Part shown: piece after piece, positions 1 through 64,000 of the stretch | How the letters are laid out: every line of letters starts with the position of its first letter | How positions within the stretch are numbered: position 1 is the first letter of the stretch | Source: the human T2T-CHM13v2.0 reference genome, Homo sapiens | Direction: 5' to 3' (one strand) | DNA: 64,000 nt | Assembly: GCF_009914755.1 (NCBI RefSeq) | Contig: NC_060927.1 | Notes under the pieces: model-generated | Seen by the model: the letters and a program-made list of their open reading frames with translations, nothing else | Told to the model about the DNA's origin: nothing | Databases searched by the model: none | Position numbers and translations under genes: made by a program

Positions 1-270
1 TATATTCACACAATGGGATACTACATAACACTGAGAATAAACAGTCTACAATGACACATAGTACTATGAATGAGTCTCACAAACGATGTCAAGCAAAAAA
101 AGCCAGACACTTCTTTCTGTATGATTTCATTGACATTAGCCTTGAGGGTAATGGTGACCTCTGGGGGTTGGTAACAGGGAGGGGTGCCAGAGGGCTGTGG
201 GGGCCTGGCAGTGCTTGGTTTCTTGATCCGGGTAGAGGTTACACAGGTGAAAACTTAGTGAGCAGTCTAG
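1..270 (+). mobile_element. Old L1M 3' fragment
   Basis: tatattcacacaatgggatactac...atgaatgagtctcacaaac...ttctttctgtatgatttcatt, typical of L1MC/L1ME 3' ends. Confidence 0.6.
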
Positions 271-292
271 TCACTGCTCTGTCACTGACCAG

Positions 293-382
293 TAGAGAGA
301 CCAATTGTCCTGGTTTGCCTGGGACTGTTCCCATGTTAGCACCAAAAGTCCTGTATCCTGGCAGACTGGGACGACTGGTCCC
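293..382. mobile_element. MER81-like hAT MITE
   Basis: tagagagaccaattgtcctggtttgcctgggact...ctgggacgactggtccc with degenerate terminal inverted repeats. Confidence 0.5.
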
Positions 383-2195
383 CTGGCCCGACTGTGGGAA
401 GTGGGCAGCCACGTGGGCTTCCTTGGCCCCTGTCACCTCAACGCCACATGAAGATGGAATCCCTGCCATGATCCACTCTTGGGTTTGTTGTGAGCATCAA
501 ACAAGGTCCTATGTGAAAATCTGTAGCTGCAGAAGATCCTGATGCCACGGCAGTGGGAAAACCCACTGAAGAATAAACAGTAAGGCAAGTCTCCATGACG
601 GCTGGAGGGGGACCCTGGGACCAAGCGAGACCACAGCGCAGCTGGGGCTGAACAGTGAGAGCTGACCAAGGACTGCTTCTCAAGGGTCTGGTGTTTTTCC
701 CAGGGCCAGAGGTTAGCACTGCCCAGGCCTGGGGCCGCCCTGAAAGGGGCAGGCTGGCCCCGCCCCCTACCCTGCTGTTCCTTACTTATCTAGGGAGCCA
801 GGGAGTCAAGCTCCAGTCCAGCTGCTGTCTTCACTTGTCAGCGCCCCTTCTCCAAGAGGGGGCGGGGCAGGGAAACAGGCAGGGAAATGCACACCTGGCC
901 CGGGGTTTTTCTGCTGATCTGGGGAAGGCTGTGGTGGTGGGGCTAATCCCAGGCAGGAAAGAGGATAACTGTCTGGACTACAATGCCTGTGGTGCAGGTT
1001 CCACTGAGGGGACTGTCCTAACAGGCTATAGTGAGTAAAGTTCCTGAGCATGTGAAAAAGTCACATTGCACAAAATTCACACCACTTCTGCTAAAGCTTT
1101 TATAACACTGGTTTCTAAACCTGGCTATGCATCAGAATCGCCCAGAACCTTCTCTCACACTGGAGTCTGAAGGCCCCAGGGGTCTAAGAAAGTATTCATA
1201 GAGGTCTTCCTCATTTTCTATGAAAATGTTAAATTTTTCCTTTTGTTCTGACAGTAAAAACATTATTGAATGAAAGCATACACATCTGCATCTTTGGGGA
1301 CACCATCCCATAACTGCATGTGGCCACACAGGTTCAGGGGCTAATGACCGTCCGCACCCTGGGGCTTCAGGGACTAAAGCAGCCAGACCCCACCGACAGA
1401 GTGTTCTCAAGCCTTGTTACTCAGAGCGCAGTCGTTGAACCAGCACATTCACAAACCTAGAGCCTGTTAGAAATGTGGCATTCCAGGTCACCCAGACCTG
1501 AACAAAAACCCTGCAATGTAAGGAGCCGCCTAGGTGAGTCAGGCATGCTAATGTTTGTGAAGTGCCGGCCTAGATGGCTGGCCTCCCCTCTCCTGCATTA
1601 TTGTTCATTGAAATGGCTTTGGATTTCCCACCTGATTTTTCAGTTCTAATTACTGTGTTACTTTCTTTTATCTGTTAGTCCCATTGAAGGCTCGATCATC
1701 AATAGTGTTTATTAATTCATCCATATACTAGACTCAAAGATGAGGCTAGTAGTTGGGGTCCCCGTGCCTTGGGGATGGAGTGCTATGCCCTGAAGACAAT
1801 GAGGATGCCCAGAGATTCGCCCCTGGCCTCCTGCCCTCCTTCTTTGTGGACCCACACAAGTGAGGTTTTATTACTTGGTGCCAGCCACATTTCCCACCCT
1901 CCTGACCAAAGGCCCCAGGCTGGCCAGCCTTGGGGACAGTGAGCACCCAGAATGGGGATCTTAGCATGTGTAGCTACATGATGCTATAGAATATGCATGC
2001 TACTGACTCCCTGGGAGCCCAGGAGCAGGGTGGGCTGCCAGGGATAGGAGGGGAGCCTGCCACCCTCCTGACTCTGGGGGGGGCTCCCCATCATGACAAT
2101 GGCAGGGCAGCCTGGGGACCCTCCTGTGGAACCCTCAGCCCCCACCCACTGGTCCACCAAGTGGTCCACCAGTCCACCAAGTGCCCCAGGACTCA

Positions 2196-2357
<162 letters not shown>

Positions 2358-4412
2358 TCACGGAGCCAGCTTGAGACCAGCAGCTGCCCGAATCTGTGTG
2401 TTGACCCCAACCTGGGAGGGGCCAGACACAGGCTTTGGCACAGAGAACAGGCACAGAGACATCTGACCTCCTTGTTAAACAGGTGCGTCAACACACCAGT
2501 GAAACCAACAAACCTCACACTCACCTCAAATGTCCTGTGCAGGGTGGGCAGGGGGAGAAGAGGCCGCTAAATCACCCGCCCCTGAATGGTCTTTTTGTGA
2601 GTCTGTCTCATGAGTTAGTTCCCCTAGGCAGGGACTGTGACTTATGCTTAATAATAATCTCTAGCATTCACTATGTCCTATGTACCCCACCGGCAGCTTT
2701 ACAAGGGTTCTCACCCACCCCAAGGGGTAGGTATAATGCCCGTGCTACTGAGAACATGAGTGAGGCCCAGGGAAGTGCAGTGATTTCCCCACCCGGTTAA
2801 CAAGTGGTGGTCGGGACTCAAGCCCAGGTAGTCCAACTCCTGAGCCATGCTTACCACCGTTCCTCCCTCCTGCCTCTCCTACTCCTCACACAGCTTCATG
2901 GCTGTCCTTCAGGAGCTACTGGTAGGGTAGTCGGGAGAGGCTTCAACCCCAGGGTGGTACCTCTTGGCCATAAAGGACCAGAGATGTCTGTTAATATGTG
3001 CAAAAGGCAGGTACCTGTGGGCTATGCCTGGTCTTGCTTAACTTCGCAGAGCTCACAGCAAATGTTCTAAAACAAAGCATTTAACAGCCCTCAGATGTGA
3101 AAGCTCTGCTCCAATTCCTGCCTCTCAGCCCTTTCTGCTACATTTTAGCCACTTCTCAGTTATCTGGTCCTTGGTGGACACGGTTGTTCCCACAGTATCC
3201 CTCACCAGTGGAAGCTGGACATTGTGTTCCCTGGGCTCTGACACTGCCGACTCCTGAGGACAGTGGCCTATTTGTTTAATTTATTGGTGGTCACTGTTCA
3301 AAGGCAGGCCCTGTATGCCAGCCACTGCCCCTACCCTGTCCTCTTAGCAGGAGTGAGCAGAGCAGAGCAGGCACATGCGCCCAGCGCCGAGGCATGTTTC
3401 TCACCTGACTGCGCTGACCACCAGACCGGTCATAGTCTATCGGAACCTCGCCCCTGCTTACCCCTTTCCTCTTTATGACCAACACAGCCTCAGCCAGCAC
3501 TGAACATCGTGGGAGACATTTATTGGGTGGCATTCATTTGGCCCCTCCTTTCTACTACCTGCAGGGTGGTGAAATAAAGCCAGCTCACCCCAGCCCTCGG
3601 GCTCCTTGCTAGCAGGGCAGTGGCTAAGAAGGGAGGATGAAGCTGTTTCCTCAATCACCGGGACATCAAAGGGCTGCAGAGGCAGGCTGGATGCAGGCAG
3701 AATGTGAGCCAGGCAGGCATCTACCAAAGTGCTTTCAGGGCGGCCTTGAGACCCTGACCGCCTACCCCTGTGACCTCTCTCCTGGCTAGCATAAGAATCA
3801 GAGGTGCTGCAGAGCACCCTGAGCAAGGTCTGGGGTCCTTGTTCCAATCCCAGCACATCCCCTGGCTCACAGTGGGACCTCCTGGGCAAAGCTATTGTGA
3901 ACCTTTGTTTCCTAGTCTACAAGTTGGGGCTCATAAAATCTACCCTGCTCACCTCATGGTGAGAATCATAGGGTTTATTTTTTATGTGAAAGTGCTCTAG
4001 AAACTGTACAGTATGATGCAGATGTGCAGAGCCACCATCACCAAAATGACTTTTGCTGCTAATGGCACCAGAGTGAAAAACAAAAGGGGATAATCATCAT
4101 CATATATACAGCTAACACCTAAGCAGTCTTACTATGTGCAAAGCACTCTTCCCATCCCTTTACCTATATTAACACATTTGATCCTCCTAACAAATCTGTG
4201 AGTTAGGTCCTACTATGATCCCACTTTTCTGATGGGGAATTTGAGGCTTACTGTCACGTCTAGTATGTGGTAGGGGCAGGATTCAAACCTGGGAAGTCTT
4301 CATGGTCTCGGATTTAACCCCAATACTGTATGTTTCCTCTCACACTCAGTGTGAGAGGAAACGGCCAGTGCAATACACACTGGTGTCCATGGGAGAGGCA
4401 GATGAGCCTTAC

Positions 4413-4630
4413 CCAGCCTCCTGGCCAGACCAAAGTCGATGAGCTTGATCCTGGTGCCCGTCTTGTTGACACACATGATGTTCTCCGGCTTGAGGTCCAG
4501 GTGCACGATGCCCTGCTTGTGGATGTACTCCACTCCCTCCGAGATCTGCCGCATGTACTTGATGCACTCACGCTCCGTCAGCTCAAAGTCCTCGTCAATG
4601 ATGCGCTCAAACAGCTCCCCTCCTGACACG
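4413..4630 (-). CDS. MYLK: MYLK exon (~28), catalytic loop and DFG motif
   Basis: 218 bp, cgcag|CGTGTC...GGCTGG|gtaagg; encodes VSGGELFERII...HLDLKPEN...IDFGLARRL. Confidence 0.98.
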
Positions 4631-5567
4631 CTGCGGGAACACGTGCACGGGGTGGTCAGGCCACAGGCTCATGGAGGCCAGGCTGGCAGGGAGTCTGGCC
4701 AGGGTAGGCTGGGGGTAGGAGAAATTGGCAGGAAAGCCCAGGGAATGGGGGTGATGGGCAATTCCTGAATCCCCACCCTCCGACATGGGAGAAGGGTCAG
4801 GGCCTCCTGGTTTCCCATCAGGGAACCCTGCCCTGCACCTTCTAAGCTGCTGGGGACTCAGGGAAGCATCTACACTAGGCAGTTTCAGAGGTGGGTGTGA
4901 ACACAGAGATCCAGACATGATCTTCTTAGCAAAAAGAGTGACCTCTAAACAGTCTCTTTCCCTCAAATGACCACACATGCCTAAGGGAACATTCTTGTAC
5001 TCTAGCCGTGTCTTTTAGTCACAGGGAACTCAAGTTCAAAATACTCACAGTTCCCACAAGCATTTGTTCTGCATAGCCAGGAACGGAAAAATATCTTCAA
5101 TCATCAATAATGAGCCTCAGCAAATTTTCTAAAATTAGTTGGCTGTAACTCATTATACCTACAGCTGTGACAGATTTGCTTACTCTGGCCAGGCCTATAG
5201 TATTGGTTTACTCCCTGCAGTCATAATTAACTGGTCTCCCTTGGACCCCTTCCTTACCCCAGCTGTGTAATCCTTTCTAACTGGATAGGCTTTGGATCCT
5301 GGCTATTTCTAGTGAACTTTGCTTCTGCAGCCACAGGCATGCATCCTCTGCTAGGGACTGCCCCGGGGTCTCAGCCATCAGCATATTGCCCTTCAGTGCA
5401 AATGCATGGCCCCACCGCCTGAGTTGCATGAGTCCTCTCTGTTCCCCTGTCCTAGCCCTCTGACCCACCTTTCTTGGTCTCTGCTTAGCAAGTTTAAAGC
5501 ATCTCTCTGGTAACTTATGCAGCACCCAGATATCAGTAAGCTTGCTTTTCTTTTTTTCTTCTTCAAT

Positions 5568-5797
5568 TTTTTTTTTTTGGTAGAGACAAGGAGTTCAAAG
5601 TTATGTTGAGCTATGATCACACAACTGCACTCAAGCCTGGGTGACAGAGCAAGACCCTGTCTCAAAAGTGAAAGAAAGGAAAGGAAGGAGGAGGGGAGGG
5701 GAGCCCAAGCTGGTCTGGAACTCCTGGTCTCCAGCGATTATCCCACCTCAGCCTCCCAAAGTGCTGGGATTACAGGCATAAGCCATCATGCCTGGCC
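5568..5797 (-). mobile_element. Alu monomer (FLAM/AluJ left arm) interrupted by an inverted insert at 5589-5703
   Basis: T-run + gtagagaca, then the insert, then gcccaagctggtctggaactcctgg...cctcccaaagtgctgggattacaggc...cctggcc. Confidence 0.85.
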
Positions 5798-5819
5798 TAT
5801 AACCAACCAACCTACCTAT

Positions 5820-5992
5820 CTTCCTTCCTTCCTTCCTTCCGTCCTTCCTTCTGTCCTGCCTGCCTTCCTCCCTCCGTCCCTCTCTTCCCTCCCTCCCTCT
5901 CTTCCCTCCCTCCCTTCCTCCCTTCCCTCCCTTGCCTCCCTCCTTTCCTCCTTCTCCCCTCCCCTCCCCTCCTCCTTCCTTTCCTTTCTTTC
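5820..5992. repeat. Polypyrimidine (CCTT/CCCT)n low-complexity tract
   Basis: About 170 bp of almost pure C/T. Confidence 0.95.
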
Positions 5993-5994
5993 GC

Positions 5995-6192
5995 TTTTGA
6001 GACAGGGTCTTGCTCTGTCTTCCAGGCTTGAATGCAGTTCTGTGATCATAGTTCAACATAACTTTGAACTCCTGGGCTCAAGCGATCCTCTTGCCTCAGC
6101 CTCCCAAGTAGCTAGGACTACAGGTATGTGCCACCGCACCTGGCTAATTTTTTTAATGTTTTGTAGAGACAGGGTCTCTCTCTGTCACCCAG
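5995..6192 (-). mobile_element. Partial AluJ
   Basis: ttttgagacagggtcttgctctgtc...ctcctgggctcaagcgatcctc...tagagacagggtctc. Confidence 0.85.
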
Positions 6193-7243
6193 TCATAAGC
6201 TCATGTTTCTGCAGTGGCCTGTAGGTCCACCAGTTGAACAAGGCCGGGTGGGTTCTGGGCCTGTCCTCTTGCAAGGGTATTTCCTCTCCTACAGAGAGTC
6301 CTCACGAAGAGGAAAGGAGCTGAGTTTGAATCCTGCTTCTGCCTTTTATGAGCTGTGTGACATTGGGCAAGTTGCTTAACCTTTCTGAGTCCCAGTTTCC
6401 TTATCTATCCCTGCCTCATAGAGTTTTTAGGAATGTAGGAGGCTTTGTAAAGTATCATGCCTAACACACAGAAGGTGCTCAACACTTATTACTTATCGTT
6501 TGATAAGCTGTGGTGGGCTAGGTGGATCTTGTCACTGACCCCTGCAGGAGAGAGACAGGGATGCACTGTGGGGCCCAGCATACCACAGCCTCTGCCACGT
6601 GACACACACACTCACTTCTGGAAGGGCTGAACTGGAGAAGGTCAGTCTGTGCCAGTGACAGCTGGAGGGAGCTAGAACTCATACTTTAAAACCCATCTGA
6701 GAAGAAGGTCCCCAAATGGCCTGCAGGTGGCGCTCTTGTCCTTATGCCCTCCATTTCTATTGCTCTCTGCCAAGGCTCCAAGACAAACTCTCATCTACAA
6801 GTATTCTTAGGTCTCAGCCAGTTATTAACATCTCTGTGCTTCATTTTCCTCATCTGTAAGATGCAGATTAAAAACAGCCTCACCTCACAGGGTGGCTTCA
6901 AAGACTAAATGAGTCAACACAGGTAAAGTGCTTGGAAGTGTCTGGCACACAGTCAATGCTCAATATTAATGATCAATTTTCTATGTAAAGAATCACTTGG
7001 GGCTCTTATTAAAAATACAAATTCCCAAGCTCCTCCTCTGGAGATTTTGATTTAGAAAGTCTTGGGAGAGATCTGAGGATCTATATTTGTAATAATTACT
7101 CCAGGTCATCCTTATGATCAGACAAGTTTGAGAAATACTGGCTTACTCAACTACCACTCCTGGGAGGCCAGCTGAAATTCACGCCCTCTGAAAAAGTCAC
7201 TCCCCATTTCTTCACATGGAATGATCTTTCCCTCACTGGGCAT

Positions 7244-7317
7244 CCATGGCCTTATGTCCATAGCCTTGTCTCTGCACTTTCCATGGCCTTATGTCCATGG
7301 CCTCGTCTCCGCACTTT
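7244..7317. repeat. 37-bp tandem duplication (2 copies, 3 mismatches)
   Basis: ccatggccttatgtccatagccttgtctctgcacttt followed by ccatggccttatgtccatggcctcgtctccgcacttt. Confidence 0.9.
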
Positions 7318-9689
7318 GTGTATCAAGTTGGCTTTGCCTTGAAGTTCTGAACACATCACAGGTGGCAGGCTCATCTCTAGACCCTTATTTGCCTCCGACT
7401 ATATTTGGCACAGACAAGGTGCTCCAAAATGTTTACATTTAAATTTTAAATATTCTGAAAAAGCAAGCAACCATTGTTTTCAATGCCCTTGGGAATGTCT
7501 GAGGCAGTGAGTGGTGGGAATCTGAGCCATGGAGATAATTCCTGCTGCATTTCTGGAGGAAACCTATTCAATATAAATTCAAATAGGTTCAATCCTATTC
7601 AGATATACTTATTATATTTTGAAAACTGTTCCTATGGTTCAACTTTCTAAGATGGAAGGGGTTAAAGAGGCAGGATTAATGGTTCTGTGGGTTTATCTTC
7701 AAAATACTTAATGCTATGGGTGGAAAATATTGGTTTGATAGACAGAAACTGCCACCCACAGTAATGGGATAATGCCAAGGGCCAAGATTAGGCTTAAATT
7801 AATGGTGAGTGAGTGAATGACTAAATAAATAAGTGATCCCTATCCTAAGGAATCAGATTCATCCCCCAAACCCTAGACCTTGGCTAGCTCTCATAGGAAG
7901 CAAGAAGGAATGGTGCTATCACTGGACTCGAGACCCTCCGCTCCTTGCCCTATGGCAGCCAGCTGGAACGTTCTTTGATAAATTTTGCTAATAGTAGCAC
8001 AAACATGAGATGAGCCATGGATGACACAGCTTAAACTTCACATTGTCTTCAATGCTCAGGGTCCCACAACCACCTGGAATGTCCCAAGCACTTCCAAAAG
8101 GACAAGCCCAAGTAGGCCAGGGGCCTGAAGGAACTGCTGTGTCAGACCAACTACTATATGGTGGGGGCTCATCCAGTAATCAGAAGTCAGAAAGGATGAA
8201 GACACATTCATTACTATTTCCCACTAGATCTGAAGCAACTGGACTTAAGGCTGGGACCCTGGAATACATTTCCATTATTCTATCCCCAGGCATCATCCTT
8301 CTTTTAATCTCAGTTTCTCCATCCAACAAGGTTAGCACATTGCACTGGTGAAAATCATTCTTTCCCTTCTCAGTGGTCAAGTCTTAGAGTGTTTAAGCTG
8401 GAAGGGATGTATAGATGGAGTATGAACCTGTTCCCTTCTTCTTTGGTTGACTGAGTTCTTACCAAGTTCCTACTCTTGGCGACCTGGCCAAGGTCCCAAG
8501 TGCAGGCAAATTTTCTGGTATCTGGGCATGGAAGACCTGCTGCTGTCCACAGGGGAGGCATGGGGTGGAGGGATGAAAGCCAGACTAGCTGAAGCTTTCT
8601 TACATTTTCTCTTTGCTTTTTCCATCCAGCTTGCCAACTCCCAATTCCAAGCTAAGTATGGTATTCTGCCCACTGGTGCTGCTGCCTAGCCTTCCCCAGG
8701 CCCTGTGACTCCTGCCCTCCCTGCACCCTCTCAACTTGCTCAAGGTTTAACTTCTAAAGATAAGACATTTCTCCACATGTCCTCACATGCCCACACCGCC
8801 TGGACTAAGCAACCTGTTCTAGAATAAATGTGAAAAGATGCAGCCCACGGGGCTATTGTGAGGGTGTAAAGAATGAGGTCACAGATGTGGGCTACGTATT
8901 TCCTGAAAATGGGGAGGAACATTTGAATTTGGGGCTGAATGTAGATTGTAAGATACGAATGGAAATTCTTCACCGCGTCTTTTATGGTTCCATGAAATAG
9001 TAGAATTTTATAACCAAAAGGGGCATCTTGAGATTGACTGTTCTAATCCAAGTACTTCTTCGTGCTGATAGGATTTGACAATTGCAAAATCATGACTCAA
9101 TAGTAGCAGAAACTGAAGCCAGGCTTCCTGAATACTAGGGAGGATTTGTTCCACAACACCTTGTTGGAAGTTAAATGCTCAAAAAGTATTTTTAAGTGGA
9201 AAAAAACCAGGATACAAAAAAAGTCAATGTATCATACTACTAACAATAACTCCCCATTATAGAGCACTGTGCCCTATATGCATTATTGCATTGAATCCCA
9301 CAGCGTTCATGAGGTGGGTGTCGTATCTACATTTATGGATAATAAAACTAGGGATTGGTACAATAGAATAACTTACTCAAGGTCAAATAACAAGTTAGAA
9401 GCAGAGCTGGGATTTGAAGTAAGGTTCATCTGACTCAAGCCTACACTCGGAACTACTATTGCCTTTCCTAAGGAACACATACGGAAAGGAAATACTTGTG
9501 TGCCAGAATGTTAATGGCATGAGGGGAGAGAAAAGACTAATATTCCACTCATATCTACAGCTTGGGGATGTCTTACTGGACTCAACTTTCCTGGGAGAGA
9601 ATTCCAAGATGCTAACAGAGCCCTCACCAAAGGACAGAGACCCCCCAAGTTCAGGATGAGCATTTCAAGGATGTTGAAAGCAATTTCAC

Positions 9690-10560
9690 AATATCTCTAA
9701 AGATTTCAAATGTGCATACCCTTTAACCCAGCTCTCCTTCACTTCTGGGAGTTTATCCTATAGATATTCACAGGCATGAGTGAAAAGATGTGTGTACAAG
9801 GTTACAAACGATGCTTGTTTGTAAAAGCAAAAGGCTGGAAACCACTCAATCTCTATCAAAAGAAGGCTGCTTAAATGAATTGTGATTTTCTATACAACAA
9901 AACCCCACAGAGCTGTGAGAATGAGGAAGCTCACTAGGTAGTGAGATGGGACTAACTCCCATAGCAATTTGCTGAAAAAGCAAAGTAGGTTGGGTGCGGT
10001 GGCTCACGCCTGTAATCCCAGCACTTTGGGAGGCTGAGGCAGATGGATCGCTTGAGCCCAGGAGTTCGAGACCAGCCTGGGCAACATGGTGAAATCCTAT
10101 CTGTACAAAAATACAAAAATTAGCTGGGTGAGGTGGCGTGAGCCTGTGGTGAGGTGGGAGGATCGCTTGAACCTGGGAGGCGGAGGTTGCAATAAGCCGA
10201 GATGGCACCACTGCCCTCCAGCCTCGGCGACAGAGTGAGACTCTGTCTCAAACAACAACAACAACAAACAAACCAAACTAAAAAAGCAAAGTATATGACA
10301 GTGAGTATAAGAAGTTACTTTTTGTGTTAAAAGGCAAGAAAATAAGAATATATATATGTGTGTGTGTGTCTGTATACACTTATATTTTCATAAAGAAACT
10401 TTGGAAGGATACAGATAAAAGCCAATAAAATTGTTTGTGTTGGTGATGGTTGTAGTGTTTAGGAAAGGATAGACAGGAATAATGGTGGAAATTAGACTTT
10501 TCACTGTGTATTTCCTAATATTTTTTGAGGTGATTGTAGCATATATTCTAAAAATTCAGA
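9690..10560 (+). mobile_element. Old L1M fragment interrupted by an Alu
   Basis: tgcataccctttaacccagc...cacttctgggagtttatcct...gcaaaaggctggaaacc; continues after the Alu. Confidence 0.6.
9988..10280 (+). mobile_element. Full-length Alu with target-site duplication (TSD)
   Basis: Dimeric Alu with (AAC)n tail; TSD aaaaagcaaagta at 9975-9987 and 10281-10293. Confidence 0.95.
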
Positions 10561-11349
10561 TAAAAAAGGAAACTGTTAAGAATGCAGATGCTGTGGGGGA
10601 TGCCTGGCTTGCTGATGCCAGTGTGCATGCTTGACTGTATGTGTGTGTGTGTGCATGTGTGTGTGTGCGTGTGTACACGCATGCACCAACAGCTCAGAGG
10701 TAAGGGAGGTGGAGGATTCAGGTGCAGAAGAAACAATGAATTCTGCGAAAGGCTTGGCTGGAGGTCATCTGATAATCCCCCTGCCTTTGTACAACCCCAT
10801 AGGGAAAGCACCACTCTTTAGTGAGTGAGAAGTCCAAAGAGTACAAACAAGAGTAGACCAGGGGCATGTGGAGACACAGGATGGGACTGAGGACCAGAGA
10901 GAGGCTTCCATCCTGGATTTCAAGCCCCCAGCCAGGGGCCCCCTTATCTTTCACAGGGAAGTCAGGAAGCTGCCCTGTCCCTCCCCTAAACCACCTTCAG
11001 GTGTGAATGCCCCAAATGAAACCAAGGAGCCTAGGGATAGCTTTGGCCCTTTCATGGGGAGATGAGGGCGAGAAAGACACCAGGGTCCTCAAAGATCTAC
11101 TGGTTTGTTTTGGAAATAAGCACAAGGCTGCAGCTGGGCTGGTGCTCAGAGGCTCAGGGCCAGCACTGTGCACAGACCTTCGGTTCTGTTTGGTCAGGCC
11201 TGGCTGTATGGCTGGTGAGCATCTTACATATCACACTCCTGTCTGCAGTGCTTTCCATCTTGGGGCAGAGGTGGCTGGGGTAGGGCAGTAGGGGAGACAC
11301 GTTTGGGGGCTCCCTGTGGTGCCCACGCTGCTGGCAGTGGGCCACTCAC

Positions 11350-11553
11350 ATCTCCAGGACCATGACGATGTTGGCCTTTTCTTCAAAGGCATCCACACAC
11401 TGGACCAGCTTAGGGTGGTGGAGGCAGTTCATGATGCTAATCTCCTGCCGGATATTCTCTTTCTCTTTTGCTGAATATGCCTTGAAGAACTTCCCTGCCC
11501 AGACTTTTCGAGTTTTCTTTTCTACAAGTCGAAAGACCTGTCCAAATTTCCCA
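11350..11553 (-). CDS. MYLK: MYLK exon (~27), kinase N-lobe
   Basis: 204 bp, tgcag|TGGGAA...GGAGAT|gtgagt; encodes GKFGQVFRLVEKKTRKVWAGKFFK...IVMVLE (Gly loop and catalytic Lys). Confidence 0.98.
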
Positions 11554-11609
11554 CTGCAAATGAAAGGGGGAGGAGAGAAAAGCCACATTTAGCCAAGCTT
11601 TCCGCTAAC

Positions 11610-11810
11610 TTGGGGTTGGCAAATTATGGCCCATGGGACAGATCTGGCCCACCTCCTTTTATAAGTAAGGTGTTACTGGAGCACAGCCCTGCCTGGCTGT
11701 TTGCATGTTGTCTATGGCAGCTTTTGTGCTACAGTGGCAGAGCTAAAGGCATATCGCCCATAAAATCTAAGATATCAGCCTTTATGAAAGGCCCAGACTC
11801 CTGCTCTAGA
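11610..11810. mobile_element. MER58-like hAT element
   Basis: ggggttggcaaattatggcccatggg...taaggtgttactggagcacagcc...ctgctctag. Confidence 0.6.
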
Positions 11811-11847
11811 GCAATGAGGCACATTTGTTTTTTCTTATCTTTAAACA

Positions 11848-11976
11848 TTTTTTTTTTTTTAGAGATGGGGTCTCGCTATGTTGCCCAGGCTGGTCTTGAA
11901 CTCCTGGCCTCAAGCAATCCTCCCACCTCGGCCTCCCAAAGTGCTGAGATTACAAGCGTGAGCCACCACACCTGGC
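11848..11976 (-). mobile_element. FLAM_C-type Alu monomer
   Basis: T-run + agagatggggtctcgctatgttgcccaggctgg...cacacctggcc. Confidence 0.9.
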
Positions 11977-12584
11977 CTTTGAAGCACATTTCTAATGTTG
12001 ACAAGCCTACTGTCAACTTTGGCTGATGGCATCTCTTCCCCTCCCTGCAGTGGAACCCATGAAGATGGGTGGAGACAGCCCTTCCCAAATGCAGAGTATT
12101 ACTGAGCAGTTGCCTTCCTTCCTTCCACTCCCTACCACTGACCCCCTGGTGATGGCCCAGGCAGGGTCCTGCTTCCTACTGCTGAGAGAGGGGAGAGTGG
12201 GGCTCCTCTGTGATGGCACTGACTTCTTTCTGACACTGTTACCCAGTTTGCATCACTCCTTCATTTCCCAGAAACCACTGGAAATACAAGTGGAGTCCCA
12301 CTCCTTTCTCTCCCACCTCTTCTATTCCTCCAGGGACAGCGTAAGGGCAGATGAACAGCTTGGCTCAGGGTTGGGGTCTGAGCCCACTCTATCCTCCATG
12401 CCCTAGGGAGAAGCCAGAGTAAGCAGTGCGAGCCAAGTTCATGAGGGAGCTTGATGACTGCTGCGCGTTTAATGGAGCACTAACGCAGGCATTGCTTTAC
12501 AGTGAGCACTGATCAGGCTACACTGACTTCTGTGGATCAAATGGAAGGGGTGCCAAAGATAATCTGATCCAGTCCTCTCATTTT

Positions 12585-12812
12585 ATTTTATTTTAAAAAT
12601 TATTTTATTTTATTGTTTTTAAGTTCCAGGGTACATGTGCAGGATGTGTACGTTACGTAGGTAAACGTGTGCCATGGTGGTTTGCTGCACCTAACACCCC
12701 ACCATCTAGGTATTAAGCTCAGCATGCATTAGCTCTTCTCCCTAATGTTCTGCTCCCCGCACCCCCTGCTCTCCCCTGACAGGCCCCAGTGAGTGTTATT
12801 CCCCTCCCTGTG
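12585..12812 (-). mobile_element. 5'-truncated L1PA 3' end, same orientation as MYLK, inserted into a MIR
   Basis: aagttccagggtacatgtgcagg...gccatggtggtttgctgcacc...gcatgcattagct; TSD tctcatttt at 12576-12584 and 12813-12821. Confidence 0.9.
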
Positions 12813-13096
12813 TCTCATTTTGGTCCTGGGCTCTGAACAGAGGCACAGAAAAGGAAGGACTTGCCCACAGCCTTTGCAGAGTTGGGGCAGTGTAGGACCG
12901 CATGGGCAACTCTGCAGAGAGTCCTGGGTGAGTGAGTGATGCTTTCGTGGGTCAGTCCTTTGGATCCTGCAGGACTCTCAGTCTGGGGAGGAGGCAGGCC
13001 CCAGGGAGCAACAGGAAGCTGAGGCACTGAATCTAACTGTGAGACCCGCACCACCCTCACCCTGGGAGCCCAGAGGCAACTTCCCACTCCACTTAC

Positions 13097-13190
13097 GATC
13101 CTAATCTCTCCTCAATGTCGTAGAAGTCAGATACTTTTTGTTCAGTATTGATTGTCACTGTCCGGTAATCAACCTCGGGCTCCTTCTCAT
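13097..13190 (-). CDS. MYLK: MYLK exon (~26), start of kinase domain
   Basis: 94 bp, cacag|ATGAGA...TAGGATC|gtaagt; encodes DEKEPEVDYRTVTINTEQKVSDFYDIEERLGS. Confidence 0.96.
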
Positions 13191-13287
13191 CTGTGGGGCA
13201 CAGGTCAGGGTTGGTGTGAGTCTCAGATGCCCCCACTCAGCCCCCTCCACCCCAAGAGCCTGACCCGAAGACAGGGGCTGCACTCAC

Positions 13288-13320
13288 CATCATCTGACAC
13301 CTCCACTTCATCCTTCGGCT
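13288..13320 (-). CDS. MYLK: MYLK micro-exon (~25), acidic linker
   Basis: 33 bp, ccccccccag|AGCCGA...GATGATG|gtgagt; encodes EPKDEVEVSDD; phase 1-1. Confidence 0.94.
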
Positions 13321-16090
13321 CTGGGGGGGGCACAAGGAAGGACAGAGAGGACACAGGTGATTAGTACTGAAGGCCCACTGAGAGCAAGATGTGCTGGGGG
13401 CCCTGCCAGGCCTCAGCCTCCCCAGGCAGACGACTACCAGGTCCAGAGCTCTGGGCATCCCCTGGGGCTGGTCAGTCCATATAGCAAATAGGGCCCAGTG
13501 CAGACTGGCAGGTGCCAGCCTCCTCCCTCCACTCAGCTCCACTTCTCCACCAGGTCTCCCCTCTGTCCCATCCTCTCTAGCCTCATGGTCCCCAGATATA
13601 CCCTTCTCCACATCTCATCCAACCCTTTCTGACTTTCAGAACCTACACACAACTGTGACAGTCTCTTTCTGCCCTGGCTCAAAAGTCAGCAACTTATAAC
13701 TGCTTCTAGTGTCAAATCCATGTAGCCATTCATTGAACATTGTTGACGGCATCCCAGCACTGGACCAAGCATCTTGAATGCCAGTTATTGTGGGCATTCA
13801 AAACATATTACACAGAAGGCATGGTCTCTCCTTTCTTATAGCTTATAATTTAGTTCAAGAGGCAAAAACATATATACTTGAAGTAACAATTTACAAAGTG
13901 TACCATAATCACGCACATATCACCATGGTTCAAAGTGAATACACAACAGAGGAGGGTGACACAAAATGGTGCAATTGTAAGTGAGAGCAATTATTCTTAG
14001 AAGAAATAGCCTTTGAGTTGCGTCTTACAGGAAATGATGGAATACAATGAAGGCGTGAGTGATGTCACACAAATGAAACCAATAGGTATTTGTGAGGCAG
14101 GGCAGGGAGGGACACAGTCATGCCAGCTGCTCCCATGGCCGTGTCAGGAGTGAACAGGGTCCGGGGAACAGGAGGGGTTCCCCGGAACAGGGGGGCATCC
14201 AGCACAGCACGCCCACTTCAGAGCTCCAGGCCTTCCTTTGCCTCGATACAGGTTTGTTTGTTGACAATCGAGCCACTCTGGCTTCCTGACCTTGGCTGAT
14301 TGCCTTTCCCTTCCTGGGCCTTGGTTTCCCCATCTGTAAGAGGAAGGGTTGCACCTGATGTCTCTGGCCCTGGCTAGCTCTGGATGCCACGCTTCGTCAT
14401 GTGCTGTGTGTTCCTCAGCCATCGTCTGGGCTGCGTCCTGGCTGACAGCTGGACAATGAATGGGAGGTTTCCCAAGGAAGCAAAACAAAGACAGGAGAGA
14501 AAGCATAGAGGGAGGAAAAGGATTTTTAAAGTGTGAGTGTGTGTGTATGTGTGTGTGTGTGAGAGAGAGTGGGCATATGAGTGTGAGTGCGGGTGTACCG
14601 GTGTGAGTGTGAGTGTGAGTGTGTTTAGAGTTCTTAAAATGCTGCTGACAAAGCTTAGTTTTTTTAAAAAAAGACTAAAACTAAACATGAATGGGATTGG
14701 AAAGTATATTTTATCACAGAAAGGAAGCTGCCATGGAAAAATAAAAAAGGATGAGATAGACAGGGACACCCAGATAGTCTAGCTGAAGTATCAGAGGTGG
14801 GTTTCACGGTTACTGTCGGGATGTGGGCCTAACTGGTCAATATTCCTAAATCCACATGTTGGAGAGTTAAGAGTGGCATTGTCCAATTCACAGGTGGAAA
14901 GGATGACCTGAGAGCAATGCAACTAGAAGCCAGGAATGGAGTTAGTGTTCAGGAGAATCTGATCATTCTACCTTTTAGGGTGGTGAACCCTAAAGTCCAT
15001 AGTTAATACCCAAGACAGAAACAGCAGCTCCTCAATCTACTGCTTGGGCTGTCAGATGCTGTCACAGGGCAAAGTGTGCATGGGCCCCAAACAGGGGTGA
15101 GTACTGGGTAGCTGTTGAGAGCGCCCTGGGTGCCTGCCCTGGAGCTCTGGCTGTCGGCAGTCCAAAAGCCACAATGGAGCTGGAGGTGGCAAGCAAGACC
15201 ACTGAAGGGAAGGGCTATGTCTTAATCAGAAAAGGTGAGGCCTCTGAGGTTGGGAAAGAAGTCTAAAATGGACATGACTTTAAAGAGAATCACACAATCG
15301 CCAAGGATGAGATGAGAGTTTCAGACTTTTCATCAACTCATGACTACTGCATCTTGGGGGAACCATTTAGTGTTCTACCTCACGTAGGAGGAAGGCTGGA
15401 GGGATATGGAACTCACACATGAGAAGTACCACTAGAATAATAAGTATGTTCAATAGACATTTAGGTTAGTTCAGTGATGATATTATAAACAGGGTTTTAA
15501 GAGAAGCAACAATATTGGAGTCAATGAGTGATGGGACACCAGGTGGACCAGTCACTGGACTAGGTCTTCGACACAGAATCATCCTATTTACTGTCAGGGA
15601 GGCCCCTGTCTTGACCTGTGGTGCTGCTGCCTGATATAGTGGTTCACCAGTTGAGTCATCCTTTATTTCTTGTTCCTGTGCCACATTTTCCCGGCGTGGC
15701 ATGGAGACCAGTGTATTCCAAGCAGCAGAGTGAGAGGGAAAGGAGAGGGCAGCTTTCCTGGCCTGGTGTCAGGAGAAGCAGTCTTGCCAATGGCCCGGCA
15801 GCAGGAGGCTTTCCCTGCGTGCCTTGAAGGGGGCATCCAGTCCTAGAGCTGGCCCCTGCCTGTCACTGTGAGTCCAGGTAGACAGCCACAGGGCCAGCCT
15901 CTGGCCTCACTCATGAGCCCACATCCATGCCTCACCTTCGCCTCTCACCCCAGAGGTCTGTGGCAGATCTGATTCTCATGCTAATGCTCTGGGGGAAGGA
16001 CCTAGATCATTCTCAAGGAATTCCAGCCCCTCTTTCTAGTGCACTGTGTTCCTTTATGCTGCAGGAAACTCGGATCAAGAGTCCGGACTA

Positions 16091-16217
16091 AGCAGGGAGC
16101 AGTGGCAAGTGCCTGTAGTCCCAGCTATTCGGGAGGCTGAGGCGGGAGGAATGCTTGCGTCTAGGAGTTCAAATCCAGCCTGTGCAACAGAGTGAGACCC
16201 GATCTCTTTAAAAAAGA
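16091..16217 (+). mobile_element. FLAM_A-type Alu monomer
   Basis: gcctgtagtcccagctattcgggaggctgaggcgggagg...gtgagacccgatctctttaaaaaag. Confidence 0.85.
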
Positions 16218-18111
16218 GAAAGATTCCAGGCTGCTACATCCCCTTCTGCTTTTCCCTTCTTGTCCTGCCTCTCTTCTATTTGACCACAAGGGGAGGAGTG
16301 AGAGAGAAGTAGAGGAAAGACCACAGTTCAATTAGCAGAGCTCTTGGTGCATAAAGGGTTGTTGAGAAAGGTGAACTGGTTTCCATCTTTCCACTAGGGA
16401 AGGGTCTTCCACTGAACTTAAAAAAAAAAAAAATCTGTTCAGAATGAGCTATGAGATCCATGAGCTAAGTGGAAGGCTATTTGGAAGATGGTTCTGAGAT
16501 ATTTCTGCAAACAGATGAGAGTCTCGTTACCCTGGAGTGTTTGGGAGAGGATCAGCTGAGTGCTCAGGACCCTCACATGGCACAAGTCCAGTCAGTCCCC
16601 TGGACAGAGAATTGTCCCTTCCTGCAGCCAAGGACTGTTGCACACCCAGAGAACACTAGAGGGCACCCCCGCCCCGGAGACGGCCTCTGAGGCCAGGGCG
16701 TAGCTGCAGCCTGGGATGGGAGCGGTACAGGCTTTATATCTCGAACTGTCCTGGGGGTTGCAAGGAGGCTCCAGTTCTGCAAGAAGCCTCAGTCACAGTA
16801 GCTGTTTTGCTAACAATTATACAGACTAGAACAAATTAGGGTAAGGAGCAGGGATGGAGTGGATTTGAGTGACAGCAGGATTTGAGGAGGAGTACAGTTC
16901 AAGACCTGGCTGGGCTGGGAGGGAGCGGGGCTGTGGTAAGGTTCTGGCTCTGTGCACTTGGGTTTGGGAGTACATTGTCAGTTCAGGGACCCTAGTCTTA
17001 GGAGTGGCTCTGGCATAGAGAAGCCACTGGAGCTCCACGGGGAACCCATGCTTTGTCCCCCAGTGTATCCCCAGTGCCCATGGCAGTGCCTAGAACACAG
17101 GAGGGGCACAGAACACATGGTGAGTGGATGTGGGATGAGGGCTAGGGTACCAACAGGGATGCAAATGAGGCATGAGAATGAAGTAGAAGAGCGAGAGGCA
17201 GGAGTGGCAGTGGCTGTGGTGGTAGTGGTGAAGGTCAGAGCCAACATTAGCCGGGCTTCATGGAGTGTGGGTTAATCAGCACTGCCTTTTTAATATGATC
17301 CCACCCCATCTGCTCCACAGAAATGACCTACAATGACCTGTCACTTGATCCCACCTCTCTGCCAACACACACACACACACGTGCGTGAACACACACGCCA
17401 CTTCCCTGAGAGCCATTTCCCTCTTCAGCAGAGGGATGGCCTATGAAGCTTTATAACTAACAAGCATCTGAGCAGACCGTGGAGGACTTTTGCCTGGAAT
17501 CCCCTCAACCAGAGTCCTCTGCCCTGAGGCCTAACACTTGCCAACTGTTCTGCCCTCTTCCTCCTCCCCCTTGGTAATCCAGCCAGCCTCAGCTGGGGAG
17601 TAGCTTCCTGTCTGGAAGCCCTGGGTGGACTGGACTCCTCCTCTGGATTTCAAGTGATTTCAACATTGCCCTTTGTCTATTCCCAGCTGGGAGGGGTGGC
17701 AGCAGGGGAGGGGAGTCTGAAGGCCCAGAGAGGGTTCAGCGGGCTGATGGCAGGGAACAAGGGAGAGGCCACTTGCCCCAGACAGGCAGTCACAGCTCTT
17801 CCTCCTGGCAGAGTCTCCACACAGCCCTGGGAGCAGCTGTCCTAGACCCCTGGGGGCCACACCTTGTAGCTCCCGTGGCCTCTGGTCCTGCTGCCTGGGG
17901 TTAGTCGGGGATTCTCCAGTCTCTCCCTCTTTACACCATAGCACAGACCTGGATGATTTCCTTTCCAGCCAATGAACATCTTCACACTGCAATCTTACTC
18001 CTTTTCCTGTCACTTTTCCAAGTAACATCCTAACACCACAGACTGGAACTTGATTGCCCCCCTGGGACCCACACTCTATGCAGCCCCCACTCTGCTCATT
18101 TCAGAGGGATG

Positions 18112-18112
<1 letters not shown>

Positions 18113-18163
<51 letters not shown>
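18113..18163. repeat. (TG)25 microsatellite
   Basis: Perfect TG run. Confidence 0.97.
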
Positions 18164-18167
<4 letters not shown>

Positions 18168-18844
18168 AGACAGTGATGGCAGTTTTGTTACTCAGTGTCC
18201 CCTGACAGACATTTGGGAGTGGCTAGTGGTTGGGATCCCTGCGAAAGCTGTCCCAGGAGCAGGCATCACGTCTCCGTGACTTGCACCATAGCTCTCAAGG
18301 AGACCTGCTCTATGCATATTGACATGGCTCAACGGGTAAAGGCCGCCTGACACACAGCTGCTAGCATAAAATTGTAAAGTTGGTATGTTTCCCATTGGTA
18401 CCCTAACTTTCTTTCTTTCTGGAGCCCTTGTTTAATTGAAAGTAAAATTTTAATACCTATTTTGTACCTAATTTTCAATTTTTTTTTCAAAACTAAACAG
18501 GGTCATTGAATCAGATGACAGTTTCCATACTCACGATGGCTCTAGCTCCCTGGTGATGCCAGGCCTGCTCGCTTTCTCGCTTTCTGAGCTTTGCTCAGGT
18601 TCACTATTTGCCTCACTTGATTTCTAATTCCTTGTAATTAGAAGAAGTCAAATACATTCTCACCTACTGATCAGTTTTGGTTTTCAAGTGACATTCTGCA
18701 TGTGGAGCTCAGTCTCCTTTGATACTTGAGTCTTCTACCATCTGCCTCACAACTCTACATTCTCCTGTCTCCAAGAGCTCTCTTCCCTTGATGTCCCTCC
18801 ACCTTCTCCTAACCCCCAACTTTTTCTTATCCTATATTCTTTAA

Positions 18845-19152
<308 letters not shown>

Positions 19153-21259
19153 CTTATCCTAAATTTACAATGTCCTTTTCCTGTTCTTCACATAAAACTT
19201 CTTGAAATAATATTCCATGCTTCTGGCCTCTCTTTCTTCCATTTATTCCTTAACCAGGGCAACCATCTTTTCACTCAGTGGAAACTCTACAGACTTGGAT
19301 CACAAAGATCACTACCAACCAAAGGACTAAATCCAAAGACCCTCTGAGTCCTCATCTCCTTCATTTTTATTTAGCATTGGATGCAGTTTATGAAGCCCTC
19401 TTTGCACCTTCTCCCTCCCCTGTTTCTTTGAGACTCCAGCCTCCTCTTGGTTCTCTCCCCTCTCAGTCCTTTCTCCTGGTACTGCAAGTTCCTTCTTTAT
19501 GGTGTTGGTATTGACTTTCTCTACCACACTCTCTGTAACCTTATCAATGCCCATGGTTGCAATTATTAATTAAATAGTGAAGACTTCCAAGCCTGCCACA
19601 CTAGCTTAAACCTTTCTCCTGGGCTCTAGACCCAACAGTCTTAGGATACCTTCCCTCGGCTAGCCCTTAGATGCCTCAACTCAGCAGGGCTGAAACCGCA
19701 GCTCCCCTCTCCTCCCAGACTGTTATGTAACCTCCAAGTTACTCAAGTCAGGAACCTGGAAGACAGCCTGACCTCTTCCCTCAGTCTAACCAAAGGAGCA
19801 CAAGCTTCAGGCCAGACAGCTCTGAGTTCAAGCATCAGTTCACCAATTACAAGCTCTGTGACTTTGGGCAAGTAGCTTCTCCCCTCTAAATCTCATTTCT
19901 CCTATCTGTAAAATGAGGGTAATAACAGTATCTGCTTCATTGGGCTATTGGGATTGGATGAAATGATGCATATAAAGTGATTAACACATCGTAAGCTTAG
20001 AGTAAGTGCTCAATACATGTTAGCCATGGTGAATTATAACAATAAACCTCTAGCTGGCTCTTGAATTTGTGTTCAGTTACCCCAGCCAGGAACTGTAAGT
20101 CATCTTAGAATCTTCCAGTTCTCTTCCTCAACTCACTATGCAAAAAGTCATCAAGTATGGTCACTTCTACCTCCTGAGGCTTGAAGTTCGTGCCCTTTCC
20201 ATCCCTCCCCTGGACTGTCATCCCAGAGGCCCATCTGATATGGCTGACTGCAGTCTCATCTCCTCTGACCCACCCACCACTCCAGTGCTTCTCAAATGTT
20301 CGTGTGCATCTGAATCCCCAAGGAGTGGATCATTTTCAGTCAAGGCCCAGAAGGGCCTGGGGGAGTCTGCTTGCTAAGAAGCTCCCAGGATGCCAAGGCT
20401 GCTGGTCCACAACTGCACTGTGAATAGCAAATCCCTGCTTTTTCCCTAGTTCTCTGAAAACCAGCTCTAATCGTCTCGATCCCCTGCCTGAGAATCTTTG
20501 ATGAACTTCACAACTTTACCTAAAATGCCCTTTTAGTCTTACTTCCTCCTGTTCTGTCTCACACAACATATGCCTTGGCCACACACGAGCATCTGAAAAT
20601 GTCACACACTGCCATGGCTTTGTAACCTTTGCTCATGCTGTTTCCTCTTGTAGAGTGCCTTTCCTTATCTTCCCTGCCTTTTAGAATCCTATCCCTTTTT
20701 CCAAGACTCAGACTAAGTGTCACCTTCTCCAGAAAGCCTTCCTTGGTCTCCATGGAAAAATGCTCCATGCATTTTGTTATGTCCCCTTGGTTCTTTTTTT
20801 ACCCAGCTATAATAGGATGCATCCCTTCTCATTATAGTTAGCCATACACACCTCTCTTCCTCTAGATTTTAAGCTCCATGTCTTATCTTTGTGTTCCAAG
20901 AATCTGACACCAAGTAGACACTCAAATATGGATACAAGAGGAGAAGAGAAGGGGTGGAGGGTGGAAGAGGAACATGAGGCCGCTTGAACTCCTATGCTCC
21001 TGAGTAACATACCATCACCCCCTGGTGGCAGCATGCCAAAATTGCTGGTTCAATGTTTTTTGAAATGTCCTAAGTATTAATACTTTTTTTGAAGAATGGC
21101 TCAACATCACTGTCTTGGAAACCAAGACCCCAAAAGACCCTGCCAGTCATCATTAATGTTTCCTCAGTTCCTTTTCACCCCTTTCAGTACAGTCTTTACA
21201 TACACAAGGTCAGTCACGCACATTTGTTTCAAGCCACTGATGAAGTGATGGCAGCCTAC

Positions 21260-21562
21260 CTTCAGGTTTCTCTCCTACCGTTGTGAGTTCAGACTCCTGG
21301 CTTGGCTCACTGGTTCCATACACGTTGATTGCACGTACACGGAACTTATATTCGTGGTCAGGCAGCAGGTCCTGGACGTTGAAAGAGGTGCTGCGGCATG
21401 TGGCTAGTTCCTTCCACGTCTTGTTGGCTGAGTCCCAGATCTCGATGCTGTAGGACTGTACAGCACTGCCCCCATCATATGAGGAGCCATACCAGGACAG
21501 GGTCAGTGAGGAGCTCCGAATGTCAGAGGCACAAGGTGTGCCAGCTGGGGGGTCTGGCTTAT
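21260..21562 (-). CDS. MYLK: MYLK exon (~24), fibronectin type III domain
   Basis: 303 bp, cccag|ATAAGC...CCTGAAG|gtaggc; encodes DKPDPPAGTPCASDIRSSSLTLSWYGSSYDGGSAVQSYSIEIWD...YKFRVRAINVYGTSEPSQESELTTVGEKPE. Confidence 0.97.
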
Positions 21563-24500
21563 CTGGGGATAAAGAAGCACAACATCACCCACACTTTCCA
21601 GAATTGCAGGCAAAGGAAGTTTTTGAATTACCTGTGTCATGGGGGGAAGGCAGCCTAGAGAACCCAATCCAAAGTCCCTGGTCCTGCGTCTCTTTCCCTC
21701 ATCCGCACATCACAGTTAGAGCTATGTACAAACCCACCTGTACGGAAAGCCCCATGTATAATTATTTGCTCCAAAAAAGGCCCCCTCGCTTTTTTTTGCT
21801 AGTTTTCCAGTCTACATGCAAGTCACGATTTCCTGTACTTTGCCCAAGTCATAAACATATTTGTCAGAGTAAACAGATCTAGGAAGCTGCCCAGAAGGCG
21901 TGGACTATTTCCTATCGAAAACATGTTTTGAGAGAGAGAGTTCAGCATGAGTGTGTGTGTCTGTCCTTCAGGCCCTTGGCCAATGACCTGTGACATAACT
22001 AGGGGTCTGCCTCCACTTTCTCTGGGTCTTGAGAAATGCCTGCCCCACCAAGGGGTGGTATAGCACAGTGTTTGTGCTCTGAAGTCAGACAGATTCAAGT
22101 TTGAACACAGATCTGTCCCCACACAGTAGCTGTTAATTGCCCTGAGCCTCAGTTTCCTCATCTGTAAAATGTGAATAACAACAGCACTTGTATCACAGGT
22201 GGTTGTAAGAAATTCTTAGAAGAGTGGCTGGCTTGACTAGTCATTACTATCAAGATTATTGTAGGAGTTTATTTCTAACTTTATATACTTAAAAATTACT
22301 CCTACCCTACCTCTTTTATTCTCAGAGGGCTGTTGAGATATAAATAATTTCAAAAGCAAACCACAATAGCAAATCACAGCCATCCCTGACTAATGGACAG
22401 AAAATGAGCTGAGGACACAAATAAGAAGTGGCCCTTTTGGCTGGCTGCCTTCTCATTCAGATGACCTGGCCTCAGAACTAGCAGTACTGCCAACTTCAAG
22501 TCAAATCATGGTAGCCAATACTTTAATGAGGCTCTTGAGTTTTGCTGATTTTATTAGTTGCTTATCTGAGCAAAACTCTCCTATTTTTCAGATTTAGTTT
22601 TTGCAGATGGTTGGTTAGTTACAGATATCTGTGTTGTGTTCATTAACCCTTCATCTCCCCCAATGCTGTTTGATTTCATGAAGCCTCACAAACTAGCAAT
22701 TGAAACCATGCTTTTAAGCTATGTCAACCCCAGCAAATTTGAAACTGGTTTGTTTGCCTGGCTTTCTCATTCAGAGAATGGTGCTAATATGTTCCTACCT
22801 CTTAGGGTTTTTGCAAGCATCAAGTAAGCAAACATAGATAAAGTACTTGACCGCTACTCTCCCACCTCCAGCAAGGCAGGAAGGCCAAAGGCAATGGCTG
22901 CAAATGACCCTGTGTATATGGAGAAGAAAAATCTGCATGTATATACATGTGTATATGAGTATATATACTCATACTCATATTCATTCTTGTCCCCTCTCCC
23001 AGCCCTGCCGATCCACATTCCAGCCCAGAATGCACTGCCCAGAAACTGTCTACCCCAATAACCAAAGCCCTGGGAATGATTCTGGGATTGTGACAGAGCC
23101 ACTTCCCAGTGCTGGCAGTCATGCCAGAGGCCTCCTGTGATGGAAGCACTTTCACTGGCTGTTTAATATGTTCTCTTAGAAAAACTGTTTGTTCTGAGAG
23201 ATATATTGGCCTTTTTTGAAACATTTCTGGTTTTGGCTAAGATGTTTATTACTCTAAACTCTCTTAAAGACAAGTGGTTCAAGTCCTCTCAAGACCCAGC
23301 TAAGGAAGTAAAAAAACCTGAAGAGGGATGGAAGACAGACCCACTATTCCTCCCAGAGAAGACTGCCTGGAGACCATGTGATTGGCCACAGTTGGAGTTG
23401 TGTGGGCTTATAAACGAATGCACTCTGCCAACTGATCTTCCTTCTGCTTTGGTCAAGAAAAGAAAACTGAGAAATGGGTGTTGCAGAAGAGGTGCCATTT
23501 GTACCCTACCCTGTTACACATGTCTCTTGGCTGAAAATGAGAACCTATACATGACATATGTGATACGTAAGACTTGTCACACAAGAGAAGATGCAAAATT
23601 TGGGGCGAGGGACTTTAATTCCAAGTAAAACTCCAACATTTTTAAGGAATTTGCTACCAAATTAAGGAGTTCAGAAAAGACCCAAGTCAGAAGTCCTAGG
23701 AGATTGGAGGCCTCCCACTCCTCCACCTGCCTTTAGAGCTGTGGGCTGCACCTAATGCTTTCTGTTCTTTCTAAGCTATGAGCCCCATGCAGTGGCTGAA
23801 CTAGTAAAGGGATGAAAACTGTCAGAAAAGAACAGATGTCCTTAGAACAGGGAGCTCCTGTGAGCTTGTCCTCCACGGCGACACACTCAGACTGGGAGGG
23901 AGACCCTGGGCATCTCTGGGCAAAGGAGACTCCACATTTCCTCTGAATTCTCCCAGGGCTCCCTGGAGGCTTGACTAACAGAATAGGAAACTCAGCTCAG
24001 TCTAAGACAAGAGTCTCCAGTGGCACCAGCTCCAGGATTTTCTCCTCAGCAAATGTTCTAATTTCCAGGAAAATGGAGGATCCTGTCCTACAGCTTCCCA
24101 CTAGAGTAACTGCTCTTGAGGTCTCTTGGTCCTCGCTTATTTGAAGATGACCAGTGGCTATGCCTAGCCCCACCTGGATGTCCCTTCCCTGGGACTTCAG
24201 CAGCTGCTGGAAGGGCCCCCACATGTCATCTACCTGGATAATCCTAGCCCTTGGGAAATGGGTCCTCAGCAGCTAAGGCATTTTGCTTATCAAGAAAACC
24301 CAGTAGTCAGTGGCAGAGCCAAAAGGAGATTCCAAAAAGCCTCTGGACCCTCGCTCCAGGGCTCAAGACTTTCCAGGCTATCAGGCAGAATGAGCTCAAG
24401 AAGGCATCTTGCTTAAGCCTGAGCTGAGCATTAAGATGGGAAATCATGCAAGCTCCAAACTCAGTTAGTATTTGGGGATTATTGGGTATTTGGGGTTCTC

Positions 24501-25281
24501 TCTACTTTGTTTTTCTCCTTTAAAGATATGAAAAGAGACCTGCTTTTCTCGTGCTGGGTGAGTGACCTTAAGGAATCCATCTGGGTATGCTGCTCACTGT
24601 CCCCTCCCTTATTCCCCACAGGCCAAGACCAGGGGCGCATGTGCAGGAAGAGGCTCTGAGCATTGCAAATTCCTGGGCTGCCTTTTAAAATATAATAATA
24701 ATAAGTCTCCAAAATAGCTAAATATCACTCATTTAAGCTAACAGAGGGAAAGGCTAGTTTTTATTATTGTTTGAAAAATAGGAGCCAGAGAGGATCTGAA
24801 AAGAAAGTGGCCCTTTAAAGAATATACAATAAGAGAAGTTTGCTGCTAACAAGGAGGAGTTGTATTAAACTGGCCTTATTTAGCTGGTCTGTAAATGCAT
24901 GAAAACTGTCCGGAGCAGACCAAGTGATTCCTGTTTTACCTCATGTACATTTTACATCTGCTTAATAAACCCTGATCAGGGAATACAGAGATGTCCCTGA
25001 AGATGCACAGGTAAATCTGAGCTTCATCCAGGTTTACTTTGAACTAATTCTAAGTGTACAGGCTCTGAATGAATGTGGCTTTGCTGTATCCATCAATGTG
25101 AGTCCTATTTTATTGAGCAATTCTATTCTTAGTTCTTTGAGGGGGAGGCAGACAGAAAGCCTCGGTTCTCCTCCATTCCATTCCCCTCCCAGGACGGCAT
25201 TTAACATGCTGCTCCTGCCAGCTGGCAGACAGCCACGCCAATGGCCCTGTCAGCACTGGCTGCAGAGAATAAGAAACTAAA

Positions 25282-25291
25282 CCATAAAAGG
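25282..25291. promoter_or_regulatory. Consensus CArG box CCATAAAAGG beside a CpG-containing patch
   Basis: Exact CC(A/T)6GG in non-repetitive DNA, followed by cagcccgcgcag...gtgcgtggcactgcgcag. Confidence 0.45.
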
Positions 25292-26545
25292 CCAGAACTG
25301 CAGCCCGCGCAGTGGTGATCGGAGGAGGGGAGTGCGTGGCACTGCGCAGGAGCTGGGCATCGTGGGGGCTGGGGGGAGGGAGAGCTTTTCTGTAGAAAAG
25401 CAGTTCAAAGAAGCTGACCCCAAAGTTGCTTAAGGAGGAGCAGATGAGAGAGAACATCAAAGAAAAGTTTAAACTGATGCTTGCTGATAGGACGGGAGTA
25501 CAGGGCCAAATCAGTGCTTCAGAACAGATCTAAATGTACCAGTAAAGTGGATCACTACCACCAAGCCTCCACAGGTTCCTGACTCCTTGGGAGGAAATTA
25601 TTCAAATAAACACCTGGAGTCACCAAAAAGAGACAGAGTGAGAAAAGGGTTGTTCTTCTCCTTTAGAAATGAAAAACCCATTCCCTGACCCCTTTGTACA
25701 CCAGTCTTCCCCGATCTGAAACTTCTAACCAAAAGAAACAAAAGAACAGGGTCAGAGGAAGGAAGACAAAGGGAAAAGAGGGGACATGGGACAGGGTGAC
25801 GGACACTGAGAAATGGCTGAAACAGAACACAGGGTAAAGAAACAAGGCCAGGGAGAGGAACAGAGCAAGAGAGAAGGTAAACAGAAATATGGACAACTGG
25901 GGGTGGGGAGTGGATGCTGGAGCTCAGTCCTCTGTGAATTCCCTCTCCCGGGTCCCCTGTGTCCAGGGACAATCTTCCAGGGGGCTTTGCAGTACTTCCT
26001 CTCTGGGGAGTCGGGCCAGGGTGTGGAACCTGTGGTCTGTTCTGGTAGCTGGCATGGGCATAGCTCATTGGCCACCTCATTTGTCTTCCCAGCTCTGTAT
26101 TACTTTGACCTTTATCCTCGTGTCTTCCTTATTCACCTGGTTGGACAAGGACTTCTTCTTCCCCAGCTGCTTAGGGGCTGAAGGGAAGTGCTACAGGGCT
26201 TCCTAAGGCTCAGCATGAGAAAAATGGAGGCACAGACATCAACAACTCTCTGGCATGTGGACAGCTCCCCAAAAGGCTTGCATGTCTCCCCTCAAGATGA
26301 GTTTTGCAGCCAGAGTGTTCCTTTACCTTTTGGGACATTCTGTACCTACTTCACACTCCCATGAGTGGCACTGGAGGACAAGTGTTTGAAAGTTTAGAGC
26401 TAGTTCCCACTTAGCCTCTGATGCACTATGTTACTTTGTTCAGATTAGGCCTCAGTTTCTCCTGCATAAGGCTGGAAACATCAGTCCTGTCCATCCTAGT
26501 CCTAAGGTGATGATACGAGATGAAGATAGGGGAGAAAAACTGCTT

Positions 26546-26720
26546 GAGAACTAAGTCAGGGAATCACAGAATGTCAGAGAACAAAGTCAAGGAATCACAG
26601 ACCACCAGAGAACAGAGGTGAGGAACCATAGAATGTCAGAGAATAGAGTCGAGGAATCAGAATGTCAGAGAATAGAGTTGGGGAATCATAGAATGTCAGA
26701 GCTACAAGAGACCTTAAGAG
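26546..26720. repeat. Degenerate ~31-bp tandem repeat (about 5 units) from a MIR3-like end
   Basis: Repeated gaatcacagaatgtcagagaac / gaatcatagaatgtcagag units. Confidence 0.75.
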
Positions 26721-28238
26721 TCAATGTCTACAACTTCTAACTTCATATCTAGATACTTCCATAAGAGAGATTCCAGTGGAAGACTTCTAACCACGGTAGC
26801 CACACAAGCCCTGTTACCAACAGATCCTTTTGTTCTGTGTGCCCACGTGTGTGTGCACCAGGAACACACAGGAAAGGCTAGTTTGCAGGAAGTTAAGGTT
26901 GGGATCAGCACACACAGCTGAGAGTTTTGTGCACTGCATAAAAGGGGTCTAGTGGGGGCATCTGGGCCAACCTGTCCTCCCCAAGGCCAGGTCATGAGTT
27001 CTGGGGTGAGGCTGGGGGTGCTGTACCCTTTTCACTCTGCCCAGCAAGGCCCCTTTTTCTAATTTTCACAAATGTACCCTATAAGCTTGAAAGCCAAGGA
27101 CAAATGGAAAACCCGCTCGGGTCTCGTGCACATATCAATAAATGCCAGGTCAAAGGCTTTCACATGCACAACATATGAAGGCCCACAAATGCATGAGGCA
27201 TAGAGTCTACTCTCTCTCTCTGTCTGCTCCTCTGCCTGCTCATTCTTCTGCTGTCCCAAGCACCTGCCACACGGGGAACAACTGGAGCAGAACATGACAA
27301 CAGCGGGAGACTGGTTAGAAAACTCTCTTGATGCTCCAGGAGAGAGCTGACCAGGGCACGAAGACAGTGGTAAGGGAGGAGAGGAAAAGTGAACTTGAGA
27401 ATCAGTCTGGAGACAGACCCCACTCAATCCTGGGATGAAGGAAATCCTGGTATGAAGGTAAGGAAAATCGAGTGGAGTCAGGATTGGGAGGTCATGGTGA
27501 CCTCAGAAGAACAGTCCCTGCAGACTAATGGGGCGTGGGGGTGAGGCCATAGGCAGCTGGAGGGTGCTGGGGGGTGAAGAAGCGGAAGTGCAGTAGAGAC
27601 TCACCCCTGTCAGAGAGAGAAGGTAGGGTGGCTAGAGTGAGAGAGAACATTGCAGGAGTTATTAATGCCTGTGCATCTGGCTAAGATGGCGACACTTACG
27701 GGCTGCTGGGAGGAGCCAGGAGAGAGGAAGAGGTTGAAGAGAGAAGTAGGGATGGTGGAGCCCCCAAGGACCTGGGGTCCAGAGCACAGGAGAAGGGAGC
27801 AGCCTTTGGTGGGACCAAGGTGGGCCATCCCCAGAGCCTGGAGGGTGGAGTCAGGATGGGGACAGATACAGACACCTGTGGCGTAGGGGCCAAGAAGTTG
27901 ACCAAGTTTATGCCTCATGTCTCTTATTTCTCAAATAAGCTAGATGCCAAGGCCTGAGGGCGGGGAACTCCAGGAACAGCTATCACAGAGAGGTGTTGAT
28001 AGAGACAGGGAAAAGGATTTCTGCCCAGCCTTGGCCCCTCTGCTGAGCCTGGAGGTCAGCAGGGTCTAGCAGGGAGTCTGTGGGTTGCCGTGATCTTCTT
28101 TCTGTGGTGCCTTATAAGTCAGGCACAGGAGTGGTGAGAGATAATGGGTGATGAAGTCCTGAGGCCCACGTATCTTGCCTGGGGGCTCCCTGCCTTCCCC
28201 TTGCCCCAAGCTCCATGCCACCCAGCCACCAGACTCAC

Positions 28239-28392
28239 CCACGACAGTGAGGTTGACCTGGGCCTGCCTGCTGCCCAGCTTGTTCTCCACCAGCAGTGTG
28301 TAGCAGCCGCAGTGCTCCTGGCGCGCGGCCAGGATGGTGAGCTTGCTGCCATTCTCGCTGTTCTCCACCTTCATGTGCTCGCTTTCCTGGAT
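28239..28392 (-). CDS. MYLK: MYLK exon (~23), Ig-like domain C-half
   Basis: 154 bp, cctag|ATCCAG...GTCGTGG|gtgagt; encodes IQESEHMKVENSENGSKLTILAARQEHCGCYTLLVENKLGSRQAQVNLTVV. Confidence 0.97.
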
Positions 28393-28764
28393 CTAGGGGC
28401 GGAGGATGGAGCAGGTGCTGGAGCCTTGGGCCCCTGGGCTAGGAAAGGAAGGGGGCTCCTCCCCATTCCCTACTTCCTGAAGGATGCAGCTGGACAAGCT
28501 GTGGGGGGGCTCAGTCTGGTCTGGACTCTGCCCTTCTCCCTGAGGCCCCTTCTCTCCTACATCCAGAGTCCAGCTTCCCTGAGGGTGCCAGGTCTGGGGT
28601 GGGCAGGGAGGGTGTGGAGCAGGGGCAGGATGGATGAACTAGCTGAGCACTCACTGCTCCCAGAAATATCCTGGTCTCCCTCTACCTCTCTGGAATGGGA
28701 TGATAGGAGAACACATCTCAGCAAAGTCATTCACAAGATCCACTCCAGTGGGTTCTAGCCTCTT

Positions 28765-29435
28765 CTGTGCTGTCCAATGCTGTAGCCACTAGTCACATGT
28801 GGCTATTTAAATTTTAATTAGTTAAGTGGAAACAACCCAGATGTCCATCAACTGATGAACAAATAAACAAAATATGGTCTATCCTGACAATGGAATATTT
28901 ATTATTAATTCATTGAAAGGAATGAAGTACTGATTCATGTTACAATAAGAATGAGCCCTGAAAAGAGTATGCTAAGTCAAAAAAAGAGAAAGCTACACAG
29001 AGAGAATGACATACTGTATGATTCCATTGATATGAAATGTCCAGAATATGCAAATCCATAAATACTGAGAGTAGATGAGTGGTTGTCAGGGCCTGGGGGA
29101 AGGAGAGGAATGTCTGCTAATGGGTCTGGGGTTTCTTACTGGGATGATGAAAGTATTCTAGAATTAGATAATGGTGATGCTTGCACAACCTTGTGAATCT
29201 ACTGAAAACCACTGAAGTGTACACTTCAAGAGGGTGAATTTTATGGCATATGAATTATATCTTAACAAAGCTGCTATAACAATTTTTAATTAATTAAAAT
29301 TAAATATTCAGTTCCTCAGTTGCACTAGCCACATTTCAAGTGCTCAATAGCCCCATGTATATGGCTGGTGGCTGCCATATTGGATAGCACAGAGATAACA
29401 CTTTCATCAGGGCAGAAAGTTCTGAAGGACAGAGC
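28765..29435. mobile_element. MER3-like hAT element split by an L1MB 3' fragment (28826-29282)
   Basis: tgctgtccaat...gccactagtcacatgtggctatttaaat, then L1MB text, then tcagttcctcagttgcactagccacatttcaagtgctcaatagc. Confidence 0.75.
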
Positions 29436-30348
29436 TGGGACTTGGCTAAATGTCTCTGAAAAGTGATGAGATTCCATCTTATTTCAGACAACAGTAGTCC
29501 AGATGTCGCTCAGGGCAAACATGCTCTGGGATGCTAAAGGCAAACTTCTCATTTCCATCTTTTGAGACCAACCCTACTTTCCTCCCTGTTAGTACTAAGT
29601 GTTCATCTCTGGGGCTAGGAGAATTTGAGTGATTTTAAAACAGAGTAACAGAGGGCTCAGAATAAATCTTCACAACTTCCCACTCCTGTGCCAACCCATC
29701 ATTCCAGGGTCTCTGCTGATCATGCATACAGGCACACACTACCACCGTGGATTGGTGGAGCTGCTGGGCTCCCCAAGTCCTTTCAATGCTGGTTGTCTAG
29801 AAATTCAAACATTGTTCCATAGGAACCATTATGATAAATTGTAGCTAGATTTCTGGGTCAGTCAGACACAATTCTATTTATCATACAATTCTTCTATCCA
29901 AATACTCACATTTGCTTTTGTCCCTTCAGCATGTGGCAAGTTTAAGTGGTTATAACAGACAGGAATCAGTGGGCTGGCACAGAATCACAGCAAGCTCATG
30001 GAGTCTAAGGGTCATCTTGGGTCACAGGCTCGACTTTCCTGACTCTGAATAGGATTCTAGACTGTGCTATCAAACCAGATGAGGGACATGGATGGTTTCT
30101 ACTTTTCCCCTCACACTTCTATTACACAAATTGTCTACAAAGGCGGGGATTATTGGTAGATTCAGAAGCAAAGGTTAACAAGAACTCAGGTTTGGCAGGT
30201 GAGCGATGGGTAGGGGAATGGCCTCTCCCATTTCTAAAGCTACGAAGAGTGAGGCCATCTCCAGCACGGCATTTCTCATCCCTTTCGGTCCAAAGGCTGT
30301 ACGGATTATTCCCAGCACCCCCAGTGCCCACCCCATACCGTCACTGAC

Positions 30349-30476
30349 CTGCTTTCGGAACTTCATCCAGGTACAGGTGATGGGCTGAGTGCCTGTCACT
30401 TTGCCAAACAGCTCCACTGACTCTCCTGCGCGTACCTTCTGGTCCTCAGGGAACTGGATGATCTGAGGGGGCATTG
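30349..30476 (-). CDS. MYLK: MYLK exon (~22), Ig-like domain N-half
   Basis: 128 bp, ctcag|CAATGC...AAGCAG|gtcagt; encodes AMPPQIIQFPEDQKVRAGESVELFGKVTGTQPITCTWMKFRKQ. Confidence 0.97.
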
Positions 30477-31266
30477 CTGAGGGAGGACAGGGAGAAAGTG
30501 AGCGAGGCAGAAGGGTCTCAGGCATTCTGATCACATTCGACGCCATTGTCCACAGTGGTCTGTTGGCTTCTCTCTTGGCTTCCGGAACCTTCAGGGTAAG
30601 ACTGAGGGGCAGTGATCCTGCTGCAGGACATCCAAGTTCATGGACCTGCTAGGTTTGTTCACCTCTTCTTTCTGATTCCCTCAGAAGTGACCCACACTAC
30701 TTACATGGCATGATTCTCCATTTATGGGTTGTACTGGAATTTGTGACTTACCCTAATTTTTTGAATTGAGGTCCTAACTCACTTATGAATTAAGCATCAC
30801 CTTGCCTTCTAAACTCCAGGTCACCCTGGCTGGCAGGCTTGATTCAAGTCCTCAAGTGTCATCCAATGGAAAACAGACAAGGGTTCCATATAACAAGGAC
30901 ACACAGAGCTGGGCACAAAAATAGCCCCAAGAGGGTCATGTACACAAGGGTAGGGCAGAAGATGGACAGCAGGGCAGAATTCGTAGAAGGGGCAGGCAGG
31001 AGAGCTGCTAGTCCTGTATGATGCTGTCAACATGGGAGGCAGATGGAAAGACAAAGCTGTGGAAGGGGACCAGGAGCCAGGCTGTGCAGAGGCTCTCCAT
31101 GAGCAAACTCAGCCTGAAAAATGCAGAGCTGGAACTGAGGGTGGGGGTGGGGTTGCAGTGGGGTGTCTCCTGGGATCACATACCCAGGTGTCAGTCTAGC
31201 AAGGTAAAGGCAAAACCCCCATGGTAGATGACTTCTTTGACCCCAGATAGTGCCGTGGCCAATTAC

Positions 31267-31835
<569 letters not shown>

Positions 31836-32329
31836 TCAGGGACCTATGAAAGGGTCTCTGAAGCCTCCAATGAGATTAAAAACTCTCTAAAATGCTCGTG
31901 CTCCCATAGCCCTTTTCGAAGACGATAATGCCACACTCATTAACCACTCTCTCACCCTAACTTTCAGGAAACTCAGAAAGGAAATTATGTCATGTCAGAT
32001 AAACCAACTAAAATTAGCCTTTGGTGTGGATCCAAGGGTCGCAAGCTTCCTTTGGGTCACAGACTGTTGACTGGTGGCTTTCATTTTTTTAAAGTTTGTT
32101 GGATGGATGAATGGATGAATGAATAAATGGTCTCCTCCCTTCTTACTCTTACTTCCTCCAAATAACTCAAATGAGAAAAATGACTCAAACAGAACAGTCA
32201 TGCAGCACAAACCTATTCACTTGGCTAAATCACAATATAGTGCACGTGCGAAAACATCTTGAGCTGTCTTCACGGCTTGTTTCAAATCCCTTCCAGGTCT
32301 TTGCTCAAAAGCCATCTAACCTATCTATC

Positions 32330-32815
32330 CAAATAAAATGAAAACCTACAGGCACACAAATATCTGTATGCGAATATTTGCAGTGGCCTTATTCATAATT
32401 GCCAAAAACTAGAAGGTATCCAAATGGATGAACTGTGGCACTTTGATGCCACCAATAAAAAGGAAGAAACTACTGATACACAGAACATGGATGAATCTCA
32501 ATGATTTCTCTTTTTCTTCTGCTCAGAGAAGCCAAATTCAAAAGGTCACATACTGTATGATTCCATTTATACGACATTCTAGAAAAGGCAGAACTATAGG
32601 AATGGAGAACAGATTAATGAATGGTTGCCAGAGGTAGGGTGGGGGAGGGGTGGGCTGCAAAGGGGCACAGGGAAATGTTCTGTGGTGACAGAACCAGATC
32701 TTGACCATGCTGGGAGTCCATGATGACATTAATTTATCAAGACTCACGGAACTGTGCACCAAAGAGGGTGAAGTTCACTGCAGGGAAATTATACCTTAAC
32801 ATAAAAAATGAGGAA
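32330..32815 (+). mobile_element. L1M 3' fragment
   Basis: ttattcataattgccaaaaactagaa...atactgtatgattccatttatacgacattctagaaaaggc. Confidence 0.75.
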
Positions 32816-33769
32816 AAGCCACTTCACCAGTGAGATCTTCCCTAACCACCCCATACAAACAGCAGCCCTGCCCCCAGCACCCCTCATCCTTCTCATCTCG
32901 CTTTATGGTCCTCCCACCCCATAGCACTTATCACCATGTGAAAAACTATATCTTCACTTATTTATTTACTGTCTGCCCTTCTCCTCCTCCTAAACTGTGA
33001 GCTTTTTGAGGCCAGGGACTTTTTTGGTTCACTGCTGTATATCAATGGGCCTGGCACACAATAACGATTTGTTGAATGAATGAGTGGGCTAATATTAACA
33101 ATTATTCATCCAGATAACTTCACCTCTGCAGATGAAGGGGAAGCGGTGTCATTGGCTTGGATATGGGTTGCCCTGTGACCACAGGCAAATTAGTAACTTG
33201 TGGAACTTGTGCATTTCCACGACAGGACACGTGCTGCTGCCCAGTGAATGCCCCAGGAGGACTGCGTGAGGCAGTGATCCCTGGCAGGGGCACACTGAGA
33301 TCACCGAGCTGATGGCTGCCGGCTGTGTGGTTAAGCCCAGGATGAGGGCTTCCACCAGGTTCCCTCTGGCTCATTGTCATCATTGATCCATCCGTCCATC
33401 TCCAAAAAGTTACTCAGGGCCTACTGTGTGCCAGGCAAATGCTAGTCAGTACACACGACTAACCTGGGTACTGAGGAGGAAACCAAACAATGTAAGAAAT
33501 CAGGCCTCAAGGTCTTAAATATCAAGACGTGGTCCACAGGAAAGAGGAAAGGCTTTTTTTTTTTTTCTTTTGCCATAAAGGACATTTATAGGATAACTGG
33601 CAACATCTGAATAAGGTCAATAAATTAGAGGATAGTATTGGATTAGTGTTAATTTCATGTTTTGATCATCAAACTGTGGCTTTATAAGAGATTGTTCTTG
33701 TTTTTAGGAAATACACACTGAAGTATTTAGGTGTAGAGGGTATCCTGTGTGCAACTTTCAAACTGTTCA

Positions 33770-34202
<433 letters not shown>

Positions 34203-34601
34203 TTAACCTTTGAGGAATCTAGATGAAGGGTATATACAATAATTTTTCATGCTATTTTTACAATTTTTTCTGTGAGTCTCAAATTATTTCAAGATAAAAG
34301 TTAAATAGAAAGTTATAAAAAAAGATGTTATTCAGTCAACGTGATGTGGCTGTTTGAATGGAAAAGGAACACTGTTGGTGGAGGAGATGGTTAGTTAGAA
34401 GGCTAAAAGACAGGATGTAAGATGGACCTGAAGGCTAGGGAAGGTCTGAACTGGAGAAAGAGGAGAACCCACAGGTCAGGAATAGACAGTGGCTCAGAGG
34501 TGAGAATCAGGGTGATGTTTGGTGGAGGCTGGCAGAGCACAGGGCTGATATTGGACAGCAGTGGTATGAGGATAGTGGGCACTCTAAATTAAATAAAATT
34601 A

Positions 34602-34890
34602 AGGTGAGGCATAGTGGCTCAGCCTGTAATCCCAGCGCTTTGGGAGGCAGAGGTGGCAAGATCACTTGAGGCCAGGAGTTCGAGACTAACCTGGGCAACA
34701 CGGCAAGACCCTGTCTCTGTAAAAAATAATAAAAACAGCCAGGTATGGTGGTGCCTGTCTGTAGTCTCAGTTACTTGGGAGGGATTGCTTGAGCCCAGGA
34801 GTTCGAGGTTACAGTAGCTATGATTTTGCCACTACACTCCAGCCTGGGTGACAGAGAGAGACCTTATCTCAGAAAAAAAAGAAAGAAAAT
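34602..34890 (+). mobile_element. AluJ inserted in a MER3-like element
   Basis: gtggctcagcctgtaatcccagc...gaggccaggagttcgagac...gagcccaggagttcgagg; MER3-like sequence on both sides. Confidence 0.9.
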
Positions 34891-36138
34891 TAAAAATTTG
34901 ATTCCTTGGTTGCACTAGTCACATTTCAGGTTCTCAATAGCCATAGGTGGTTAGTAGCTATCACATTGTGTTGACGTAGGACATTTCTTTCATCACAGAG
35001 GGTTCTGTTAGACAGTGCTGGCCTCAAATGCTAAGCTCACGAGCTAAGGCTTTGTCCTGATTGAACAGCATGTCCTCACTCAAACAGCAGTCAGGCTGGG
35101 CTAGAGGTCCCTGATAGGTCTTTCCAGCTCTTGCGGGACAGATCCAATTAGGAGGCTATTGCCATACCTTGGAAGGCACTGATCAAGATCCATGCAGAAA
35201 AGAAGATGCAAATGAGAGGCAGAGGAAAGTTAAAATAATTTAAGGGGCTAAACAAGAAGGAGGTACACAGATTACTTTGAGATTTCTTGCATAGATACAC
35301 GTGGAAAGTCATATTGAAGGAATATAGAATTAGGAGTACAAGATTAATATTTCAGCTTGAATCTGTTTGTAGGTTAGAAGCCCAGGATCAGAATTCCAGA
35401 GGGAAGTTTGTGGAGACTGGAAGTGAAAGATTCCAGAATTAAAGAAGCCATTAGAATGGAAACCTTGAAGATGGGTCAATTCTTTGGGGAAAGAGAATGC
35501 AATGAAAGAGGGGCGGAGGCCAGGGTTTGATCCCAGGTGTGTCCACAGTAAAGAAGCCGAGACACAGGAGAGGGCTGTGGAAGGACCCTGAGAGCAGGAG
35601 GAGTGTCGCCACAAGCAAGGGTAGAGGACAGATGCTGGGAAGAGCACCAGGTGTGCCCAGCATGGAGTGAGAGACGGTGATGCTGGAGAGGCCAGGTTCC
35701 ATGGGACAGCATGGTCCAAAGTCACCCCAGAGGAGATTCTTGAGCAAACAGTGGGGAGTAAAATAGTCAAGGATCCTGGAGGTGAAAGGACAAAGAGAAG
35801 CAAGGAAACAAGAGGGAATATGAAGCTCAGGTTTCTTCTGAGGTGAGAGAAGAGAGAAGATGACAAGGTGGAAGGCAATGGCTAGGGCACAGTGGAGAGA
35901 GAGAGCCCAAAGACACTAGAGGGAAGAGCACGGGGAGCCAAATCCTTTGGTGGGGGAGACCAGATGGGATATGGGACGCCTGTGACTGGCTGAGCCACAA
36001 AGGCCCTGCCCCTCTTTGTCCAGGACTGTTGGGAAGAGAGAAGCTCTCCAGGGAAGAAGAGAGGGCTTCTACCGGAGCCCAGATATGATCTCTGGAGAGA
36101 GGAGGCCATCTGTTCAGAGGAGCTACGTGGAGGGCTGT

Positions 36139-36591
36139 TGTCATGGGCTGAACTGTGTCTCCCCAAATTCACATGTTGAAGCTCTAACCCTTGGTACCTC
36201 AGAATGTGACCGTATTTAGAAATAGGGCCTTCAAAGAGGTAATTAAATTAAAACGAGGCCATTAGGGTGGGCCATAGTCCAATTTGGTGTCCTTATAAGA
36301 AGAGATTAGGAAGAAGAGAGACAGGGGCAGGGGGAGGAGAGAGAGAGAGAGAGAGAGAAAGGAGCGAGAGAGAAAGAGGGAGGAAGGGAGAAGGAGGGAG
36401 GAGAGCGAGAGAGACCAGACAAATGCACACACAGAGAAAAGACCATGTGAGGACACAGGGGAAAGACTGCCATTTTCAAGCAGAAACCTCGATCTTGGAC
36501 TTCTAGCCTCCAGAGCTGTGAGAATCAATTTCTGTGGTTAAGCTACCCAGTCTGCCGTACTTTGTTAAGTCAGCCCTAGAAGACTAATATA
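36139..36591 (+). mobile_element. MaLR solo LTR (MLT1B-like) with 5-bp TSD
   Basis: tgtcatgggctgaactgtgtc...cctcagaatgtgaccgtatttagaaataggg...gactaatata; TSD gctgt at 36134-36138 and 36592-36596; internal GA-rich expansion. Confidence 0.9.
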
Positions 36592-37274
36592 GCTGTGGAT
36601 GGGCATCATTAGTGGGGTGGGCACCAGTGGGGTGGGCACCAGGTGTGAGAAGGAGGCTGACAATCCCTGGGGTGATGAGCTAGGAGCACAGCATGAAATC
36701 AGGGGACTCCAAAGTCCTGCCCCATACTTGGTGGCTCTGGGTAAACCCATTTGACTGGAAGAGAAGCCCTAACTAATCTTTCAGTGTCATGGTTAAATAG
36801 GATTGAAGGTCAAATTTTTATGTTTGTTCTGTAAATTTGGAGCTACCATTGTTTGAATTGGTTAGCATTTGAAACTGGCTTGGTTCCTATCAGTAAAAAC
36901 AATTTAAGCGTTAACAATGTTTTATATCCTATTTTATACATATTTTATATGACCATCTGCTGAAATCCACTAATTGTGTGCTGGGCTTATAGGGGAAAGC
37001 ACCTGGTTCTAAAACCCGGTTTCTCAGAGGGAGCATTTCACTTGGTTCTCATCCCAATCAAACACAGCAGGGAGTATCATAATGTTTCCATTTTATGAAA
37101 AAGGAGATGGCATCTCATAAAAGTCTGGTGACTTGCTAGGTTCATAAAACCTGATGTTCTGGAGCTGGAAATGGGATCTGAGCCTCCTGCCACCCAGGGT
37201 ATGGAATAAATAAAATTTGTTGTAAAGAGTTAAGCTACATTGTAAGGGAAGTATAGCATATAGTGCAGCATGTT

Positions 37275-37278
37275 CTTT

Positions 37279-37309
<31 letters not shown>

Positions 37310-37540
37310 GACACAAGGCCTTGCTGTGTCATCCAAGATGAGTACAGTGGCATGATCACAGCTCACTGTAGCCTCGACCTGCTGGGCTAAAGTGATCCTC
37401 ATCTCAGCACCCACTCAGCTAATTTTTTGTAGAGACTCACTATGTTGCGCAGGCTGGTCTCAAACTCCTGAGCTCAAGTGAGCTCCCACTCTGGCCTCCC
37501 AAAGTGCTGGGATTACAGACGTGAGCCACCATGCTCAGCC
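37275..37540 (-). mobile_element. AluJ with internal deletions
   Basis: Poly-T, cagtggcatgatcacagctcactgtagcc...cctcccaaagtgctgggattacag. Confidence 0.88.
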
Positions 37541-38189
37541 TCAGTGCATGTTCTAACATCAGCCCCTCCCCCCACTCCCCCGCTCTCTGAAACAAACAGA
37601 TCCCCAGAGGACTTCTCTGTCCTTTGGGACAAGTTTGGCCCTTTCATCTATGTGGTACCCTGTTGGTCAGTTCAGCCTTACACTAACCTGAGAGCTCTCA
37701 TGTGGCACCTGTGCTTCTTCTCCCCAGTCCAGGTCCTCAGAAGAGGGGACATTCTGCAGGTCCAGATGCCCAAACAAACTCACAGTACTCCCTGGCTCAC
37801 TAACTAGTTTCCTCTCCTCTGGAGTCACTCTTATTATCTTATTATTCCTGTCAGCCCTGTGTCTCTCATCCTCTTCTCTGACACCCTAAACTTTGTGTAC
37901 CAGCCAGTCAGAGAGGAACATCCTAGAAGGAAAATAAAACCCATCCACCTTTGCAAACTCCATGATGGCTGCTGGCCATGGGACAGGCAGGGAGGGCAGA
38001 GCACGCCCTACTCAGGCTGCTCCTCTGAAGAGGGGCTCAGCCACCTCCTTTAGGCAGTCAGCCCAGGCAGCACATCCTTCCTGGTAGAGCACTGCCCCGG
38101 GGTACTGTGCTCATCGCTGCCCTTTGAGCTCCTCTTTCTATCCCCTATTCTCTTTCCTCCATTTCCCCTGAAGCCAGACCTCTCTCCTG

Positions 38190-39150
38190 AGCCCATACCA
38201 ATACATCCAACTACCTGACCATCATCTCCCAGGGAGATGCCAAACACGTACTGCCAGCCAAACGTGCAAAACCAAATCCAAGACCTTTTCCCCAAACCTG
38301 CTCCCTGTCCCCATTTCTCCCAAGGCCCCCTCCCTGCCCATATCCACTGACAAATGCCTGTTGTCTACACCAACTAAGTACCTCCTCAGTCTGCCAATTT
38401 CTACCTTCCCACCGTCAGCATTGTAGTCCCAACTGCATCACCTCCTAGGCTTCTGGTCCCCTGTCCCCCGTCACATTTGTCACTCTGTGGCCAAAGTGAT
38501 CTTTCTCAAATGCAAATATGATGTCACTTCACTGCCTGAACCTGTTCAGTGGCTGCCCATTGCCACTCAGGATCAAATTCAACTCATCTTACGAGGTCTT
38601 TGAGCTCTGTCCCTGGCTTTCATCCCCAACTTTCTTGCTTGCTTTCCCAAGAGGGAACAACTTTCATCACAACCTCAATACTCAATATCAGTGGTTCTCA
38701 AAATTTAGCCTACATTATGATTGCCTGGAAGACTTAATAAAAACATAGATTCTTGGCTTCCAGGTGCTGGTGCTGCTACTGCTGCTGGTCCCTGCACCTT
38801 CCTTTGGGAAGTACTGCTCTGTAATCTACATGGAATGTCTTTCAGTTTCTGCAACACCAGGCTCTTGCCTTCGCTCCTTTGCACATGCTGGGCCCTCTTC
38901 TCTTGGATGGCTCTTGCATATTCTTTGGGCAGGTCGCCCCAGCTCATGCACCACTAATGCCCCACGGGGTTCATGGCCCTCTGAGGTAGCTCCATCACAG
39001 CATTCATCAGGCACCGCTATTTCAGAAACCTGTCCCCAACATGGACACACCACGGCAAGCTTCTGGGGACAAGGATAGGGTCTACCTTCTGTATCTGCAG
39101 TGCCTAGCATAGTACCTGGCACATGCCTGATAAATGGCCATTAAAGGAAT
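38190..39150 (-). mobile_element. L2 fragments with an embedded MER5A-like piece (~38690-38820)
   Basis: ccaaagtgatctttctcaaatgcaaatatgatgtcact...cagtgcctagcatagtacctggcaca; cagtggttctcaaa is a MER5 end. Confidence 0.6.
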
Positions 39151-39765
39151 GAGTGAAACCCTCAAGGATTTCTGTTAACCCGGGAATTCCCAAGGAACAT
39201 TCTCCCCCAGCCCTGGGCACTGATGCTGAGAAATATAGCCCTGGGGCTTGAATTTTTATATAACTTTCTATGAAAAGGATCAGTCTCTGCTGTCCCCTCT
39301 GGGATCAAAGCTGCCAGGTGCTGAGCCTTCCACTCTAGATAGGAGATTGATATTAGAGGAAGTGAAATAGCCCAATAAAAACATGAATCAAAGCATTGGA
39401 TCTGGAAGCCTCCTGGGAAACCTGGGGCAGGGGTGGGGAGGCCAGCCTCCTAATTGTTCAGGTAATCTGTTCCAGCTGACCCAAGCCCTAACCTAGTCCT
39501 GGGGAAAAAAAAGGAGGTCAGTAACCCACAGAAGTTTCCAGATGCTCAGTCTGAAGGCACCTGAATGCCTCGCTCTGAAACATGGAAAATCAGCAGGGCA
39601 GAGAGACCAGAGTAAACATTTGCAAGATAGGTGCAGAGCCTGAAGGTGGGTCTCACGGAGTCAAAAGGTCTGAGATAATGGAAAGCAAAGGAGAATTAGG
39701 GAACTAGCCTTACCAGCCTTGGGTACAGGGAGGTCCCTGGATGTCTGCCTCTCTGGGGACATTTC

Positions 39766-39792
39766 CCTTTTTAGGTAGGTAGTTAAAAATAG
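39766..39792. promoter_or_regulatory. Adjacent CArG (CCTTTTTAGG) and MEF2 (TTAAAAATAG) consensus sites
   Basis: Exact matches to CC(A/T)6GG at 39766-39775 and YTA(A/T)4TAR at 39783-39792. Confidence 0.35.
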
Positions 39793-42009
39793 ACATCAAA
39801 TCCTTCAAAATTCCCAAAATCAGCATGAACTTTCTGCCAAAGGCTCCTGAAAAGGACTCCAGCTGGGTTGAGCATGGAGTGAGCACCCACCCCATGAGGC
39901 TGTATCGGAGCAGGAAGGAGGTGGGGGTACCTGAGGATGGAAGGCTGAGTCCTACCACACTGGCCCTGGGTGACCTGACCCACTCCCCTACTGTATACGC
40001 TGGTCTCATCCAGTACATGCTTACAGATACGTGGAGGAATATTGGTCATTTTCCCAGAATTAACATCTCTGGGCAAATTTCTTGCTCACCTTCCTCAAAG
40101 CAAGGGCTGTCACATAAGGAGATTGCAAAGAAACACTGCTCCTCTGATTACATCCATTCCCAAACCCCCAGGACACAGAGCATCAGGATGGTTGTGAAAG
40201 AGGTGTGCTGGGCCAGGGGTGCCAGCATTGCTTGGTGGGTACCTTCCAGGTCTCCCCTCTGGCCAGTTCACTGGCTTATGGGAGACACTGGGTGAGTTGG
40301 GAGGAGTAGTGGGTGGAAGTCATAGGGTCACATGCCTGTGGGTGGGAGTGTGCCAGGTAGGCACTATTCCTCCTCCCAGACCCACATTTTGGTTGGGAGT
40401 AACTGGGAGTTGGTGCCAGCTTTCAGAAACATTCATGGAAATAGCCCAGCCTCTCTCCCAGGGCCCCACATCTTTCACTGTCAGGCAAGTCTTGATGCCA
40501 AATCCCAACCTCTCTTCCAGCCTTTTGAATCCCATCAGGATTGAACATTCCTCATGACCTGAGGAGGAATGTTTAAAAAAAAGATTTGATCCTGGGGAAA
40601 TCTTGCATGGAAAAGGGACAGTTTTTAATATCCAGAGATGCTTTCAAATTGACACAACTTTCCATTTTAGAGGCAGACACATATGGGAGGTCTAGGCAAA
40701 GATATCTGAGAGTCTCATAATCTGGGATGTTCCAAAGTGACTGATGTCAGAGGTGAAGCTCAGGCCAAGGCCAGGCATGGACTGCAAAGGGATGTTCCAT
40801 TGGCATCATCCCCAGTGGCAGAACCACAGTGGAGGCAGGGACCCTTGGAGCATGGGAACTTATGAACTGGTTTGAAAAATCAAATATTTATTATAAACCT
40901 ACTGAGAGACCAGCTAATGAAGTTTTGGAGATGGACAGGACCTGGTTTCTGTCTTCAAGGTGTAAAAGCCCCACATGGATGTCCGTTTATATCTCTTCTG
41001 AAAGACCATCAGCTTATATAGACTGCTAGGAGGAACTCCCAGAGTCTGGTATCAAACTGGCATCACCTCATGTGCATTTCCTAAGGCCACTTCTTAAGCC
41101 CCATCAATGCCTCCTTTACACAGCCAGCATGCTTGTCTCCCCTCACGCAAAATTCCCAAGAACTCCCCTGGCCATTTGGGCCCCCTCCAGCTGGGACTCC
41201 CCTAAACCTGTATGCTTAAGGCCTCTTTCCCTCAGGACACTTTTGCTGCTGTGTGACCTAAACTATACTTGCTGTAGCTTTGGACTCCTTCACACTTCAG
41301 ATGATATGAAGGAGAGTTATTAATCTCAACTGAACTGTGTCACTCAAAAGCTTTCCATCCAACGGGCTGATGCTGATGTCAGAGTTGGGAAAGGCCTGAG
41401 GTCAGCTGGAGAAACTCCCCATCTGACTGGCAAGGAAGCCCAAGTCCAGAGGAATGAAGGGCTTTGACCAAGGCCACATATTTAACTACTGGGAGAACCA
41501 AGACCTTCGTCTCCTGCTCATTGGCTTTCTTGCTGTGTCTTGTGCCTGAGTGCTGCCCCAGAACTGATCATAGTAAGTTGGCACCTGGAGTCCGACAGGA
41601 GTATTTCTGTCTCCCCATGCCCTACTCAGCTTAGGTGGAAGAGTGTGGGGTGTTTCTCCCCTGGGCCTGTGAACTTCTTTCCTGTTCCATCTCCAAAGGG
41701 AGGAGAGGACCCACTCTGGGCTGGAGGAGTGCACGAAGTGTTTTAGGAGTGTTATTATTAAATATTCATCAACAGGAGAAAAAGATAGCCACAAAGAACA
41801 TTATTAGAACAATTGACAATAAATGTAGACTATGAATCAATTAGACAACAGTATTGGTTCAATGTCAAATTTACTCTTTGATTTTGATTTCAATAATTGC
41901 ATTGTAGTTATGTTCTTAGGACAACAGCATAGTTAGAATTCAAGGGCATGATATCTCCAATTTGGCCTAAAATGGTAGGTACCTATCTCTATCTAAATGA
42001 ATAAATAAA

Positions 42010-42012
<3 letters not shown>

Positions 42013-42071
<59 letters not shown>
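42013..42071. repeat. Compound (AT)n(AC)n microsatellite
   Basis: About 21 AT units followed by about 8 AC units. Confidence 0.95.
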
Positions 42072-43161
42072 GAGTACATCCTGAGACTGCAGCCAGGCCA
42101 GGGTGTAGTGGCCAGAATGCAGGTCAGGGTTGGCACCACAGTTCCACATCTTACTAGCTGTGAGACCCTGGACAGGGCAGTTTAGTTCTCTGAGGCTCTG
42201 TTTTGTTCATCCCTAAAATGGGAACAGCTATTTATAGCGCAGTTGAGTGAGACTCGGCTGAAGTGACATAGATCGAGCTCCTAAGGTGCTCCCAGTGCAC
42301 AGGCACTCGGTAGACTCTGATTTTGTTCAGCCTGCAGCTGTCCTGAGACAGGTGCCCTCACAATCTTCACTCCAGCATCTGTGTGGCTCCTCCCTGTCTG
42401 CCTTCTCCCCAACTGATGTTATCATTTTCTCTCCAGCCAAACCACATAAACCACATTCCTCTCCTCCTCCATAACCTGACCCCGTTTTCCTCATCCCGAA
42501 ATCTTCCCAAGCTGCTCCCACCTCCCTCCTGCACTTGTGAGTCAGTGTCTGGCCGGTTAACTTGTACTTCTGTCCGCTTTCTCTCACCCCGTCCTTGCTT
42601 GGGTTGGGGTGGATGCCCTTGGCTTTTCCCTCATGCTTGTCAGTGCTCAGCAGGGAGGGGGGTGTGCAGAAGAGGGAACTGGTCATGATCTATTTGATGA
42701 AAAAATCACTCAGGCTCACCTCAGGAAAGATGGATTTCCCTCTTAGACTAGGTACTTCTCAGCCCTTGACACAGAGGAACACACACACAAACACACACAC
42801 ACACACAGCCAGATCACTCATGGAATCAGAGGTGTCTGGGACTGGGGATGGCAAAGCTAAGAAAAAAAGGCAAGTTGCAGAGGTATACAGACTGTGCAAT
42901 TCCATCTCTGTGGGACAAAAATCCAATTGATGTACTTGTGCCTGTATATAAAAATGCATAGAAAAAAGTCACTGAGTATTTTTGGGGCGTGAGTAGAATT
43001 GGGGTGAGATGAAAGAGGACTTTCATGTTGTACATAGTATATTTCTATATTGTTTAAAATGGTTAAATAAGAATGTGTGCATATATAATGTATATAATCA
43101 ATAAACTAACAATTATCCTCCAAAGGGAGAAAAGAATGGGTGCAAATCTAAAAGACATCTT

Positions 43162-43516
<355 letters not shown>

Positions 43517-44089
43517 TCAGGAGGCTCCAGAAACAAATCCCAGGGTATCTCTCAGGCCCCCAGGGTACAGGCTTCTGAAGGACAAGAGTGCAGGGGTGCA
43601 AGCAGGTGGAGGGCAGCTAGAGCCAGCCTGGCACCGCTCTCAGTGTTGGGGTAGCAGGTTTGGAGTAACAGAGATTGGAGGGTGGGCCAGCAAAAGGGTA
43701 CAAAGTGGCCATGACTTTGGAGTGTGTAGAGACACACACTCCCATTCTTTCAGGAGCAAGATGTCTGAAATTCCAACATGGGGGCTCTGCACACAGAGTG
43801 AAATCCAAGTGGGGTCTACTGGAGTTAATCCAGTCATGAATGTGTGTTTTCTGTAAAGATGAAGCACTTGCTACTAGCCTGCTGCTCCCCCACTAACTCA
43901 GACTGAGCTTCATTCCCTGCTTCCAGCTTCTCCACCACAAGGTGCCTTGTTCGGCTCTCTGGGCAACATGATACCCTAAGGATGTTGATGTGAGGGTCCC
44001 CGAGGCAGTTCCACACTTAACAGAGGCAGCAGGGGAGACCCCCTTCTGCTTCTCAAGACCCACAGTGTGGGCACCAGGTTTCTCCCTGG

Positions 44090-44270
44090 AACAGCTGGTT
44101 TCCAGCTTGACTGCACATGACGTGACCTGGAGCTTGAACAAATACTGAGGCCTGGCACCCACCCCTGAGATTCTGATGTAATTGGTCTGGGGGCAGGGGA
44201 AGCCTGTGCGGCAGTGGTTTAAATGCTCCCCAGGTGAATATAACACACAGCCAGGGGTGCGAGCTGCTGC
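44090..44270. mobile_element. MER5A-like element
   Basis: cccctgagattctgatgtaattggtctggggg...tttaaatgctccccaggtga...gagctgctgc. Confidence 0.6.
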
Positions 44271-46359
44271 TCCAGACTCGGACAGTGACAGCTTGCATGG
44301 GGTTTCCACAGCCTTCTGTTCTCAGGGCAGAGAGCCCAGCTCCTGCTCTGCTCATCGTCTCAAGCTTGTTTTCCTCCTCCACAGCTCGGCTCTGACCCCA
44401 TCTCACCTCCTCAGGGGCTCACTGGAGTGGGTGTGCTGGAGCTGAGGGCTGGAGGCTGCCCACCAGATCAATACCTGCACTGTAGCTTCTGCACCCAGGA
44501 GTCGGGGACAGCCATGCCATAGCCCCAATTCACAGCCCCTGGTGCCCTTCCTACATTCTCTATCTCTTCTGCTCACGGTTTTCCATACCAAGTATAGCAC
44601 AGGTCCAGGGAATATTTTTGGAAGATAAAATTATTAACCCATTCTCACCAGATTTTTCTTGGTATTATGTATGCATTTCCAACAACTTATTAAATGTCCA
44701 TTCTTGATATTCTCAGGCTATCTACCTTGGTTAAGTATCAATGAGAAATTAATTCCAATTTCTCTGCCCCAACATACTGAAGGCTGAGTTCCCCCAACAG
44801 CCTGGCTGGGGTATGTTTGAGGAACCCAAGTTCATCATTAGGAAGGTAAGAATAAAATAAAGTCACAAAACACTGCATTGTAATGGAAAAAGACTGTAGT
44901 CTGAGTTAACCCGGCTCAATTATTTTCCCCTATCAGTACGGGCAATTAGGAGCTCATCTTGTTTTTTGTTTGTTTGTTTTAAAACACAGCATGTGCTGGG
45001 GATGTTCAAGCAACTCTGCACCCTCTGTTGAAATTGTAGTTTTCAAAGGGTAGTTCTGCTGTCAAAGTTAGATTAAAAATTATAAGGGAAGCCAGGGTGA
45101 CATTGTGACTTCTGAGGCACTTCTGCCTTTATAGCCCCCTCCTCCACCAAAAAAAAGTAAATAGATTTAATTACATATCAAGTATTATATTTGAATTATG
45201 TAAACTACACTTTTAACTGCATGGGTATAAAGATGAATATATTCATGTCATGAATTAAAACCTTTTCTTTGACTTAAAAGTTCCCTTTTTTCTTCTAATT
45301 TTATAAGATATTACAGCATTTGGCAGGCCTGTAAAAGCACTGTGGACCCTACGCATGGTGCCTAATGGATGTGTGGGCTACGGGGAAGCTGAGATCCAAA
45401 AAGAGGGAGGTAGCTGCCTATGGTCACGGAGAGGCTCCTTTCTCTCTTGGCTTTTTATACCACACTGCGATTTGACTCTAAGAGAAACTGGGAAGGGCCT
45501 TCCACGAGCAAGGCGCAGCATGTGTCATTCTGAAAGGTAATTGCTTGAACAGACCCTGTACAATGGAGGAGGGAGGATGAGACCCAGACACATCTCCGTG
45601 ACATTGGGAAGGAGGTAGTGGAGGAGCCAGGTGCTGACACTGTGGGAGCTGAGGTGAGGAAGAACTCAGGGATGAGAGACTTTTCAGAGGAGTTTGGCAG
45701 AAAGGTGTCCCATGGAGAGAGGTGCCAGAGAAGGCATGAAGGAAGGAACTTGGGGGCTGTGTAGTGTGCAGTGAAGAGCTCAGTTTGGCCTGAGTATAAA
45801 ATAGAAGTAAAGGAGCTGGGGGCAGCACCGGGAAAGACAGGCGGGGGGCAGGCCACATGTGGGACCACGTGTGCACATGCGAGCTAGGTATGTCCTCGGC
45901 ACTAACATGTGGAGCTTTGCTTGTGGGTTTTGCAGGCTCTGGGGGCCACTGCATATTTCAACCAGGAGTGATGAGATCAGAGTTACAATCCAGAAAGAGC
46001 CCCTGGGAGGGCAGGATCAACTGGGGAGAAATTAGGAGGAGCTCTCCTAGAGTCTTGGTGGGAAGTGAAAGGGCATGAAGGAGGTTGGGCAGGGGAGGTA
46101 GATAGGAGCTCAGATGAGATGTGCAACACCACCCAGGCTGGAGACAGGCTGGAGAGAGCACTGGGATGGGGTGAGAAAAGGCCACTGGCTCTGTTATTGG
46201 GAGTTCACTGGGCACTTCAGGGTGTGGGCAGACATCAGACTTCCAGGGATTCAGGCAAGAGTGAGTGACCAGAAAGTGGGGGCTCTGAGGCTGCCCTCAG
46301 TCCCCGGGGTGCCTGCCCCTGCCTCTGCCTCTGCCTGGTGAAGCTGGGCGAGTACTCAC

Positions 46360-46446
46360 TCTCAGTTCCTAGCACGGGAGGAAGAGAGCTCTTGGGCCTC
46401 CGGGATTTCATCTCTGGGGCCTTGGTGTTCTCACTGGCTGGAGCAT
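46360..46446 (-). CDS. MYLK: MYLK exon (~20), linker
   Basis: 87 bp, ttccag|ATGCTC...ACTGAGA|gtgagt; encodes DAPASENTKAPEMKSRRPKSSLPPVLGTE; phase 1-1; absent from the ORF track. Confidence 0.95.
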
Positions 46447-48648
46447 CTGGAATGAAACAGGTAACAATAAATGTTAGCAGCTGCTGAGGAAATGAGCAAA
46501 GGGGGTCTCTCAGTCAAAATCCCACCTCAGCCAAACTCCTCCCCAACTCTGAGGGCCCTTTGTGCCCGCTGGGCAGAACAGCGCCTGTGTCCAGGCAACC
46601 TATTTCACTCTCCATGAGAGCATCAAAGAAGGACCGTCCACTACCCTGGGCCTGATTAATCCAGTGGGGACAGCACCGTCACCTTGGCAAGATGAGCGCA
46701 CAGGCTGCCCAGGGAGCTTGGGATGCTCCCCCGGAATGCCATTGCTGGCAGAGTCACCCCTTGCTCACCTTCCCTGGCTTTCTCCTCCATCAGGCCTTGT
46801 CTCCCTCATGCTAGAAATCTTGGGTCTCCTCTCCAACAGGGGCAGGAGGGGACAGGGTCCCCGCCCTTGGGATCATGGACTAGAGGTGGCGCACAGCTTC
46901 TGATTTCTCTGACTTTCTTCTGCAGACCAAACTTTGCAGTGACAAACCAAACGGAGGCCTCTGAGCACACAGCCAGCATGCCTCCCACCTCTGAGACGGG
47001 GTCTAGGCCCCACTGTGGGGCTTCTGCTAGACCTCCCCCAACAGGCCCAGTGAAGCTGGGCACAGCTGCCTGCTGGGCGGACCTAAAGATGCTGGGCGGT
47101 GCCTGCCCTCAGGCTCTGTTCCACACTCCCTCTGCCAGAGGAAACCCTTCCTCATGGAGGGCAAGCAGGGCGACATCACTTGGCTGGGCTGGGCTGGGTG
47201 GAAAGGCCCTCACTGGCCCCCAGGACACTATGGGGAAACCATCCAGGAACTGGGATAAGGAGGAGCTGGTTGAGTGGCTATCACTGGGCCCCAGCACTTT
47301 CACTGGCCTTCCTTTCCCCACAAGGAGCACTCTTTGGGGACGGCGCTGAGAGAGTCTCCCCCTTGAAGCCCCCTCCCTGGGCATCCTTTTCCTGCTCCTG
47401 AGGAGAGGAAGCTAAGTGGGGGTGGGGGTGGGTGGGGGGACTTTCCAGCAAAGGCTCCGCCACATTCCTGAGGCTTGGCTGGGGAGGAAGTGCCCTCTCA
47501 TGGTCCGCCTCCAGGACTGGCAGTCAGGGCTGATCTTGCCTAGACTGGGCTCCTGGGGCTCTGAGGGGTGGGCGCAGGGAGCAGAACTGGGGGCTGGGAA
47601 CATACTTCTCCCAGCAAGTGGACTCTGAGCTGCCTCTGGATGCATTTCTCCTTCTGGGAGGCATTTAGGCCCCTCGCCTTCTCCAGAACATGGATCTGCC
47701 TGCTTGAGTCCCTCTGCTCATCATCACCCCGATAGGCTTTCTTCCCAACCTAGTGCCTGCCTCCTCTCTGCTATGGGTAATCCAGGGAGGAGGCCCTGTG
47801 CGGGTGTTGCAGGCTCATGGCAGCTCAGAAGCAGACAGGCCTCCGGGGGCTGTGGGGGCAATCCCCCACCAAAGACAGCCGAAAGCCCTGCATGCACCAT
47901 TGTGGGCCTTAAGTAGGACTACTTAGCAGTATGTGACGGGGTGTTGGGGGGAGCAGACAGCCAAAGCAACCCTTTCAAGTAGCACTTGACACCAAAACGC
48001 TCCCTTGCCTCCACTCCCCACTGCAAGCTGAACTCCTGCCACCTCCCATACGGGCAAAGGAGCCCCAGATGGCACATCAGGGGTCCCTGCTATCTGGAGT
48101 GGACACTCTTAAGCTCCTCAGGAGGCTGCCTGTAACCCAGCATGCCAGTTCCATGAGGACACAGAGAAGCAGAAAGCCATGGGGCAGGGATGATTTCATT
48201 TTCTTACACTGGACATTTTCCCCAAGGATCGTGGTCATTCTCAGCTACAGAAAAATCCTCTGGACATAGTTATTTGTCAGCCTCGGTGGATCTCAGCCTC
48301 AGCTGTATGTTAGAAGCACGTGTGCCAGGGTATCACACCCCACAGGTCCTGGTTTCATTGGTCTGGGTTGGGGTCTGGGCACGATATGATCCAGAAGCTC
48401 CATGGATGACTGATATTTGGCCAACAGAAAACTCCTCGTCTCTCCTCAAGCACAGGGAGTGCGCAGGGAGTGGCTCCAGGACTATTCCAAGAGGCAGAAA
48501 AACCTAGCAGAGCCTCCCCTTGATATCTGGGGATGAGGGTGCCATAAACCAGGGGCATGGAGTCAGTCTAAGCTTCCCTTGTCCGGGCCTCTCCCTTCTT
48601 CCCTTCCTTGAAGACCAGCATTTCTAACAGTCACCAATGACAATGTAA

Positions 48649-48966
<318 letters not shown>

Positions 48967-49371
48967 CTTCTTAAGGAAGAGGAGTACAGGGCAGACTATG
49001 TATGCAGTTCTGCACTCCTTGGCTTCAGCACTCATTCTCCTGGTGAGTCTTGGAGCATAGAGGAGGGAGAAGAAGAAGGATCAGGTTTGCTTTTTTAACT
49101 GATGAGTAAGCTGAGGCACAAGAAAGCAAAGTATGAGAGGCCCAGTTTTCCTGGGCTCCTGAAAGAAGGGCAGCAGGTACTGAGACTCCTTTCGTCCTCA
49201 TGGGGTTGTGTTGGGCTTTACTTCCAAGCATCACCACAGTAGAGGCCAAGAGAGTACAGCTCTAGCTTTGGCTTTGTCATCAGCAACCTTGGGAACTTGG
49301 GCAAATAATTTAAACTGTCCCATCTCTGTTTCCACATCTGTACAAGGGAATCACTTATTTTCTCTACCTCA

Positions 49372-49785
<414 letters not shown>

Positions 49786-51056
49786 TTAATTCCTCTTGAT
49801 AGCCACATTCCCTTACCTCCTTCTGAATCAGCTTTAAAATTTTCCACCTTCAGAAAACACTCCCTGCCCTGCCCCATCTGCCTCTGCCTCCGTCCTCGGC
49901 CCTAGGGTGCTGGGTTTTCACTGGACGTGTCAGTACACTACCCTGTAATGTGCTTTGAGTCTTATTTTTAGAAGTTTCTGCAGCACTTTATCCTTCCATC
50001 TGGCCATGAGGAAAGGGGCTGAAGTCCCCCTTTCAAACTAGGCACACCCCAGACTCGGAGCCCCAGGGGGTGGCCGCGCTCCACCTGAAGTGTCAGCACG
50101 GTGGGGCTGTGCATGCACCACGGGGCCCTGCCAGGGATGCGGAGCCAGCAGACCTCCATGCGAACTGCAGCAAGGAGTGGGCTCGAAGGGCCATGTGCCT
50201 AATCAAAACCAGCTTTGTGCTCACATGGCTGCCCAGGGGATAAAAATAATAGTAATATAAGTTTAAGGGCAGCTTGTATTTTCTATTTTAATCATTTTGT
50301 GATGAAATTAAACTCCATTTCTAGATCTAGGCCCCCAAGGCTGAAGTCCTTTGCTTGTGTCCCCAAAGAAGTGTGGGGGAGGAAGATGGAGGTGTGAGGA
50401 AGTGGGGGGCCTCTACATTGAGAGGAAAATGTGTCCTTATATAGACAATGCCTCACCCCTCCCACTCCTGGGCTCTGGACTCAAGCTATCTGGGCAGCGT
50501 TTTTTTTTTTTTTAATCTCCCCCAAGAGGCTGGTTCCCTGAACTCTGACCCCACGCAGGGGGCATGAGGTCTTGGGAAGCTTCTGGGAGGGGTCCAGCTT
50601 CTAGGGGCCCCCAGTGGGGCAGGGCAGAGGGGCTGGGCTCCAGCCTCTCCCTGGGTTGGCTCATCCCTCCTTGCTGGCCTCTCTCTCTGACTGAGTGCAA
50701 GCAGTGTGCTAGCGTAGTAAGGAAGAGAGATCAGGATGCTTGCGCTTTCTGGCTCTGCTGCTTAGGAGTTGTGAGTCCCTGGGCAAGTTCCTGAACTTTT
50801 CTGAGTCTGAGCTTCCTCACAAGGAAAACCGAAATAACATCACCTCAATAGAAGAGTGAGGGAGGTGTGGCCAAGTCGTAAGGTGATGGCTGACATTTAC
50901 TGGGTATTGACTCCATGTATGCACGGTGCTAAGTACTTTGTATGCTCAGATCAGGTTGAACTACACCATTCGCCAGTATTGAAGTGTTTTTGACCTACAA
51001 AAACAGCAATTTTATTTAGTTTCACATAATACCCGTTAGTTGTCTGTGATGATTTA

Positions 51057-51370
<314 letters not shown>

Positions 51371-51699
51371 AATGTGGGGGTGGGAGCAGACTTAGTAATA
51401 TGGCAGGGCTGAGGCCAAGAAAGGAGGGGTGGATCAAAATCAGCTCAGCAATAATCAGAAGTGCCCAGGGGCCAAGATAACAGTGGATCACAGTGGTTAG
51501 GCACCAAGGCTTGGGTTTAACTTCCCACTCTGCTAGTTAGGGTGACCTTGAGCAGGTGACTCAGTCTCTGTTTGCCTGAGATGAGGCTATTGTTACTATC
51601 ACTCCCCTGAAGCCCTCTTGCAAGGTCACCAATGACCTCAATGTTGGCAAACCCAATAGCCAGTGCTCAGGCTCATCTTTATTTGGCAGCAGCACCTGA

Positions 51700-52095
51700 C
51701 CCTTCCTTCCTTCCTTTCTTCCTTCCTTCCTTCCTTCCTACCTTCCTTCCTTCCTTCCTTTCCTTCCTTCCCTCCTTCCTTCCTTCCCTTTCTTCCTTTT
51801 CTTCCTTTCTTCTTTTTTTTTGACAGGGTCTCCCTCTGTCCCACAGGCTGGAGTACCGTGGTACAATCTTGGCTCACTGTAGCCTCAACCTCCCATGCTC
51901 AAGCTGTCCTCCTGGCTCATCCTCCTGAGTAGCTGGGACTACAGGCATGCCCCACAGCATCCAGGCAACTTTTGTATTTTTTGTAGAGACAGGGTTTCAC
52001 CATGTAGCCCAGGCTGATATTGAACTCCTGGCTCAAGCAATTCACCTGCTTCTCAAAGTGTTGGTATTACAGGTGTGAGCCACCACACCTGGCCT
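51700..52095 (-). mobile_element. AluJ with an expanded (CCTT)n tail, inside L2 fragments (~51600-53200)
   Basis: (CCTT)n at 51700-51820, then an antisense Alu; flanks read as L2 (caaggtcaccaatgacctc...gtgcctggcacagagtgggcactcag). Confidence 0.88.
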
Positions 52096-53769
52096 GGCAC
52101 ACTAATCTTGATCATTCCTTCCTTTTTGAAGTTCTTAGCATTTGGTTTCTGGGACACCCCCATCTCCTGGGTTTCTTCCCATCTCACTGGAGTACTTCCT
52201 TCTTAGTCTTCTTCGCAGGCCCCTGTCCTGCCCCTGCCTCTCTCTCTCTCCCTCTTCTTATAGCCACCTCTGTACTCTCCAGGGACCTCATTCAACCCCA
52301 GGGCAGTGAATGGCCTCTGTGTGTGGATGGCTCCCTGTATCCCACCTCCAACTCTGACCTCCCCCTCAACTCCAGGTTCACCTAAACACCTGCCTATGTG
52401 ACAGGACCGCTTGAGAGGTCAAATAGCAATCTTAAACTTCACATGCACTAAACTCTTGATCGTGCCCCCCAGCCCCACCATTGGTCTTCACTCCCCCATG
52501 AAAACTGAGTCATCTTTAACTTCTCTCTCTCTCCATACCCAGCTCACCAGCAACTCATATCAGCTCTACAGCCAAAGAGGTTATGAATCTGATCACTTCC
52601 TGTCCCTATTGTGGCAACCCCCCATTGTGCTCCCTGCTTTCCCTCTGACTCATCCTGGGTCTGGTCATCACATGGACATGAGTGATCCTTCATAAATGTC
52701 CAGTGTTGGCCCATAACACTTAGAATAAAATCTCATTTTTTTTGTCCTAGCCAACACTGCCTGGATCTGGTCCACGGTCCTCCTCAACCTCACTTCCTAC
52801 CATCCTGCCCCTTGCTCATGGCTCCACCACCCTGGCCTCCTGCCTCCTGAAACGCCTTAAGCACAGTGTCCTCAGCTCAGGGCTATGCTCTTGTTGTCAC
52901 CTTGTCCCTCTTCCTTCCCTGCTTCCTTCAGTCTCTGTTCAAATGTTCCTTCCTCAGAGGGGCCTCAGTGACCACCCCCTCCAAAAATGGTATTCCCTCC
53001 CCCATTACCCTGCTTTGCTTTCTTCATAGCTGGTGACATTACCTGAGGATATGACACAGCTGTTCACCTGCATTACTGCCTCTTTCCCACTAGAAAAGTC
53101 CCAAAAGCTGGAACTTTTCCTACTTCATTTACTGTTTTAAAACCAGCTCCTATGGCAGTGCCTGGCACAGAGTGGGCACTCAGATATTAGTTGAATGACT
53201 GAGTGATGGCATGAGTACCCACTGGAGTGTCCCTTCCCATCACAATCATGCATGACCCTCTGTGGTCACAAAGCCCTGGTCTCACTGGTACCAAAAGCTG
53301 GATGCCCTGGCCAGGGTGGCTGGGGACAGGAGGCCTGAGTTGAGAATGACTGGATGAGCCAGTGAGGGGCTAAGGTGTTTTTTGACTCCTCTCATGGGAT
53401 TCTGGCCTAGGAAGGACTTAGTTTCCTCACTGCTCATCTGGGTTGGAATGAGAGGAAAGGGGTTACTGAGTCCCACGTGCAGAAGGACCTCCCCACAGGG
53501 AGGACTGTTACTCAGGGAGGTCTGGATCACTCTGGGAGCGGGCCCCACCATGGTAATTCACTGCCCGGGGAGGCTGTGTCAGGCTGTGGAAAGGAACAGG
53601 TTTCCGAGCCAGACCACTGAGTCCTGCCAGGATATTTCATGTTGTAATTCACTGTGCAGGGTGGAGCCCCAACACCAGATCTACACCTACTGTCTGTGGG
53701 GCCTGGAAGGCAGCTGACCCTTGGTGAGCCTCAGTTTGCTCACTGAGAAAGACACCCTGCCCAACTGTT

Positions 53770-56540
53770 GCATAGACTGAAAATGCAAAGTGCACAAGAG
53801 TCTCTGGCCAGGACAGGCATTGAAGGTCAGCTTCTTCTCCTCCTGGGTGAGTTTTCGGGCAAGTCCACGTTTACTCTAGGTTTTAGCTCCCTTCTATGTG
53901 GCACAAGTTAACCCTTGTCTTCTGCTGAGTTCAGAAGGAAGGGTGATATGACCATAATCAAGCAAGTTCATAAACACCCCTTTTCTTAGGAAAAAGACCC
54001 AAACACATGATTAAAATAGCCAGCTGTGCTGTGTTATAAAGGTTACATCCCTTATCTTTATGATATGAGGGAATCAGTAGTGTGGGTAATGCTATTTTAG
54101 CCCCATTTGCCTCATTTTTATGAGATTTTGAAAGATATGTTGGCCTCAGATGTATGGTCTCGATGGTGTTTGGCACAGGATGAGTGAATGATAGCGACTT
54201 TCAGGGGCCAGGCCAGCCCTGCTGAGTGGCTGGGGAAGCCAGTCTGAAGTCAGCACCAGCTGTAGTCCCATCGCCTAGTGGAGATGGACCTCATTGCCCC
54301 ATAAGAGGGATGAAGGCCTGGTTCTATGCAGAGGTTGGGTGGGCAGTTGCAGCTGGAGACAGGCTGGAAGAGCCCACACAATGGCTGGGCTTGAAAATTC
54401 AGTCATTGTTGCTGCTTACGGCAAGTAGTTCTTCAACGTATTCTGATTCATGACTCCTTTTGAGAATTTGACTAAAAACTATGGACCCCTCTCTTCAGAA
54501 AGATGCTCCAACCCACATAATGCAACATTTTGCCTGTAATTTCAGGGGAGGCACAAACCCACTGGGATCCCCAAGTCAAGTATGATGCCTTGGGGAGTAG
54601 GGAGAGCTGAGGGGATGAGGGGACAGAATGAGGGCAGGAGACGTAGCCTAGCCAGTGGGGTGGAGCACCAGACGATAGAAAGGCGACAGGGGAGCTGTCA
54701 AAGTGACAACAGTCCTTTACTACTTTCCTAGAGAGGCTCTTGATGAAAAAATAAAGCTAAATGTGGGCAAACAGGATGCTAATATATCTGTAAGTATAGC
54801 AACAGGGAAAGAAAAGCAGGGGGAAGAGGCCACCCTTATCCTTTCTGTCAACAAAACCAAACCCAATGGACTGAGAGTCAGTCCTGTTATCTCAGCTGGG
54901 CTCCCTCCTATCACTTTTCTAGCTCTTCTTCCAAGACCCAGCTCCCAATTTGCAGCTGGAGGCCTAACTCTGCATTTGAAGGAATTAGGGATAAATAATG
55001 ATGGTCATCAAGATTAGTGGAGAGGACAAGGGAATCTGCCAGCAGACTCTGGGCAAACAAAGCCTTTTAACTTGCAGAATGAATTCCCCAAACCTTAAAA
55101 AAAAAATCCCCAAGTGTATTCAGTAGGGGAAAAGGAAATTTCATCTTGAAAACAAATCTAGAAAAGGTGCTGACATTTTACAGATAGGGAGAATGAATTG
55201 CTCTCCTGCCTTCAGCTAGCCATGTAAACAGGACCTAAAGAGGCTCCGAAAGCCGATAACCTCCTTCACTAGCTCGGGAACCAGTGTGAGTCCCAAATGA
55301 GCAGAGGGGTGTTAGACGTGGGCTTCAAGGATCATGTTTTCAGAAACGCTATACTTTACAGTGCAGCACCTGTATAGAAAGAAGCAGGACTGTGATCTGG
55401 GTGGGTGACAGCCTGGGTGAGGAGAGACTCCCACACAGGAGTCATCAGCCACAGCATCCACTGTGCAGAACCTCAAAATGTGTCCCATGCCCCCTCTGAA
55501 TTGAGCATAAACTTGGACACATCAAGTCCGCTTCCTTAGACTCAGAGCCCCTATAGCACATATACGCACGATCTCCAAGGAGAAGTACACAGTATTAGAT
55601 GAGTTCAGCTTACCTTTCGGCTATTAACAATTAATTCGTGCTGCCATTGTGTTTTTATAAAAAAGACTTTCTTTTCCACCTCTCTCCCATTCATCATGTT
55701 CCATAGAGCTCAGCTCTGTGATCAGGAAACCAATTGTAAAGTCCAGAATGAGGACATGGGCTCTACATGGTGTGGAATGGCAGTGAGACGGGCTAGGACT
55801 TCAGAACTCAACTGATCACACACAGGAGGGAGAAGAACAACCAAGCTGGGCTTCAAGATGCCTTATTTGGACACTAGTTTTTGATGTGTCTCTGATGGTT
55901 ATTAACCAGACATTTCAAGGGCAAGAAACTATTTCCCCAAAACTACCTTTTGAGACATTTCCAGGTAAGTGCCAAATACAAAGAAATGATCCTGGGTTGT
56001 GAGTCCTGGGATGGGGTTCTGGCCCCAGCTTGGCCCTAAATGGGCCAGAGAGCCCCCCTCCAAAATGCATTTCCTCTCTGGATGCCCTCAGTTTCTTATC
56101 TGTAAAATGAGGGTGTTCATCTAAATCATCACGAGGTTCATCCTACTTCTCAGGTTCCAATTCTATACTCCCCAGGAAGGAGAGAAAAAAGAGTCATGAA
56201 TGCACTTCCTGCATTTCCTTAGGACAAAGCCCAGTTCCTCGCAGCTTGGCACTGCCTCTTCCTAACACAGAAACTCCGCTAAGACCTGGCAGGCCTGCTT
56301 TCTCCCCGATGTGTCCTCCCACCTCCCTCTGCAGTATTATTATTACTACTACCATTTTGTTTTGGCAGAGGCTGCCCTGTCCTCTCTGTCCAGAGACTCA
56401 GCCCCGACTCACCTCCTCTAGGAAGTCTCCCACACGGACCTCGCTCTGCTCCCTCCTCCTCACGGCTGACCCTGCTGGGTCGTCCTGCCAGCTCGGACAC
56501 TTGTTTGTTGTGGCTTTTGTAAAATACTCTGTAGTCATTT
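53770..56540 (+). ncRNA. MYLK-AS2: Possible spliced antisense lncRNA (MYLK-AS2-like); limits approximate
   Basis: + strand donors TGG|GTGAGT (GT 53847) and CAG|GTAAGT (GT 55965), and a pyrimidine-rich acceptor ttccttAG (56221-56222). The name and rough position come from recall of an annotated antisense RNA in this intron and are not verifiable here. Confidence 0.3.
55861..55870. promoter_or_regulatory. Consensus CArG box CCTTATTTGG
   Basis: Exact CC(A/T)6GG; function unproven. Confidence 0.3.
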
Positions 56541-56864
56541 TCCTGTGGGTGTGTCTTTTCTACTGCCCAGTGCCCCAGCTTCCCAGCTCAGAAGGTTCTG
56601 GGTGTGGGGATCAGGACTGGGAGGGGGACAGGACAGCCAGGGGAGGGGTGAAGCCATGTAGGTGATCAAGTAGAGCTGCCACTTTCCTTCCTGTCTCTTT
56701 TTCTTTTGGCAAAAGATATTCATTCATCCAAAATGAATGCCTTTGGGTAGGGAGGGCAGTGTTGGAGGCAGTTCTGTCTGACAGGCAAGGTATGGTAAGG
56801 AAGGGAGGGGCTGAGAAATGGGACCCCTGTGTATGGGTGGCGGCGATGGGTGGGCACGACCTAC

Positions 56865-56981
56865 CATCCACAGTGACTTGGCAGGAGCACTCCGCCTGGC
56901 CAGCGTCATTCTTGGCTACACACTTGTATAAGCCTCTGTCCTCAGGCAGTGCCTTCTCGATGGAGACGGAGCAGAGTGAGC
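56865..56981 (-). CDS. MYLK: MYLK exon (~19), C-terminal half of an Ig-like domain
   Basis: 117 bp, cccag|GCTCAC...GTGGATG|gtaggt; encodes GSLCSVSIEKALPEDRGLYKCVAKNDAGQAECSCQVTVD with the Ig D-x-G-x-Y-x-C motif. Confidence 0.97.
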
Positions 56982-59900
56982 CTGGGGAGGAAGAATTGTG
57001 GAGTGAACCAGGTGTGGTCGTAGTACCTGCCCTGGCATCTGGAGCGCAGCAGGTGAGTGTTACTCGCACGGGCAGCCTCTGGGAGCCCAGAAGCCAGAGG
57101 CCTTGTGGGAACCAATCCCCCACTCCTCACCAAAGCCAGGGAACTTTCTGCTTATAACCCATGTCCAAAATAACTGATCCCTAAATACGTTCCTTCCTGA
57201 TACCTCCTCCCCCACTCCAAAGAGTCCTCTTGTGGGGACATAATAGAAAGCTGCAAAAGAAGGGAGAGAAATAGCCTCTGCCTTTGGAGACCATCCAATA
57301 CAATACAAGGAGATGCACACAGGCCCTGCCCCCTGGACGTCACCAAGAGAGAAAAGGAGTCCGACACAGGGTTACAGACCTGTGTTAGGAACAGTGACAG
57401 GTGAGGAGGTCCCACTTTGTTTACAGCAGTGATGCTGTGACTGCATTCTGGAAAAGGGAGCTTTGAAGCTTTGAGCAAAGAAGTGGGTGGAGGAGGCTAG
57501 GAGCCCTTGTCCAGGAGGGGCACCGGCCTGTGGGAAGATCTGTTGGGAGGTGGTGACTACAGCCAGGGCCCCAGGAGCTGACTTTTTAGGAAAGGTGTCT
57601 GAGCTGGAGAACCACGGCCAATGAGGGGGACTGGACCTGCAGAGGGGCCCTCTGGGGCTGCCTCCCTTCGGAGTTGGGTCTTCTGGTTGCCCCAGAGAGA
57701 AGTGGGGATGGCCTTTCTTCTCCATGGACTCTCCCCTGGGCCTGCCTTCACTCCCAGCACCATCTTCTGGCCTGGTTTGGGGAAGGAGGTGTCAGCTAGG
57801 CACACACAGGAATCTAGGGTCTCGTCCTGGCCCCTGCCAGCTCTCTCATCCCAGAACTGGTTACTTCTCCTCTGGGCCACCCCTTGGGGAGGTTCCCTCA
57901 GGGTGTGGAAAGAGGCCTGCTGGGCCAGGCAGAAGGGCAGCAGTTCCTTATTCTTGCTTTCAGATGCACAAACAAGTAAATAGCAGGGCATCCTGCTCAA
58001 AGCTGCCCCTGTTGTCAGGGAAGCAACCGTCACACAGGAGGACAGAGCCAGGGCCACATGCACTTTGCTGCCTGGAGCTCCCATCTCATGTCCCACAAGC
58101 CACTGGCATTGGGAGGGAAGAGCTGGGTGCATTCTGAGTGGACACCAACTACTGTCCCTGCCCCCCATTACACAAATGCACAGCCTTGACCAGCAAATAC
58201 AAGGAGATTAGAAAGAGTAAGGATATCAGTTCTGCCCAGAAAACCTCACTAAGGCTGGAAGAGGAAGGAAGGGTGTAATATTCCCCTTTACTCCTTGCCA
58301 CCAGGGTACTGTTTTAAACAGAGAAACCTTCATCCTATAAACCACCTGGGGCAAGAGGGCTGATCTGCACCCCACTCCCCACTTCCTATACCCTTATACA
58401 GACCCCAAACCTCGGGAAGGCTTCACTCTGTTCTCTTCCCTTTGTAGTTAGGAGTCAGAATTTGTAGAAACTGTAATGGAGAGGATTTAGGCTGGAATTT
58501 TAGGAAGTCTGTCAAAAGAGTAAGAATCGTGAGGCACAGGAGTGGGGAATGAGGATAACCATGTCCTGGAGAGAGAACTTTCCATTCATCTGGGTGGGCG
58601 GGAGGATGCCAAGATGACCTCTGGCCCCAACTAGAGGGGCTCAGAGGCTTAGCAGAGACCAATCCCATCTGGAAATTTTCCCTCAAGTCAGGGTGGGGCT
58701 AAGGCTTTGGGAACAGATATCCCACCCCCAACGCACATCCTGTTCAAATCCTTGATTTTCTTTCAGTTTCAGTCCCTCAGCTGCCTTGAGTCTTAAGTCA
58801 AAATGATACAAGCTGCAAAGACAGTACACAGAGAGTAGAGGGGCATGTGGACCCGGCCCCTGCCTCCTCTCCCAGGGCAAGGCATGGGGCAGGCAGCTTT
58901 TCCAACCTGCCCAGAGCCTGGACCCCTGGCCATGTGCATGGGCTTGGGGAGGCCCCCCTAGCAGGCTTGCAGGCTTGGCTACCCCAGATGAAGAATCTGG
59001 TATTTCCTGTGGGACAGTTCATTCTTGACCTCCAGAAGAAAAGCTGTTTCCCAGAGGTTTTTTTTTGAGAAGCCTCAGCCTGGTGGGGAATTCTGAGAGG
59101 GAGATGAGGGGGATGGGAGAGGTCAGCATCACTGCAGAGCTCCGCCTGGGAGAGCCCCTCAGGGCTGTGGTGGAGTAAGCGCTCCTGGGTCTGAAGCTCC
59201 CCCAGCTCTCTCCTTTTCTGAGTTGGGGGCAGAGGGGAGGAAGGGGATGTGGATGGAGGGAGGGAGCTTCCTGGAGGCTCTGCTATAGGGCTGCCTCAGT
59301 CAGCCTACCCAGCCCACCTGGCAAGCCCAGACAGTAAGACTCATCTCCAGGTCACCCCTGCAGGCATGGTGTCCTCCTTGTTCCCCCTAATCCCCCAGGC
59401 CTAGGCGGACCTCTTCTGTGCTCCCAACTCTGAGCTCACCCATGTCAAAGCACGGCTCACAAGGCCATTGCTGACCTGCATGCCTGTCTCCCACACCAGC
59501 TCTCAGAGGGCAGTGACCCTGTCTAACACCACTGTTTTTCCTAAGCCTGGAATGCAGTCACAGTAAAACATATTTGTCATTCTGAGAAGGATGAAGGCAT
59601 ATTTCTGTAGCAGGTGATCTGGTAGGATCTATGTAAGAAAAGGTCACAAACAGTTAAATATAACTTACTATTGAAAAAGATAATATATAGTTTCTGAAAA
59701 AAGAAAATTCAGAGTTCTTCGAGTGGATTATGCACACAACAAAGGGCATTAGAATAATGCCTTGCTCATAGTAGATGCTGCATAAATCCATTTTTCGTAG
59801 GATGAACTTACATGGGTTTTTAAAAAGCCTTTGCAAAATTCTACCCTGAAGGCAATTAAAAATGAATTACCTATTCACAACAGCAACAAAAATGAATCCT

Positions 59901-62331
59901 CATTGTTAGACTCGGAAAAGTGTTTTGCCAGGAGGAGGAGCCTGGCCTGGAGACAGGAAACAAAGCATAAAGATAAAGCTCTTCTCAGGCCACCACAGAG
60001 CTCCCCTCAGCTCACGGGACCATCGGCCTCCCACCACCCCTCAGCAGAGGCAGGTCCCGGAAGGGCTAGGAAAAGACTTGGGGGCAGAGGGCAGGCCCAG
60101 TTGGTGGTAACTCTGAATCCCATCAGCCCTGCAGCTCTAGGGGTACAGGAAGAGGAAGGACACCTCCACGTGTCTGTGTCCTGCCACAAATCAACTAGTG
60201 GTGAACTCTAGCCCATGGCTGTCAAACCTCTTCTGCTTTCCTCAGCACGAAAGGGGGTGAACTAAATGGGGTGATGTAATCCTGTTTGGGTGGGGGTCTG
60301 TGGGCTATGAGCCCTATCTAAGCTACAGACATCAGAGAAGTCCCCTGAAACCTATAAACAGCACGTCCACTAGCAGTTGGTGCACGCAGATACACAGGTT
60401 GATGGGGAGGGGACAGTGCAAGAGTCTCTCGTGGCCAAAGGTGGGTGACAACAGGAAGGCATCCTGGAGGAAGTGAATCTTGTTTGTAGCAGAGCTGACA
60501 GGGTGGGGATCAGTGCAGTGGAGCAAAAAGGGCTCCAAGTCAGGAAGCCGGGGGCAGGGCCAGTGCTGAGCTGAGTGTGAAGGATGCAGGACGGGAGGCC
60601 AGCGGAGCCATTCCCTCACCTTCCCCTAGAAGCCTCCTCCAACCACCGGCTTCCTTATTCCCACTGACACGACCACTGAGACCCCAGCCACTCAGGCACC
60701 CACACTTAGTGGTCTTCCATTCCTTCATCTTCTTTACCTACCCCCACCCCCATCCTGCCCTTCCAAGCCAGGCAACAGGTGCCATTACTTCTATCCTTGC
60801 TTCTCGAACTGGTCATTCCCTGACTGTGGTTGTGGCTACTACGCTAGTCTAGGCCTCACCATCTTCCTCTCGACCTCTTCAGTAGGCTCTGTATTTGTCT
60901 TTTGGGCACAGAGTCCACCAAAACCCCTAAACTGAGCTTCATGTACAGTGTTCTTCATCCCAAAATCTTGCATGATTCCCTACTGCCTTTAGACTGGAAT
61001 TCCTTGGCAGAATATAGGATGAAACTGGGGCCATGTCATCCTCTCCAGCCCAGAACAAGCTGTTAGCAGGATGCCTCTGCTGCTGCGGGGCCCCCGCCTG
61101 GAAGCCCGTCCCCTCTGGCCTGTCTTCGGGGCTTAGATCAAAGTCCAGCACTCAGCTCCCTCTCTTCCCACTTCCAGCAGCTCCTCCCGACACACTCATA
61201 GCACTTGTCAGCACTTGGCTGTAACAATTTTATCACTGTGAGTGTGTCTTCTCCTTCCACATCTATTGAGAAAAGACTCCCTCCACCTCTCAGAATGCCC
61301 TACTGCCTGAGGAGGGACCTGCTTAAATGGTGACTGATAGATGAAGCCTTAAGATAAGTTTTTTCCTTAACAAAACACTGGGCTCTTGAAGTCTTGGCGA
61401 GTGAAGGGACAGAAGGTGGGGCCGATTTTTTGAGACAACGCACTCTCCTGTACTGAAGCAAGACAGGCCCATTGCAAGGTCTGCTTCCACCACTGCAGGG
61501 AAAATACCAGAAACCTGGCAAGGCTAGGGGCACCATCAGTGTTTCAACCTTTGGACAACTCTTAACAAAATCGAGGAGTAAATAGTCATTAGTGTTTTCT
61601 GTTGATAGACAAATTCTCAGCTGCCACCAGTACCCTGATAAAATAATAGGAATTAACTAAGAGGTCATATAGCACGGTGGTCTAGGCACGGGAACTCAGC
61701 CACCTGAGTTCAAATCCCAGCTCTGTTACCCCCAGCACCTTGCATTTGGCAAGGTACTTAACTTCTCTGTTAGGTGGACAGTACAGTCATTGTTGGGAGG
61801 ATTAAATGGGTGAAAAGTGTAAGAGGCCTAAGATAGTGTCTAACACATAGTGTTCAACATATGTCAGCTATTCTTTAAACACAATTTAAAAATATTTAGA
61901 AGATGTCTTACAGTTTGATTTGGGGCTCTCTCTGGAATCCCTTTCCACCTCTCCTGGTCTCTCTCTCCCCTTCGTGTGCAGCCTTCCTTGGATCATTTCT
62001 TCTGCTGCTGCTCTGGATCTGAACTGTTCCCTCTGGGACGGTTTCCATGGGAAGGGAGGCTGGAGTGGCTAGGATCTCTAGGCTCTTTACCACTAAGGGA
62101 CCAGCAGGGAAAACATACTGCAGGCACTCAGGGCACGAGAAGACAGTGGCTAATGGCTCAGAAGAGTTTCTGAGACCAGGCCTGGGGTCTGCCTTACATC
62201 GCTTAGTTGAGTGAATTGTTTGTAAGTGGCTGTTGATGGCTCTGGGTTTAAACCCCATGCAAGCCCAAGAACAGCTGCCCCCAACTGACTTAACCTCAGT
62301 TTCCCTGAGGCTGGAGCAGCCACAGACCTCC

Positions 62332-62514
62332 CAACGCCAAACCTGCTGAGACCCTGAAGCCCATGGGCAGCGCCAAGCCTGATGAGAACCTGAAATCCAC
62401 TAGCAAAGAAGAACTCAAGAAAGATATTAAGAATGATGCGAACTGCAAGAGAGGCCATGCAGGGACCACAGATAATGAAAAGAGATCAGAGAGCCAGGGG
62501 ACAGCCCCAACCTT
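62332..62514 (+). pseudogene. Inverted, diverged partial copy of the large upstream MYLK exon (~18) inside the following intron
   Basis: From 62333 the + strand reads NAKPAETLKPMGSAKPDENLKSTSKEELKKDIKNDANCKRGHAGTTDNEKRSESQGTAPT. The recalled MYLK sequence is NAKPAETLKPMGNAKPDENLKSASKEELKKDVKNDVNCKRGHAGTTDNEKRSESQGTAPA. Opposite strand to the gene, no flanking splice sites, no poly(A). Confidence 0.9.
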
Positions 62515-64000
62515 GTCCTGAGGATGGTGGATGCCACCCTGCATCCTGCCTGGAGAGATCACCGTAGGGTGACCTGGGAAATGTTCCCAGTCAGGGTTTC
62601 CAATCAGTTTTACCAAGGACTTTCCAAGTGGGAGAGCCCCACAGGGGCGGCAGGACAGGTTGTGGCGTCTGCTCCTCTGAAGTCTCACCCCAGCCCAATA
62701 ATCCCCCATGCCTCAGGGGAGGGGGGCTGAGCCAGCAGAGGTGGGGGATGGAGGAGACGACTTCTGGAGGACCCTGCCAATCTGAGGACATCCACATGGA
62801 AAAGTTACTGCGTCAACACATTAGCAGAAAATAACATGTTTCTCTCTGCCAGCCAGTGTCCCCTTCACTCTTTCAGCACTGAGATTCAATATACTCAGCT
62901 GCTCCAGGTGTGCTGTCCCAGATGTAGAGGGAAGACAGACCCTTACCGGGGGCTGAGAGGGATTCTGTGATCTTCAAATGCTCCATTCTGCTTGTGAGGG
63001 GAAGGCAGGCACGATAAAAGGTGAGGGAGGGAGTGGGGAGGGTGCTGCCAGGGGCCAGGGAGGGGAGCAGCCCACAGGAAGAGCACTCTGACACCTCAGC
63101 TGACTCAGATTTGACAGGACCTGTCCACTCCGGCTTCTTCTGTGGCTGCCCTCTGCCCCTCAAGGGTGAAATGTCACTTCCTGGGAGCTTCTTTGTACCC
63201 TACCCTGTCTGGAGCCACCAGCATCAGCTCAGGCAGGACTCTGTTCTGTGCTGGCAACCTATCCCTCCGCTGGCTGCCAGAATGGGGTGTGGAGGTCGGC
63301 CGGCCTCAGAGCTCCCACCCAGACTTGGGATTTACAAAAGCACTTCAAACCAAATTGAGGGTCCAGAGAAAATACTCCTGTGTCACCCCCATCTCTTCTC
63401 CAAGTATAAACTGGCTCCTCTGAAAACTCCAGACCCCAAAAGTCCACACAGATGGAAGGATTTGGGGCCCCCCTCCTCTCCCCACCATCCAAGAATGTGA
63501 AATACCAGCAAACAAAAGTCTCATCCAAATTAGGAAGCGAGTAGCTCTGTCTGCCCGTGAGTGTGTGCTGTAGGGGCTGTTTTGGGATTTTGGGTTTCCC
63601 GACAGATCCCTTCAAACCCACAGTGCTATCAAGACTGAAGTTATTGTTGACCCCAACTCAGAGCTCCGTGCCATCTGGTCACTGCACACCGTTCCCCAAA
63701 CCTAAGATGCTTCTCTAAACAGCTCTTTACTCAGAGCTTCTCCCTGGCTCCAGCCTCTGTGTCCCCCACCTCCAAGCCTGTAGACAGAGCCCTCTCCATG
63801 CCGGAGCTTGGAATTAACTCAGGCTCAGGTCTCCTCTGGGGAGCCACAGGTGGCGGTGCCATGAGAGGGCTCTGCCAGATGGGTGCCGAGATGTGGGCAT
63901 GTGCCACAAGGACCAGGATCCCAGCCCTTAGCCCCAGCCTTGGTGCATGTACCCAAGGCCCCTGAGCCGGGACCTATCCTTGAGTTAGCAGGAAACAGGG

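What the first reader, a model, noticed from the sequence alone, without database searches (positions are those of the whole stretch)
62332..62514. Intron carries an inverted copy of MYLK's own upstream coding exon: a candidate built-in exon-complementary element
Seen: about 183 bp on the + strand translate without indels to NAKPAETLKPMGSAKPDENLKSTSKEELKKDIKNDANCKRGHAGTTDNEKRSESQGTAPT, while every real exon here is on the - strand. The copy has no poly(A), splice sites or clear TSD. Known (recalled): this matches the KPxGNAKPAETL-repeat/linker region of MYLK's large exon (~18) at about 55 of 60 residues, and that exon should lie just past the right edge of the window. Inference: the nascent transcript would contain the exon followed roughly 2 kb later by its near-perfect reverse complement. 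That could form a ~180-bp exon:intron duplex like an ADAR editing-complementary sequence, which might recode, alter splicing or back-splicing, or yield dsRNA.
Basis: partly seen in the sequence, partly recalled or inferred. Interest (0 to 1): 0.85.

Follow-up and report, generated by a model that had tools for sequence, protein, structure and literature searches.

The report
Inverted MYLK exon fragment in intron
A 183-base piece of a MYLK coding exon was copied backwards into the next intron during primate evolution, so the gene's unspliced RNA could fold into a long double strand, but nothing seen here shows that this does anything.

Summary
Window 62332-62514 (+) is an ungapped inverted copy, 174 of 183 bases identical, of an internal part of the large MYLK exon just outside the window (64489-64307, - strand). 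The two arms are 1792 nt apart.

New here: the MYLKP1 paralogue on chr3 keeps an empty site. It has 25 unrelated bases where MYLK has the copy, with 2-nt and 1-nt junction overlaps, no target-site duplication and no poly(A). The copy is therefore a templated inverted insertion made after the MYLK/MYLKP1 duplication.

In the modelled pre-mRNA, 180 of 183 exon bases pair in register with the copy (174 Watson-Crick, 6 G:U, 3 A:C). The exon arm holds 66 adenosines, and 53 would recode if edited.

MYLK is absent from the GTEx recoding catalogue (sites edited at 1% or more), although that catalogue's paralogue filters weaken this negative. The substitution pattern shows no significant selection for pairing.

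Best reading: a neutral repair or replication relic that incidentally makes an exon:intron duplex. A functional editing or splicing role stays possible but unshown.

The parts
62332..62514 (+). Inverted copy of an internal fragment of the large MYLK exon. It reads in coding sense on the + strand and lies 1643 nt into the 7176-nt intron of the - strand gene. Its source, the 5' arm of the predicted RNA duplex, lies OUTSIDE the window at window-equivalent 64307-64489 (- strand; chr3:126420307-126420489). The source sits inside an inferred exon of about 986 nt at window-equivalent 64158-65143 (- strand; donor G|GTAAAT at 64158/64157).
   Evidence: 174 of 183 identical, no gaps. Genome-wide E 5.5e-76. 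Peptide confirmed. Exon open frame and splice motifs. In-phase join to the next annotated exon.
62332..62333 (+). Left junction. The two bases CA are shared by the intron flank (as kept in MYLKP1) and by the exon source, giving a 2-nt overlap.
   Evidence: MYLK/MYLKP1 alignment and copy/exon alignment.
62514..62514 (+). Right junction. One T is shared by the end of the exon match and the resumed intron homology, giving a 1-nt overlap.
62515..64000 (-). The in-window part of the 1792-nt loop between the arms. The whole loop is window-equivalent 62515-64306. It consists of 1643 nt of intron, the 5' splice site at 64158/64157 and the last 149 nt of the exon; the last two lie beyond the window edge.
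   Evidence: Coordinates. Folding model.
56865..56981 (-). Next annotated exon. Its 3' splice site lies 5350 nt beyond the far end of the copy, so the copy is transcribed well before the intron can be removed.
   Evidence: Hub annotation. Frame check.
61245..61250 (.). Edge of the MYLK/MYLKP1 segmental duplication, 1.08 kb from the copy.
   Evidence: Homology runs 61245-62333 and stops there. In MYLKP1 the edge abuts an Alu tail. Window 60300-61244 matches only itself in the assembly.

Best explanation
This is a lineage-specific templated inverted insertion.

Origin. After the segmental duplication that produced MYLKP1, a break or stalled fork in the MYLK intron was repaired by copying about 180 nt from the opposite strand of the exon 1.8 kb away. 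The copy replaced 25 nt of intron and joined with 2-nt and 1-nt overlaps. It has since drifted: 9 transitions, 6 of them at CpG sites.

Present effect. Every MYLK pre-mRNA that includes this exon carries the exon segment and, 1792 nt later, its near-perfect complement. The complement is transcribed 5.35 kb before the intron's 3' splice site. A 183-bp exon:intron duplex can therefore form and is probably touched by ADAR at low, Alu-like levels.

Most likely this is an unselected by-product.

Shown: the copy, its source, the empty site in MYLKP1, the junctions and the predicted pairing.
Inferred: the repair mechanism, duplex formation in cells, low-level editing and neutrality.
For: Copy and source:
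- 183 nt, 174 identical, inverted, 1792 nt apart.

Empty site in MYLKP1:
- MYLKP1 is collinear with the MYLK intron on both sides: 94.4% over 1089 nt and 93.8% over 1508 nt.
- It has 25 unrelated nt (chr3:75368966-75368990) exactly where the copy sits.
- Flank homology stops within 1-2 nt of where exon homology starts and ends.
- There is no poly(A) and no target-site duplication.

Which exon was the template:
- The copy is closer to the MYLK exon (95.1%) than to the MYLKP1 exon (92.9% over 156 nt).

Age:
- Copy-to-exon K2P distance is 0.052; MYLK-to-MYLKP1 flank K2P distance is 0.060.

No sign of selection for pairing:
- All 9 differences are transitions, but the local transition fraction is 109 of 148, so P = 0.064.
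- 6 of 9 differences keep pairing as G:U, P = 0.068.
- By my count differences change the residue and 4 are silent-type.

Duplex:
- 174 Watson-Crick pairs, 6 G:U and 3 A:C.
- Duplex energy is -371.1 kcal/mol, against -89.8 +/- 8.0 for 50 shuffles.
- In the minimum-energy fold of 2601 nt, 180 of 183 bases pair in register. The energy is -1273.0, against -965.7 kcal/mol with the copy arm blocked.

No recorded recoding:
- MYLK occurs 0 times and FLNA 125 times in the readable supplements of PMC8897444.
- MYLK occurs 0 times and FLNA 8 times in those of PMC10085048.
Against: - Polarity rests on one paralogue. No outgroup genome was available, so 'insertion after the duplication' is an argument from coinciding boundaries, not an observed ancestral state.
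- Overlaps of 1-2 nt are common by chance. They do not separate replication template switching from end-joining capture of a DNA or cDNA fragment.
- Neutrality is not demonstrated. 9 of 9 transitions and 6 of 9 wobble-preserving changes lean, non-significantly, towards kept pairing.
- 8 of the 9 differences fall in the first 108 nt, leaving a perfect 70-nt run.
- The negative editing evidence is weak. The catalogue drops mismatches shared with loci at least 94% similar, masks loci with mixed mismatch types (likely here because of MYLKP1), ignores sites edited below 1%, and uses polyA-type GTEx data.
- One supplement file was stored cut and two PDFs were unreadable.
- The duplex pairs more completely (95% complementary) than any of the 25 longest inverted pairs listed inside the window (71-93%). 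'Alu-like low editing' may therefore underestimate it.
Confidence: 0.65

Rival explanations
1. It is a working editing-complementary sequence. The duplex recruits ADAR1 or ADAR2 to nascent MYLK pre-mRNA and recodes the Lys/Asn/Glu-rich linker of MLCK, or marks transcripts for nuclear retention. This would be a young, primate-specific gain.
For: - It has the geometry of a classical editing-complementary sequence: downstream intron, same transcript, made 5.35 kb before the 3' splice site.
- The exon arm is the A-rich arm, with 66 A against 22 in the intron arm. 53 of the 66 would change the residue.
- One exon A (64451, Asn codon) already faces a C. An A:C mismatch is, from recalled knowledge, a favoured ADAR context.
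- Long editing-complementary sequences made of inverted duplicated coding sequence are documented, for example CLDN9/CLDN6 at 1741 bp and TOR1B/TOR1A (passages of PMC8897444).
Against: - MYLK is absent from the readable supplements of the 1517-site GTEx catalogue, although smooth-muscle tissues are covered and FLNA is found.
- No paper in the searched library links MYLK with editing sites. Searches (2 papers; 18 papers) returned papers that, by title and abstract start, are not about editing of MYLK transcripts. One search returned 0 papers.
- There is no significant signal of preserved pairing.
Confidence: 0.1
2. It modulates splicing or processing. The 183-bp stem places the exon's 5' splice site (149 nt from the stem base) in a closed 1.8-kb loop. 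This would slow or alter removal of the 7.2-kb intron, or change isoform output.
For: Predicted stem and distances. It is known in general that long-range RNA pairing can affect splice-site use (recalled).
Against: - No annotated alternative exon or transcript end lies at 57053-64000 in the hub table.
- One arm lies inside the exon, so it does not have the flanking-intron geometry that promotes back-splicing.
- Nothing was tested here.
Confidence: 0.1
3. The origin was RNA-mediated. A fragment of MYLK (pre-)mRNA was reverse-transcribed and captured at a double-strand break, rather than copied from DNA by template switching.
For: The fragment lies wholly within one exon, so DNA and RNA templates cannot be told apart. 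The junctions look like end joining.
Against: - There is no poly(A), no target-site duplication and no splice junction in the fragment.
- The template lies only 1.8 kb away in inverted orientation, which suits local strand switching.
Confidence: 0.12
4. The copy is ancestral and was lost from MYLKP1, so the polarity is reversed.
For: - Copy-to-exon divergence (K2P 0.052) is nearly as large as the paralogue divergence (0.060).
- In the 123-nt non-repeat part the copy-specific branch (3 changes) is not shorter than the MYLKP1-specific one (1 substitution plus a 4-nt insertion).
Against: - A deletion in MYLKP1 would have had to hit both ends of the copy to within 1-2 nt and add 25 unrelated bases.
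- 6 of the 9 copy-to-exon differences are CpG transitions, which inflates the distance.
Confidence: 0.03

Closest known systems
Classical intronic editing-complementary sequences, such as GRIA2 Q/R and FLNA Q/R (recalled)
   Same: A downstream intronic stretch complementary to a coding exon of the same pre-mRNA, transcribed before the intron can be spliced out.
   Different: Classical cases are short, imperfect, deeply conserved and have shown site-selective editing. This one is 183 bp, 98% paired, no older than the MYLKP1 duplication, of known duplicative origin, and has no shown editing.
Long editing-complementary sequences made of inverted paralogous coding sequence: CLDN9/CLDN6 and TOR1B/TOR1A (PMC8897444, passages read)
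   Same: The complementary arm is a duplicated coding sequence in reverse orientation. For CLDN9 it lies 1741 bp away, almost the same spacing as here (1792 nt).
   Different: In those cases the arm is an exon of a neighbouring paralogue reached by an extended 3'UTR, and clusters of 10-19 edited sites are observed. Here the arm is a fragment inside the gene's own intron, and MYLK does not occur in the catalogue's readable supplementary files.
Templated insertions and template-switch mutations of the MMBIR/FoSTeS type (PMC8421209 and PMC7954356, abstracts seen in the listing)
   Same: The inserted sequence is copied from a nearby template, inverted, joined at microhomology, with loss of a few bases at the target and no transposon hallmarks.
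   Different: Many described events are shorter or belong to large rearrangements (recalled). Here a single 180-nt event is fixed, and its pre-insertion state is preserved by a paralogue.
Inverted Alu pairs in introns
   Same: Intramolecular dsRNA in pre-mRNA within about 2 kb. These are the usual ADAR1 substrates with low per-site editing (recalled).
   Different: One arm here is coding and stays in the mRNA. Complementarity is 95%, against 71-93% for the 25 longest inverted pairs in this window.
MYLKP1, the partial duplicate of MYLK exons 13-17 (PMC6116948, passages read)
   Same: It derives from the same exon and is of comparable age (about 6% divergence).
   Different: MYLKP1 is a segmental duplication of more than 4.7 kb (the homology held here, window 61245-65949; its far end was not mapped) to 3p12, in the same orientation. 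It lacks the inverted copy and so serves as the empty-site reference.

Membership tests
ADAR editing-complementary sequence | A sequence in the same primary transcript that is complementary to the exon. | tested here: met
   174 Watson-Crick pairs, 6 G:U and 3 mismatches over 183 nt. 180 of 183 bases pair in register in the minimum-energy fold of 2601 nt.
ADAR editing-complementary sequence | A-to-I editing observed at exon sites. | tested here: inconclusive
   MYLK occurs 0 times in the readable supplements of PMC8897444, with FLNA as control at 125, and 0 times in PMC10085048. The catalogue's filters for similar loci and its 1% cut-off could hide editing. No RNA-seq data were available here.
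ADAR editing-complementary sequence | Editing depends on the element, shown by deletion or mutation. | not testable with these tools
   This needs a minigene or genome edit.
ADAR editing-complementary sequence | Pairing is maintained in evolution. | tested here: inconclusive
   9 of 9 differences are transitions (P = 0.064) and 6 of 9 keep pairing (P = 0.068) against local rates. No second species was available.
Templated (template-switch or MMBIR-type) insertion | The inserted bases have a nearby template. | tested here: met
   The template lies 1792 nt away on the opposite strand, 95.1% identical.
Templated (template-switch or MMBIR-type) insertion | Microhomology at the junctions and no target-site duplication. 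| tested here: met
   CA (2 nt) and T (1 nt), with 25 nt of target lost. The overlaps are short enough to arise by chance.
Templated (template-switch or MMBIR-type) insertion | The pre-insertion (empty) site is known. | tested here: met
   The MYLKP1 paralogue at chr3:75368966-75368990. This is a paralogue, not an orthologous outgroup.
L1-mediated processed retrocopy | Poly(A) tail and target-site duplication. | tested here: not met
   Neither is present. The target lost 25 nt instead.
L1-mediated processed retrocopy | The copy spans spliced exon junctions. | tested here: inconclusive
   The fragment lies within a single exon, 149 nt short of the donor.
Part of the MYLK/MYLKP1 segmental duplication | Present in both paralogues. 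| tested here: not met
   It is absent from MYLKP1, although both flanks are present and collinear.
Known RNA family (Rfam) | A match at the gathering score. | tested here: not met
   One hit in 61000-64000: 20.2 bits against a gathering score of 50, E = 0.69, at 62696-62759, outside the copy.

The most novel reading that the evidence does not exclude
This would be the birth of an editing-complementary sequence caught in the act. A single templated inverted insertion, datable by the empty site in MYLKP1, would have given catarrhine or hominoid MYLK a 183-bp exon:intron duplex. ADAR would edit it in smooth-muscle and endothelial nascent RNA, recoding the linker of MLCK that follows the DFRxxL actin-binding motifs, or holding back a fraction of transcripts. 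It would have escaped the catalogues because filters for similar loci (MYLKP1 and the copy itself) mask this exon.
Probability: 0.1. Interest if true: 0.7.

Novelty: new member of a known kind. Interest (0 to 1): 0.35.

Why it matters
If the duplex is edited, this would be a rare case where the mutational origin and age of an exon-complementary element are both known. That would make the question of how recoding sites arise directly testable in a medically relevant gene. MYLK is linked, from recalled knowledge, to thoracic aortic disease and visceral myopathy.

Even if the copy is inert, it matters in practice:
- The copy and MYLKP1 are look-alikes of this exon. All 9 differences are transitions. 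By my reading, three of them (1 A>G, 2 T>C) would mimic editing, and all nine could mimic variants, when reads are misplaced.
- The copy could also donate its five residue changes to the exon by gene conversion.
- It could mediate a 1.8-kb inversion that removes the exon's end and splice donor. Both of these last two points are inferences.

Tried and rejected
- Frame as given: the frame from 62332 has stops. The correct frame starts at 62333.
- A second copy inside the window: none. The 25 longest inverted pairs are dispersed, Alu-like repeats. 11 of 11 annotated exons have only self matches.
- Clock test of polarity in the 123-nt non-repeat part: 3 copy-only changes, 1 exon-only, 1 MYLKP1-only plus a 4-nt insertion, and 1 site where all three differ. 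Too few to decide.
- Selection for pairing: not significant.
- PDB sequence search to name the exon: it found only an Ig-like domain at the exon's end (titin 1.3e-13; a different MLCK Ig domain, 2yr3, at 6.1e-05). There was no identical chain. The exon's identity therefore rests on the hub annotation, the open frame, the splice motifs and the in-phase join to the next annotated exon, plus recalled DFRxxL and KPxGNAKP features.
- Rfam: nothing real.
- Literature searches: 2 papers; 18; 35 papers, 12 listed, circRNA and pseudogene reviews by title; 0; 0. None describes this element.
- Han et al. 2011 on MYLKP1 was not held.
- No primate genome, RNA-seq or variant data were available, so dating by orthologues, editing and polymorphism could not be tested.

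Full report
**1. The observation**

The sequence at 62332-62514 was read directly. The frame that starts at 62332 contains stops.

I searched the window's own assembly with 62250-62600 and got 6 matches:
- the query itself;
- an inverted match at chr3:126420307-126420489, which is window-equivalent 64307-64489 on the - strand (95%, E 5.5e-76);
- a weak offset match to the neighbouring 36-nt repeat unit;
- three pieces at chr3:75.37 Mb.

A local alignment shows 183 columns without gaps and 174 identities. The match is far beyond chance. As a control I compared 12 exons with 65,989 bases around them, and only this exon has a non-self match.

**2. What the source is**

The - strand beyond the window edge carries a long open frame. 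It holds four DFRxxL motifs and three 12-residue KPxGNAKP units. I recognise both from memory as features of MLCK. By my comparison of the peptides printed, 55 of 60 residues are identical.

The frame is bounded by an AG acceptor near 65143 and a donor G|GTAAAT at 64158/64157. The exon ends in phase 1. The next annotated exon (56981-56865) starts with two bases that complete a Gly codon and continues open through the rest of an Ig-like domain.

The source (64489-64307) is therefore internal to an exon of about 986 nt and ends 149 nt before the donor. The copy begins 1643 nt into the 7176-nt intron. The arms are 1792 nt apart. The 3' splice site lies a further 5350 nt beyond the copy. The exon number could not be checked.

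**3. Origin: an empty site survives in MYLKP1**

The matches at chr3:75.37 Mb belong to MYLKP1. The passages I read in PMC6116948 describe it as a partial duplicate of MYLK exons 13-17, about 93% similar to MYLK, with a divergence 'unique to higher hominids'.

MYLKP1 is collinear with MYLK on both sides of the copy: 94.4% over 1089 nt on the left and 93.8% over 1508 nt on the right. Its own version of the exon lies at the expected distance and in the expected orientation.

Where MYLK has the copy, MYLKP1 has 25 unrelated bases (75368966-75368990). Flank homology ends at the same CA where exon homology begins, and it resumes at the same T where exon homology ends. There is no poly(A) and no target-site duplication.

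Both boundaries of the MYLK/MYLKP1 difference coincide with both boundaries of the exon match. The event that made the difference is therefore the event that brought in the exon fragment. It replaced 25 nt with about 180 nt in the MYLK lineage after the duplication.

The copy is closer to the MYLK exon (95.1%) than to the MYLKP1 exon (92.9% over 156 nt). It also carries the last repeat unit in the MYLK form.

This anatomy fits a templated insertion by local strand switching or break repair. That mechanism is an inference. Overlaps of 1-2 nt are weak evidence, and capture of a cDNA fragment cannot be excluded.

**4. Age**

- Flank divergence between MYLK and MYLKP1 is 148 differences in 2586 aligned sites, K2P 0.060. 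Copy-to-exon K2P is 0.052.
- Six of the nine copy-to-exon differences are in CpG context, so only 3 of 183 are not. For the flanks, 112 of 2586 are not.
- With recalled primate rates of about 1.0-1.5e-9 per site per year, the duplication is of the order of 20-30 million years old. The insertion is younger but not recent.
- A three-way count in the 123-nt non-repeat part gives 3 copy-only changes, 1 exon-only, 1 MYLKP1-only plus a 4-nt insertion, and 1 site where all three differ. This is too sparse for a clock test.
- No outgroup genome was available.

**5. The RNA**

In the - strand transcript the arms give 174 Watson-Crick pairs, 6 G:U pairs and 3 A:C or C:A mismatches. The duplex energy is -371.1 kcal/mol, against -89.8 +/- 8.0 for 50 shuffles of one arm.

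I folded 2601 nt of pre-mRNA (64700 to 62100). In the minimum-energy structure 180 of 183 exon-arm bases pair in register with the copy. The energy is -1273.0 kcal/mol, against -965.7 when the copy arm is forced single-stranded.

The pair is more complementary than any of the 25 longest inverted pairs listed inside the window (71-93%).

The exon arm has 66 adenosines, and 53 would change the residue if read as G. The intron arm has 22. One exon adenosine (64451) faces a C.

These are thermodynamic predictions. Whether the duplex forms in cells was not tested.

**6. Is it used?**

- The GTEx-wide catalogue of coding A-to-I sites (PMC8897444) covers 9125 samples and 47 tissues, lists 1517 sites, and keeps sites edited at 1% or more in some tissue (section read). 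Its readable supplements contain MYLK 0 times and FLNA 125 times.
- A cardiovascular editing study (PMC10085048) also has MYLK 0 times and FLNA 8 times in its supplements. It may not be independent of the first.
- Caveats on the catalogue: it discards mismatches shared with loci at least 94% similar over 61 nt or more, masks loci with mixed mismatch types, and is restricted to non-repetitive coding sequence. Any of these could affect this exon, given the copy and MYLKP1. One supplement file was stored cut and two PDFs were unreadable.
- Literature searches for MYLK with editing terms found nothing on editing of MYLK transcripts: 2 papers; 18 papers; 0 papers.
- The substitution pattern gives no significant sign of selection for pairing. 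All 9 differences are transitions, P = 0.064 at the local transition fraction of 0.736. Six of 9 keep pairing, P = 0.068.
- Five differences change the residue and four are silent-type (my count), which is unremarkable for a sequence that is not translated.

**7. Verdict**

The copy is a post-duplication, templated, inverted insertion of an internal exon fragment, and its empty site is preserved in a pseudogene.

The structure is as predicted, but there is no evidence of editing, duplex reads or a splicing effect, and there is one imperfect negative.

The closest documented analogues are the long editing-complementary sequences formed by inverted paralogous coding exons, CLDN9/CLDN6 and TOR1B/TOR1A.

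I rate it a new member of a known kind. It most likely has no selected function (0.65), with about 0.1 each for an editing role and a splicing role.

It has practical relevance for read mapping, variant calling and editing calls in this MYLK exon.

Noticed in passing
window 61245-61250; L005 (chr3:75367832-75367880): The MYLK/MYLKP1 segmental duplication ends here, 1.08 kb from the inverted copy. On the MYLKP1 side the homology abuts the tail of an Alu-like element. Window 60300-61244 has only a self match in the assembly.
   Followed up: partly
L003, chr3:75370740-75371010 (- strand): The MYLKP1 version of the exon seems to have fewer 36-nt KPxGNAKP repeat units where MYLK has three. It also carries a 4-nt insertion (a duplicated ACAG) that would shift the frame.
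   Followed up: partly
window 5583-5703 and 5959-6079: An inverted pair of 121 nt, 93% complementary and only 255 nt apart, lies in a stretch masked as repeats. It is the tightest intronic hairpin candidate listed inside the window.
   Followed up: no
window 26546-26719: An imperfect tandem array with a unit of about 31 nt, five copies at 62-100% identity to the reference copy, in an intron (family D16).
   Followed up: no
window 18093-18177: A long (TG)n microsatellite lies inside the RefSeq-listed enhancer 17838-18346 (family D13; hub table).
   Followed up: no
window 62333-62520 (+): On the + strand the copy keeps an open frame from 62309 to a stop at 62519-62521, with one internal ATG. It lies within the span of the predicted lncRNA LOC105369194, but not in an exon listed by the hub (hub table).
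   Followed up: no
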